Assembly (NCBI GenBank): GCA_023920165.1
Contig: CP089280.1
Span: forward strand, 1,178,001-1,242,000
Reading direction: 5' to 3'
Length of the DNA stretch: 64,000 bases
From: Curvularia clavata
Lineage: Eukaryota
Shown here: one piece after another, positions 1-64,000 of the stretch
Numbering within the stretch: the stretch's first letter is position 1
Layout of the letters: every line of letters starts with the position of its first letter
Translations under genes and position numbers: made by a program
Notes under the pieces: model-generated
The model's input: the letters and a program-made list of their open reading frames with translations, nothing else
Database searches by the model: none
What the model was told of the DNA's origin: nothing

Positions 1-982
1 ACAATACCCTCCCTCCGCCAGTCGCTCGGCGATGCACGGGGTCGGACCTCATGCAGCAAGTCCGACACCGTGATCGAGTTGCCGCAGCCTGAGACACCGC
101 CGCCAGGCTACTCTTCCATGCCCCCAAGCGGATCCATTACACCACACAGGCTTTCTGCCGCTTTAGGGGGAGCAGAACTCGACTTTGCAGATGATGAATC
201 TGAAGGTCAAGCATCTTCGAGAGCCATGCCCCTGCAAACGCTTGGGGCTGAAGAGACGCATTCCGGCATTAGATGGAAATATGCTAGCCTAGGTATAGTG
301 GTTGTACTTGTTAGGGGAAATATGGTTGCTTACACAATTCTTAGGGACAACACTACTAAATCAAGCATGCAGGGAGTCAAATGCATCGACTAGTAGTTCC
401 GACGAGGCTTCCGCAACACTTACCCGACAATTGTACATCCACGGCATGACCTATCTGCTTCGAGGACTTCCGACAAAACTCACTCCAGAGGAGACGCTGA
501 GTCTACAGGCAGCTCTCCCGCAAGACCTTGCGGAAGCTGTGAACGACCCGAATGCGGGTGCACTCGTACGTGCCTCGGACCAGAAACTCAGCCCTTCACA
601 GAAGCCACCACAAAACCCTACCGTCCTACACCGCGTGACGGCGACGCTAGTCCTACAGCTGTTCCTTCTCATACAGTTTCTTCTGCCATACATTCGGCTT
701 TTCCTTGCACATGCTTATCGGTTTGAAAGAAAGCACCAAATCACTAAGCGACTTGTCAACACAAGCGTGGCAACTGTAGATGACATCGGGCGGAGAACAC
801 TGCGTTTCTCTCATACCGTGTGCCAGATGAACGACGGCATGGTTGGACAAGCCATCAACGACATGAGCATATGGTGGATAACAGGCGTGACTGGAGGGGT
901 TCGGCAGGGTCTTGCAGAGGGACTGCGAACCATGAAAGTGGCGGAAGCCCAGCGACGTGAGGGGTCAGAGGTGACGAATTAG
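1..982 (+). CDS. Hypothetical fungal protein, 5'-truncated by the window edge; intron 293-344
   Basis: The open frame from the window start joins ORF 302..982 through a GTATAG...GCTTAC...TTAG intron (IRWKYASL-G-TTLLNQA). Hydrophobic stretch LVLQLFLLIQFLLPYI. Confidence 0.7.
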
Positions 983-1392
983 AGAAGCATTTCTTTTCCT
1001 GTTTGCATTTGGGATGGCGCTTGAGCATTTCCATGGTTGCATAGGTCCATAGCGTTATGAATGACAATATCAAATGGGTTGATGAACGACTCTGTAATGG
1101 TGTTTTGCTTCTTTGGACCCTGGATGAGGTCTTGGCGGAGATGAAGATTCTTATCTTATCGGTGCGGGCAGCGGATTTCCTAGCAGGTGGTGGACTGTGC
1201 ACGTACCCGTCGAAAAAGTGAATGGCAAACTTTCTGGTCATCGACCGCCGCACACGTCTTTCTCTTGTTCCAAACCGCCTTCTTCATTGAGGCGCATAAC
1301 TCCGGATTTTCTATTCTTGTTTGTTTCATACATTCTAGATACCCGTACCATTCGTTTGGACTGCGTGCCGTTCCCACACACACCCACACACC

Positions 1393-3492
1393 ATGTTCGG
1401 CGCTGTAAGAAGATGCCCGTCGACCCTCTCGAGGAGTCTGGCAGCAATTTCAACCAGGACACTTCGCACCCCCCTCACACAGACTCCTGGCCTTCTCAGG
1501 ATACCGCTCCAGTCGTCGCGCCTCGCTAATGTCTCCGCCGCTGGCTTCCATCACAGCACAAAGTGGCAACAAATTGCAGCACAAGAGGCAGAGGAGAGTG
1601 TAGAGCAAGACGGGCCTGTTACAGAGTTCAAGGATCTTGCCACACGAGGACTTGTTCATCCCAATATTGTCAATACCATCACAAAGCAGATGAAACTCAC
1701 GACAATGACCGATGTTCAGACTAGAACCATAAACGAGGCTTTGAGCGGAGTAGACATGTAAGAAATCTTTCCCTACAACTGAAATAACCACCGACTGACA
1801 TTTCATAGCATTGCGCAAGCGAAGACCGGTACCGGCAAAACCCTCGGTTTCCTCATCCCCATCATACAGCGAATCATCCAAAACGACCCCAAACTTGGTG
1901 AGAAGGTTAGAGGTTACAAGCGCGCCAGGCCAGACGACATTAGGGCAATTGTCATCTCGCCCACTCGAGAACTTGCCGAACAAATTGCGGTTGAGGCAAG
2001 GAAAGTGGTTTCTGGAACTGGCATTGTCGTCCAGGTTGCGGTTGGAGGCACACAGAAGCGGGCCATGCTCCAGAAGACCCAGCGCGAAGGATGCCATCTC
2101 ATGATTGCAACTCCCGGACGACTCTATGATATCCTTTCTGACGAATACTCTGGAATTGCTGCACCAAAACTAAATGCGCTGGTCATGGACGAAGCAGACC
2201 GCCTGCTCGACGACGGTTTCCAGAAGGAGATTGATGAGATCAAGACCCTTCTTCCCGACCCGAAAGAGGTCGAACGCCAAAACTTGATGTTCTCCGCTAC
2301 TATCCCCCGCGACGTTGTGCACTTGGTCCGTGAGACTATGCGCCCCGGCTTCCATTTTGCCAAGTGTGTCAACGAAGATGAGGCACCCACGCACGAGCGG
2401 ATTCCTCAAAAGATGGTCATGGTTACAGGTTTTGAAAACAACATTCCTGCTCTCTATGAACTTGTTCTCAAGGAACACCAGAAGGCTCAGGCTGGCGAAA
2501 GCCGCCCCTTCAAGGCCATTATCTATTTCAACAGCACTGCCGAAGTCACGCTTGCGGCATCTGTATTCTACAAGCTTAGCGGCGGCTTCAAGCGCAACAC
2601 GCCTCTGCATGGCCTCCGCGGGTTTGAGATCCATGCCAAACTCAGCCAGGCCCAGCGAACAAGGGCAGCAGATGATTTCCGTTATGCCAAGTCTGGCATT
2701 CTGTTCTCGTCTGATGTGACGGCCCGTGGCATGGACTTCCCAGATGTTACCCACGTGATCCAAATGGGTCTTCCGCGGGAGCGTGAGTCGTACATTCACC
2801 GTCTCGGACGTACTGGTCGTGCCGGAAAGGAGGGCGAAGGCTGGTTGATTCTGACTCCATTTGAGAGGCAAGAGGTCCGCCGCCGTCTTCGCGACTTGCC
2901 TCTTGTCGATGCGACCCATGAGCTGGAGACTGCAACCGTCGACATGAGCCAGCCTGCCGAAGTCCCAGAGAATGTAGCCAAGATTCTGACCGACTGCGTC
3001 GAGGCACACAAGAAGGTGTATCCCGACCATCTAGATGCAGCATTCCGTGGTCTGTTTGGAAGCTACCAGTGGTATGGCGACAAGCATGGCCTGATTGAGG
3101 GCGCGAACCGACTGGCCGAGTTTGGCTGGGGCATGGAGACGCCGCCTCCACCACCAGCTTCCGTCTTTAGCGGCATGAAGCGAGGTGGCAGCGGCGGTAG
3201 CAGGGGATTCGGAGGCAGGCCAAGGAGTGGCTTTGGCGGCGACCGAAGAGGTGGAAGTGGATTCGGCGGAGACAGGAGAGGCGGATTCGGAGGCGACAGG
3301 AGAAGCGGTGGATTTGGCGGCGACCGCGGTGGTTTTGGAGGTGAACGAAGGAGCGGTGGCTTCGGTGACAGGAGCGGAGGAAGCGGCTTTGGAGACAGGA
3401 GAGGAGGAGGTGGCTTTGGAGGCGACAGGCGAGGCGATCGCGGTGGTTTTGGTGACCGACCCAGCAGGAGGGAGCCGCGACTGGACTTTTAA
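1393..3492 (+). CDS. MSS116: Mitochondrial DEAD-box RNA helicase (Mss116/CYT-19-like) with C-terminal RGG tail; intron 1758-1808
   Basis: Splicing restores [10 protein letters not shown] (motif I). Also SPTRELA, DEAD, SAT, ARGMD and HRLGRTGR motifs. Arg/Ser-rich, acid-poor N-terminal presequence. Confidence 0.88.
3181..3460 (+). repeat. Coding tandem [11 protein letters not shown] repeats
   Basis: About 8-9 imperfect GFG(G/D)xR units visible in the translation. Confidence 0.9.
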
Positions 3493-4046
3493 GGAAGCTG
3501 TGCCAAAAAGGAAAGGCTGCGCAAGAGTAGCTTTCCTTTTTTCGAGCACTTCTTCCTTTTGACGAAGTAACGGGTAACGCCTCTTGTGTCGTTTTTTCTT
3601 CTTCTCCGTCGTCATCCTGGCACCATATCATGTATTATATACTGTATACCCCCTTCCCTTTGGAACAAAAAGCTCTTTTCTTCTTCTCCTTTTCGCGCTT
3701 GTATTATGACTAGGGAAATTTGATGGGAGAAAGGAGAATGAGATCACTTGGGAAAGAATGACTATAGTTATGGATGCAAGGGAGGGCGCTGAGGCGTTGT
3801 TATGCGGACGATTTGTTGCCATATCTGTACGTGTGTGTATGGGTTACCCTCTCTTCTCTCTCTTTGTCATGATAATCATTTTATTCGCTCTACACTTGGG
3901 AAGGAAAAGAAAGGAATGACCAATATGTGTATTCTCCTACTATCTGTGCATTGAAACATAAAATAGGCATCAGGATATCTATATTAAAAACAGTGCATGC
4001 TAGAATACCATCTCATCTTCTCTTCAGACTACCACGTATCCTTAGT

Positions 4047-5152
4047 TCATAGTGAAACCAAGTCCAACTTCTCCCTCTCCTCATCGACCAACCTTTTAAA
4101 CTCATCAAACGCTTCTTTGGGCATCGGATAAGTATGTTCCTTAGCGGGGTATTGGCGACTCTTCACCTCATCCTTGTACTGCTGGAGAGCCCCCAGGGCT
4201 TCTCCCCAGACATTCCCGTATTTTTTTACAAACTTAGGTAAGAAGCGGCCCGGCGGGAAGTTCCCAAGCATATCTACCTGGACAAGGACCTGGCCGGAGC
4301 ACCCGTTGCCTGCACCAATCCCAATGGTGGGGATGGAAAGTTGCTTAGTTACTACTTCCGCAACTTCAGCGGGGACAGCTTCAAGGACGACGGCAAAGGC
4401 GCCTGCTTCTTGGACGGCGAGAGCGTCGGAAAGGAGGTTCAGGGCTGAGGTGGTGGATTTGCCTTGAACGCGGAAGCCGCCGAGGGCGTTCTGACGCTGG
4501 GGCGTGAGACCGACGTGAGCAAGGACAGGGATACCGGCAGACGTGATTTTGGAGATGGTAGGGGCCATTTCGGCGCCGCCTTCAAGCTTGACGGATTTGA
4601 CGCGCCCGGTTTTGATCATGGTGATGGCGGAAGTGAGGGCTTGTGCGGGTGAGACTTCGTAGGTTCCCATGGGGAGGTCGCCGACCTAAGCGTGATTTAG
4701 TATGGTGGTTGGTAGAGGAAAGAAGGGGGGTAACAAGAAAGGAAGAGGGAGGGGATAAGTACCGTGAAAGCGGACTTAGTTGCGCGTGCCACCGACTTGC
4801 AGTGAAGAAGCATCTCCTCCATCAAGACTTCGCTTGTGTCTTCCATTCCGAGGGCGACCATGGCTAAACTGTCGCCAACAAGTATCATGTCCATGCCGGC
4901 ATGGTCGGCGACATGTGCGCTGGGAAAGTCATGGGCAGTGACCATGGTAATTGGTTCACCCTTACGGTAGAGACTTTGTAGTGTGTTGAGGGTGACAGGT
5001 TTGCGGGCGTTGGCAGGCGCCGCACCTAACGGAGAGTGGGAGCTCCATCGGACCTGGTCGGCAGGCAGTACTGTACGTGGGAGTATCAGGGGCGAGTATG
5101 TTGGTGTTGGTCGCAACGATAGTCGCAGAGTGTTGAAAAGGGCACGTGACAT
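4047..5152 (-). CDS. ECM31: 3-methyl-2-oxobutanoate (ketopantoate) hydroxymethyltransferase, mitochondrial; intron 4686-4762
   Basis: PanB motifs ITMVTAHD, LVGDSLAM, (V)GDLPMGTY, VKLEGG, HVGLTPQ and GIGAG..SGQVLV. N-terminal presequence. Confidence 0.93.
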
Positions 5153-6488
5153 TGTGACGGCACTGGAAATGCAGCAGCAGCACTGATGTAATTTTTTGAG
5201 GGAAAAAAATTGTGTTGCAGCAGAGGAGAGAATAGAAGAGAAGGGCGGTCAGTCATGATTTAGCGCGGCGAGCGTTCTCTTATGTTTTTGGCATTGTGAT
5301 GATATCTTCAGCGAAGTTTTGAGCAGACGTTGTTTAGCTGAGAATGTACCGAGGGTCAGCTTTTGGCCGAGCTGGCAGGGGTTTTCCTGGTGCCAAGACG
5401 CCCGGCAAGCGCATGGCTCGCATCCCCTGTTCAAAGGCAAGTTGCTCAGCTTCTCCAGTGTTTTCGGTATTCGACTTATTATTTGGTTTGCAGTTCTCTC
5501 TGGCAGAGGATGTTGTCTTTGAACAAGGGGTGTTGTTGGACAAGCGGTGAACAGGGACGGGAGACTCGGGGAAGCTGCGGCATTGCTCCACACTGATTGG
5601 GCCGTCCCCGTCTCCGATCTCCAAATGCAGATCCCGAATCTAACCAAGAGCGAGGAGGTGTTGGTAAGCGCGTATGTCTTGAGGTACTACAAGTATGTAG
5701 TTGTCTAGGTATGAAAGACTACTTGACAGCATGTAGTCATGTAAAGGATTGGGAGCCGCCCTTCCTAGGACTCGACTGCTTGATGGCTGTTTAGTGCAGA
5801 TCGATAAGAGCGAACAACGCCTGAGCGCATGTATGGGTATATGTAGATATGAGCATAGAGAGAGAGCACTGAGCTTGTAGTGTAATATCTGGTATGGTCA
5901 GAGTTGCTTGGGCTGTGAGCACTGTATTGTCCACTGTTGTAGAGGTGAGCCATATCGACTACCAGGAGGTTGTCTGCGCTTACCTAAACATCAGATATAT
6001 GAATATTGCACAGTGTCAGACCAATAAGCATTCATACCGCAGACAATCTGCATAAATCATGCGTTTGGGACCGAGTCGTGGACTTGAGTACTCGGCGGCG
6101 TGCCATGTCTCGCCGATGGCTTGGGTGGGTGAGACGTGCGCAATCGTGATACGACGCCATCATCGCTCGTGATCTCGTGACGACTCCCACTCTCCCTCCC
6201 ACCTGCCTGTTCCTGGCTACTAGCACACAAAGACACGACACCAACACGTATATACCAAACATATACCAAGCTTCAAGCTACGAACGCCTCCACTCGCCCA
6301 GCCCAGTACGAACAGTCGCCGAACGAGCGCACCCCTCTTCCACTATCGATAGCCCCGCCGCCCGCCTCACAGCTCCTCCACCACCCCGACCTGCGCAACA
6401 CGCCACAAGTCTCCCTACAAGCCCAGCTGCGATACCAAGGCTCCCAAATCCACATCTGCATAAGTTTTCATAAATAGCCTGCCTCAAA

Positions 6489-7524
6489 ATGAGTTCGCCA
6501 AAGAGACGTATCGAGACGGATGTATGTTGAACCTATGACACCAGTAACCACCCGTGGTTGAAGAACAAGAGCTAATCAACGATGTTGCCGATATAAACAG
6601 GTCATGAAGTATGTCGCATATATGTCTGCTGAAGCTGGGCCATGCTAACAAGTGAATAGGATGTATGTTGCGCAGTCTGCCACTTGACTCAACGTTTCGC
6701 GCCGCCTCCGTGGCGACAGCCAGAGCCCCTGCTAACAGCGCGCAGGCTCATGAGTGACTACGAAGTGACTCTGGTCAACGACAACAGTAAGCGGCAGTCA
6801 ATCTACCTCAAAAAGGCTCAGCTGACAGTTTCCAGTGTTAGTCTATCCTACCGCTCCATCTTGCGCCTGCCCAAACACTGACATGCCGTAGGCAAGAGTT
6901 CTATGTTAGGTTCAAGGGCCCGTCAGAAAGTATGTCGATCTTTTCGCACCTTGGCTTTGGTACTTTACTAAGGTCCTATAGCTCCTTTCGAAGGCGGTCT
7001 CTGGAAGATCCACGTCGAGCTCCCAGACCAATATCCCTACAAGAGCCCTAGCATCGGCTTCGTCAACAGGATATTCCACCCCAACATCGACGAGCTGTAC
7101 GTCAGCCCTTCTTTTGTCCCCCTTTGACCAATATCCTAACAAAAACAGTTCTGGCTCCGTCTGTCTCGACGTCATTAACCAAACCTGGTCGCCCATGTAC
7201 GACATGATCAACATCTTCGAAGTATTCCTTCCTCAGCTCCTTCGGTACCCCAACCCGACCGATCCCCTGAACGGGGAAGCTGCTGCTCTTCTCATGAGGG
7301 AGCCCAAGAGCTATGACGCCAAGGTCAAAGGTGTGTAAAGTGATAACCACCCGTTAGTACGTCACAGTGCTGAACAACAAACAGAGTACGTCCAAAAGTA
7401 TGCCAGCAAGGATACTGCCGAAGATTCCGACAAGGATGACGGTGATGACGACGAGATGAGCTCTGTCGGCAGCTATGAATCAGGAGATGAAGATGGCGCA
7501 GCAGGCAACATGGACGATATCTAA
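6489..7524 (+). CDS. UBC8: Ubiquitin-conjugating enzyme E2 Ubc8/UBE2H. Exons 6489-6521, 6601-6608, 6660-6662, 6746-6786, 6836, 6892-6929, 6982-7096, 7149-7330, 7385-7524 (561 nt, 186 aa)
   Basis: Spliced product [39 protein letters not shown]...[23 protein letters not shown]...DPLNGEAA with an acidic tail. All introns are GT-AG and nearly all have a clear CTRAC-type branch point. Confidence 0.93.
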
Positions 7525-8290
7525 TCAAGCATACTAAGCTTGGCCGGCCTTCCTCTGTATCTCTTATGTCCTTTCTTTTTGATTTTCTCATGGCGGGACG
7601 TTCGAGGCGCTAGTGTGGCGCAGATATAGGCTGCGTCTCTGCATATTTCCCTCTCTTGGACTGTATGGATTGGTTAAAGACTTGGCTCTATTGATTGGCG
7701 TTCTCTATCATACTCTTTACTGTCGTATGTAATGGCAAGTATCATTTCTGCCCATGCTCTGTGCGAGAGGGCCACACTGTAATCCTCATCCCCGTATGTC
7801 AACATGCGATATCAGTATCAGGTGCGGTGTTGTATTTCATAAAATATATGCACCACATGTCCTAACACCTTCCTACATAACTCACATGTTCATAACTGTT
7901 TAAGCCTTGTCATGCCCGTTTGCTGTCAGTACCTACCATGCTAGTCAAGTTCGATCCTCCATGAGACAACAGGACAAACATGTTTACGACACGATGCTGA
8001 TAGTCTATAGCTGATAACCGAAGTCTCATGCTCACCCTTCATGGTTTCGGATGGTGATTGCTGGTCTTAGTGAAAGTTGACGTCACGGGACTCCTATTTC
8101 ACTCCTGTGAGACTGCGCTAATTGAAGCAAACAAATTGTCATCTCTAGCCTGTAACCGTGTTTATATAACCAGTCGCCACCACAACTCCCTGACAATAGC
8201 CAAAACAAACAGTCCAAGGCCAGCACCATAACTCTTTCATCCGTTCCTAGTTCAACCTACCGTCCCAAAGCTCAGTTGTTCAAGTTCGGC

Positions 8291-9073
8291 ATGGCTCCTC
8301 TCAGAGACAACCGCAACAATGATGGCACGCGGAACCGTCAATTGCTCAACGCGCACACTGGTGCCGGTGTCAACGCCAACCGCCCTGCTGCAATTTGTGG
8401 CCGAGGAGGAAGTAGCCGCACCACTGGAAGTTCGAGAAGGGCTGCTCCTGGCAATCAGCGCGGCAACCAACGCCGCAGTCCCGTATCGACTCCGGGCAGA
8501 CGCATCGCGGAGCGTCTAAACTTCGAGAGTAATCGGCGCCGCCGAGTCGAAGAAGATGCCACCAGCAGTAACGATGCCAGGCCTCAAGCTCAGCACAATC
8601 GCTCTGGGCAGCATCCTTCTGCCAACATCTCTGCTCGAGAGAGCATTGTGAGTATCTCGCTGCGCCACCAACAATTCATCCCCAACCCCCATTCTACCGT
8701 GACCCGTGGCTCATGCTTAGAAAAACGCTTTAAACAGCGCACTCCCGCCAACGTGTCTACTCAAGAGACACAAGCAAGAGAAACACCTCGCCCCCGTTCC
8801 ACCACCACCACCACCACCTACAACACCTTCCTTCGTGCGTCTACCGCACCAAACCTTTCCTCCATCTTCGCTCCCCCTCCTTCTCCTCCCTCTCCTCCCA
8901 TTTCTGCTGCTGCGTCTAGACGCCAGCACGACGACGCTGCGGCCGCGCGAAGGGCATTTTCAAACCCCAACCTTCGCGCCATCATGTCCAACAAGCCGTA
9001 TCCTCGGCAGAGGAAGAAGGCCTTGTCCGAGAGGCCCATCCTCAAGCAAGGGCTGAAGAAGGAGTACAAGTAG
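8291..9073 (+). CDS. Hypothetical low-complexity Arg/Pro/Ser-rich protein; possible in-frame intron from 8648
   Basis: Long ORF preceded by TATATAA (~8163) and an A/C-rich leader. GTGAGT donor at 8648. No recognisable domain. Confidence 0.45.
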   Translation: MAPLRDNRNNDGTRNRQLLNAHTGAGVNANRPAAICGRGGSSRTTGSSRRAAPGNQRGNQRRSPVSTPGRRIAERLNFESNRRRRVEEDATSSNDARPQAQHNRSGQHPSANISARESIVSISLRHQQFIPNPHSTVTRGSCLEKRFKQRTPANVSTQETQARETPRPRSTTTTTTYNTFLRASTAPNLSSIFAPPPSPPSPPISAAASRRQHDDAAAARRAFSNPNLRAIMSNKPYPRQRKKALSERPILKQGLKKEYK

Positions 9074-9986
9074 GCTTTTTTTCTCTGTCTGTTTTTTTCC
9101 CTTTTTTTTTCGAAGCAGAGAAGGATGATTAGGTGTGAGGGGGGAGTTTCTTATAAGAGAAAGAGAGAGAGGGTGTATGAAGAGAGAATGGGAAGTCATG
9201 AGCATGGGCGTTTATATGGGGAGTTTGGGATTGTATGGAGGTGTATTATATTGTAGAGTATAAGTTTAAAAATTGTATTCTATTGTATGTTTTTTAATAT
9301 ATTGTATGGTTTACGCTTTAAGGTTTCTAAAAACGTTTCCTCATTTCTGACTAGACTTGGCTGGAGACATTCTTCATGCTGTAACGGACGCACTTAGGGT
9401 TGGTGATTGTGAGGGGAAGGAGTATAGCAGATAAGATCTGCAAAGGTTCGAGGTGAGTGAATGTTTTCAACCTTACTGCCATTATCTCCCCGCTTTGGCC
9501 TCGATTTACAACAAAGTGAGCCTTTTGTTGATGAGATAACAAAACTGCATGTGCATCGCATACTACAGGTCCTGTGGCACAGCTATCACAAGACTGATAC
9601 GGAACTCAGTTATTGTCAGCCAAAGTCAGCCTTGCATCTCCCCCACGCAACACATATTACAGCACTTGAGATCTGCTAGTTTTTTTACCAAAATCGGTGC
9701 CTTGAAACTGGAGGCGCAGTCCGCAGGAAGTACATTTGCCTGAGGTGAGGTTGTTTACCCCGCCACATATGCATGATGAGTTCGCAAGATGGTGAGGGCC
9801 TCGTAAAGCTGGTTGGTTGGAGTCATGTGTATTGCAGAACTGCCTGTTCACCGGTCAATATGTGTCTATGGTATGTTTCTGGGGAGCTTGCGTGGCTTAG
9901 ATGCTCTTTGAGTTCTATATAGCCATGTCTTCCGAGCCTTGTCGTGTTCCAAAGATACCTCTTTCTTTTCGACGTCTTTCGAAAGT

Positions 9987-11431
9987 ATGGAACCTTTCAG
10001 TGTTGCAGCAGCGGCAATCACATTAGGCCCGCTTGTTTTCCAAACAGCCCGCCAGCTCCGTAGCGTGGCCAAATCCATCAAGTATGCCCGGAGCGAACTC
10101 GAAGATCTCACTGATGAGATGAGCATGTTCTCAATTTTTTACGATCAATTTATGCAAGTTACAGAAGAAAGAATGAATAAGACAAAGCATGCAGCATCAG
10201 CGAGAAAGCGATTAGTATCTTGGGCCGAGAGTGCAAAATACGACTTCAAGAAATTATCTCGGCGAGTGGACGCTTTGTCTCGGGACCCCATTTACGAACA
10301 TTCAGTCACCGAGACGGTCTCTGCTCATTGCAAGTGGTACTTTAACAAAAGTAACTTGAAGTATCTGCGCTACACTCTTGTCGTGGCTAGGCAAAGTATG
10401 GTTGGCTTTACACACATGTGTAACATTGAGATACTGAACGATATTTTGGCCCGTCTGAGATCTGGTACCACATCCGACCAAAGGGCCAAGATTGAACAAG
10501 AGCAGGGTGTGACGTTGGAGCAATACATAATACTTCTCAAAGCCAAAAAGTGAGTCTGAGAACTACGAGAAACTGAATGAATCTAACATTTCATAGGAAG
10601 CAACTCCGCAAACAGACTACTTTCACAAACGATATTGCGCAGGAAGCTATAAAAAAGATTTCTTCTAGGCAATCACGCAGTCAGAATGAGGATTATTCCA
10701 CGCATACCGAGCAACTACTGAGCTTCTCAAGAACGGTAGACCGACAAATTGAACGAACCCTGCATCCCACAAGGTCGAGCGAGAAGAGTTCGCAATCTCA
10801 CTCAAGCTCACGCCCCGATGCAGGCATAAGCCCTGATTCAGGCTCAAATACCGGTTCAAGCTCACGCACTAGTTCAAACTCAAATTCTGATCCAAGCTCA
10901 CTGAGCACCATGGGATCAAACAGAACGGACTCCCCTCCTTATTTCTCTACACATTATGTACACATCCAACACAGTCAACCCACCGTTGACCAAATGCACC
11001 AGGGTCATCGCCGATATACTAGACCGGATATAGCAAGTCAAAAAGCAGCAAGACTAAGTAATGAAGCAGAAAGAACAGGGACAAATGCAGCAAGGCAAAC
11101 GAACGAAGCAGAAAAAACGAGAATTGATCCAAATCACACTCCACCTTTGTCAGTTCCAGGGCGCAGCAATGACATGCATCAATCGAGACCGGGTACTGAT
11201 ACAAATATACACGTACCTATCGAGCCGCCTAGAGCACCAAAAAAACACCGTTCAGACAGTACCGATGGCGTGGTTGGAGCAGAAAATGGAGAGAGCCCTG
11301 GATCTGGAAGAGATGAGGAGATCGCGAATGATCAAGCTACGTTTACCGCAAATACTAAATGGCGAGCAACAGGCCCTTTTGAGGGAACAGAGCCACGTCA
11401 AATACGAGAAAAGCGAGAGAAAGGTTTGTAG
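9987..11431 (+). CDS. Protein with fungal HeLo-like/STAND-type N-terminal helical domain and a disordered C-terminus; intron 10550-10596
   Basis: MEPFSVAAAAITLG...IKYARSELEDLTDEM resembles the fungal MEPLS-A-type N-terminal domain. A GTGAGT...TCTAAC...TAG intron joins the two ORFs in frame. Confidence 0.65.
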
Positions 11432-11696
11432 TTCATGGACCATAACCAGAGCAAAGCGTGGGAAGAATGAAAGGGAGTAGATTCAGGAATGGGCTCCATG
11501 AATTTTCACTTATTTAGGTTCGGTTGGCGTGTAGAATTAAGTAATGTCACAAGAAGAAACAGAACTATAGTACAAGAATGGCTAATATTATGAAGGTGGT
11601 ATATTGTCTCAAGAGCTATCATCGCCGACTCGAATCTCCTAACCCACTAGAAAACTCAAGCCTATATCTCACGCCAATACTTAAGCATCCAACTTG

Positions 11697-13733
11697 CTAA
11701 ATCTGCACCGCAACACGATTCGTCTGGTACTTCTTCGTACTTGGTAGCAATAGCGTGCAGATCACCGCAACACTACCAAACGCAATTGAAGTAAACTGTG
11801 TCACACGTGTTAGCCTCAACCCCCTACAACTTTATAAAAGAACAGGAAAACAGAACAAGAATGAAAGGGAGAAAGCAAGAAAAGACTTACCCAAACATAT
11901 TTCAAGCTCTCACTATACGCCCACCGCGTCCCCAGCACCGCACTCTGAACTACCCCCGGAGTAACCCCCGGAATACTCACGTTAGCTAACTCCTCCGGCT
12001 TCGTTAGGAAAATCGCTACGAAAGACTCTACACTTGCCATCGGCAAGCCCGCCTTGACCGCATACTCGGCCGTGTACTTTGGCAGAGCGGCCGTCAACTT
12101 GGTCGCGAAGATATTGTAGTACACAGAATACCCAATGCTTCCTCCTACGGTGCGAATAGACAGTGACAGCGCGGCGGCCGTTGTAATCAACGCATCGGGA
12201 CATACGAGCATAGCGACGGTGGCGGCAGGAACCAAGACACCACCGACGCCAAGGCCAGCCATTGTGCCTAGGAAGAGCGTGAGGCCTTCATTCTCGGGCG
12301 TCATGACGGCGAGTGCGCCTGCAAAGCCTGTCATCAAGCTCACAGCAAGCAGCAGCACGTAGCGCGTGTGGCCCGGAAATTTGGATAGTGCAGCATTGAA
12401 CACAATGGCGCCTGTAGCGGTGGCGAAGGCTGGGCCCAACCCACGGCAACCGATTTTCACAGGATCAGGGGTGTAGACGTTGGAGAAGGCGAGGGGGAAG
12501 AAATTAAGAATACTGAAGAAATTCATGCCGGCCGCGAAGGCGACAGTGTAGGCGAGGCCCACGATGCGTTGGCCTTGGAAGAGTTCGCTAGGCACCATGG
12601 GGTACCGTGCGAAGCGCCATTCGTAAATGACCCAGGCAGCGATCAAGAGAAGGCCGATGAGCAGGGTGCAGAGGACGTAGGCGGAGCGCCAGGGGTGCGT
12701 GTAACCGCCTGCTTGGAGGGCGACCAGGCTTTAGTGTGAATAGGTTAGAGGATGAGACTTATACATTTGAGATTGGGGGTCTTCCTTACAAGAGCGTTAG
12801 TCCAGTGATGGATAGCGCGCCGCCTACATAATCAATTCGCTTGAGAATAGCACGGCGCGAGAAGTTCTCCCCACGAGAATGATTTTGCGGAAAGTACGTT
12901 AGTGTAAGGCCGATGCCGACGATGCCGTTGAAGATTAGTGAGCACCATGGACCCCAGCGCCAGCCGACCTTGGTATCGTAGTTGGACCAGAGTTCGGCGT
13001 AGAGGAGGTAAGGACAAAATGGCAGGACGAAAGCAGTGACAAGAGCGAGGGAGTAGCCGCGGTACTTGACTGGTACGACTTCAGCCAGCCTGGGGATATT
13101 TTAGCATTGACCAGAAGGAAGTTGATAGGGACGGGTCTGCTTACCCAGCCAGGCCAGTCAATTCCCCAATTGCTGCTCCAGCCCCCGAGATAGCCATGCC
13201 AGCAAGCAGTTGTGAGAAATTGTGTCCGCTCCCCACGAGCGCGCATCCGAGACAGAGACAAAAAGAGCCAAATAGCGCAATGTAGCGTTTACCGAAGAGA
13301 TCCTGTAGGTATCCCGCATACGGACAGACTGCAGCGATGGCGAGGATATTGGCGGTGGGGAGCCATGCTGAGCCACGAGCTAGACCTAGATCCTCTTCTA
13401 TGAAGCCGAGAGACCCGCCGGTGAAGTACAGAATGACTTGAGATCCTAAGTGGAGTGTTAGTTCCAGGAAGACCATTTCATCCAGTGGCATGACAGACCT
13501 GTATATAACGCAGCGAGAAAGATGGCAGCAAATATACTGCGAGTATTCCATTCTACCTTGCCATCCGAGTCGTCTCCCTTGAGGGCTTTGGTGTTATTCA
13601 TATCAATACCCTGGAGCGTGAGTTCTGGCCGAAGCTCCAGGTCTGACGTGATAGAATTGGTTGCTGCATTCTCGACATGGTGAATTTCTTGCTTCTCGTC
13701 TGCATACTCCACTTGTGGCTTATCTGAAGCCAT
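11697..13733 (-). CDS. MFS transporter, Tri12/fungal trichothecene efflux pump-like, at least 4 introns
   Basis: Many transmembrane helices. Motifs GYLQDLFGKRY, SIRTVGGSIG and YSESLKYVW|FTSIAFG. Last exon ends ...NRVAVQI* at 11697. Confidence 0.85.
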
Positions 13734-14577
13734 GGTAAAGAACTGTTTCTGATAGTTCAAAGGAAAATATTATTGTGAACTCAGTACTTTGAACTGCTAA
13801 GAATGATGTTCAAGGCCTCTATATGCTTGTCCCTGGTACTGTACCTCGACCCCACACTACTACGGACAACATCTTCCTAGCGACCCAGATCACTCCCAGA
13901 ACTACGTTTGACGTTTGCTAGGCACCGAGCAGCGCCGTCAGCGATAGGTTAGCAAGGGCGAACGTCCGGGGTAGTAAGTTCACTGAATGCGGGGAATCCC
14001 TGGTAACTTCAGGGGTCTGGAGCCTGGATCTGCACTTGAGCTGAGTAGCACCGTGTTGACCAGATTCAAAGAGAACGTTGCGGGGTAGTGTTCGCATAGC
14101 CGAATCTTCATGTTCATTTGTGGAAGTGGTGATAGTGTGTGTGAAGTAGCCGACTTAGTTCAGACGACAAGAGATGGCGCACACGGATACCCCGCAACTT
14201 GGGAACTTGGGACTTGGGTAATGGGCCATCTGATACCGCCACCATGGTATAGCTGCATGTCACCCGATCCAGGTTGCCGGACTGGCTTCGCGTAAGGACT
14301 ACCTTAACACAATTACCTTGTACCAGTGGCGTATTTGAGTTATCTGGCTATATCAATTTCCAATCGGCTGGATACAGTTTGCTTTGTCATACTGATATCT
14401 GATAATGAATATTTAGACTCGGAAAACGAACTGTTTGCGGGCATTTCAAGCGAGTAATCGAGATGCATGAGTGTAGGATTAAAGGATCTACGGCTATCGT
14501 CAACTAGATGATCCACGATCCAGCGCAAGTGGCTCGAACAAGGCTAGGAAAGTCTGCCAATACTGATTGTATCGTGA

Positions 14578-15933
14578 TTATTTCTTTGCCGCCTCGTCGG
14601 CAATCAATGCCTCGACATCCCGTTCCATGAGCCAGGTACGAACGCTCTCCATAACTGTGCTGAGAGTGTGACCACCCTGCATCACATCATCCAGATCATG
14701 CACAGTAGTCCCACTCCTATGGTCTGTGACCCGTTGCTGACCCCAGTTGTACGTCCGAACCTTGTCACCGCGACCCATTTTGGCCACGCCAATGACGCTT
14801 CGTCGCATGTTGGCCATTTCCTCTTCGCGCTTTTCTCGTCTAGCTTGCGCAATGCGTGAGCGCAGCAAGGCCCAGGCCTTCTCCTTGTTCTTGTGCTGTG
14901 ATCTAGAATCTTGCATCGCGACTACTGTGTTTGTGGGTATATGTGTTAGCCGGACGGCTGACTCGGTCTTGTTGACGTGTTGGCCACCAGCGCCACTGGC
15001 CCGCATAACCTCAACCTTGACCTCTTTTGGATCAATGTAATAGTCGCTTTCCGGATCTTCAAAGTCTTGTTCCTCGGCAGAATTCTCTTGCAGACTGGGC
15101 AGCACATGGACTGATGCGGCGCTCGTATGTGTCCGACCTTTGGTTTCGGTAGCAGGCACTCGTTGGACCCGATGAACACCTGCTTCGCATCTGAACACAC
15201 CATATGCATTCTCATCTTCGACCTCAATAATGGCTTCCGAGAGCGGTATTCCAGCCTCCGTCGTTCCATTGACGTTTTCGTATTTGAGAATATTGGTGCG
15301 GAAGCCATTGCGATTGCAAAAGGCTTGGTACATGCGAAATAGATCACCCGCAAAAATGGCAGCTTCTGAACCACCTGCGCCAGGCCTTATCTCCAGCAGA
15401 CATGGCAGATGTGCAAAAGGGTGTACAGGTACTAGTGACGTGATGAGATTCTGTGATGCATTGGCGAGCTGCGTTCGTGTTTCTGCAAGGTCGTCTGCAG
15501 CGAGCGATCGCAATTCTGGATCGGTGGAGGAATCATGTATCATGGATGTAAGCTCTGCCACAGACTTAGTCCACATCAGCATACACACTGCTCGTCACAT
15601 ATGTCCGGCCCACGCGTACCTCATTGGCCTTGTTCCATTCTCCCAAAGCATTCACTATGGGGCTGTACTCGCCCAGTTTCTTCGCCGCACGCGTATCGAA
15701 GCCATTGGTGAGCTTTTCTGTGAGCAATTTGTGCTCAGAAGTGATTGCCTGTGCTCGAGCGAGTAGGGCGGGAGGTATGGATTCAGGCGATACAGCTTCT
15801 GGAGCATTAGTGACATGTCGCAACACATTCAGGAAGAATACTTACCAGAACTTTGTAGGCGAATGCTACGACGAAGCACCGGTCTACCTATACGCGAAAG
15901 GCAGTTGCGACATATCCAGGGCGCTGTGAGCAT
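14578..15933 (-). CDS. MRF1: Mitochondrial peptide chain release factor 1, 2 introns
   Basis: GVHRVQRVPATE (PxT), RASGAGGQHVNKTESAVR (GGQ) and RTYN motifs. MLTAPWICRNCL presequence-like start. Confidence 0.92.
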
Positions 15934-16281
15934 AGTCGCGGACAAGTGAAGAGTTTCAATTGTGGTGGAATTCTCAGTTTCGCAACGCGCATTCCGATCG
16001 GCTCGGAACGCTCACACGTGACGTCGTCCCTCACGTCTACGAGGGTCTCACCGCTTAACCACCTTCCTGATGCATCCAGATTGCGTTTTGCCCTAAACGT
16101 CATGGTTCATATCGGGGGGTCGCTACAGTACGTTCCGAGGTAGTTATCGTGCGAGATCGGCACTGCAAGCGGCATCAATCAGCTCCGGGGATAACCGTTG
16201 TATTTAAGCTATGTACCGTATACATTAGAAGCTTCCCAGACCTGTGATAAGCTTCCAAAGCTTCAAGAAACCTGCATCACA

Positions 16282-18285
16282 ATGCCTACTCCTCGACGAA
16301 GCAAGAGGGCTAAGATCCACCATGAGCCTGAACCTGAGCCTCAGCCAGAGAAGCAGCAACCTGCGGAAGCTGTTGAAGCTGTGAAAGCTCCAGGCAATCC
16401 AAACGTGTATCCCCATCCGGAGCCCCAGTTTGTCCACTTCCCCAGCCGGCGTTCCGTGTTACACAGCACCAAGGGCATTGTATCCAGCACCCAGCCACTT
16501 GCCTCGGCAGCTGGAATTGAGATCTTGAGGAAAGGTGGAAATGCGGCAGTATGACGTAATCTATCACTCTCAGCATGTTCAATAGCTCACAGGATGCTAG
16601 GATGCAGCTGTAGCTGTCGCAGCAGCTATCAATGTCACCGAGCCAGGCTCCACCGGCATTGGTGGTGACATGTTTTGCTTGTACTACGATGCGAAGACGA
16701 AGAAGGTTTCAGCCTTGAATGGCTCTGGTCGATCGGGCGAGAACGTCACTCTTGAGAAGGTTAGAAAAGACCTCAATCTTGCAGATGGCCAGAGCGGTAA
16801 GATTCCAATGGACCATGTGCATGCTGCAACAGTGCCTGGTGCAGCAGCAGGATGGGTTGACTGCGTTGAGCGCTTTGGCAGCGGAAAGGTTAGCATGGAT
16901 GATATTCTTGGGCCGGCCATTGAGCTTGCAGATAAGGGTTTCCCAGTCTCTGAGTTATCTGCGACCTTTGTGAGTTGAATCCCGTCCTTTCTAGAGAAAG
17001 TAATTCGCTGACACTGAGCAAGTGGGCGGCTAGCGAAGCTGATCTTCGACGTGCTTCGCCCAACGGTCATGAGATGCTGAAGAAGGACCCTTCTGCCAAA
17101 GATGGCTGCAGAGCGCCAAGGGCAGGTGAGATTATGAAAAACCCGACTATGGCCAACACATTCAAGCTCCTAGCCAAGCATGGAAAGAAGGGTTTCTACG
17201 AGGGAGAGGTAGCGGAGCAGCTTGTTAAAGTTGTGTCAGATCTTGGTGGTTATCTTACTCTTGACGACCTGAAGCATCACGCCGAAACCGGCTCTGAGCC
17301 TGTGGACCCCATTTCCCTGAAATATACTGGCCAAGGCGTAGGCGAGAGCACCGATGGAGGCATTGAGCTATGGGAGCATCCACCAAACGGCCAAGGCATC
17401 GTAGCTTTGATGGCATTGGGTATTATCCAAGAGCTGGAAAAGCAAGGCAAAATTCCCAAGTGGAGTTTGAAGGACCACAACAGCACCAGTCACCTGCACG
17501 CTCTCATCGAAGCCCTGCGAATTGCCTTTGCCGACGCGCACTGGTTCGTCACCGATCCTAACGTGGTCAAGGTACCTTCTGCGGAGCTCATCTCAGAAAA
17601 GTACCTTGCGGAGCGCGCAAAGCTGTTTGATCCAAAGAAGGCTATTTCAGCGCCGGTTCATGGCTCGCCCGCTCATCTTCAAAGTGATACGGTGTACTTT
17701 TGCTGTTCGGACCAGGAAGGTAACGCCATATCGTTCATCAACAGCAACTACGGCGGTTTCGGCACAGGTATCATTCCCAAGGGATGCGGCTTTACACTGC
17801 AAAATCGCGGAGCAAACTTCAGTCTCGACAAGGACCATCCCAATGTTCTGGCTCCGAGGAAGCGACCATACCACACCATTATTCCCGGTCTCACCACGAA
17901 CGTCAAAGATGGCAGTCTGCATTCTGTGTACGGTGTCATGGGAGGCTTCATGCAGCCTCAGGGCCACGTACAAGTCTTGCTAAACCAAGAGGTATTCAAG
18001 CTCAATCCACAGGCTGCGCTCGACTCGCCTCGCTTCTGCATCGGAGCTGGTATGCCCAGCGCGGACGGAACCATGACGGATGCGACTATCTACCTGGAAG
18101 AAGGTATCGATGCCAAGGTGGTAGAAGAGCTGAAGGCACTGGGTCATAACGTAGAGCAGTTGCATGGTTATAAACGGGGCATGTTTGGACGGGGTCAGAT
18201 TATCAGACGACATGAGGACGATGGTGTGCAGGTTTGGAGCGGAGGAAGCGATATGCGAGGTGATGGCGCCGCGGTGCCACTATAA
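16282..18285 (+). CDS. Gamma-glutamyltransferase family protein (YwrD-like Ntn hydrolase); introns ~16549-16600 and ~16969-17021
   Basis: [39 protein letters not shown] (catalytic Thr), [17 protein letters not shown] and SDMRGDG motifs. Confidence 0.9.
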
Positions 18286-18316
18286 GCAAAGCATATTAAA
18301 TTGATGGTAGCCCAAC

Positions 18317-19002
18317 TCATTCTCCTAATGCTTTCGCCTTTCCGTTCCTCTTTCTCCAGCTCCGAACACCATTGTCGAATTCGTTGATGGTGACACCGTC
18401 TCTGACAAGTTGCATTGTCACACCCAGTACTTCGACATTCTTGTTGCGAGTCTCATCGTCAAAGAAGAGCATGTCCTCGTACTCAATGCCGCTGTCCCTA
18501 TGTATCCGCTCAAAGTGAGTTGTCTTGTTGCCAGGGTATATTTGTAGATGGTCGAAATAGTCAATTGCACGAGATGATGCGCCGGATGCGCTAGTGATTT
18601 TGAGGAGCTTGAGCATCTCGCGGCCAAGATCTGGGGCGCAGGTGCGGGAGGCAGCACCGATAAGGATATTTTTGGCTTTGAGCTGATGTAACATGGTTAG
18701 TCGTTGCATAATAGGGTTACAGGAGGGACGTGACATACTGCTTCTAATATGCCTCCTACATCGCTGTAGAAACCAAAGCCCTCGCCGTATCGGTCCTTTA
18801 CCTTCAGACCGCCTTCAGTAGGCTTGAGCGGAGCGGTGACATGGGTATCCACCCAGAAGGGCCAGAGGGTGTAATCGAGGTCAAAGACGACTATCTTAGG
18901 AAGTGGTAGGCCATCTGTAAACGTTGCAGGCCACTGGACCTTTTCTGGGGGTGCGGTTGTGGTAGTGGTGGAGGTGTCGCTTGAAGGACCGCGGCGGGGC
19001 AT
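18317..19002 (-). CDS. Magnesium-dependent phosphatase-1 (HAD IIIC); intron ~18681-18737
   Basis: VFDLDYTLWPFWVDTH (DxDxT), ASRT, and MLFFDDETRN motifs. Confidence 0.9.
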
Positions 19003-20679
19003 GATTGACGTCAGCGAGTGCAGTGAGTGTATTTCCAGAGTGCCAATAGGGAGGGCTATGAGAACTGCTAAAACTAAGAATAAGAGAGCGGTCCAGGTAG
19101 GTGTAGTAAGAAAAAGGCTAGGGAAGGACAGTCTCATGTGGCGCGTCTGTGTAGAAAAAAAGCCCATGACGTAGACGCGTCAGATCAATTGTCCCAGTCA
19201 CGTGAGGTAATGCGGAAAAGGTCCGCACAGCCACGACGAAACGCATATTTATACACATATCAGATTGGATGTAATGAAGCATAGCAACTTGAACCTCATC
19301 TTTTCAAACTGAGGATTACAAGAACTGTCAACGACTTTTCTATAATTAAATTAGAAGCTCGACTTTATCACCCTTTCGCATTGAGCTATCCGAAATGCGG
19401 CATTCCCTTACAATGTAAGGAATACATGGCTATGCGTACTTGTATGATATCTATTTACCTGAGTAGCCCATGCATCACACTATGTTCGCGGCGAACATGA
19501 GAAGATATTATTGACTAAGCCAAGACACCGCAGTGCCGCCATTGCTAAGCCTCTGAGGATACTTGACATGCAGTCGGAAAGTCCCTATGAAACATTTTGA
19601 ACTCATGCAGGTACATGGTAAGCACTAACATGTCTGGTTAATCGCCCTGACAACTTGAAAACTTACATAATCGCTACCATGTCTCTGTTTCTCAGCAATA
19701 CTTCCATCTGCTAGGAACAGTAAACGCCCCAGCTCATACTGTTTCCTAATGTCTGACGGCAAACCTTCCAGCCAAATCCCACCTTCCCCAACAGCCAGCC
19801 ATTCGGATCCACACTGCACCATCCGGCGTACACCCTCGTCGTGGAACGAACCAGGGTTAGAGATTCTCCGGTCGGCCTGGCGAATTCACAATCACAGCAA
19901 CTTGGCGTCCTTTATCGCGTGAAGCCATGTGCAGTGCAATGACATCTGATAGCCTGTACTTCATCAAAGCCGCCAAATACCTGTCGCAGTGTCGAAATGT
20001 CGCCGCAAAGTAGTTGGGCATGGCGCTGCTCATGGCATCACAAGACAGCCAATAGCCGCTCGGCGGGTGGATTCTAGCGCAATCTGGTGGTGAAAAATAC
20101 GAGTAGCTGGGTTCTGACATGACGTTGGGTGTTTCCTTTGGACGAAGCACTGAAACGGCGCCGGAACATGGACAGGGAGTCTTTGGTGGCCGATGGGAAT
20201 CTTCCGGGTCCATTTTTAGCCATGGAACTACTGGCTGGGCCATCAGACGGCGGGCACGGCGGTGGAAGAATAGAGTGCGATGGCCAAGATGGGCTGGCTG
20301 GAGCGAGGTAGTGCAGCACTCGGCTGCCGCACCTTCCCTTCTCAGTCGGCCAGCCACACCAGCCCCGCAAATAACGGGCTGCGGAAGGATTCCCGCCTGA
20401 CTTCTCGCTGCTGCGACAACATCTCTTTTACTACTACCAACACACACACACGCTCCCACTCGCACCCTCCGAGCCCTCGCACACATGTCGCCGTAACCTA
20501 ACCACCAGCCAGGCCTCGATGGCGGCGACCAGTGCGCGTTGTACAATCTTGCAGACGACCCCTTGTCACCCCTCCGCAATCTCCGAGCACCACTGTGCAC
20601 ACTCCACTGCTACCAATAACACCACGGCTCTTTGACTCTCAGCACAGTATCCGGTCACACGACGCCAATCAACACCACA

Positions 20680-22020
20680 ATGGCAGACTTCAACGAGACC
20701 AGATCCCCTCTGACCAACGACAACATCCAGGCCTGGGCCCGCCATCAATTTGCCGCCTCCTTTCGCGCCCTGCCACGTGCCGCCCGCCTGCAATGGATCG
20801 AGTTCGATGAGAGCTTCACTATCAGCAGAGCCATCTGGCGCTCCCTCGGGCGCTCTACTCACAAGCAGCTCCTCGTTATCGGCGGCTATGCCCCAGGTCC
20901 CGCTGGCGATGATGATGAACCCATAGATCGTGTCACAGCCCACGTTCACGAGGACGAAGCCGAGGTCAGCTTCTATCGCATTACCGAACTGGAAAATGGA
21001 AGCCTCGAGCTACAGTCCGTGAACAGTACTAGCACTGTTGCGTTCCATGCTCCTTTTTGTGATGTCGGTGACGACACCGGGGGCTCCAAAGCCATCCACC
21101 GCGTCTCTGCCCTCATTCTGTACTACTTTTTGGCTGCTGGCCACGTGAAAGAATTATCGCGCACACGCTCAGATCCAACCATGTTCACCAGGAATTTCCG
21201 TGATGCCTGCTTGTGGGTCCAGAATGAAGGCGAGCGCCCATTACTACCACCATCCAGAAAATCAGAGCCTTCGACGCCATACGAAAAGGATCCTATTACT
21301 GTCCGGCCGAAACGTTCTTCTACTGTATCAACAGTCCGTTCTACACCCGACGATCTCCACCATCCACCCATGAAACGCGCCGCGACAGATAGTCTAAACG
21401 TCAAAATAAAGCGAGAACGCGACGAAGACTACTCCAACTATCCATCCGCCATCCGACCTAAGAAACATCCCCGTCGCACCCTCAGCGAGCAAATCGTTGT
21501 CCCTCCAAAGCTCCAGGAATCAATTGGCACCTCAGGATCCATCCTAAGTCCACGCAGCCCTGCTCCAGAGCGTGTAAATCGCGCCTTGACAGATCGGATT
21601 AATCACCTCAAAGACGAAAATGCCGGCCTCAAAGCCTCACTGAATGGATTAGAGTCAGAAAAGCACGACCTTCAACAACGCATGGCCCGGGAATCGCACG
21701 CATATCGTTCTTTACAAATTGAACACGATGCGCTGAAACGCGAGGTCGAAAATATGAAGCGCGACATGAGCGCAATGAAAGAACGCGTCGAAGGCGTTGA
21801 AGGGTCTGGCGAGAAGATGCGCCTAGATGTGGATCGGCTTTTGACCGTGGAAAACACAAGTAAAGAATTCAGAAAAGAGCTAAAAAGCGAAGTGGAAGGC
21901 TTAAGAGGACGAATTGAGAGAAGCGAAAAGGAAGCCGAGAACGCAAAAGAAGAGCTATTGGCTGTAAGGAGAGGTCTGACCAAAGAGTTGAGCGAAGCCG
22001 TCCAAAAATGGGGTGCTTGA
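20680..22020 (+). CDS. Hypothetical protein with a C-terminal coiled coil
   Basis: Intronless ORF of about 446 aa with a heptad-rich E/K/L C-terminal third and good ATG context (ACAATGG). Confidence 0.75.
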   Translation: MADFNETRSPLTNDNIQAWARHQFAASFRALPRAARLQWIEFDESFTISRAIWRSLGRSTHKQLLVIGGYAPGPAGDDDEPIDRVTAHVHEDEAEVSFYRITELENGSLELQSVNSTSTVAFHAPFCDVGDDTGGSKAIHRVSALILYYFLAAGHVKELSRTRSDPTMFTRNFRDACLWVQNEGERPLLPPSRKSEPSTPYEKDPITVRPKRSSTVSTVRSTPDDLHHPPMKRAATDSLNVKIKRERDEDYSNYPSAIRPKKHPRRTLSEQIVVPPKLQESIGTSGSILSPRSPAPERVNRALTDRINHLKDENAGLKASLNGLESEKHDLQQRMARESHAYRSLQIEHDALKREVENMKRDMSAMKERVEGVEGSGEKMRLDVDRLLTVENTSKEFRKELKSEVEGLRGRIERSEKEAENAKEELLAVRRGLTKELSEAVQKWGA

Positions 22021-22775
22021 AATGACAGACCCTAGGTCCTTGTTACATGTTACCCGGGTTCTTCTTCTTCTTTTCTCTTCAAAAAGCCCGCTTTCTATTG
22101 CTCCTACAACTCTTTTTACTATTTCTTCTGGTCTTCTGAGTCGCGATGTCGCGCTACGAATAACCCCCCGGGATTTCTCCCGGCGCTATTTTTCCAGTCA
22201 CGAATGAGTGCACACGGTGTTTTTTATGGTCTTTTACTTTTCTCTGTGGGCGCATTTTCTCCCTATTACCATTCTTAGTACATATCAAAGTAGCGGCATT
22301 ATCATTGGCGTATATATGTACGAATGCATGTATGTATGTCTCTGAGCATGGAGAAAGCGTTTTTCTCTTTTGAACCGCATTGCAGTCAAATTGAATGTTG
22401 TTCTGGGACCTGAAATGTCCAGGCGGCGGGGTCTTTCTCCTTATGCATTGGATCACGTGGTTATTTCGGCGACTTTTGCATCACCATCATCATCAATGTA
22501 ATTCAATGCGCAAAAATTGCAGAAGACACATCATCTCTCTTCCAATTAATTGTGCAAAAACTCTTGTTCTATTCATTGTATATATATTACTCAGCCCAAC
22601 TCCATTCTCACAGTCTATACGCAAAGTCAGGACCGCAAAAAGAAAGAACTCTACCTTTTTTTCCACAACCACTCATCTGATCGCCCTCTTATTTCCCTTT
22701 TCCTTTGCCCTACCTCATCGCACTCAAACGTCAGGAAGCTTCCACCTCATCCTAGTCACCTTAGAATCCCCTCCG

Positions 22776-24188
22776 TTACACCGAACGCTCCCCCCTCCTC
22801 TCCTTGCGATAAATCTTCCTCACACGCTGCTCCGCCTGCATACCCTTGTTTTCACGAGTCTTAGAGGGAACAGCAGCAGCTGTTTGGACCGCATACTTCG
22901 AACTTGCAAGACCAAGCTTCGCGTGCTCTGCACCTTTGGTGCTTTTCACAAGCCGCGGAGCAGCGCTGGCGGCAGTGCTCGAGCTGATAACTTTGCGGCG
23001 GACGAGAGTCTTACGATGGGGTTTGTGGATGCGGTGACGGATGCGAGGGGCAGAGATATCGGTATCGGAGGAGTCTGGTGATGACGATGGTGACGATGGG
23101 GTGGTGGACGAGGAAGGAGGCGAAGGGGAAGAGCTCGGCGATGGAAGATGCTTGCGGATCCGATGGGGTTTTGCTGTCTTCATTTTGGGAGTGGGCAAAG
23201 GTGGAGAAGATGAAGGAAGTGGAGAGGATGACAGAATAGGTGAGCGTGAGGTTTCAGAACGTGGTGCGGACGGTGAGGATGACTCGCTTGATTTGGTGCT
23301 CAAGATGAGGGAACGTGGGGAGCTGCCGGGTAGCATGGTTACTTCTTCCAAATCAATGAGATTGGGTGTCTGGGGTGAATGCTTGTGCGTGTCGGTGCTC
23401 AGATCGTCACTGCGTTCTTCAAGTCTGCGTGCTCGGAATGTGGAAGGATCGGGAAAGGCTCGCGGCGAAGGCATATCGCCAGTTTGCGGCTCTTCATCGT
23501 CAGCTCTCGCCAGCCGGCGCTGCATCCAAGTCATTGTTTTTGGAGGAGATACAGCGTTCTTGTCCTTCCACCACTTGGGTGTGCCTCGCGTGAAACCCAG
23601 TTCTCGAAGCTTTTCGGTCCCGGGCATCTCGTGCTTGTATTTACATCCTGTGAGCGTCCACCTACACTCGCCGGTTGCGATCCAGTGCGTGCAATATACT
23701 TTCCTTGGCATGCCAGAAATAGTGCTGGAGGTGTAGCCAAGGCGTAGTGCATCACTAGGATATATGGAAGCCACAGCGTCAGTCAGCGGCGATAGGCGTT
23801 CTACACCTCCAGCGAGTGGCGCATCAGGACTTTCAGGTGCGGTGTCTAACGATAGCTGGCCTGCACGATTGAGGGTCATTTGCGCGGTTTGCGATTCGGT
23901 ACGGACATGGTGGTCGGGCGCAAGGTATTGAGGCTTTCCTGGACTGTAGTGCAAGGGCGAATCGTTGGTGGGAGGTGCTTGAACCGAGAGCAAAAAGGGA
24001 ACTTCTTTTGTCTCCTTGAACAACTTCCAGCCTTCATCTGACATTTGACGATGGCCCAATTGACGCGGGATTCCCTTGACTTGGAATGGCAGCTGATCGG
24101 CTGGCACAAGAGGTACCATGACATTGCCGCGAAGTAGATAGCATCGAATGCTTTCGGGCAGCGAACATTCGTTCCGAAGGGTGGCCAT
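22776..24188 (-). CDS. CCCH zinc-finger protein with a Ser/Pro-rich disordered C-terminus
   Basis: CTHWIATGECRWTLTGCKYKHEMP (C3H1-type) and N-terminal MVPLVPADQLP. Confidence 0.8.
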   Translation of the reverse strand: MATLRNECSLPESIRCYLLRGNVMVPLVPADQLPFQVKGIPRQLGHRQMSDEGWKLFKETKEVPFLLSVQAPPTNDSPLHYSPGKPQYLAPDHHVRTESQTAQMTLNRAGQLSLDTAPESPDAPLAGGVERLSPLTDAVASIYPSDALRLGYTSSTISGMPRKVYCTHWIATGECRWTLTGCKYKHEMPGTEKLRELGFTRGTPKWWKDKNAVSPPKTMTWMQRRLARADDEEPQTGDMPSPRAFPDPSTFRARRLEERSDDLSTDTHKHSPQTPNLIDLEEVTMLPGSSPRSLILSTKSSESSSPSAPRSETSRSPILSSSPLPSSSPPLPTPKMKTAKPHRIRKHLPSPSSSPSPPSSSTTPSSPSSSPDSSDTDISAPRIRHRIHKPHRKTLVRRKVISSSTAASAAPRLVKSTKGAEHAKLGLASSKYAVQTAAAVPSKTRENKGMQAEQRVRKIYRKERRGERSV

Positions 24189-25623
24189 GGTAGATACGAT
24201 ATATGCTATATTGACAGTGAAGGGTTGCGAAATGAAGCTTGAGTAGAAAACGAGAGATGGGACGCGGTCGAAATGATCGATTTATCCATTGCTGTGTGAC
24301 TGAGGTTGAGATGGCAAACGGAGCATTTGGCATGCCAACAAACAAACTGTTCAATATGCAGGTACCCGCGAGCTCTTGTCAAGCATCACCATTCTTCCAT
24401 CACCTGCTTCCATCTTGCTTGTCGTCTTTGCGTCCTGGGAAACTAAGGCCTAATTAGCGCAAACAAGAGAGTTGTCAAATTAGCAAAGTTGCAGCTTTAC
24501 GAAGCAAAGACTTATTGGCGATTCTCGTTAGTTCCCGTGACTTCAGCTGTGTTTGCTTGATGGGGGCTTTGAGCGTATGTTCGGCATACATCTAGACCTG
24601 CAACAAGTCGATTGTTATGTTCTGGCCAGAACTGTCAGGAGTTGACCGCGGAGATTAACCTAGTGGCTGGAAAAAACTAAGGTTTGAGACGGTCGTTGAC
24701 TAGTGGATACCGTAATTATCCGTAGACCACGTCGGCATTGATGGCCAGGGGACGCCAAGTTCCCCAGGACGCCAATCATTGATCGTGGAACATCCGACGC
24801 AGTTATCGTCTGGTGGTTGTGATGGCGTATGGTGTTGTTCAGGGTAAGCTGAGCGCAAACCGGAGTGCAGTGCGCACATCGCAAGCTTGCCCGCATGTCT
24901 CCTAGCCGTCCACAATCCCTGTGCAGATTGGCCGGACGCCATGCCCCAATCTGCCGAAGCCTCACTCTGCCTACGACAACACCAGTCTGCTTCTGAATGC
25001 GCTACCCCTTTTGGAAACTAACACTTCGTTCATATTCTTCGGAGTTCGGGAGTCGTCTCAGCCCGTACTGTGTTACCTATTGTGGTGGCGCGCTCTAGTA
25101 TGCTCGGCAAACAACGGTCAACATTCCAATCGCTTGCATAGGGCAGGCCTACACAGACTTCCCTTTCTGAAACAATCAACTGTGCTATTCATACCATGGC
25201 AGAACGTATCAACGTCTAGCACTTACAATTCAAACCTGTTTTTGGAAATGCCGCCGCATTAGACTCGGGGATTGGCGTCCCCACAGCCAATGGACCGCCG
25301 ATCAAAAGTTACTTTAATCCAGCAGGCAAAAAGATCCCATTGGATGTCATCCACGAGTCATGGATGAACGAGATCTCCGAGGCCCCTCCCATCTGTCCCA
25401 TTCTAGTTTCGTCCCAGTACCATTTTGTCGGATCATGTGTCAGCCATCCCGAGGCTTAAACAGCTGTCTGATAATACTAGGCCTTTCCCTTCCACAGCCT
25501 TTATCCCCACAGTTCCGCCCAAGATCACCCTCGTAATATGGTTGTCTGCTAAGAAACGATGAGACCACCCGTGACCCACAAAGCCCGACATCTGACGATA
25601 ATCGAACGAATAGCTCCCCCACA

Positions 25624-27108
25624 ATGAGCCGCGACGATCGCAGTCGAGAGGTACTCGCGGTGGCAAGTCTGTTCTTCGTGCTCACATGGGTCACTGTTGG
25701 CCTACGCGCGTATGTGCGCGCAAAACTCATGAAAACCTGGGGAATCGATGACTGGTACATGGTCGGAGCTCAAGTACGCAGGCCACTTGCCTTCTTATGC
25801 AGTGATGTTAACCGAATCACTTAGCTAGTGTTTACGATATACCTCTCATTCCAGATTACTGCGGCAGTACACGGGACTGGTCGACATCGATGGCATCTGA
25901 GCGACGAAGACGCAAGAACTGCTCTACTGGTTGGTACATCTCCTTCACTTCGAATCTCTATCACTGACCTGGAACAGTTCTGGTACTTGTGTGAGATCTT
26001 TTACGTGATTACCAACTGCCTCCTTAAGTTTGCCATCGGATATTTCTATCTTCGGATCGCAGTGCAACGAACCCATGTCTGGTGCATAAGGATATTGATG
26101 GCAGGCACCGTCCTGTGTTGCATAATCTACTTCTTCTTGGTCATGCTCCAGTGTTCTCCAGGTAAGTATCTCGCTTGTCGTTTTTCATGAACACAGTATT
26201 GATTAGATGTAGTTTCTGTGTTTTGGAACGAGCATCCAGCATCGAAAAAGTGCATTTCCAAAGGTCCAACCCTAGGCATTAGCTACGCCCTCGCTGCTGT
26301 CAACGCCATGGCAGATTGGATATTGGGGATTCTCCCGTTCTTCATGGTTTGGGGACTCGAAATGATGAAGAAAAAGACCAAAGTCCTCGTTTCTTGTATT
26401 CTTGCATTTGCCGCGATGTATGCCACTCACATCCTGTACTTACATCGGTATGCTAACAAATCTTCAGTGGAAGTACCGGTACTGTTATTCGCATGGGCTA
26501 CATACACACACTCGTCAACGGCCCCGACTTTCTCTGTACGCTTATGATTTCTTTCACTTTCTACATCCATATCTTTTCTTTGCTAACTAATTGGTTCAGA
26601 TGCAACAACTGATGTCGCCATATGGAGCACAGTCGAACCTGGAATAGGAATTGCAGCAGGTAGTATTGCAACCTTCCGGCCGCTAGTATCTCACATAATG
26701 CAACGTCTCGGCCTTACAAAAGCACCTTACGAAGATTACACATCCGGACCCTACAGCAGCGAGAAAAGTCGAAAGAGCCGCAAAGCCCGTCGCGGCTATC
26801 GACGCAGCTTGAGCCCCTCAGATCTTGTGCCGACGGAGCTGGGAACTATGAAATCGCATATTGCTGCCGGTCGTGGTGCAGCAGCTGATATCGAGGATAC
26901 CATCGGATCACCAAGACTGGTTGCTGACGATCAGGAGGCACTATCTCCTATAGAAGAAGGCCAGATCATGCAGACAGTATCTGTCCATCAGCAAAGTGAA
27001 GTTCCGTCCAATGACGGTCCGCCCAAACTTGAGCTGCGTTCCAGCTTTCGCAATAGCTTTGCTAAGGGCTCGATATTCAGTTTAGGCAAGTTCCGTATAC
27101 CTGAATGA
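25624..27108 (+). CDS. PTH11-like/rhodopsin-family integral membrane protein (no CFEM), 5 introns
   Basis: VGLRAYVRA..WGIDDW, LKFAIGYFYLRI, DWILGILP and WSTVEPGIGIAAGSIATFRPL motifs. Canonical introns found. Confidence 0.85.
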
Positions 27109-27943
27109 ACTATCTTCACTTGTATCTACTACTAGGGACGTTAAAGTTTAATATCGTCTTTTCACGCACGCTTTACGAAGAAACGCTTTGTGCCACGGCT
27201 CCTATGTCTCTCCTTTTAGTACCCGATCTAGCCTAAATTTTCATCTGTCATATTTCATTGAGTTGCTTTCCAGATAATACCAACCGAAAAAAGACCGTTT
27301 GTAGAAGAAACTATAACTTGTAGCCGTTAAAATTAACTTTTCGACGACCGTAAACACAAGCACAAAAGTCGCCCACTACAAGCTCCATACATGTATACTA
27401 AAATACGCTTTCCATTTCCTATATTATTCAAACACGCCGACCCAAAGTTGGTTTACATCGTTGGCAAATATCTGCCATAATTTGTTAAATTTCCAACCAG
27501 CGGCTTTGCCAGTCACCAAGGCTCCACTTGGAAACAAAATGGCAAAGCGTGATGAGGTGGCATTGCAAATACGAAATCTTCGATTATGGGAAGTGGAACC
27601 ACCCCTACACTTTGTGAAACGGATGCTGCGTTAAATTTTCAGAAAACGAGTAATCATCGTTGAGTTGAGGTATGTGGAGGCGACGCGTATGCTAATAAGT
27701 ATACGTAAGAGCCAATTTTATGATTGGCCTGATGTGAACAGGGCTATCTATCTATTCCAGCCATAGACCTAGGCAACGCTAGTCAGTAAGCCAGCCCCAT
27801 GTCCTCTCTCGACCTCATACTACATATTGCTTGTCCATGTCGGGCCGGCAGAGCAGGTATGTGTACGCAAGTGTCCATCTCAGACTCGTACTCTGAGTCC
27901 GTCCTTATATCACCTGCATAACCTCCGCCAGTAAGAAATCCCT

Positions 27944-28885
27944 TCACTTCTCCATCCTGTCATCATTTCCCTGGCCTCGCACGTCCTTTTTATCCTTGAC
28001 CTCAGACTCTCTGTCCATCCTCTTGTCCAGAACCTTGAGGCACCACCTCAAAGTTTCCTCCCACACCTCTTCCTCCTTTCTATCATCCACCCACCATGAC
28101 TTCTCTGGATTCCTGAAGTCTGTAACAGCTAAGGAGCGGAGATACCACCAACTAGGCAGATAGTTGAGTCTTGCCAGCGCTGCCAGCTTTAGCGGTGAGA
28201 ACATGCAACCGTACTGAGATGCACGCTGCAACATGGCGCCATGACGGAACGCGACTTGCCACATTGCATGCGCCACGGCGTTGATGTGGTCAGAGGTTAT
28301 GGGCTCTTTGGTAGGGTCGGCAGGGATGATGTTGGGGTTTTCCTTAAGGACGCATGGGACGAGTGCGGGCATCAACTTATGTAAGTTCGGGTCAACAGGG
28401 AGGGATACCGCATACTGATTAACAGGTACCGCATTTTGGTTGGCGGGTGCAATGTTTTGGTTGACGGGTGCCGCATACTGGTTTGCAGGTGCCGCGTACT
28501 GATTGCTAGGTGTAGCGTACTGGACAGGCATGGCTTGCTGTGGTGTTTGAGGAGGCATGGAATTTTGGACAGAGGGTGGCGGTGTAGACTGCTGTACTTT
28601 CGTTAGTTTATCCCTTCTGTACCATTACAACTAACCTTCATGATGCGACTTGAAGAGACTGCCATCAATCCTCCAAGTTCGGCCGTCTCACCTCGACTTT
28701 GATCTCTGGCATCTGGACGCCATTTTTCTTTGATGGAGTGTCTATCTTGACTGGCAGTGAGACGCTGTTTCCTGTAACTGCGACCGGCGTGGACGAAGAC
28801 TTGGTTTGCTTCTATTTCTGTAAGAGCCTCACTCAATTGGGCGTTAATCCAGATGAACTCTCACCTTTCGTTTGTTGGATGCCAT
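27944..28885 (-). CDS. Hypothetical protein (proposed 3 exons) with internal P-x-N-Q-Y/N-A-A heptad repeats
   Basis: MASNKRK|KQTKSSST...IKVE|QSTPPPSVQNSMPPQ joined by two GTGAGA..AG introns into ORF 27944..28558. Confidence 0.55.
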
Positions 28886-30179
28886 GGTTACGATCTTGAT
28901 GACCGCTTTCTCACATTTGGAAAGAGTTCAGGTATTTTGATTCTCTCTGGGCCCTGTGGTGGGTTGAGTAGAAACGACGAGCTTACTCAAGTCTTGTAAA
29001 GCCGTTTGGACTCTAATTAGGGCCATCAGTCCGTGCGTAATGTTGTGGAGTCTTCACTGACTGCTCGTACTCGTGGCCTTCACCTTTTCCACAAACAGTA
29101 AATCTGGTTTCATTATGTCATACGTCCGTTTGCTCTATGTCATTACAATAAACACATGACAACATCCTTCACCAGAGAACTTGAAATTTATGGAAGACGA
29201 GGAGTTCGTATTATTGTTACGCTATTGTCACAACTGAGTACTATCAATAGCCCCCTCAAAGTTAGTTCTACCGCTCGTTAGATCAACTCCGCGACAAGCG
29301 AGTATTCTAAGTTCCTGAGAAACTTGTTCTCTTGTGAAAGCTTAGTTGACCATGACACGTACGAAGTCGTTTGATTTTAATGTCTAATCATCTTGTTCTT
29401 TTTAGCATGCCCATATCGCCTTTTGGAGTCTGCTGCAACTGGCACGAATGGCATACACCGCCCGTAATAAATAGAGTGTATCGCGAACAGGGGTGGTAAT
29501 CATGAGGTTGAGGTAGAAGAAGACAATAATTAGGTGAGGCCTAGCCTGACGAAGGGATCTTTGTTATGCAAATCAAATCGCCTAGCAATCTTCGTTGCAG
29601 TTGGGAGCTGCTGATTCCTAAGAACTCCTTTTCCATTCCGTACTAGAAGGAGCAGGTTCAAGACTGAAGCCATACAGTATACATTCATGAGGAATCAAGG
29701 GCCAAAGGCGCTTATGCAGTTGCTTCCCACAATCCATGTGTTGAGGCGTTACAGAGATCCATGGTGTCGATGTAATCGTATACCGGATCGTTGTACATGA
29801 CACAAAAAAAGACTTGGAGGAATGGTATTAGTGGCATTCACTAGCGCCACCGACAGAAGATTGGACTGGGTTTGTGTAGGTAACGAATTGACGAATTTGC
29901 AAAATCAAACAAGTTCAAGAATATATGTATTATTTGGTTATCTAAAGCAGTCGTACTCATAGTAGAAGATGAAACTTCAGCATGGCAGGAAGTCTCCGAA
30001 GCGAGTAGTGTTGATGATGCACACTGAACCAAAGGTATCGCCAGTCCCGAAACATATGCTTTGTCAATCCAAGATTTCGCCAAGGCCTGCAATCTAGGTA
30101 GGGTATTTTCCTCTGAATGCCTCGCATCCTCCGCTGCACCGGCTTAACATTAAGCCAAGTTCAATATCAAATAAAAGAG

Positions 30180-31339
30180 CTAAGCCCGTCCACGCGCACC
30201 CGCCTTCCGCTTTGCTTTCGGCTTCTGCTTAGGAGGAGGTGTCTTGTCTTCCTCCGAATCACCAATGTCCTCTTCTCCAGACTCCATCATCTCTTCGTCG
30301 CTCTCTACCTTGGCTTTCTTCTTCGAGCGGCTGTTCGGCTTCTGCTTCTTCCGATTTGCCGCAAATGCTTCCTCAGACGGCTCTTCCATAGGCGTGGATC
30401 GTTTTGACCCTCGCGATTTAGGTGCGTACTTGGCTTCGAGAGAATCGAAGAAGTTGCCTGCTCGTGCTTTTTGTCGTTGTTGAATTAAAGCAGCAAGGCC
30501 TGCCATATCATCTGTGCCGCTTTTCTTGGCTTTTGGCTTCGCTTTCGCCTTGGTTTTACCCTTGGCCGGCTCAGCCTCCTCTTCCTGTTCCTTTGCCTGT
30601 TGCTTGTCAAAGTCCTCGCGTCTCTTCTTCTCCGCATCCTTTGCTTTCTGGCGTGTCTCGTCCGTCTCTTTCTCGTATGCAGGATATGATTCAACCGTGC
30701 CCTTAGCAATCTCTTCATCTAGAATCTTCCTAAACCGCTCGTCGTCCACCAAGATGTCAGACAACATAACAACGTCATAGACCTTGTTCAAGTTGCCCTT
30801 GGATTTCTTGAATGCCTTGATCAGATCATTCCTCTCCTCTTCGCTGCCTTTGTATTCGCTGGCAATCTTATTGATGGCCTCTTCGTTGACAATGTTTTCG
30901 AACTGTTCACGGTAAAACTTCAGCCAGTTGAAGTCATCATCGTCTTCCAGGATTTCGGCCGTACTGCCTGTCAGATCGTACCGTCTACGTCTGCGATCAT
31001 CGGAAAGTACGGCGTAGGCGAATGCGATCTCTTGAAATGTCTTGTTGGCGGCTTCTTTTTCCTCGGGCGCAACCTTATCTACGGTTGTTAGTAGGAGACC
31101 GAAGACGCCTGGTCAAAATACACACCTGGATGGAATTTGAGCGCCATTTTGCGGTACGCTTTCTTCACGTCGTCTGCTGTTGCTTGAGTCTCGAGCCCGA
31201 GAACCTTATACGGGTCAATGGTAGGTGGGGCGTCTTCGTCGCCAATATCATTCTCGTCGCCTTCGCTTTCCTGCTCGTCGACAAAATCATCTTCCATAGG
31301 CTCATCACTAGGTGCGCTGTTGCGTTGTTTCCTTGCCAT
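30180..31339 (-). CDS. DnaJ-domain protein (DNAJC9-like); intron ~31079-31125 splits the HPD motif
   Basis: [23 protein letters not shown]...[21 protein letters not shown] and YKGSEEE..DL. Basic, NLS-rich C-terminus. Confidence 0.88.
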
Positions 31340-31507
31340 GTTGTAGTGTTGTGGTGTTGATGTCTGAGGTGAAGCAGTGCTGAGTCGTGATGATGGAGGA
31401 CGCGACGCGACAGTGCGCCCGGAGTTAACGGAGCTAACTAGACTTGCTCTATCACCTATCGCCCAGAACACGAATTACATCATTTTCTCTTACTTCACTC
31501 ATCAAAT
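31340..31507. promoter_or_regulatory. Compact bidirectional promoter (DnaJ / deaminase) containing tandem ACGCG
   Basis: Only 168 bp between divergent ATGs, with GACGCGACGCGAC at 31399-31411. Confidence 0.55.
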
Positions 31508-32080
31508 ATGTCCTTCGAGCCTGATAAACTTCCATTGCGGTACTGGGACGGCCCGGTCCCTCCGATCCCGGGGCCGGACCCCAACGATCATCTCCAGTAC
31601 ATGCGTCTTGCCCTTGATCAAGCCCACGAATCACCGCCAAAGCCCTCGAATTTCCGAGTGGGCGCCCTATTGGTCGATGCAGATACTGGTGCTATCCTAT
31701 CAAGAGGCTATACTCTTGAATGCGAGGGCAATACTCATGCGGAGCAATGTTGTCTTTTGAAGTTTGCCCAGGCACACAACTTGCCGGAAGAGCGCGTCGG
31801 CGAAGCTCTTCCATCAAACACCGTCATATACACTACTATGGAGCCTTGCAATCTTCGGTTGAGTGGAAACTTGCCGTGTGCAGACCGAATCATCGGAACC
31901 AAGGGAGTAAACGGGGAACAGAAAATCAAAAAGGTCTATCTAGGCGTCAAGGAGCCGGAAAAGTTCGTTGGTGAAAATGAGGGACGGAAGAAACTTGAGG
32001 AGAACGGCATCGAATGCATTCATGTGCCTGGCTTGGAGGATCGGATATTGCAAGTTGCTACTGCGGGTCACGAACAGTAG
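31508..32080 (+). CDS. Zn-dependent deaminase of the riboflavin pathway (Rib2 DRAP-deaminase-like, stand-alone)
   Basis: FRVGALLV, GNTHAEQCC (HxE), and TMEPCNLRLSGNLPC (PCx..C) motifs. Confidence 0.8.
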   Translation: MSFEPDKLPLRYWDGPVPPIPGPDPNDHLQYMRLALDQAHESPPKPSNFRVGALLVDADTGAILSRGYTLECEGNTHAEQCCLLKFAQAHNLPEERVGEALPSNTVIYTTMEPCNLRLSGNLPCADRIIGTKGVNGEQKIKKVYLGVKEPEKFVGENEGRKKLEENGIECIHVPGLEDRILQVATAGHEQ

Positions 32081-32568
32081 TTCATTGTGTATAATAGAGT
32101 CTTGAAAGCTGTGGAGGCTATAGATGGGCAAACCGGGGATCTCACTGCCTGGTCTGAACAAAACACGAGACGAAAGGTCTATAAGTAACCAAGCAAGGGT
32201 GATAGCAGTTCCGACATACATGTCGGAGCAATAGTTGTAAAACAAAAAACTCCGATAACTTAACGGCAAGATGGTGCAACGTCGGCAACAGGCACCCGCT
32301 TGTGGAATTCCCCCGCGTCCTCAAGATCGGCTGGCTGAATTTCAACGATGGCGTCATGACTTATTCCGCATTGAACGCAATCCACCGCCAACCCCGATCA
32401 CGTTCATTGAGCAACCAAAGAACGCGCGCATGATAATCATCCTTCAAGCTCGATCTTACGATGACGCGCGGTAAGACCATGTGGTCGGATAAACTCAAAC
32501 AGGTCTCTTGACCGCAGACATATATTAAATCTGATTTCTACCCTGTCAATCTCACTTGTTTTCTCACG

Positions 32569-33260
32569 ATGCTAAACTACATCCGCCCAGCTACCACCCA
32601 AACCTGCATCCAACCTCTTAGAACTCTCACGAAGCCTACGTGCGCTCAGATACCCCGACTTAGCAGAGCAACCATGTCGACCTCAGCATCAAACATCAAC
32701 ATCGAGACCAAGGACATTAAGACGGCGCCGGGCGTCACCCTCGATGACTCCAAGAAGACAATTGTAGGATCCGTACTCGACCTCTTCGCCGGTCGCCCTT
32801 CACTACGAAAACTGTCTTTGTGGCGCGATGATGCTACTTTTGCGGACCCTCTTACCATTGCACAGGGCCGTAACAAGTATGCGGCACAGTGGTATGGACT
32901 AAAAGCTGCCTTCTCGGAGATCGAGCGGTTAGAGCATCAGGTCAAGGACGCTGGAAACCCCATTCTGATGGACCTGAAGACGAGGTATGTAGTCAAGGGA
33001 ATCGGCAAGGAGCAAATCATCCAGAGTCAGGTGGTGATCCATTTGGATGGTGAGGGAAAGATCGAGAAGTTGGAGGATAAGTGGAACGGAAAGCTGCCCG
33101 AGAGCGCCATTGCAAATGTGAGTTTATCGAAAATCAATGTGTGGAATGATTTTATTGACTTTTTATGCAGGCTTTCCGACATTTGAATGCTGTTTCAGTA
33201 CCCCTGATGATCAAGGTACCTAAGAATGATGAAGAGGATGCAAAGATGGGTAACCAGTAA
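32569..33260 (+). CDS. SnoaL/NTF2-like fold fungal protein; intron 33118-33170; second in-frame ATG at 32674
   Basis: LWRDDATFADPL..AQG..YAAQWYGL and IEKLEDKW motifs. Spliced C-terminus AFRHLNAVSVP...GNQ*. Confidence 0.75.
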
Positions 33261-33317
33261 TTGAAGTACATGTACTCGTAATTCGTAAAATCGTAAAATC
33301 GGTTCCCGTTTGTCTCG

Positions 33318-33973
33318 TTATGCTCCATTGAACATTCTTCCCAGCGCAAAGTGCATCAAAAATGCAACAATACCAGCGCTCACACCCAGTACCTTCATGC
33401 TGGGAGCTCCCGCAACGATCAAGATGGTACCACATGATCCCTGTCCAGCTCTTGGTAGATCGGGTCCGTTCATTGTGATCGTCGCGCAGAAACCGCCTTG
33501 CGCGGGATTTGGCTCGCGATACACGGTCGTTACGGGTGGCACCGCATATACTGTCGGTTGCTGAGGATACACGGTCACCGTAGAGACTTGTGCGGCGACA
33601 ACGACTCCTCCACATTGATTTCCGTTTGGGCAGCAGCCGATCAATCCGTTGGAATTTGCGGGTACAGCACATTGGTAATTTGCTGGGCAACACCTGGTCC
33701 TGATCAGCAGGGAACCACTTTTACACATGCTTGCGGCACTCACCAACTAGGATAGTCGACATTACTACAGCTTACTGACGCGGAAGACGGACACCAATTC
33801 TGGCCTTGGGTAGCGACAACTGACTGTCCCTCTGGATTCACGATATACACAGCGCCAGAGAAGGGAGCATTATTTGTGTATTGCTGTGGCATAGCTTCTG
33901 GCTTTGCGATCGGCTCCGCCGCGCAAATTGTCAGCGACGACAAGAACAGGCTCCATGGTGCAAGGAATCGCAT
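33318..33973 (-). CDS. Small secreted Cys-rich, probably GPI-anchored protein; intron ~33693-33743
   Basis: Signal peptide MRFLAPWSLFLSSLTICAA, CP..C..WCCP..C..CCP..C pattern and a hydrophobic C-terminus. Confidence 0.8.
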
Positions 33974-34747
33974 TGCGCTAGTGATGGAAGAAGCTGACAG
34001 TTGAGGATACCGCGCTCACGAGGACTTGCGACCACAAAGAAGCTATGCGATCTGCTGGGAATGATGGGTTGGTACCGCGACACGAAAAGCCGTCCTTGAG
34101 GTGAGAGGAAATTGGGAGCCAGCAGTCGTGCGGCGCGCATGCCCGGCTGTTCCCTCGCTTTAAGAACTGACCGGACCAGGACTATTACCTTGGAAGCTCT
34201 ACAAAGAGCTGGGATAGCTCCGAAGCCTGATGCATATCGAGACTAACTTATCACGGAAGACAGGATCATGCCGGCCTTGGTGGGGATGCGCATCATCGGT
34301 AGCCCTGACTGCAGTGTGGTCTAGTACGGCACACAATGGGCCGATTTAGCTGCTTTTTCTTGCGGTGGATCGCAAACAGCGGTGTTGAGGTGCGCTGGTT
34401 CTGTCGTGTTCAGGTGGATCTTGAGCCCTGCTTTGCCGCCCAACGTACAAATGACTGCGTGGCAGCACAAGGACCATCAGCAGGGAAAAACCGATTGTCT
34501 GCGATACGAAAGCCTTGATTGCTCCCTGTATGTAAGCCCGGTCAAGCCACGGCCTTGGAAGCGGCAGCGTCGGATAGGATTGCGTAGTGAGGCGCATAGC
34601 GCATGTGCCGGTGATCATCCGGCAAAGCTCGGAACGAAACAGGCTAGTCGTTCGCCGGGGTAATCCCACGTGACAGCGTAAACGGGCGCCCGCAGCGCGT
34701 CGCGTCGCCTTTCCCTACATCTCTTGCACATTGCAACACAGTATGAT

Positions 34748-35570
34748 ATGTCAACGCACCGGCCAACGCGCCCGTACCGACTGTATCCCGCCTATTGCTT
34801 CAGAGCATCTCCGACATACAATGCCTGGGTGAAGCTCACTGCTGCTAATGTACAAGTTCTCCGCTCCGAGAAGGGTTTTGAAGGTGACAGGAACCATTTA
34901 ACAGCACCCGGCTGTTACTGAGACATCAACAGGACAGCGCATTTACTTCCATCTGAACCATCCCATTCGATATGTACGCATAGTTGGCGTTGTTGTAGCC
35001 ATCGACGACATCAACCTCAAGTATACCGTTCTCACCATTGACGACGGAAGCGGATCAAACATCGAGGTCAAGATCGTGCGACTACCTCCAACCGAGAACA
35101 GCCCCGTTGATACCTCTTCGAAAACAGCAATTGGAAATGTCGAAATCATCAGCCACCTGGGCGTCTTTGAAGTCATGGTAGACAAGCAGCCATTGGATAT
35201 CGGATCGGTTCTCAAGGCTAAATGCACCATATCGGAGTTCAGAGGTGTGAAGCAATTGGAGTTGAAGAGAGTATCGATCGTCCCAACAACGGATGAAGAG
35301 GCACAGGCCTGGGCGGAGACGGCTGCATTCAATAAGAAAGTACTAGCCAAACCATGGCACATATCCTCAAGCGAGCATAGAAAGATAAAACAGGACATAA
35401 AGGCTGAAAAGAAGAGGGCGTTGGAATATGAGCGACGTAAAGCCGAGTACGAAGTCAAAAAGGAAGAGCATAGACTAGCGAGGGAGGCCCATCACGAACA
35501 ACGAGAAAAGAAGCTCGAGGCTCGACGCCGTAAAGAGGAGGCTATGTTGAATGACGGTGCATTGATATGA
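34748..35570 (+). CDS. STN1: OB-fold protein, CST complex subunit Stn1-like; intron ~34884-34933
   Basis: YPAYCFRASPTYNAWVKL, FHLNHPIRYVRIVGVVV, TIDDGSG and FRGVKQL motifs with a coiled-coil tail. Confidence 0.75.
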
Positions 35571-36116
35571 TTGGGCAAGGTTGCCAGGAAGTTATCATGC
35601 CCAAGCTACACCTTACGTTTAGGACTCTAGACTCACTTCACCTGCTACGCCTGAGATAGACCGTCGGTATCGAATCGCAGATCCTAATCAGGTTATACGC
35701 TTGCAACGAAGCTGGTTCCTGTCGTCAAGGATTGGTCAACTAGTCCTGGGCATTCCGATCTAATATCTGAGAACAACAGCGACTATGGAATGATTCACTT
35801 CGTCCAGACCAGCATGCCCAGTTTGCACTCTTGTCACTGGCATTCGAACCAAGCTAGCATATAGCACTGTATGACAGTTACGACCAATGATTGCGACCCT
35901 CCAGTACGAAAGAAACTCCTGTCCCTAGCATGTTCATGGTCCTACGACATGATTCTTCTACTGGGCCACACCGTATACCAATTGATAGGGTGTACATGGC
36001 TGGTGCGATTTGCATTAGTCACAACTGCATAGAAAAGCTTTCCGACTGCAAATGAATCGAAACGTATTCTCGGAGAACGACAGGCTCGGACTGCCTTACT
36101 CCGCTCATTTCAAAAG

Positions 36117-37908
36117 TTACGACCCCACAAACTTTCCTTTGGGCGCCCCCTTTACCAGCTTGAATCCGCCCGGCTGCAAGTACTGGAATATCTGCTTCGG
36201 ATCATACTTTTTGGAGATCTGGATCAGTCTTTCCTTGTTCTTCTTGCCATAGCTTCCAATGGGATCCTGAAATTCTGAGGCATAATTCAAGTATATAAAG
36301 TCGTTATCCAAGTTCCTTCTTTTAGCCTCGGCCTTGATAAGTTTGATCGTGTTTGCAATAACCGCCTGGAACTTTGGCTCGTCCTCAGCTTTGGTCCATG
36401 CAGCGTTAAAATTCAACACAAAGTATGGACCTTTTGAGAGATCGAGGCCAAGAGCATTTCCGCCGTTCTTTTGCATTACCTTGATGGCACTGTCAGTGAT
36501 GGGTTGGATGGCCGCGATCAAGAGGATCTTTTCGACATCGGCAACGGTAGCTTCTTGAGCGTAGAATGTATCGGCAATGAATTGGAGCAGTTGCCTGTCC
36601 ATCTTTAGGCTGATCCCCCACCATGTCTCATAGTTACCGACTGCGGGAGCTCCTTGGTTGAGAAGGTCAGCCATTCCTGACATTCGACGAAATCCAGTAG
36701 TGTCCGAAATGGAAGTGATGTTATTCCAATTGGAAAAGATGGGGGCATTAGCAATGGGTTTGGCATAGTCTAAGACTGAGAATAAGATTTTACCGACGCC
36801 TGGGGCATTGGCGAATGTCTGATCATATCAGCGCTATGAGTTGAGTCGATAAGTGATGATATCAACTTACAATAATTTCTGCAGCGTCTTCATCTTTGGC
36901 CGAGCCAGTCATGGTAAACTCGTAGAGTGCATCCAGAACAGCAGGAAAGGCGTTTTCCGTATAGATACGAGTGCCGCCCCACATGTCGCCCAGTGGGAAA
37001 GCATTTAGCTTGAAGTTTGTGACGATTCCGAAGTTGTTACCTCCGCCTCTCAAAGCCCAGTACAGATCGGGATAGGACGATGCTGTAACATTGATGGGTA
37101 TACCCGAAGCCGTCACCAATTCAAAGCTTGCAACGTTATCACACGCCCAACCGCGCTTATTTGCAAAATGAGATATGCCTCCTCCCAGGATAAGTCCAGG
37201 AACGCCGACTGGCGCCATCTTCATTACTTGTTAGCAAGCGCCACTCTCCAAAGAAGGGTTGCGTAAACTCACTCGACCTCCTGAAACACTAAGGTCGTAC
37301 TTTTCAACTGCATTGTAAACGTCTATCCACTTCAAACCTGGACCAATATCCACCGTTTGCTTGTCGGCAGCAACAATGGCTTGCTTGAAATTCTCCATCG
37401 AAATGGTGATACCATCTTGGATACTCGAAGCACCTGCGAATGCCGCGTGACCGCCACCCTTTACAGCAAAAGGACATTGGTACAGTCTTGAGACTAGTAC
37501 GACTGTAGAGACATCCAATGTTGATTTTGGCTTGAACACGCATGATGGACGGAGTGCGCCCTGCTGAGCAGACCAGTATGCTCCTGTAAAGTTGGCATAC
37601 GCAGACGCGCTTTCAGCCAATACTTTGTCCGAATCGAAGATTTTGGTCAAGGCTGTACACTTGAATGGCTGTTAGTGCCCAAAGCAGTTCCGCTGTGTAT
37701 AAACTTGACTTGCCGCATGAGAACATTGTCCGACTGGAGAGCGCGGGGTGAGCGAAGTGTCAGTCTCTGGGAGCTTCGAGGCATCGACACCCAGTTTTTC
37801 AAGAGCTGACCTGACGTTGAAATCTTGCGGCTCAAAGGACTCGGTACTGGTTTGTGCCGTTGCTCCAACAACAAGCGCTCCCAGTGGGAGAAGACTGTTG
37901 ACTCTCAT
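36117..37908 (-). CDS. Secreted FAD-linked oxidoreductase (BBE/6-hydroxy-D-nicotine oxidase-like); 3 introns, the first GC-AG
   Basis: Signal peptide; FAVKGGGH (covalent-FAD His), VGVPGLILGGG, DLYWALRGGGNNFGIVT, YLNYA and KYDP..FQ motifs. Confidence 0.9.
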
Positions 37909-39242
37909 GTTTGGAGATGATCTAGACGAGGCTGCGATATCATGTGAGTAGGAGATTTACTTGTAACGACAGTATATTCTTCGGTATCTCCAAGAGCATG
38001 CAGAAACTCGACAGATGAAAGAAGTCAGAGTTGGGCGGTGGAAATAAAGTGTCGACTGGCATGGCGACTACATCTAGCATTCGGAAACTCGACTTACCGT
38101 AGACTAGCCTAGATTAGGCCCTGCGTGCTGGTTCGATTGGTGACACTTCAGCCTGTGTACGGGAAAATGGTGGATTATTGCCAGATGTGGCGCTGCTGAC
38201 ATAGGGGTCAGAAAGTGCCCGGCAGACAAGTAGTGGTGCCCGCCCTCCTTAGCCTCACTTAGCGCAGCACAGGGACTCGAGAACGAGCGGGCTTAACTCC
38301 GTCGCGCGATATGGGAAAGTAAAAACCGGTGTATGAATACGGTAGCTGAATTTTACAACCTAGCTAGGCGAAGAAGGAGGTGCTGGCGGTGAATGAAAAG
38401 ACGTTATGGTGGGGTAGGTAGGTAGGTCTGCAGGGGACATGGCATGGGTCATCCAGCCTCCCGGGATATGGACTGAGTTCAAATGGGAATGACGAAGCAG
38501 TGGCTGTGTAATAAGAGATTTTCGCTGGATGGAGATACACATAGGGTTAGTAATATATCTCGAACTAGAGACTACACGGCTACTCAATACCAAGTAGTGT
38601 AGCCAATGTATCGATATTCAGTGAAGTTGCCTAAGGTAATTGGCTTGATGAGTGTCTGCAAGTGACAATCGTCTACAGAAAAATATGGTGGAATGAAAGA
38701 CGTAATCGTAATAAAGTCGACATATTTACCACCGATGTTGTTGGTTTAGCATAGCAACAATGCGCCCCTGTATGACGAACTCGAAAAACTATAGAAAGGT
38801 GTATGGGTAGCTCGTCGAATCAGCAGACAGCTGATGGAGTTTACCAGGGCTCATGTTATAGCGCTGTGCAACTGTTTATTGTTCTGAGGGGTATTTCGAC
38901 CATGTTCAAGTGGTTTGGAGGCTTTAGGGTAGCTCCACAGCTGTTCTCATTGTGTGAAGAGACATTGTGGATCTTTCGCGGGTGAAGAAGCGGATAAAGC
39001 ACTTAGAAGTAATGGGCGGCGGCCACTTGGATTTCTGTGAGCAGATGGTCGCTGATGACGCGGGAGCAGGCGATAAGAAGAGTTCTAATGTTAGGATTCT
39101 TATCGTGGGACATCCTGGCTATCGGAACTTTTTGCATTCTGGAGTTGGCTCAGACGTAATTCTTCAGACGATACTCCGAGCCAGAAGCCTCTTTTTCACT
39201 CTAGCACCACTCTCTAAACAAAAAACATTTATAAATAACCTT

Positions 39243-39476
39243 TTCCCATAACTGGTGAAACCGGAAAATGGCGGTCTATAAAATCGTACTAAATCAGAGT
39301 TAAATCACCACTTCTACTTTGAAAATCAGCCATAATTGTCATAGTTACTGATTTTTTACCATGTTTCAGCACTTACAATTCTACTTTTTACAAGTAGCGG
39401 TAGTTGTCACTGTCATTTATCATTAAAAGTGTTGATAGCTTGTTCTTGATTTTCTGGTTTTACTGGTCGCGAGAGA
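39243..39476. repeat. Imperfect palindromic (MITE-like) element, homologous in inverted orientation to 40921-41078
   Basis: Ends TTCCCATAACTGGTGAAACCGGAAAAT ... ATTTTCTGGTTTTACTGGTCGCGAGAG are imperfect inverted repeats. It also has an internal degenerate duplication. No TSD seen. Confidence 0.75.
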
Positions 39477-39747
39477 ATCACCATGTAAGTCGCGATTGTT
39501 TCAAAACATAATGATATTATATCCTTCCTAAGATGCCCAAGAGAGTCCCATCCTGGTGTCCCTCTCTCACGTTCTCTCTATGCTGGTATTTTTGTCCCTC
39601 GTCCACAAACTTCCAAGAAAAACTTCCAAAAAACAACAGATCGTTTAGGGGAAACAAGCATCGCTCCCCGTAGAAATTCGTGTCGTCAACAAGGGTTACA
39701 AGGAAAAGCCAAGTAGGAAAAGAAAATAGGGAAGATAAGAAATGCCG

Positions 39748-42322
39748 CTAGACAATCTGTAAAAAGATGTAAGAAAGAGTTTTAAAGAAAACGGAGATGC
39801 AGAAAAAGATCCTTCAAAAGACTAGAAGGCTTTTTCAGTGCTTAGGGCAGCAGCATACATGTGGACCGCTCTCGATAACCTCCTTGGTAGCCTCATCCTC
39901 GTACTTCTTGAAGTTCTCCATGAAGAGACGACCGAGCTTCTCGACCTCGTCCTGGAGACTGGCAGTGCCGCTCCAGCTGTTGCGGGGGTTGAGCAGGTCG
40001 TCGGGGACGCCAGTGCACTTCTTGGGAACCTGGAGGTTGAAGACCTCGTAGTTCTCGTACTCGGCGTTGGCGAGCTCGCCGTTGTGGATGGCGTCGAGGA
40101 TGGCACGGGTGAATTTCAAGCTGCAGCGCTTGCCGCCAGTGGTGGCACCGGCACCGACCCAGCCGGTGTTGAGGAGCCAGGCGTTGGCGTTGTGCTGCTG
40201 GATCTTCTCGGCGAGCATCTTGGCGTAGCGCATGGGGTGCAGGGCAAGGAAGGGCTGGGCGAAGCAGGAGGAGAAGGTGGCTTGGGGCTCGGTGACACCC
40301 TGCTCGGTACCGGCCATCTTGGAAGTGTATCCAGAGATGAAGTGGTACATGGTTTGCTCGGGGTTGAGCTTGGAGATCGGGGGAAGGACACCGCGAGCGT
40401 CGCAGGTAAGGAGGACAATGTTCTTGGGGTGCTGGTTGGAGATGCAGGGAATCTTGGTGTTCTCAATGTACTCGATGGGGTAGGCGCAGCGGGTGTTCTC
40501 GGTCAGGGTATCATCGTCGTAGTCTACGACACGAGTGACGGGGTCGAAAACAACGTTCTCGAGGATGGAACCGAAGCGGATAGCGCCATAAATATCGGGC
40601 TCCTTCTCAGCAGAGAGACCAATGCACTTGGCGTAGCAACCACCCTCAATGTTGAAGATACCAGTGTCAGACCAGCAGTGCTCGTCGTCACCAATCAAAG
40701 CACGCTTGGGGTCGGCAGACAGGGTAGTCTTTCCTGTTCCAGACAGACCGAAGAAGACAGTGACATCGCCATCCTGGCCCTCGTTGGCAGAAGAGTGCAG
40801 GGTGAGGACGTTGTGCTTGACGGGCATCTCGTAGTAGAGAACGGTGAAGATACCCTTCTTCATTTCACCTTGAATTGATAAGTTAGCTGAGTTCATGTTG
40901 CAGTGCAATTCAGAAAGAACTCTCCCACAGCTAGTAAAACTGGATAATGAAAACGCGCTCATCCCTCAGGACCAACTATCAAAACAGCAAATGATAGTTG
41001 ACTGTGACAACTACAGCTATTTTGAAAAGTGATGGCCTTGGGAGGTCGCCATTTTCCGGTTTCACCGGTTATGGGAGACAGATGTGGGAGAGGAGAGCCA
41101 CTTACCGGCATACTCGGTACCAAGGATAACCATCTCCTTGTCCTGGAAGTTGAGGGCAACGGACGTCGAAGAGGTCATACCGCTAGTGTACCTGTTCGCG
41201 GGGAAAGCACCAGCATTGTAGATGGTGTAGTCGGGTTGGAAGTGCTCCAGCTCCTCCTTGGAGGGGCGAATGAGCATGTTGCGCATGAAGAGAGCATGGT
41301 AGGCACGAGCGCAGACGACGCGGACGCGTATCCTGTAACGCTCGTCCCAGCCGGCGAATCCATCGACGACGTAGATGCGGTTGCGGGTGTTGAGGTAGTC
41401 GATAGCACGCTCACGGTTGATGCGCCAGACCTAGGAGTCATGTGAGTATGTGTATGTATGGTTGGAGCAAAAGCACGTGATAAGATTCCCGAACTGATCG
41501 GGGCGCAGGCTGGAGTGTGGGGCGTGCCGAGACATCCCCGGACGCGCCACGTGCAAGGATGCGAACATCCTCGGGTCTGCCCCTAGCGTGCATGACGTTT
41601 TGACGCTGATCTTGACCAGCCAGCGAGCGCCAATTTACGTATTGGATTGGAATGAAAAACGCTCCAGAACAGGTGCGGAGAAAGGGACTTACGTCAGTCT
41701 TCATTGGCTTGTTAACAGGGCCCCACCAGACGTCGTTTTTCGATGTCTCCTCCTCGACGATGCGCTTATCCGAGGGTGAGCGGCCAGTCTTGGCTCCTGA
41801 GTATGCCGAGAGAGCGCCTGATGCTGTGATGGCTGAGCCGGTCTCGTATACGAGAGCATCTTCGTAGAGAGCAGCAACTGAAGGATTGGCAATCTAGGGG
41901 GTTTGGTTGGTATTGGAAGTATAGTTTGGTTTGTGAGTATACTTACAATGGCTACACGGTCGTAGTCAATGTGTGCCTTGTCGTGGAGTGCCTCTTCAAT
42001 CTCTGTGTGGCCCTTGTTCGGTCTGGAAGAAGAATTAACAATAGTCAATCAAGATGCTCTTTGCCTAAAAGTCCAATCGAGATGGGATGGAAGCATGTGA
42101 AAGTGGGAGAGAGACTCACGCAACACCGGAGGGATGGAGGTTTGTCTTGTTTACGGTTTGAGAGACCATGTTGAAGTTTAGGACGGGGGAGATGGAGGAA
42201 GAATGGAAGTTGGAACGCTGTTGTTTGGACACCTGCTGACGGGCAAAGTCTTGGGCCAAAGTGGAATGGGTTGCGGATGGAAGAAGGGGATTCTGAGGGC
42301 TTTTAATACCACGAGAAGGCAT
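39748..42322 (-). CDS. PCK1: Phosphoenolpyruvate carboxykinase (ATP). Start at 42322 or 42169; stop at 39748 (terminal intron 39757-39858 spliced) or 39835 (retained)
   Basis: [50 protein letters not shown] and ENTRCAYP motifs. Strong C-ending codon bias. Orthologue of Aspergillus acuF. Confidence 0.95.
40921..41078. repeat. Imperfect palindromic element inside PEPCK intron 4 (40869-41105)
   Basis: TCTCCCACAGCTAGTAAAACTGGATAAT ... ATTTTCCGGTTTCACCGGTTATGGGAGA terminal inverted repeat, plus an inner hairpin CAACTATCA...TGATAGTTG. Confidence 0.8.
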
Positions 42323-43717
42323 TCTGACGACGCTCTGGGTGCTGAGTCTGGCAATGCTGGGCCGGGGACGGGCTAGCGCAGCGGCAGCTGATTGGGCCAG
42401 GGCGCGTGCTTGGGAGCTGGGAGTGATGGTCGGCTCACGAGGGACGAAAATAACGCGGAGCAGGGCGCGAGGGCTGGGAGGACCCGGAAAAGACGCTCGG
42501 CAAGTGCAGCGGGCTCGAGCTGTATGGCTGAGAAGGAGTCGTGGGCCGGCTCGCATGGGATCTGGCTGCTGTCTAGAGGGCGACAGCTCAGGCGTGTGCG
42601 GTCACGGTTGTGTCATGGCAGACGGCGTGCTCGCTCTCGCACTCGCTGTCCCAAGGCACCTCGTGACGGCCAAGCAGACGGGCAGGCGGACCTACACTGA
42701 GTGTGTGCAAATGCGCCTGCTCGCATTGGCTGCTGCTACCCCACATTCATCCCCGCCCCAAAGCGGCTAGCCGCCACCGCTTGTCGTCATGGTTTCATCC
42801 CTCCTCCACTCTGCACTGCCCGTTGGATTCGCGATGGTTACCGCTACTCTGGCTCTATCTGGTCCATGGTTTCCTTGGCCTGCCTGTCTTTCGCCCACAT
42901 GGAATTCGAATCGGAAAACGTCGTCGTCATATCCCAGCGGACACTCCGCTGCCCTGCCATCGCAGCTGCCGGCACTCTACACTGCAATTCCATACAGACA
43001 CGCGACAGCGTTTTCCGGCAGTTGGTATCGTGGACAATGTCGTGTCAGCGCTAGCCAGCACCAAACCGCAGAGCTGGACATGGTGGCGGTGCAAACACAT
43101 GCAAACTACACTCTGCAAACGTTCCGATTCCAGCTCGTGTGAGGTCTGCACCCATGCAAATCCCCCTGCACCATGATGCAAGGCGGTTTAGGCCTAGCAC
43201 GTCGATTGCTCCATGCACAAATCATGGACCTCGGACGGATGGGCCTGGCGGCTTCGGAAAAGCTGAGGCATTTGGACGCTCTCAATTCTTTTCCATGGCT
43301 AGCCGACCTGATGCTGGATTTGCATGTGTCAAGTGCCGAGTAGTGCCTCGACGCTGTTAATCGCGCAGTGTCGTGTTACCTAACACTCGGCAAGCATCGC
43401 ACTTGGCGCATATTGACAGCGGCCAGCTCGCATGACGTGCGCTCGTTGAATGGTCTGTGTCTGCAAAATAAGAAAATAAAATTGCTATTAACAGTGTGCG
43501 CGTGACCGGCCGCACTGAGCCTGGAGCCTGGCCAAACCACCGCATGCCACGCTCTAGAAGCCCAAGAAGTATTTTGCGGGGAACATGCACGACGCGGATA
43601 TGAGCCCCGGTTTTCCTCGTGGCCCGTTCTCACATCTGTGGCTGCCCAATCCAGCCCTGCGCGTTCCGGCCGCGGGCGCGCTACGACTTTTCCCGAACCC
43701 CAGACTCGTCCTCAGCC

Positions 43718-46700
43718 TCAAGCCGCACTACCATTTTCCTTCTTCCGCTGCGTCTCCTTTTTCTGCTTGCGTGCAGACGGACTGAAGAAGGCCTTGATTT
43801 GCCGCAGACCACCAAGATACAACCACGTGCAGATGAACACGACAGCAAAGTTGAACAGAATGTATGCCCACATAATGCCTGCAGTCTTGTCAGCGTTTGC
43901 TAAAAACAACAATAAAAAAAATTCGGCCACTTACCAAAGTCCCGCCAAATGTATCGTGGAAACACATTGAACGATGCAGCAAACGCATCCCCAGTTGCGT
44001 ATTGACAGAACCCACAGTTACCGTCGGGTTGTGCCTCAACATATCCACCCGATTGCTGAGCAAACTGGCCAGCGTAGCTCTGACAGTCTTGACCTGGTGG
44101 CGGTGGGAAGATGGCCAGTTCGTTGGTTGCACATCTGACTTCCTGCCCCTGTACTAGAAGAGCCAGGAATCCTTCCAAGAGGTACTTGAACGGCGTCAGC
44201 CAGTACATCCAGCTCTGCCAGAACGTTGGCAGCGACGCATAAGGAACAACAACTCCGCAAAACGATACGATAAAAGTAAAAAACAACGGGACCAGTAGCG
44301 AGGCTAGAAGCTCATTGGGAGAGAATGAAGCAATCGCCTGCCCAAACCCAAGATAAAACACCTCAAACAGCATAACAAACAGCCACACACTTGCGGCCGT
44401 GTATGTGTCGCGGGGAAAACCGGGAGGAAAGTACCAGCAGCACCAGTAGATGGTTCCCGAAATGATACGATACGGTAACTCGCTGAGTATGATGCCCCAC
44501 ACCATGGCCGTCCACGAGTAGATTTTGGCACTGCCTTCTCGCGCATTGTAGATTCCGCGAATATTGATGAATCGAGGTTGTAGCTGCTGGATTAGGGGCG
44601 GCGCGATCGTCAGCGTCATGAAAACTGAAAACAGCCGCGACTGCATATCAATTTGACTCTGACCCAGGTTCCAAAAGGTAAAGCCGTTGAAGAGGCCGGT
44701 AATGATATGTAGCATAACCATGCCCTGCACATACGGTGGATCTCTCCATATGGCCACAAAGTTGCGTTTCACAACTGCAAGCCATTGCTGAGCATATGGC
44801 ATTGCGTATTCCCGATCGTCGCGAGCTTCTTCGTTCTCCGCTGCACTTCGCCGATTGGCAATGATATCCTGAATCTCTTTGGTCAAATTCTCATTCTCTC
44901 GCGACCTCTCCCAAACATCGCCCCAGTCTTGGCCTTTGTAGTCGGGGTTACCGGCACCAATGGCTTCCAACATGTATTCAGCAGGGTTTGTATGGGGCGG
45001 ACACTTCTCTGCGCCGTTATTTTCAAGGTACTCGATCAGGTTCCGAGAGTCATGGCCCAGTTCACCAAAGTAAACTGTGCGACCGCCAGACTTTAGAAGA
45101 AGAAGCTGATCGAAATGCTCAAAGAGAACAGCGCTAGGTTGATGGATTGTGCAGAGAATGGCTTGTCCTGCATCCGCAAGCTATCTCATAGTCAGTTGCT
45201 GTTCTTAGGTTTTGCAAGAAGACTTACCTTGCGTAAGAACCGGACAATGTTGAATGCAGCACCAGAGTCAAGACCAGAAGTAGGTTCGTCGAGGAACATG
45301 AGCAGCTCAGGTTTACTAGCAAGCTCCACACCGATAGTCAGGCGTTTTCTTTGCTCTTGATTCAGGCCTGAACCAGTAGTACCGATTGCTGCACCAGCAA
45401 TGTCGCGCATCTCGAGCAGATCTATAATCTTCTCAACATACTCGTACTTTTCTTTGATCGGAACCTCCTTTGGTTGCCTCAGTCTCGCAGAAAATTGCAA
45501 GGCTTCGCGTACTGTAGCCGTTGATTCGTGGACATCCATTTGCTCTGCAAATCCAGTAGAGCGCTGGAAGGAATGGGGAAGTGGTTTACCATCTACAAGG
45601 AAATCTCCACGAACAACACCAAAATTGATACGTTGAGCGAGTGTGTTTAACAACGTCGTCTTTCCTGCACCAGAAGCTCCCATCAAGGCCGTAAGTTTTC
45701 CAGGTTTCACAAAACCCTGTACACCCTTCAACAAGGTTCGTTCGCCCTTCTCATACGGAATAGTGTATGTGATATCCTGGAACGTGAAGATTGTCTCGTT
45801 CTTTGCAACGCCTCCCGCAGTCTTGTCTGCGTCGTCGCTATCGCTAGCAGAGGGCTTCTCTACAACCGCCCCACCGTTGCCGGCCTCCTCGTCTTTGGGT
45901 AGAGTCTTGGTCTCCATTTCCTTTTCGACAGTCTTGGGAACCTGACCACGCTTGTAGATGGTGACTGCTCCACCGCCTTTATTAGGTTTTTGGATTTCCA
46001 TGCCAAATGCGGTGAGGGCCACGAAGAAGAGGAAGAAAGCGCAGATGAAGCCAAAGTTGCGCCACAAATGGGTTCTCGAGTATCCATAAGCTTCCGAGAT
46101 GTAATCAGAACCAGCAACTGTCAGCGATCCAGGTCTGTTTCCTTGGATAGCACAGGATTGATATCGCTCTTCAGCACCAGGAACCTGCGGAGCGATGAAT
46201 GGAGGTACGCATTGGATGTCCAGGTTATAAAACTCGTTCGCCAAGAGACCCTCGAATCCGTACTGGATTGGATTGACCCATCGCAACCATGAAAACCACG
46301 GATGCATCTTGGCTGGGGGAATCAAATATCCAGTATACACAACGAGTGCCTGGATAGCGACACCGGTTATTCGAGTTGCCACATCCAATGAGCCCACCAA
46401 GGCACCAATCGCCCTAAAGAAGGCATACATGGTCATGGTGATAATCCAGAGGAACAGGAGCGAGATGAAAAACTGGGATGGGGTTCGTGAAAGGTTTGCC
46501 ATGAAGTACACCACAATGTCGAAGATGCAAACTTGGACCAACACAAGTGGCACGTCAATGACAGTTTGCGCAATGGCATAAGCAGCCGGCCGGTAGAATG
46601 AGAAGCTCTTGTGCTTGAGCAGTATGGGTCGTGACTCAAAAGCAGCAGTGAGTTCAGCCAGGGCGAGAAGGGCATTGAAGAGCAGCATGAAGAAGATGAC

Positions 46701-48723
46701 ACCACCTCGAGGAAACACACCTTGGGCCGTGTTCGGGAGATCGTAGAAGAGCGAACCGACAATCAGTGCTTGGAACAAAATACCACCCCATTTACCAACA
46801 AGAGACTGCGGGTCTCCCACCATGACCAGAAATTGGCGCTTGGTGCAAGCCATGACCTGAGCAGGGAACGAGATGGTAAAGTTCTTCTTCTTTGTTGCCT
46901 TGGTCTGGGCATGTCGACGCTCTTCGGCCTGCCGCTTCGTCTCCCTTTCGAACTCTTGAATCTCTTGAAAGTTGTCGTATGCCTGTTCGCTGTTGGCAAA
47001 AGCTTCTCCAAATGCAGCCCCCGTACGGGGAATACGGTCTTCCCAGCCTTCTCTGACTTGGCGCTCATGATCATCAGTGACCGAAGTCAAAAAGTCACTA
47101 GTCGTCCAGCGTTCAGGCTTCTCGAAGCCGAGGTTCTTGAAATATGCCGCAGCCTTTTCGGTAGGCCCGAAGTAGCAGCACCGCCCCTCGTGGATCAAGA
47201 GGACTTTGTCGAAGAGCTCATATAGGGACTCTCCGGCTTGATACAATGCTACTGCGGTGGAGACTTGGGCCATGTTGGTTAATGAACGTAGACTTTGGAC
47301 ATATTCAAGAGCGGTACTCGCGTCCAGACCGCGCGTGCTATTGTCCCAGCACTGTACGGAAGCCTTTGTGACCATGGCTTCCGCGATCGAAACACGCTTC
47401 TTCTCACCGCCGGACACACCACGAATGAGCTGCAAATGCACCGTTAGCATCTAATCTGCATATAAATCCGTATGCAATACTTACTTCGTTGCCCACTTTA
47501 GTTCCAAGAGTATGCTCGATCCAAAACAGCTTCGTGACCACACGGAGAAACTCATTGACATAGTCTTTACGACTCTCGCCCTCTTTCCGCGACTCCTTTC
47601 CAGGAGTCCTCGTCTTCAACGCGAATTTTAACGTATCTTTGACCTTCAATGTCGCATAGTGTAAATCGTCTTCCGGGTTGTACAGGACTTCGCTTCGGTA
47701 CTTCTTGCTCATCTCATGCGCATCAGTGCCTCCATACATCACGTCGCCAGTGACCTCTTCAAAGCCAAACCGCTGGTTTCCAATCATCTTGAGGAAAGTT
47801 GAGCAGCCAGCTCCAGGACGTCCGAGGACAAGTATCATTTCTCCGGGGCGTATGCAGCCGGAAAAGTCGTCGAGGATGGTTCGAACTGGTGGCTTACCCG
47901 CAGCCTTGCGTGGCCCCTTTGTGAGTAGATTCTTGACGAATCGGACAGGGTCGAGGAAAAGCGATCCAACACTCGGCTGTAGAGCGGCGCCGATACCCAT
48001 GCCCTTTACTGTCAAGTGCTTGAAGATGACACCCTGGTGCCGAGTCTTCTCTTCTTCGGACGCCTCTTGCCTTGTGCGGCCGAACATTTTCGACATCAGT
48101 TTGTTGATCTCGTCTTCCTCCTCGGGGCTGTGCCCAGTTGCGCTGGTCTTGGTCTTATTGAGGCCATTGCTCTGGCTTGTCTTTCGTCTGGATAGCACAC
48201 GGAAAAGGTCATCCTCGGTCATTGGTCTTGACCCTCTTGATTGTAGGCCAGGTCTCTCGTCAGCTTTAGCGTGCTTTTCAGATGAGCCTTCGTGTTCGGA
48301 GTCGGATGAGTCGTCTTCGAGCACAACTTGCTGTTCCATGGGGGCTCCTGACGCTGCGGTATGAAGGTAGTTGCTGCTCGGATTGTGACGCTGTGCATCA
48401 GTGTTTTCACTGAGCTCGTTCTGGTCTGCGTGTACTTGGGACGTATTCTGCGGCTGTGACACTCTAGACGATGCTACTGCAGTCGAACCGCTGGAAGTCG
48501 ATGATGGCCCTGCATCGTCGCCTCCATAATAAGTCTGGCTTGTGGTGTGTAGAGTATTAGAGATGAAGGTATTGCCGGTGTCAGAAGCCCTTGGTGTAAC
48601 CGCTTCGTCTTCAGTTCGTTCCCGTGACCCGATATAGGATTGATTTCGGCTCATATCCGCAGGTGTTTCTATCCAGCCACCAGGAAGATGTGAAGGGGTC
48701 GGAGTATCACGTTGTGAATCCAT
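43718..48723 (-). CDS. Full-size ABCG/PDR-type multidrug transporter (NBD-TMD)2, 3 introns
   Basis: GRPGAGCST (degenerate Walker A1), VSGGEKKRVSIAE, CWDNSTRGLD, GASGAGKTT, LNQEQRKRLTIGVEL and LDEPTSGLD motifs. Confidence 0.95.
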
Positions 48724-49804
48724 CACGACGGTTCCCACAGCCTAGAAACGAATAGTAACAGACAAACAGTAGTAGGGCGAGAACCACGCGAACGGATCTA
48801 CCCTACGCAATGGTAGACTGTAAATAAAAGCGGCAAGAGTCGACTATTTGTTTTGTGGCACGTTAGGGAACGGCCGGTGAACAATGGTCGATCCCAGAAA
48901 CTCGGGAAGAACCAGGCAGGTATATGTAAGGACAACACAAATTAAGGTTTTTTCAATTACCGCGCCAAGTTGCCCGCGAAAAGGAACTCGTGTCTTCTGC
49001 GCTGTTGAAACGCCTTGGTCGTACAAAAAAGTCCACAACGAAGTGGTGATGTCATATCAACGTCTGAGCCCACGGCTACGTTCAGTTTTCGCGTTCGCGT
49101 CGGCATCTGCCCAACACCGATATTATGAGATCGAAGGATGATCGAAATTGTTAGTCTCGCTCATGGTGACCGATCTCCCGCCGCTCGTACTCGCACTAGG
49201 TGCCCGCGGGGTGCGGATTGCGATGAATGGTGGCTGGCGGGAGGCGGCACTAAAAGACTTCGATCGTCATGGCAGTTGGTGAAGCGGAGACCTAGTTTTG
49301 GTAATCCGTCTTTATGAAGATTCTACATTGACAGGATACAGACAACAGAACGTCTGGGCTGCGCATAACGAGGGTCGCGTCGGCGGTTCGATTGACGCGA
49401 ATTCTGTGGTTGCGTCATAGTGGATGAAGAGAACGCTAACGACCGCTTGACATCTTGGCTTGACTTCAGCTCGGAACTTGGGTAACCTGACATCTCCTTA
49501 TTATATCTTCCTTTCGCGACTCAATGGGGTTCGTGTGCCCGGAGGTCTCGGCTTCTTTGTGCTAGAAATACGAAGTTGTAACCCTACTGAGTAGACATCC
49601 TGGAACTGGCGCGGTAAATATGCTAGGCAACGACCATTGCAATCATCTGATAACAAATAAGTGAAAAGTATCTTGAGATAATTTGAGAGAAGGCAGGTAT
49701 TAGAACTACCTTCATCATTCCCTTTTGTATGCGTTTCATTATACCAACGACCAGCGGTGGCATTCATCATTTCGAGATACGTTCGTTGATCGCAGAAGCC
49801 CTGC

Positions 49805-51751
49805 TCAATGAAGATGTATCTGAACAACTTCATCTTCGTGCTGAACGCCCTCTCCATCCATCAAGCCGTGTACATATGCGTCTCCTACAATTGCATAATG
49901 ATTAGGAGCTTCACCTCGAACAGCTCGAATACAGAACGGGACCTGGCTTCCCATCAGAATAGCAATGCTATCACCCACCTCCATTTCAAGCGGTCCCATG
50001 CCCATTAAGCCATTGCTAGTAAGGAAAAACTTCCGATCAAGCGTCGCTCCACTCAGCGACCGATGGAAAGCCTTGATCTCGTTCATTCTACTTGTGTATT
50101 CTGAAGCTTTCTTTTCGTCTCTTCCTGCATTGCATTGGGCCCAGTCCCAGAAGTCCTCGGCTATACGGCTCACATTGGTTTCGCCAAACCGCCGGTAAGC
50201 ATTGAAGACTTCGCCATTGAACTTAAGCTGGGCGGAAAAGACGTCAGCTGAATTCATGCGCTGTGGTTGCCAGGCGTCATTAGTGATTGTCCGCCAGAAA
50301 GCCTCATTCTGCGAGTGTTTGGAGGAGCAACTTGGATCCGTTGTAGCAAGTCCAGCGATGCAGCGCCATGATGTGATGCGTTCAATGAGTTCGTGCCAGT
50401 CGTGGTTTCCTGCCAAGGTTGACCCTACTTTTGAGACGGTGCAAGATGGTCGGAAGCCGTCTGTTATCAGGGTGTTATCTAATCGTCTGATGTTGGCTTT
50501 CCTGCCACCTGCAGCAGCAAAGAGTACTGCGCGGTTGATTCTGTGACCAGTCGCTGAGCTGGAACTTCGCGAGCTGGAGCCCCTTTGAGTGACCCACGAA
50601 GGTACACCGGGAATATCCGCTCGAGTCGTGCCCATCAATATATGCAAGGAATGAGTGCTCTGAATGTGTCGGGTGACCACCTCCATAAATACTTCCCTCG
50701 GAGTCAGGGTATAGTCGGGAATCAAGGGTGGCCCACCCAGCCAGTCTGTGACCAACCCCAATACGCCAAACACTTTGTCCCGAATGTCTGTCGCCTCGCG
50801 CAGGTGAGTTCGACTCATAACCTGGTACAGGCTCAGTTTCTTGCCTTGTGCTTTTGCCGCCCGCAACCAATCCAAGTCATCATACATGACCTTTCTCAAT
50901 TCGACAATGGTACGCAGTTCGCGACCACCTTGTGCTTGTTGCAAATCGCCACAGCAGTGTATATGGCGCGCAGCAGAACGAGTAGCTTCTGCGAGCAGAG
51001 TCCAAGGAGCGGTAATGTTGCAGTATATGACTTTGGCTTTTCGAGCGAGGATCGATTCCTGAACAACCCAAATTCGCGTCCACCAGGGATGACTACTCAA
51101 GGTGTGCATGGCCCGAATGATGGAGAGCCAAGTCTTTTTGGCTTGTAGTTTGTCTCCATGAACATCAAAGAAGGGTATTTCGTGAACATGTTTGTCCATG
51201 GCACGAAGTTTCATGAACACAAAGAGCCCGACTACGTCTTCTGCTTCACAGTCTTTTTTATTTGAGCCGTCTTGCAATGTTTTTCGCTTAAAGTAGGAGT
51301 CGATGAGTACCAAATCGGTGTCGTTTCCTGTCCATTCGACGATGTCGGGCTGGTCCATGGGGGCTTGCAAATCGCGACCGTAGCCGAGCCAGATCAGAAC
51401 CTCCTGGGCAGAGCTGTATATCTCACCCATGCACTGGACTTGCTCAGACCGCTCGTGGGTATCTGATTGATTGATGCAGACGGCATCGAGCCAAAGAGTC
51501 AAAACCTCATTTTCAGTGCGCAGTCTTTGAAGGCCAGTAACAACATTCTCGGTCACCGCCAGTTGGTGTCCGTTCACTGTGATGTGCTGCTTTTTCGTCG
51601 CGTCACCCCATACATACGATATGGCTTGAAAGCTTGGATGGTTGTTCAATGATACGGTTTCCAAGTGGCATTCGATGTCGTCATTCCAGTTACCTGGGTG
51701 GAGATGCAATAAACGTATCTCTTTGCGAGAGGTATTGAGTGGCGAATACAT
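49805..51751 (-). CDS. HET-domain (HET-6-like) heterokaryon incompatibility protein, intronless
   Basis: IRLLHLHPG, FQAISYVWG, LWLDAVCINQSD..ERSEQVQCMGEIYSSA, WWTRIWVVQE, RDKVFG and GDAYVHGLMDGE motifs. Confidence 0.92.
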   Translation of the reverse strand: MYSPLNTSRKEIRLLHLHPGNWNDDIECHLETVSLNNHPSFQAISYVWGDATKKQHITVNGHQLAVTENVVTGLQRLRTENEVLTLWLDAVCINQSDTHERSEQVQCMGEIYSSAQEVLIWLGYGRDLQAPMDQPDIVEWTGNDTDLVLIDSYFKRKTLQDGSNKKDCEAEDVVGLFVFMKLRAMDKHVHEIPFFDVHGDKLQAKKTWLSIIRAMHTLSSHPWWTRIWVVQESILARKAKVIYCNITAPWTLLAEATRSAARHIHCCGDLQQAQGGRELRTIVELRKVMYDDLDWLRAAKAQGKKLSLYQVMSRTHLREATDIRDKVFGVLGLVTDWLGGPPLIPDYTLTPREVFMEVVTRHIQSTHSLHILMGTTRADIPGVPSWVTQRGSSSRSSSSATGHRINRAVLFAAAGGRKANIRRLDNTLITDGFRPSCTVSKVGSTLAGNHDWHELIERITSWRCIAGLATTDPSCSSKHSQNEAFWRTITNDAWQPQRMNSADVFSAQLKFNGEVFNAYRRFGETNVSRIAEDFWDWAQCNAGRDEKKASEYTSRMNEIKAFHRSLSGATLDRKFFLTSNGLMGMGPLEMEVGDSIAILMGSQVPFCIRAVRGEAPNHYAIVGDAYVHGLMDGEGVQHEDEVVQIHLH

Positions 51752-52625
51752 TTCTATGGCGTGAAATGTGTGAACTATGGAATTGCAGGCATGCAACGAT
51801 TAAATATTCCGACAGCTAACTTAAGAGGGCCCATAGCGATAAGAAGCAGACCTGGAAATTACTGGCACACTCAACACTGTAGATTATGATTGGTGTTTTT
51901 CGTGTGAAGGATTGAGTATGGATTGGGGGTGGCTGTGTGTACTTCAGAGCAGACTTTACCCAAAGTTGCCTGACGCCCGTTGACACCAATTACCGTTTCT
52001 ATTCTGGACTCCGGGACCTGGCCATTGGCCATCTGAGTTCCACTCCCCTATAGGTTTGTCAGACCCTGAAGTAAGCACGTTTCTTACACCATTGATGAGG
52101 TGTGTAATCCCCTGAGAAGAAGTTGTGTTGTACCCTATTCCCGGGATGGAGAGAGGTAATGGTGTCAGTATGCAAGTTGAGCGATTCGGAGCAGAGCATT
52201 TTGCGCATAGAAAGAGAGCAGTGATGAAGCGACAGGGATAGTGAATGCAATCCCTTGATGGGCACGCAATAGTACCAGTGCTCAGAAGGCTGGCCTAAAC
52301 AGGGTTCCAGATGTGCAAGGGACGTTACGCGTCCAACCGTGTCTTGTCAGGGCCGAGGCCGCCAAGTTGTGATCGGCGCTAGTCGTCCCTTGTCGTCAAG
52401 CCCGCATTAGTGCGGCGCCTCGAGTTTGTACGAGGCCAGGCGCGGAAATGTACGGTTGGCAGCTGTCCAGATGTTCTCGATCAGTGTCGTTGTCTCTTTC
52501 CTTAGCATCTGCTTTCCTATTGTCACGGTTGGGCCTATGATATTATCTCCCTAGTAATCTTCACCACTCATGCCCTATATTGGCCTGCGAACCTCAGTAA
52601 ACGATTGCGCACCTTGGGAGACACC

Positions 52626-54202
52626 ATGGTAATCAGGACTGCGACCGGAACGCTGGGAGGGGTGTCGATGAAGCACCTCTCTCTGGTAACGGTAACTACA
52701 CTCCCGGATTGACTATTGCTGCCAGACATGGGCTAATGGTTACACAGTTGACGATCCAGAACTCAGCCCTCATTCTAGTATGCACATCCCACAAGACAGC
52801 TGACAGCATCGGCCCAACCGGATACAAGGACGGACATGGAAGCAGTGTACAACAATGCCAGACTGGTGGCTGACGCGCATTAGATCATGCATTATTCGAG
52901 GATAATGCCTCTCGCTGGAGGTCAAAGATACCACACAAGCACAAGTGTCTTCTTGAATGAGGTGATCAAGTTGACTATCAGCTTGACCATGGTACGACGG
53001 CTTTGAAAAGAAAACGAAGTCATGAGGCATGCGCTGACCTTTCAATAGGCGCTATACGAGATGTCCAAAACCCTCCCGTCCAACACTACCATCGCAACGC
53101 TCTCCCATACCTTGACGACCGCCATCTTCACCAACGAAAGCTGGAAACTCGCCATACCTGCCGTTATATACACTATACAGAATAACCTTCAGTACTTGGC
53201 TGTCAGCAACTTGGATGCGGCAACTTTCCAGGTCACGTACCAGCTTAAGATCTTGACAACGGCCATATTCAGCGTCCTGTTGCTAGGGAGAAGCCTTTCA
53301 GCGCGCAAGTGGCTCTCTCTACTACTCCTCGTTGTTGGTGTTTCCATTATACAGGTTCCCCAGGCAATTTCTCAGCCAGAAGTACCGGGGTCGCAATCCA
53401 CGCCCTGGACAAAGACGCTCGAGCAGCTGCATGGTCTCGGCAACAATGTTGCAGCGCGTATGGCGAAACGATCCGGATCCTACGAAGGCATTCACGCAGA
53501 CCGTGCAGCGCAGGTGCCACATATGAACAAACGCGTCGGGCTCCTTGCCGTCCTCATCTCTTGTGCGCTGTCTGGGCTGGCTGGCGTATTGTTTGAAAAG
53601 ATCCTAAAAGACTCGACAAGCGCCAAGACTACAACATTGTGGGTACGCAACTGCCAACTCTCGTTCTGGTCGCTCTTTCCATCGCTGTTTCTGGGTGTGA
53701 TTTGGAAGGACGGAGAAATCATAGCCAAAACTGGATTCTTTGCCGGCTACAATTGGGTCGTGTGGACTGCCATAGGGTTCCAAGCAGCTGGTGGTGTCAT
53801 TGTCGCGTTGGTCATAAATTATGCCGACAACATTGCCAAGAATTTTGCAACCTCCATCTCCATCCTTCTCAGCTGCATTGCTAGCGTATACTTCTTCGAC
53901 TTCAAAGTGACACGATCGGTAAGTCAACCTCAAGGCCCTAATAAACCACTGCTAACGAGTTGCAGTTTTTCCTTGGCACTAGCATCGTTTTGTTTGCGAC
54001 CTATCTCTACACCAAGCCAGAACGAGGGATGCAGCAGTCCACAGTAAAGATTGCCAATTTTGAGAAGACCACAGTTGAGCGATCTTATGACGACCGTGGG
54101 TATGATGCTGTACCATCGAATCCGTCAAGGTATGACGGGGTACGTCAGCCGTCACCAGGGTCGCCGACATTGGAACGACATTCCCATAAACGAGATGCCT
54201 AA
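52626..54202 (+). CDS. Nucleotide-sugar (UDP-galactose, Gms1-like) transporter, 4 introns
   Basis: LTIQNSALIL|IMHYSR, YTIQNNLQY, FQVTYQLKILTTAIFS, GVLFEKILK and YADNIAKNFATSISI motifs. Confidence 0.9.
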
Positions 54203-54482
54203 AGATTTCATAGCATAGATTTTGTAAATAATACAAAAGAGACTGCCCTAAGGCTCTGTGGCAAGTGGAGATGTTTTCATCACAATATTTGATGGCTTCA
54301 CTAAAGACTGCGCACGTCGAGGCCCGTCGGTCGCAGCTTCCTCCATGGTGCCTTCCACTTTTGCTACGACATCTCGCACTCAACGCGCTATTCTAGAATT
54401 TCCCTGCGGCACCAGACCGACCTTTTGTTCATGCTCATCCATCACTCGCAACGGACTCTAACTCAGCATACGCGTATTCGGG

Positions 54483-57400
54483 ATGGATGAACGGCTCCAT
54501 GCTTACGATGGCGACAGTTCACGATATGAGTCGCGTTACGATATCCTCCAGCCTCAATTCAAGCAACCCGCACGTCCAGTTGCTCACCGGGATCGTTACC
54601 GTACAATCCGCTATGATGATCCCATGTATGATACAGTCGAAGACGCGGGCGCGGATGACCTAGACTCTCAGCTTGATTCCTTCGGTACTTGCACCAGCCT
54701 GGCTTTCCAGAATCTGAGACAATCTAATATTGTGTAGACAACAGGCTGCCTCAGGAACTACATCCCGCTCGCCAGCACCAAGTCCCGCAAAGCAAAGGGA
54801 GATTGTCGTTTGCACCTGGCCCATCTGCATTCTGCAGCAACGACATACTCGCCCACACTCAACCGTCGAACGTTACTCGTGGTAGCCACTCAAATGGGCA
54901 CCAAGGTGAGACTACCGACCATTCTTCAAGGTAAAGCTAATGAGATAATAGGCGACCATCGATCGCATCTCGAGCAGGATATGAATAGTCAGTTCAGTAA
55001 GCACCCGACATCACTAGCCATTGTTGACCATGCTGACTGCTCCCAAGATTGTTTTGCTCACCACCCTGGACAACACCAAGAATTGACCTCTGATCCCCCG
55101 ATGGACTCATCCTCTAGCCCAGCGTACAAAGCAAATCAACGCCGTATGGAGCAGGCTGCCCTAGGTGCGTCACAATGCGGTTCGCGGGCCAAGTTGTCTA
55201 GGAACGGTCTGCAGTACGATACGGAATTACAACATTACGGGCATAGACAGCCTTGCCGGCAAGCGGTATCTCTTGAATCCCAGGAAAGGAATTATCACCA
55301 AGTGCCAACAATGACTCAAAAAATGGACAAAGCGTCTCTTTGCAATGGCCAACAAACCCCTAGGGAGCTACGAACGGATGATATGAGCGAACTAAATGCT
55401 CCCCCAATGTGCCAGGGTATCCGTCTTGTCCCAGTGGCAACTTTGCCAGATTGCCTTCGAACAGTGTTTCCTTATCCGACATTCAATGCAGTGCAGTCCA
55501 AGTGCTTTGACAAAATCTTCCGTTCTGACGACAACTTTGTGCTTGCAGCTCCGACTGGCAGTGGAAAAACAGTGATACTTGAGCTTGCCATATGTCGAGT
55601 CTTAGTTACCAATGCTACAGGCCAATACAAGATTGTCTATCAAGCACCCACCAAGGCTTTGTGCTCAGAACGACAACGCGACTGGAAGGCCAAGTTTGAA
55701 AAGATTGGTCTTAAATGTGCAGAGCTTACTGGCGACAGCGACGCCTCAGATCTCCGACAGGTACAATCCGCTAACATCATCATTACAACACCAGAGAAAT
55801 GGGACAGCATGACCAGGAAATGGAAAGACCACGAGAAACTGATGAGACTCATTAAGGTTTTCCTTATTGATGAAGTTCACATACTCAAAGAGGACCGCGG
55901 CGCGACCCTGGAGGCAGTCGTCTCTCGCATGAAATCTATTGGAACCAATGTCCGTTTTGTTGCATTATCAGCCACAGTACCTAATTTCAAGGATATAGCA
56001 AGGTGGCTTGGACGTAGCTCATTCAAATCGGATATCCCAGCTCTCAACGAAAGTTTTGGCGAAGAATTTCGACCGGTGAAGTTACGCAAGTACGTTTGTG
56101 GATATGCATTTCACGACAACAATGATTTCAAATTCGAGAAATTTCTCGATACCAGGATTCCGGATGTCATAGCTAGTTACTCGGAACGCAAGCCGATAAT
56201 GGTGTTCTGCGCGACCAGGAAGTCCACCGCCAGCACAGCCAAACTGATCGCCAGCTGGTGGGCTTCCAACACGGGTAGTGACCGCTTCTGGGTAGCGCCG
56301 TCAAAATCGATCCCAGTTCTTAATAAGGAGCTCCGTGAAACAGTCGCTTCAGGGGTCGCTTTCCATCATGCCGGGCTCGACGCGGACGATCGAATACAGA
56401 TCGAGAGCAACTTCATTGCCGGTGAAATCAGCGTCATCTGTTGCACGTCTACTCTCGCTATCGGGGTGAATCTTCCTTGTCATCTCGTCATAATCAAGAA
56501 TACAGTAGTGTGGAGTACGGCAGGACTCCAAGAGTACTCTGACTTGGAAATGATGCAGATGCTTGGTCGTGCAGGCCGTCCCCAGTTTGACAATACTGCC
56601 GTGGCGGTCATAATGACGCGACAGGCAAAAGTCCGTCACTACGAATCGATGGTAACGGGGCGAGAAATAATAGAAAGCAAGCTTCACTTGAACTTGGTCG
56701 ATCATATGAACGCCGAGATCGGTCTCGGGACGATTCGAGATTTGCCATCAACCAGAAAGTGGCTCAAAGGTACCTTTCTTTTCGTTCGGCTACAGCAAAA
56801 CCCTGAATACTACAAACTAGAGGGCGACACAGCTGGTCAAAGTATCGAAGAGCAGGTAGATGACATCTGTTTTCGCGACATCAATCTTCTCCGAGAGAGC
56901 AACCTGGTCTCTGGTCAAGAATTCTTTAAATGTACCGAGTTTGGACATGCCATGTCGCGGTATTATGTGTGTTTCGAGACGATGAAACTTTTCATGGAAC
57001 TTCAGCCGAAGTCGCCTCCCTCCGAGATTGTGAGTTACTAGCAGCTTTGGCCACTTTTATGTAGACTACTAACCGACGTGCAGCTTTCGGTCATTGTGCA
57101 AGCTAAAGAGTACTCCAACATACGCTTCCGTCAAGGCGAAAAGTCACTTTACAAAGCCCTGAACAAGTCCCCTTCCATCCGCTGGCCTTTCCCTGTCAAT
57201 TTGGATCTCCCCGCACAGAAGATATCGCTTATAATCCAGTCAGTTCTTGGATCTGCCGATATCTCGTGGGAGGGCGAATTGGCCAAGCACAAGACACAGT
57301 ACACGACTGATACAATGATAGTATTCAAGAACCTAGGTAGTCTAATTCGGTGCATCATCGACTGCCAGATTGTGTTGGGCGATGCTGTCACCATTCACAG

Positions 57401-59495
57401 TGCTTTGATGCTCGAACGGAGCTTTGGTGCCAGGGCTTGGGATGACAGCCCACTCCAGATGAAGCAAATTGAGACTTTAGGCGTGGTCTCTGTCAGAAAG
57501 CTCGTTAATGCAGGCATTAAATCTATAGAGGATCTCGAAGCCTGCGAACCTCAAAGAATTGAGGCTCTGATTGGGAGAAACCCACCTTATGGCCTGAAAA
57601 TTCTCAAAAACATCAAAGACTTTCCAAAGCTTCGCGTTTCGCTCCAAGCACAGACTTCCACGGTGAGAGAATTTGAAGTAATTGTCTACGTACTTGCTAA
57701 CAAGCGGTAAGATCATGAAAATTCCAGAAGGTGTGAAAATCCAGATCAAGGCGGACGTTGGTTTCATGAATGAGCGCCCACCGCATGAGTTCAATAAGAA
57801 GATCATCTATGTTTGCCTCTTATTGGAGACATCTGATGGACGCAAGTCGCACTTTGCCCGCATCAGGTACGCATTTATTCTTTCTCAACTCGCTTAGTGC
57901 TTACTTCTTCCAGTGGTTCCAAACTCGGTACTGGCCAAACTATTACTGTACCCGTTCTCTTAACTAGTCCTGACCAGTCTATAAACTGTCATGTCATGTG
58001 CGATGGGATAGGTACGTCTAAATTTATCTTTAAAGTGAGACTTGCTGACCTTTTTTTAGCTGGCAGCATGCGCAGTGCCACAGTGAGACCTCAGATACCT
58101 TCATGGATGCATCCGTCTTCGAGAAACACTACTCTAGATACTTCAGCCCCAAATCAGTCCAACATGTCAAAGAGGCGCATTGAGAACATCAAAGCAACCC
58201 GGAAACCAACCACTTCCAGCGATGATTTCGGTGACGGTGATCTTGATGATGACGCGCTTGTCGAAGCTGCTGATGTAGAGCTGGAATTCAATCCCATAGA
58301 GTCATATGATGATCCGCTGGCTACCATCACGGCTTCCAACACCGCAAAGACTATCCCGAACAAAGGAAAGGGCACAGTAAACAGTCGGAGTCTTACCAAA
58401 CAACCCGAAGCTGTTGTTGAAAACACTACTCAGGGCCCAGTGCAGCTTCCCAACGGAAAATGGGTTTGTAATCACCCCTGTAAAGACCGCCAAGCATGCA
58501 AGCATCTGTGTTGTAAGAATGGTATGGATAAACCACCTAAGAAAAAACAAGTAACCAAGTCTGTCCAACCATGCGAAACATGGCCGCAGCGGCAGCCGAA
58601 CGCCCCACCCCCAAAGAACAAGGAAATTCAAACAAGAATTCAGCTTACAGCGACTAAACGAAAGTCTTTGGCGGAGATCGAAGAGTTAGATCTTACCCAG
58701 CAAGACAAGAGGCAAAAGGTAGACCAAGTTGAAAAGGACCCAAAAGACCGATACAAGCAGCAGAGCGCAACCAAAGGAAAAGATCAAATCTGTGGGTTTG
58801 GCTCTTCAGCGCATTCGAAGTCATCTCATTGCTATCCCCAGCAGCGTTCAGCCAGATCTTCTTCTGTGGGTCTCTTCGTGGCGGAGCGACCTCTCGACTC
58901 AAGCGACTACGGCAGTATACCTTTTCATGAGGGGCTTGACTCTCCCCAACAGTGCAGTTCATCGCTGGGGTTATACAATTCACAACCACATGATGAGGAC
59001 TTCATGGACTGTGAGCCGATCACCGCTGGTGCGTCTCCGAGATCGGACACATTCGGTGATGACGACTCATTGTTGGGAGATGCAATGATTGGTCTGGCCG
59101 ATTCTTACAACCTGCAAGCCAACAATGAAAGTGAGACCAATACAATGCAGGGCATCAAAAAGGGATTGGGCTGTGGCAACAAAGAAAGTCTCAATGAAGC
59201 ACGAGAATGGATGAACAAGAATGCCACAAATTTTACCTATGGCGTTTTAGCGCATGCGCTTGAAGATGAGACGGAAGAAAATGTCACCCTGAAGACTGGG
59301 GCAATATTGTCCCATTCAAGCCAAGGCGAGCGGAAATCAACGGTGGAGAACAGCGCTCTGTCCTCGGCAGGTGTGTTTGACGAGTCTATCCAAAGAGCTA
59401 CATCGGAACAAAAGTCAGTCCCCGATGCTTTCAAGGACCTAGAGCCGTGGCTATTCCAAGAGTTCGGCAACATTATAGAGCTTGTTGATGAGTGA
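54483..59495 (+). CDS. MER3: Meiotic ATP-dependent DNA helicase Mer3/HFM1 (Ski2-like helicase + Sec63 + Zn finger), multi-intron
   Basis: APTGSGKT, TTPEKWDS, DEVH, SAT, QMLGRAGRPQFD, a Sec63-like region and CNHPCKDRQACKHLCC. Confidence 0.9.
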
Positions 59496-59824
59496 AGATA
59501 CCAGTCCATCCTAGTACTGGAGGCAAGGTGAGGAGTAATGGAGTAATGTGATTATCCAGCTACATCTTTACTTGAGGTGCCCACCTAGTTCAACATTGTT
59601 TATGTTCTCGGTGCTCTTGTCATCGTTGTATGTCGAACAGTACTTGCCATTGATCTTGCACAACGGTATATTACAGAGTGATTCACTCAGTCTTCTCATC
59701 TATCTAAAAAGCATTCCTATTTGTCCCTTTCCAACCCAGATTACACACGTTCAACTCCTATCCGCTAAGAACGCACTGTCTCGGAATTTGAACACTGACA
59801 GAATACCTACCAACTTCTTCCAAA

Positions 59825-61033
59825 ATGGACACATCGGATACTACTTCAAGCGGTGAATTCAATGCAGGCTGGACACACATCCAGACGCCTCCTTCGCCTG
59901 TAGCTTACGAGAGTCCTTCTACGGGGCGGAGGAGGCCGTCGCCGCCGCCGGGGCAACTACTACCTCCCAGCAACGATGTATCACCGGCAACTCCTCCAAG
60001 CAGCGATTTCACTGTAGGCTCGTCACACATCTGGACACCTGGCTCTTCTTTTATATCTTACGAGGGCCGATCTCCTTCGCCGGCGCCACAACAACTGCCG
60101 CCACCGCCACCACCTATTCCATGGTTGTGCGCTGATTTCTGGCATTGTGCGAGGGCTATAGGTGGTTTTTGTGAGCCTCGAGACATTGTCACTTGTCCTG
60201 GGATTGTGGATTTCGGCTATCCCACCTCACTGACCTACATCGAAGACATCGAACACCCGGATGGCCCCGAGACAGTTGTCACATGCGGACATTGTAGGAC
60301 TCACGTTGATGACTACGAACAGCTTAGGCATGCCATGATTACTGCCGATGCCGACATCAACCCCTTTTCTGGCTACCGCACTCAGCTCTGCCGTGGCTGC
60401 ATCCGCGACGAAGTCGAACTCTACTGGCTCCGCCAAGGTCAGCCCAATCCTGGCCCAGCTCAGAACAGCACCCTGGCTATGGTACGCCAGTGGCCCGCCG
60501 CGAACGGTGTCCAGGATCTCTGCATTTGCGAGGAGAACTCTATCGCTAAGTGGGCACGTACGCACTGCCACGCCTGCCGGACGACCCTCTTTCTTCGCGA
60601 CACGCATGCTAGATGGCAAATCGCCGAACATGTCCTGCGCCACCATAACAAAGCCGTCATCACTGGCAAGTGTCCGCACCGTCTTGAAGAGGACCTCTAT
60701 GCACCTGAGAACCGTGTCTCAGAAGATATCGTTGCCCGTCGCATGGCCAACGGTATCGGCCGCATGTGCCCCTGTGGTGAAAAGCCCAAAGAGCAGAGCA
60801 CACCCGAGTACATTACTTTCTGCATGGGCTGCTCCGGTGTGCGCATCGATCCTGCGCATTTGCCCCCGGAGTTGCAGGAAGATGCTGTTCTTGCTTCATA
60901 TCGGCGACGCCAGTCGCTGAGGAACCCAGATCGTAACACCAAGGGTCCGGCGCAGGCCCGCAAGGATCCTATGAATAGGGTTAACACTGAGTGTGGTTGG
61001 ATGGGACCAGATCCGTGGCTGAATGGTCATTAA
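59825..61033 (+). CDS. Hypothetical protein with a Pro/Ser-rich N-terminus and many CxxC motifs
   Basis: Intronless 402-aa ORF with CGHC, CRGC, CIC, CHAC, CPC and CMGC. Confidence 0.75.
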   Translation: MDTSDTTSSGEFNAGWTHIQTPPSPVAYESPSTGRRRPSPPPGQLLPPSNDVSPATPPSSDFTVGSSHIWTPGSSFISYEGRSPSPAPQQLPPPPPPIPWLCADFWHCARAIGGFCEPRDIVTCPGIVDFGYPTSLTYIEDIEHPDGPETVVTCGHCRTHVDDYEQLRHAMITADADINPFSGYRTQLCRGCIRDEVELYWLRQGQPNPGPAQNSTLAMVRQWPAANGVQDLCICEENSIAKWARTHCHACRTTLFLRDTHARWQIAEHVLRHHNKAVITGKCPHRLEEDLYAPENRVSEDIVARRMANGIGRMCPCGEKPKEQSTPEYITFCMGCSGVRIDPAHLPPELQEDAVLASYRRRQSLRNPDRNTKGPAQARKDPMNRVNTECGWMGPDPWLNGH

Positions 61034-62469
61034 GCTGGTGAGACCGAGTGGAGAAGTGTTGGAGTGATCATTGCAGGATTTGCGGTGAAGAATCACTGAT
61101 ATGTGGAGTGTGATTTCTTTTGTTTTGGGGAGTTTGGAGGTTTTGGCTTGTGGGAGACTTTTTGTATAAACCCAAAAAAAAAGAAAAAGAAACGCACTTT
61201 AAAGTAGCTCAAGTAAGAAGAGCTTCCGCTCGATTCTAAATTTTCGTGGTTGGCTTTTCATTGCTGGACTTGTCTTCTTTGCGTTACGAGAAAAGAACGC
61301 AGCGTGCGTGAATATTCTTATCTAGTTGAGTAATGTCCATCATGTCATGTAAACATTATGATCTCAGGATACCAAGCCGTATTCTAATAGTAGTTGAATC
61401 AATGGTACACGTTTGGAGTGCCTTCCCTCCCATAAGTGTAAAATCGATTGGCCCGCTATTGCATGGGCTAGGATTCGGCTAACATGATATCGACTCCGGT
61501 TGTTTTGGCTAAAATAAGTATCTGCCAGAATATACCTATACATCGCGTCAGTTACTGCGATGCTAGATCCACCGTAACGACACAAATTTCGTGTACTTCA
61601 AATCCAAATCATATCATGACTCAAGAATATAGCTCCTCCAAATATGTCATGTAATTAATTTTGTCGTGCCTTCTTACAAGCGGATCTTGCTATTGGGTAT
61701 TTAACATTACCCTCTTACCGCTGGCTTTACGGTCAATCATGATCGTGACTATTTTCAGCTCTTTTAGCGTTTCCAAGTCTAAGGCGCTATAACTTAGCAT
61801 ATTGGGGCTCTAAAACTAATATATACGCTCTATTCCCAGCGCAGAATTTAATCATGGCATTCAAGAGCTCTAGTCAGCCTCGTTGTGGCTGTGACAAGCA
61901 AGGCAGTGCAAGGTAAGGCGATGTTGTCACCCTGGCTGGTACTCGAAACTACCCCGCGAAGACTGAGTCAATATACTAGAATTCACATGGGTGACTCCGC
62001 TAGCATATCGACATCAGTTGTGGGCCAGCCATGGCTCAGCACATTGGCCTTTCAAAATTAATTACACTCGCTGGCAAGACAGGCTCCACGCCGCAAATGT
62101 AACACAGCATTAGATCTACGGCTAAACTAAGCGCCCGCCCTAGCCCCTCACTCTGGGTTACCCTATTCAGTTAGTCAACAGACGCCTATTAAGTGTTGGC
62201 GTCGATAAGGCAATATTGCTGCCTAGTCGCTTAGAAGGTCACCGGTGAGAGCTCGCTTCAGGCTTGATGTTCGCCAATTATTTATTCTTGATGAATCCGA
62301 GTTAAAATGATGTTTTTTTACTTCAACGTTGTTTCTTCTATCGGCCTGTTCACTATCCACATAACTCTCTAGCATCACATTACACCTAGGCGCCAAAAGT
62401 GTTACGCGGAGTTTGAATGTGTACCTAATCACCATATCCTAATCTCCTTTTGCAATTTACCGTAATACG

Positions 62470-64000
62470 ATGAGCACTGTTCGTTTTTCTTCTCACTCCT
62501 GCGAGGAATGTGAAAAGATTGTGATCGATGGTACTGGTCCCCCATTCGGCCAGTGTTCTTATTTTCCTCATGGCGAAGTGCAAGAACTTAGCCAAAGCTG
62601 CGATCTTTTCAAATGGGCTCTGAAATCGTCAGATGAGCCTCTATATGAATCAAACAAGTTGCGGTTTTCTATATCGGACGCTTGTGAGGATCTTAAATAT
62701 CTCAACGTGGAGTGGATGGACGAGGAGAACGAACCCGTGTCAGAATTTGCTACAAATCCGCAACTGCACATTTTCAGTGAGGAAGGTAAGTTGTTAACCG
62801 GTATGTGCTATACTCATGACTAACAAACACAGATGACCCCGCTGCTAAGTACATCAAGGCAAGACCCCTCGCACTGTCACCAGGGATATCAGATGACCCA
62901 GGATGGTGTTTGAAACTCTACAAAGATTGCTTAAAGCACAAAGCGTGTAAGGCATTCATGGAAAAGAACAGAAACAACATAGCACCTGCACGTCTTCTCG
63001 ATGTTCGATCAAATTCACAGTTGCGTTTGTACACAGTTCCTCAGGGAGAACACCCTCTCTATGCAGCACTGAGCTACTGTTGGGGCCGTTCACAGCAGCA
63101 GCAAGATACAAAGACAACGATAGCGAATGTTCGGGATCGACGTGGTGGAATCGATATACGCCAGCTACCACAATCGATAATAGATGCAGTCGAAGTGACC
63201 CGGAGACTGGAGTTGTCTTATCTTTGGGTGGATGCGCTCTGTATCCTCCAAGATCATGAAATTGACCGTAAATCGGAGATGTCAAAAATGGCAAGCATAT
63301 ATCGGGGAGCCACTATTACCATCTCAGCAGCGAGCGCTGATGATAGTACGGAAGGGTTCCTTAGGAATTACAACCCCAGGAAAGCGTATGGCAGTCTGTT
63401 TCGGCTTCCTTATCACAATAAGCATGCTGGAGGTGTGGTAAAAGGCTCGGTGTTTCTCTCTGAGCGCCCTGTTGCAGATATGTATCAAGAAAATATCGAC
63501 AGAAGAGCATGGACAATGCAGGAAGATATGCTTTCGCTCCGTCTCTTACGATTCGGTTCAGGGAAGACGACCTGGCGATGTCCAACCTATCCTAATGCCA
63601 AAAAGATTTATGGAGGAGATGTTCCAGGGGTAAACAATAAGGACCCCAATTTTTGCGTAAGTAGCCCTTACCGAATCGCCCAAGTGCGGTCAAATATCTC
63701 GGCTTTTGGCCCATGGGGTAGCCAGGAAGACTGGCTCAGAGCTATTAGAGAGTATACACTTCGAGAACTTTCGAACCCAAACGACAGACTCCCAGCTTGC
63801 GCAGCGCTTGCAGAAAATTTTGCGGCTGTGATGGACTTCACTTCATCCGACTACCTTGCAGGATTGTGGAAAAACAATATCCATATGCATCTTTTATGGC
63901 ATCGACTAGAGGGAAAAAAAGCGGAATCGATATTTAATCCCACCTGGTCCTGGGCATCTATCGACGGACCGATAGGTTTCCTGGGCTTTGCGCTATCAGA
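62470..64000 (+). CDS. HET-domain protein, 3'-truncated by the window edge; intron 62786-62832
   Basis: Spliced frame PARLLDV...YAALSYCWG...LPQSIIDAV...YLWVDALCILQD...MASIYRGA...RAWTMQE...DRLPACAALA...YLAGLW...PTWSWAS. Confidence 0.9.

Follow-up and report, generated by a model that had tools for sequence, protein, structure and literature searches.

One-base exons are already known in print. In Arabidopsis, the APC11 gene contains a single-nucleotide exon (Guo and Liu 2015, PMC4674806), and the 1-nt microexons of plant APC11 and VPS55 have been described as conserved among land plants and overlooked in annotations (Yu et al. 2022, PMC8831610). Among fungi, the CYP621A P450 genes of Fusarium carry a one-nucleotide exon that was confirmed by public RNA reads (Nelson and Syed 2026, PMC12940212). 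That report calls it the first in a fungal gene, but the long-read annotation of Coprinopsis cinerea had already listed thirteen 1-nt exons (PMC12230235). Guo and Liu also mention recursive splicing at zero-length exons, that is, at AG/GT ratchet points (PMC4674806). The case described here, in a UBC8 gene of a filamentous ascomycete, adds to these examples; our literature search, which mostly covered papers outside subscription-only journals, found no printed one-base exon in UBC8 or UBE2H.

Structure and Identity of the UBC8 Locus

The gene lies on the + strand of a 64,000-nucleotide stretch of Curvularia clavata DNA (the window, whose numbering is used throughout). Built by coordinates, it has nine exons between positions 6489 and 7524 and encodes a product of 186 amino acids (table 1). 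Its eight introns, 49–83 nt long, are all of the GT..AG type. One conserved Met codon is split by both intron 4 (phase 1) and intron 5 (phase 2), and each of the two has a CTGAC motif 10 nt before its 3' end; the coordinates and motifs of these two introns (6787–6835 and 6837–6891) are exactly those claimed in the preliminary description of this DNA. Slightly upstream, the GAT of exon 3 provides the last base of Lys14 and the first two bases of Met15. Five introns are thus packed into codons 11–29, with the 8-nt and 3-nt exons lying just upstream of the proposed 1-nt exon.

Table 1. Exons and introns of the UBC8 gene in the window (X1, X2, X3, and X20 are public sequencing runs)
Feature	Positions	Strand	Evidence
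Exon 1, 33 nt, from start codon, encodes 11 residues	6489..6521	+	Model; X1/X2/X3 contigs from 6300 or upstream to ~6521–6523
Intron 1, 79 nt, GTATGT...GCTAAT...AACAG	6522..6600	+	Model; within X1/X2 joint 6523 to 6746
Exon 2, 8-nt micro-exon, GTCATGAA	6601..6608	+	Letters between joint sides in X1/X2; X3 loose ends
Intron 2, 51 nt, GTATGT...GCTAAC...AATAG	6609..6659	+	Model and RNA contigs
Exon 3, 3-nt micro-exon GAT	6660..6662	+	...GAT between joint sides in X1/X2
Intron 3, 83 nt, GTATGT...GCTAAC...GCGCAG	6663..6745	+	Model and RNA contigs
Exon 4, 41 nt, 13 residues and A of the split Met codon, ends ...GACAACA	6746..6786	+	Model; contig pieces 6746–6786 in X1/X2/X3
Intron 4, 49 nt, GTAAGC...GCTGAC...TTCCAG	6787..6835	+	Skipped in X1/X2/X3; contiguous in DNA-like X20
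Exon 5 (1 nt), single-nucleotide T, middle base of Met29 codon (A/T/G)	6836..6836	+	RNA contigs, unique decomposition, relatives
Intron 5, 55 nt, GTTAGT...ACTGAC...CCGTAG	6837..6891	+	Model and RNA contigs
Exon 6, 38 nt, G of the Met codon and 12 residues, starts GCAAGAG...	6892..6929	+	Model; contig pieces 6892–6929
Intron 6, 52 nt	6930..6981	+	Joint 6929 to 6982, GT..AG, X1/X2/X3
Exon 7, 115 nt, UBC core including HPN motif	6982..7096	+	Model and RNA contigs
Intron 7, 52 nt	7097..7148	+	Joint 7096 to 7149, X1/X2/X3
Exon 8, 182 nt, UBC core with Cys of SGSVCLDV	7149..7330	+	Model; Pfam UQ_con, E-value 2.5e-14, exon alone
Intron 8, 54 nt	7331..7384	+	Joint 7328 to 7383 (cut +2) in X1/X2/X3
Exon 9, coding part, 140 nt with stop, acidic C-terminal tail	7385..7524	+	Model; contigs run to 7700 and beyond as 3' UTR

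When T 6836 is included, the gene reads ...VTLVNDN-M-QEFYVRF... in an open frame of 186 amino acids; when 6786 is joined straight to 6892, the frame shifts and an early stop follows inside exon 8. The frame argument made in the preliminary description therefore stands, with one nuance to its "only with this T": on paper a second in-frame solution exists, in which the donor at 6787 and an acceptor ending at 6896 define a 110-nt intron, the protein reads VNDN-KFYVRF, and M, Q, and E are lost.

As judged by sequence comparison, the gene encodes an E2 of the UBC8/UBE2H type, as had been proposed. A public protein that is identical to our model at 185 of 186 residues (P0011, 114 member sequences) contains one Pfam domain, UQ_con (E-value of 8.6e-40; 136 bits, with a cut-off of 27), and for exon 8 of the window by itself the score against this domain is 53.5 bits (E-value in table 1). 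The best match of P0011 among solved structures is yeast Ubc8 (8pmq_E; E-value of 1e-71), aligned over residues 1–178 and without a gap through the Met in question, followed by human UBE2H (8pjn_2 and 2z5d_A; E-value of 9e-68), while Rad6, from the next subfamily, is far behind (E-value of 2e-28). The residue encoded by the split codon is Met in yeast Ubc8 and Leu in human UBE2H. An HPN motif, an active-site Cys, and an acidic C-terminal extension are typical of UBC8/UBE2H-type E2s, and the translation has the HPN motif, a predicted active-site Cys, and a D/E-rich C-terminal tail; the UQ_con domain, the HPN...C active-site region, and the acidic tail are what the window protein has in common with yeast Ubc8 and human UBE2H, the E2 enzymes of the GID/CTLH ubiquitin ligase.

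Transcripts, Relatives, and Public Gene Models

Public sequencing runs were searched with positions 6300–7700, and contigs from four (X1, X2, X3, and X20) of the 24 runs listed were aligned to the window. In none of these 24 did the share of sampled words present go far above one half, as expected for a spliced transcript. X2 is on record as a metatranscriptome; X1 and X3, which were only guessed to be RNA, were taken as such because their contigs are spliced at all eight introns. In X1, X2, and X3, which come from three studies and contribute one contig each, the joint from 6786 to 6892 carries exactly one letter, a T, with contig depths of 336.5, 8.29, and 53.4, respectively. From the 5' UTR to the 3' UTR, over every exon between, these contigs agree with the window at 99% or better, and they are spliced at the other six introns as well, including 6929/6982, 7096/7149, and 7330/7385. 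A direct joint from 6786 to 6892 or 6897 is absent from the X1, X2, and X3 contigs, and at a reporting threshold of 5% the T-included joint is still the only one listed. The finding that had been named beforehand as speaking against the exon, a cDNA without the T or with other in-frame splice sites, is thus absent from the contigs of all three runs. The T-included isoform is the sole one seen in them, in data consisting of assembled contigs, one per run at the joint, which drop rare variants and in which isoform ratios, splicing intermediates, and strand are invisible.

The same contigs confirm the 8-nt exon (6601–6608) and the 3-nt exon (6660–6662), neither of which was mentioned in the preliminary description. 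In X1 and X2, the joint from 6523 to 6746 holds CATGAAGAT between its two sides, which corresponds to the 8-nt exon followed by GAT, the first GT of the 8-nt exon being absorbed into the left side of the joint; in X3, the same micro-exon letters appear as loose ends. X1 also contains a low-depth unspliced contig over introns 1–3 (6494–6775; depth of 12.7, vs. 336–392 for the spliced form), which could be pre-mRNA, carried-over DNA, or a few percent of intron retention. X20 was dropped as RNA evidence because it behaves like DNA: it is contiguous over 6590–6845, with adaptor-like loose ends and no joints, and independently confirms the genomic sequence around the T. That none of the RNA-run contigs lies over 6817–6863 was given no evidential weight.

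Given the observed cDNA, the genomic interval can be decomposed in 45 ways with two introns and in none with a single intron, and just one of these decompositions, the one that leaves T 6836, has GT/GC..AG ends on both introns. A central AGTGT with at least 40 nt on either side was produced by 244 of 20,000 shuffles of the interval.

Conservation of the AG-T-GT arrangement in other fungi, which the preliminary description had proposed to look for, was observed in relatives. A metagenome scan with the exon-8 peptide matched at least 586 stretches, of which 387 were confirmed and the best 80 kept; at each locus, the codons for TL(V/I)ND(N) and (Q/S)EF were located and the DNA between them was read. 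Among these best 80 of the 387 confirmed loci, 53, forming 39 clusters at 80% identity or more, show A/GT..AG/T/GT..AG/G with a single central AGTGT, between introns of 46–87 and 50–95 nt that are otherwise diverged in sequence. One further locus (L030) is ambiguous, with two candidate AGTGT sites, one (L041) has a single intron, A/GTCAGT...GAGCAG/TG (at 1150–1230), 19 have an uninterrupted ATG, and in 6 the region is absent. Two loci with the protein sequence QEFYVAF (L044 and L052) are included in these counts. Of the 19 loci with the uninterrupted ATG, seven show no break at any of the six tested junctions and correspond to transcript-like contigs of 1.0–1.6 kb. The remaining 12 are interrupted elsewhere in the gene, so that most of them look like genomic DNA of lineages in which neither intron is present. 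They comprise L005, L027, L034, L043, L058, L060, L072, L074, L077, and L079, plus L021, in which only the intron-7 junction is missing and which may represent an incompletely spliced transcript, and L023, which may be a pattern miss. Read in this way, the loci indicate that both introns flanking the T are absent together in several lineages, that L041 represents a natural in-between state, with one intron instead of two or none, and that two-, one-, and no-intron states of this Met codon all occur in nature.

The upstream micro-exons were read in the same loci. Again among the best 80 of 387, the 8-nt plus 3-nt layout was found in 40, a single 11-nt exon without intron 2 in 14, and a contiguous N-terminal region in 16, the region not being on the locus in the remaining 10. 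The 3-nt exon of the 40 loci is GAT in 32, GCT in 5, ATT in 2, and GTT in 1. The eight loci with an exon other than GAT (L055, L057, L061, L063, L066, L067, L076, and L078) keep the AG/NNN/GT layout, and by our own reading GCT, GTT, and ATT would replace the residue that follows Lys or Arg by Leu, Val, or Ile. In L076, intron 1 (the gap after ...IETD) begins with GCAAGT and is a GC-AG intron, at a position where the window has GTATGT.

Public protein models were frequently found to be wrong at the split codon. A search with exon 8 gave 4858 matches, 120 of which were listed; 59 of these contain TL(V/I)ND(N/S/G), and the remaining 61 are fragments or models without this motif. The correct continuation, M-(Q/S/E)EF, is present in 20 of the 59 listed proteins, P0011 among them, several being encoded on contigs of about 1 kb. 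Three others (P0054, P0059, and P0081) continue with KFYV, and 36 have another wrong continuation, resulting from intron read-through or compensating guesses. As anticipated in the preliminary description, gene predictors thus tend to miss the 1-nt exon: of the 59 listed proteins extending to VNDN, 39 go wrong there. The wrong models bear names from the Dothideomycetes, Leotiomycetes, Sordariomycetes, and Lecanoromycetes, well-known plant-associated genera among them. Judged from these garbled models, the picture fits a wide spread of the split codon across several Pezizomycotina classes. A concrete misannotation is the Curvularia clavata protein P0027, the best match to the window among named proteins (184 of 193 residues), which translates the window's intron 4 letter for letter (at least 20 residues). 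For the metagenomic loci, best matches to named proteins proved unsuitable as a guide to taxonomy, since the protein is highly conserved and overlapping matches inflated the counts, in some cases beyond 100%. Fungal Ubc8 sequences in databases are thus often corrupted in the region of the first beta-strand.

Intron Removal and Alternative Explanations

How a one-base exon may be spliced can be considered from the signals of its flanking introns. The two adjacent introns are each about 50 nt long, the usual length of fungal introns, and each is equipped with a 5' splice site, a branch motif, and a 3' splice site of its own. Because both carry all their own signals, exon sequence would not be required for their recognition, and each would be recognized across itself (intron definition). 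Two spliceosomes cannot sit 1 nt apart, and the introns would therefore be removed one after the other. The same argument for intron definition and sequential removal was made by Guo and Liu (2015, PMC4674806). For UBC8, intron definition and ordered, sequential removal, as raised in the preliminary description, are plausible.

The splice-site context hints that the upstream intron may go first, as its removal would turn the context of the downstream donor from AGT/GT into CAT/GT. We compared the splice sites of 40 representatives, including the window, by a simple count of matches to the consensus CAG/GTAAGT, an uncalibrated measure. A pyrimidine at position +3 is present in the downstream donor of 18 of the 40 representatives and in the upstream donor of 4. 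By the same count, the mean match of the downstream donor to CAG/GTAAGT rises from 4.4 to 6.2 of 9 after removal of the upstream intron, when the junction reads (C/T)AT/GT instead of AGT/GT. On the other hand, the downstream intron goes first at the 9-nt exon of potato invertase (cited in PMC4674806), which counts against an upstream-first order. RNA structure aiding splicing across the T was considered and rejected: window positions 6777–6901 fold no better than shuffles (z of −0.59), and over the 40 representatives the mean z is +0.39, with 1 of 40 below −2. No extra conserved element was found around the T.

A stronger version of the upstream-first order would make it obligatory across Pezizomycotina, with an intrinsically poor downstream donor that becomes competent only after removal of the upstream intron has placed ...CA before T/GT, in a recursive-like maturation of the splice site. 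We consider this rather unlikely. If it were true, UBC8, with its 8-nt, 3-nt, and 1-nt exons, would be a compact natural test bed for footprint-less exons and might also serve as a kinetic checkpoint for GID E2 levels.

Three other explanations have to be weighed against a genuine one-nucleotide exon. The 110-nt intron 6787–6896, in which the T would not be exonic, has in its favor that it is in frame and that its equivalent is used by P0054, P0059, and P0081, but all three RNA data sets keep 6892–6896 and insert the T, and this intron would delete M, Q, and E, which are conserved in yeast Ubc8 and present in all 20 of the correct listed proteins, so that we give it practically no credence. 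It is just as hard to believe that the window locus is a frameshifted pseudogene and that the contigs derive from an intron-less retrocopy, from another organism, or from an assembly error. The RNA nature of X1 and X3 was indeed only guessed and in some relatives the ATG is uninterrupted, but X2 was recorded as an RNA library, the same T was obtained independently in three studies, and the similarity of at least 99% extends beyond the exons into both UTRs. Moreover, X1 includes a low-depth unspliced contig of the locus, as expected for pre-mRNA, and intact splice signals are kept around a single T in 39 diverged clusters, unlike what would be seen with a pseudogene.

A different question is whether inclusion of the T is regulated. 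The preliminary description had suggested an on/off frameshift switch for the GID E2. In such a scheme, the T would be skipped under some conditions, giving a frameshifted and probably decay-prone mRNA, and splicing would tune the level of the GID/CTLH E2. Skipping would indeed shift the frame and introduce the early stop inside exon 8, the often weak downstream donor (+3 pyrimidine in 18 of 40 representatives) could make inclusion sensitive, and in plants the 1-nt exon of VPS55 is present in some isoforms and missing from others (PMC8831610). However, the three RNA data sets show the T-included junction only, without a direct 6786–6892 joint at the 5% threshold, in contigs that drop rare isoforms and from which low-level skipping could escape. 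In addition, several lineages have an uninterrupted ATG while keeping other introns, which implies that the split is dispensable, and neither a conserved RNA structure nor an extra conserved element was detected around the T. With no sign of regulation in these data, such a switch appears very improbable. By contrast, the one-nucleotide exon itself, the central claim of the preliminary description, is borne out by the gene layout, the reading frame, the RNA contigs, and the unique canonical decomposition, and T 6836 is very likely a genuine exon, one nucleotide long, in the fungal orthologue of yeast UBC8 and human UBE2H.

Comparison with Documented One-Base Exons

Two known arrangements resemble the one described here in part. 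In a stwintron, an internal intron interrupts the donor, acceptor, or branch site of an external one, which becomes functional only after the internal intron has been removed. We rejected this reading for UBC8 because both introns have an intact GT, branch motif, and AG, because they are adjacent and not nested, and because one base is kept in the mRNA. Recursive splice sites are a feature of very long introns and contribute no base to the mRNA, the first splice re-creating a 5' splice site. The likeness to recursive splicing would lie in a stepwise removal that re-creates a 5' splice site, here ...CAT/GTTAGT once the upstream intron is gone; the differences are that the UBC8 introns are minimal in size and that one base is kept.

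The closest parallels are the one-base exons already in print. Plant APC11 and VPS55 share with UBC8 one base placed between two complete GT..AG introns and needed for the frame, conservation over a wide clade together with absence from reference annotations, and the existence of relatives with neither intron, in which the base lies inside a larger exon. UBC8 differs from them by belonging to another kingdom and being another gene, by its much shorter flanking introns (49 and 55 nt), and by the additional 3-nt and 8-nt exons a few codons upstream, known here from sequence and RNA contigs. The two/one/no-intron relatives of UBC8 offer a ready-made series for the gain, loss, and splicing of adjacent introns. 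The locus is of value mainly to gene annotation and, as a compact natural model, to the study of micro-exon splicing.

Within fungi, CYP621A is similar in several respects: it is found in a filamentous ascomycete, with an AG/N/GT arrangement between short introns and with the base in the middle of a conserved codon, and its public gene models contain errors there as well (PMC12940212). The exon of CYP621A is a G (AGGGT), and this P450 subfamily is rarely expressed and confined to one genus, whereas the exon of UBC8 is a T in a core E2, with contig depths of 8–337 and 39 clusters of relatives. Coprinopsis cinerea is a basidiomycete, and the passage on its 1-nt exons names no genes; it shows that 1-, 2-, and 3-nt exons recur in fungal genes and that leaving them out breaks gene models (PMC12230235). 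To this very short list of documented one-base exons, UBC8 contributes a deeply conserved case from a transcript with good coverage, which also carries RNA-confirmed 3-nt and 8-nt exons within the same 30 codons.

Follow-up and report, generated by a model that had tools for sequence, protein, structure and literature searches.

The inverted repeat that brackets the large exon of a Curvularia clavata PEPCK gene is probably what two oppositely oriented insertions of a single small, non-coding MITE-like foldback family have left behind; the family is dispersed in this Pleosporales genome, and on this reading the repeat has no dedicated function. The repeat lies in a window of 64,000 nucleotides (contig CP089280.1, positions 1,178,001 to 1,242,000), and all coordinates are positions of this window.

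The PEPCK Gene and Its Introns

The host gene encodes an ATP-dependent PEPCK (Pfam PEPCK_ATP, E 1.2e-149; score 499 bits, cut-off 26.5), and the protein is 88-98% identical to Pleosporales PEPCK proteins. The gene model was built by tblastn of P0002 and P0004, and the splice sites were read; it comprises the following features:

39835..42322, minus strand: PEPCK gene, exons 42322-42120, 42022-41947, 41893-41693, 41430-41106 and 40868-39835
39835..40868, minus strand: last coding exon, stop at 39835-39837, C-terminus VCCCPKH
40869..41105, minus strand: intron 4, 237 nt, phase 1, GTAAGT...AG, with its joint in two RNA runs
39757..39858, minus strand: optional intron, 102 nt, GTATGC donor, whose splicing gives the C-terminus ...GPHIV and a stop at 39748-39750

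The remaining PEPCK introns measure 97, 53 and 262 nt. A preliminary description had placed one copy of the repeat in intron 4 (41105-40869, minus strand), and both the gene model and the spliced joint in the two RNA runs agree with it; the downstream copy lies, as had also been described, 270-505 nt beyond the spliced stop, i.e., the stop that applies if 39757-39858 is removed. The unspliced C-terminus VCCCPKH is common to P0002, P0121, P0122 and P0125, from related Pleosporales; as the relatives end in this way, the large exon appears to have no regularly used downstream donor.

Two Copies of One Foldback Element

Two pairs of arms form the repeat, none of them assigned to a strand:

39244..39273: arm 1a, pairs with 41047-41076, 29/30, 0/100 shuffles
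41047..41076: arm 1b, partner of arm 1a
39386..39446: arm 2a, pairs with 40968-41028, 46/61, BLASTN E 2e-7
40968..41028: arm 2b, partner of arm 2a

A chance origin of either pair is ruled out. The 29-mer of arm 1 occurs twice in the 64-kb window with up to three mismatches, a number of matches (at least two) that was reached in none of 100 shuffles, and BLASTN inside the window recovered the arm pairs at E 1.6e-8 and, for arm 2, at the value given above. The reverse complementarity claimed for arm 1 was found again by the repeat-finder (30 nt, 97%) and by our own recount; the recount likewise returned the 35 of 44 pairing positions reported between 39395-39438 and 40976-41019, a stretch for which the repeat-finder and the recount gave the longer version listed here (61 nt, 75%). 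The third, weaker block that had been mentioned is also present, since, when 39205-39485 is aligned over its full length with the reverse-complemented 40915-41097, the segment at about 39447-39478 falls on 40920-40950. BLASTN detected no third copy of the repeat in the window.

To judge from the sequence, both arm sets are parts of two opposite-orientation copies of one element, again listed with no strand assigned:

40920..41092: copy B, a 173-nt foldback element within PEPCK intron 4
39210..39478 (approximate, about 269 nt): copy A, opposite to B in orientation, degenerate and rich in AT (GC 0.33), 3' of the PEPCK stop

Copy B ends in a perfect 10-nt inverted repeat, CTCTCCCACA, at 40920-40929 and 41083-41092, and its arms pair nearly end to end, the whole 173 nt being predicted to fold into a single long hairpin of -66.1 kcal/mol; the fold of the whole intron 4 has a z of -4.76, with equally good folds in 0/200 shuffles. 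By these two values the intronic copy's own hairpin, earlier described as weaker, is not a weak one. When 40920-41092 is taken out of intron 4, the remaining 64 nt have their own GTAAGT donor, GCTAAC branch site and AG acceptor, the donor preceding copy B by 13 nt and the 51 nt that follow the copy including both branch site and acceptor.

Copy A aligns along its full length with the reverse complement of copy B, with an AT-rich insert of about 21 nt relative to B and with 18 nt that are absent from A; it holds about 100 nt of additional internal sequence, in which part of the core is duplicated (39311-39366 and 39379-39433). Its fold is unexceptional (z -0.85) and its termini are reduced to CTCTC...GAGAG. 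The flanks (...GGCTCTC / TTCTTTC... for B and ...CACCA / AATCACCA... for A) contain no clear direct repeat at either copy, in a comparison of only two decayed copies.

No ORF of at least 60 aa lies inside copy A or B, the longest overlapping frames, of 40-139 aa, running on into the flanks; Rfam at a permissive threshold gave 0 matches to the element, and a tRNA scan of it gave 0 as well, so that a SINE-like tRNA head is absent. The X4 strain differs in copy B by one substitution (40996), which disrupts a U-A pair and is uncompensated, and by one 1-nt deletion (41020), while its copy A is identical; these two changes are too few for a covariation test.

A Dispersed Multi-Copy Family

Contigs of X1, the probable source genome, show that the element extends beyond this locus. 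Among the X1 contigs matching the stretch, 18 of 19 do so only partially, and six of the seven listed partial pieces fall on copy A or B, each from a different long contig (38-199 kb). Seven X1 contigs begin matching exactly at 39244 and are unlike the window just before this position, and others match 40976-41023 of copy B; partial contigs with a common start and unlike flanks point to a dispersed multi-copy family. At 41020 the X1 depths add up to 730, compared with the 90.9 of single-copy sequence, i.e., about 8-fold or about 8 contigs, and run X3 (organism B) gives the same multi-copy picture. The insertion of two members of a MITE family, which the preliminary description had named as the simpler alternative, is thus the reading favoured by the dispersed partial contigs, the shared boundary and the depth.

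Some observations count against the MITE by-product reading. Two copies 1.9 kb apart are improbable under uniform random insertion, an arithmetic that, for about 19 copies in 32 Mb, predicts about 0.02 A/B-like pairs within that distance genome-wide; in arm 1, A and B are closer to each other (29/30) than two other copies are to A, from which they differ at 3 and 5 of 40 positions; and neither copy has a recognisable target-site duplication in its flanks. A metagenome scan with the 18-nt core of arm 1 retrieved 59 loci, all of them chance matches (19-26 nt with unrelated flanks, except for L044, 33 nt at 85%), and no family members; in a literature search no publication was found that describes or names this repeat family.

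Transcription and Splicing of the Locus

The RNA evidence consists of the assembled contigs of two runs, X4 and X14, of which X4 is the deeper; such contigs drop rare forms. The intron 4 joint, which skips 237 nt with GT..AG on the minus strand, has a depth of 4759 in X4 and 11.9 in X14, and an X4 contig that retains the intron (40840-41133) has a depth of 45.6, so that the spliced form exceeds the retained one about 100-fold.

The large exon had been described as a 1010-nt unit, 40868-39859, with an acceptor at one end and a GTATGC donor at the other. The acceptor is used, whereas the donor, at 39858, can be no more than a minor site: its use is seen in a single X14 contig, which connects 39756 with 39859 (depth 4, side 30), compared with a depth of 15.4 for the unspliced 39727-39888, and X4, the deeper run, does not list this joint.

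RNA also continues past the stop, as follows:

38953..39834, minus strand: transcribed non-coding region, contains copy A (X4 record 24, X14 records 9-10)
39314..39376, minus strand: intron within copy A, 63 nt, GTAAGT...AG, in the A-specific part

This RNA is a long 3' UTR, read-through or an overlapping non-coding RNA. X4 record 24 (depth 928.5) covers 38953-39313 and 39377-39710, and its joint is given as skipping 63 nt with CT..AC on the plus strand; a GT..AG intron on the minus strand means that copy A is transcribed in the sense of PEPCK, and therefore both arms may, in principle, share one pre-mRNA. No long ORF was found in the three minus-strand frames of the spliced contig through copy A, and three small ORFs of 38927-39251, when compared with Pfam, matched no family.

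Near 39700 the X4 depth falls from about 6100 to 928, a hint that the main 3' end precedes copy A; contig depth, however, is no measure of where RNAs end or how abundant they are. Neither copy B nor 38300-39443 is covered in X14, where a contig ends at 39480, right at the border of copy A; by themselves, these observations carry no weight. Other copies of the family appear to be transcribed too, as indicated by loose contig ends in X4 at 39244, 39387 and 39420.

Long-Range Pairing and Alternative Explanations

That the arms can pair if both are transcribed, as had been suggested, agrees with the data, as both occur in RNA contigs (40840-41133 and 38953-39710) and the predicted folds pair them. 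The predicted cofold of A and B, with 109 intermolecular pairs, reaches -155.6 kcal/mol, compared with -120.0 when each copy folds on itself. In the unspliced RNA of 2448 nt, the fold of lowest energy contains 100 A-B pairs (-760.9, compared with -714.3 when the span is limited to 400 nt), with predicted A:B helices of up to 20 bp. The modelled thermodynamics thus favours the A:B duplex over the self-folds; like the sense RNA over copy A, this counts against the by-product reading. Pairing would nevertheless need intron 4 to be still present when transcription reaches copy A, about 1.6 kb later, and a rare long-range duplex is best regarded as possible on paper.

In the circular RNA proposal, such a duplex in a read-through pre-mRNA would loop out 40868-39859, and the 39858 donor would join the 40869 acceptor into a 1010-nt circular PEPCK RNA, at the expense of the linear mRNA; we consider this highly improbable. 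Complementary stretches of at least 30 nt do lie on both sides of the large exon, and the arms (30 nt at 97%, 61 nt at 75%) are in the size range of 30-40 nt that, according to the part of PMC9860190 that cites Liang and Wilusz, suffices for circularization in animals; the predicted duplex, the RNA contigs over both arms and the at least single use of the 39858 donor (X14, depth 4) are in its favour as well. Yet both RNA runs have intron 4 spliced out, with the strong excess over retention already given for X4, the donor is barely used, its joint being missing from the X4 list, and no back-splice joint 39859/40868 ("goes back") is listed in the four runs, including both RNA runs, whose contigs drop rare forms; a role in the control of splicing or in circRNA formation is therefore unsupported. 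Nor is the geometry the established one for back-splicing, as had been stated, because the downstream arm belongs to the terminal exon or 3' region, outside any flanking intron, copy A lying 279-547 nt past the acceptor of the optional 102-nt intron. Moreover, copy B is transcribed about 1.6 kb ahead of copy A and forms a stable hairpin by itself, and the element is multi-copy. Few plant circRNAs depend on such flanks, as stated in the portion of PMC9860190 consulted, and the consulted portions of two fungal circRNA surveys (PMC5928111, PMC8725419) report nothing on flanking complementarity; a literature search that included these portions found no fungus in which inverted repeats drive the circularization of an exon.

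As a source of dsRNA, the copy B hairpin or the A:B duplex would be processed by RNAi into small RNAs that silence the family or dampen PEPCK. This is very unlikely, even if the predicted stems are long and stable, other family copies are also transcribed (the X4 loose ends) and RNAi is widespread in fungi, as stated in the consulted portion of PMC7763443: pairing within the stems is incomplete (75% in arm 2), the PEPCK contigs are deep in X4 and so bear no sign of silencing, and nothing connects the repeat family to RNAi. We give the least credence, hardly any, to an introner-like element, i.e., a family that itself makes introns such as intron 4 and the 63-nt intron of copy A. It is true that most of intron 4 (173 of 237 nt) is copy B and that copy A harbours a working intron of 63 nt (GTAAGT...AG); intron 4, however, has its splice sites outside copy B, at 13 and 51 nt, the leftover 64 nt are a complete intron, and the 63-nt intron sits in the A-specific duplication that is absent from B.

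According to the preferred reading, two insertions of a foldback family, copy B would have inserted into an ordinary PEPCK intron of about 64 nt, and its self-fold would bring the donor back near the branch site and acceptor, leaving the 237-nt intron still efficiently spliced. Intron 4 is spliced, and copy B is presumably tolerated there because the element folds on itself. Copy A would be an older or more decayed copy, transcribed within a long 3' UTR or read-through RNA, in which one internal duplicated segment may have become a small spliced intron.

Relation to Known Systems and Significance

MITEs and foldback elements of fungi and plants are frequent in introns and UTRs. Copies A and B resemble them in being small, non-coding and located in non-coding parts of a gene, in the perfect terminal inverted repeats and whole-element hairpin of copy B, and in belonging to a dispersed, multi-copy family with sharp common boundaries; unlike typical members, A and B are without a recognisable target-site duplication by which a superfamily could be assigned, the family has no known autonomous partner, and copy A is heavily decayed.

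The arrangement is also similar to the circularization of animal exons by Alu or other reverse-complementary matches, where transposon-derived complementary repeats, with arms of at least 30-40 nt, lie on either side of the exon (portions of PMC9860190, PMC8938519 and PMC8516420). It differs in the position of the downstream PEPCK arm, in the terminal exon or 3' region, in its minor donor and in the contigs, for which no back-splice joint is listed, and in the host, here a fungus with short, efficiently spliced introns. In maize, pairs of transposon copies, the LLERCPs (LINE1-like element reverse-complementary pairs), likewise flank circularizable exons, as described in part of PMC9860190; the maize pairs were measured to correlate with circRNA abundance, the PEPCK pair has no such correlation, and the type of element is different.

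The PEPCK pair is thus an ordinary case, in which copies of a foldback family sit in a normally spliced housekeeping gene of metabolism, one in an intron and one in the 3' region. It calls for caution, as inverted repeats that bracket exons in fungal genes are the expected residue of such families, and it indicates that a self-folding insert can nearly quadruple the length of an intron without harm to splicing. There is a slight chance, no better than that of the circular RNA itself, that pre-mRNAs reaching copy A with intron 4 kept would form an A:B duplex of about 100 bp and yield the 1010-nt PEPCK circRNA or small RNAs, as a condition-dependent brake on this gluconeogenic gene; if this were true, the repeat-driven circularization mechanism of animals would be extended to filamentous fungi.

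Inverted repeat around the large PEPCK exon

The inverted repeat pair that the preliminary description placed around the large PEPCK exon is real. A repeat-finder run over 38500-42000 returned two pairs of arms, and direct counts of complementary positions give 29/30 for arm 1 and 46/61 for arm 2 (35/44 for the second block as first delimited). Allowing <=3 mismatches, the window of 64 kb contains the arm 1 29-mer two times and no more, and two matches were found in 0/100 dinucleotide shuffles. When both regions were searched against the window by BLASTN at sensitive settings, the two blocks scored E 1.6e-8 and 2e-7, and a third copy was not found there. The stretch 39205-39485 aligns end-to-end with the reverse complement of 40915-41097: the arms belong to two copies, A and B, of one element.

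Repeat copies and arms (window coordinates)
40920-41092: copy B, 173 nt, GC 0.46, perfect 10-nt termini, CTCTCCCACA and its complement
about 39210-39478: copy A, GC 0.33, decayed
39244-39273 with 41047-41076: arm 1, inverted, 30 nt, 97%
39386-39446 with 40968-41028: arm 2, inverted, 61 nt, 75%

The halves of copy B pair along nearly its full length (-66.1 kcal/mol folded alone), and the fold of the whole intron 4, at -74.7 kcal/mol (z -4.76), is equalled by 0/200 shuffles. In copy A, relative to copy B, one end holds an AT-rich insert, 18 nt are missing and about 100 additional internal nt are present, partial duplication of the core included; its termini are worn down to CTCTC...GAGAG and its fold is ordinary (z -0.85). 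Rfam returned zero matches for the copies at E <=1, and a tRNA scan found no tRNA-like part. No target-site duplication is visible in the flanks of either copy; the element is therefore named MITE-like, and no superfamily is assigned.

PEPCK gene and its 3' end

The arms bracket the exon for the last 343 residues of an ATP-dependent PEP carboxykinase, which matches Pfam PEPCK_ATP at E 1.2e-149. The nearest protein match is a JGI sequence (98% identity), and the nearest named proteins come from Pleosporales: Pyrenophora tritici-repentis (90%), Didymella glomerata (89%) and Paraphaeosphaeria sporulosa (89%). The gene model combines tblastn with splice sites read from the sequence.

PEPCK gene features, minus strand
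42322-42120, 42022-41947, 41893-41693, 41430-41106, 40868-39835: exons (tblastn and splice sites)
39757-39858: optional intron, 102 nt, directly after codon GPH
39314-39376: intron in copy A, 63 nt, GTAAGT...AG, skipped in an RNA contig at depth 928.5

The introns measure 97, 53, 262 and 237 nt, and the upstream copy does lie in the fourth, as had been proposed. At 262 nt, intron 3 (41431-41692, minus strand) is likewise long, and it is rich in GC; P0002, the protein model from Paraphaeosphaeria, seemingly reads through a long insert at this position, and conservation of a long intron 3 across the order is therefore possible.

The exon end at 39859, with its GTATGC donor, was only partly borne out. 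In the metatranscriptome X14 one contig links 39756 to 39859 (GT..AG on the minus strand, depth 4, shorter side 30 letters), against an unspliced contig over 39727-39888 at depth 15.4. The joint is absent from those listed for the RNA run X4, which is much deeper, and four relatives (P0002, P0122 and, from JGI, P0121 and P0125) end as in the unspliced reading. P0121 and P0125 derive from contigs of <=2.3 kb; that of P0121, 2221 nt, cannot accommodate the introns. Thus, the canonical mRNA reads through, and the GTATGC donor is a minor site. The unspliced tail, VCCCPKH, is identical in several Pleosporales proteins, while the spliced form ends in IV; the C-terminus is VCCCQKD in Lepidopterella and VCVCR in some lichen fungi. 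What is kept is therefore either a tail rich in cysteine or a donor sequence that is conserved and translated as protein.

A second, diverged PEPCK coding sequence is found within 40020-41400 in contigs of X3 (organism B), X4 and X14; in X4 it shows, for example, 98 differences/623 nt at depth 172-215, and its intron at the intron 4 position differs. These contigs represent another organism or strain in the samples; they do not reflect a paralogue in X1, which is probably the source genome.

Copy number and dispersal

Logan contigs of the four public runs were aligned to 38300-41400 at 80% likeness. In X1 a single 216-kb contig spans the entire stretch with zero differences, and the other 18 of 19 aligned contigs match it only in part. 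Among the matches listed there are seven partial pieces, six of them on copy A or B and from different contigs of 38-199 kb.

Partial X1 pieces on copies A and B (contig matches)
39244-39283: two pieces
39369-39423: one piece
39392-39442: one piece
40976-41023: two pieces

Seven X1 contigs have unlike sequence directly before 39244, which marks this position as a common element boundary. Summed depth reaches 730 at 41020, 454 at 40996 and 369 at 39415, compared with 90.9 for single-copy sequence. Several contigs skip 113-177 nt of the copy A interior, so most family members resemble the shorter copy B. By these counts the family numbers roughly ten to twenty copies that can still be recognised. 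High copy number is what the preliminary description had named as speaking against a functional role, and it favours the simpler alternative raised there, insertions of a MITE family.

The same dispersed pattern is found in X3, whose orthologous locus contains both copies in gapless contigs (38300-40156, 16 differences; 40805-41400, 0 differences), a comparator too near to reveal presence/absence polymorphism. In arm 1, copies A and B are more alike (29/30) than copy A and two other copies, which differ from it at 3 and 5 positions in 40. A and B, of a family with ~19 copies, are 1.9 kb or less apart; if insertion were uniform, our own arithmetic predicts ~0.02 pairs this close in the whole genome. 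The closeness would be explained by transposition to nearby sites or by preferential insertion into non-coding gene parts.

A second, unrelated repeated segment occupies 38982-39086, with one other contig each in X1 and X3 (12-13 differences/105 nt); its other copy is also present in X4 at depth 135. The small ORFs overlapping the segment match no Pfam family.

Transcription and splicing across the copies

X4 was identified as RNA through its spliced contigs. Intron 4 is removed, joining 40868 to 41106, at depth 4759 in X4 and 11.9 in X14; an X4 contig retaining it (40840-41133) has depth 45.6. A 695-nt X4 contig covers 38953-39313 and 39377-39710 at depth 928.5, and its minus-strand GT..AG skip indicates sense-strand RNA through all of copy A. 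The skipped 63-nt intron, within the duplication specific to copy A, is spliced; it is repeat-derived sequence become intron in a 3' UTR or read-through RNA. An intron so far past the stop may expose such transcripts to nonsense-mediated decay. The joined X4 RNA past the PEPCK stop contains no long ORF.

X14 covers 39480-39888 at coding-region-like depth and ends at the edge of copy A, and X4 depth drops from ~6100 to 928 near 39700. The X4 step would fit transcripts that mostly end before reaching copy A, with a minority reading through, contig depth being no proof.

Predicted pairing of the copies and proposed exon circularization

In animals, reverse-complementary repeat pairs in flanking introns drive exon circularization (PMC8938519, PMC8516420), for which 30-40 nt per arm is reportedly enough (PMC9860190). 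In plants such flanks occur at only few circRNAs, the maize LLERCP pairs being an exception (PMC9860190); the portions searched of two fungal circRNA surveys do not mention flanking complementarity (PMC5928111, PMC8725419). The PEPCK locus resembles the animal systems in its complementary arms, but differs in that they are not both in flanking introns.

The proposal that an A:B duplex loops out the exon, regulating splicing or forming a PEPCK circRNA, has its physical premises in the predicted energies and in RNA covering both arms. The cofold of A and B reaches -155.6 kcal/mol with 109 intermolecular pairs, versus -120.0 for two self-folds, and the unspliced RNA (41400 to 38953, 2448 nt), folded to its minimum energy, has 100 A-B pairs in helices up to 20 bp (-760.9, versus -714.3 when pair span is limited to 400 nt and copy B self-folds with 62 pairs). 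Pairing is therefore thermodynamically possible in these models. However, splicing is ordinary, and no back-splice joint 39859 -> 40868 is among the joints listed for any of the four runs, contigs of this kind losing rare forms; the RNA at hand does not support the proposal, which would at most describe a rare event. Kinetics would also act against pairing, since B is made ~1.6 kb before A, has its own stable hairpin and sits in an efficiently removed intron. In another strain a single substitution in copy B, at 40996, disrupts a U-A pair of the local hairpin and of the long-range duplex alike, with no compensating change in copy A; one event proves nothing, and this one offers no sign that pairing is under selection.

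The origin of the inverted repeat is ordinary: a MITE-like foldback repeat, dispersed in the genome, is present here in two copies. Intron 4 minus copy B is 64 nt long and retains GTAAGT, the branch site GCTAAC and AG, a normal fungal intron, and the foldback element would have inserted into this already existing short intron. Splicing goes on, probably because self-pairing of copy B holds the splice signals near each other. Copy A, the decayed member of the pair, sits in the 3' region, where it would be transcribed passively; part of it has been "intronized".
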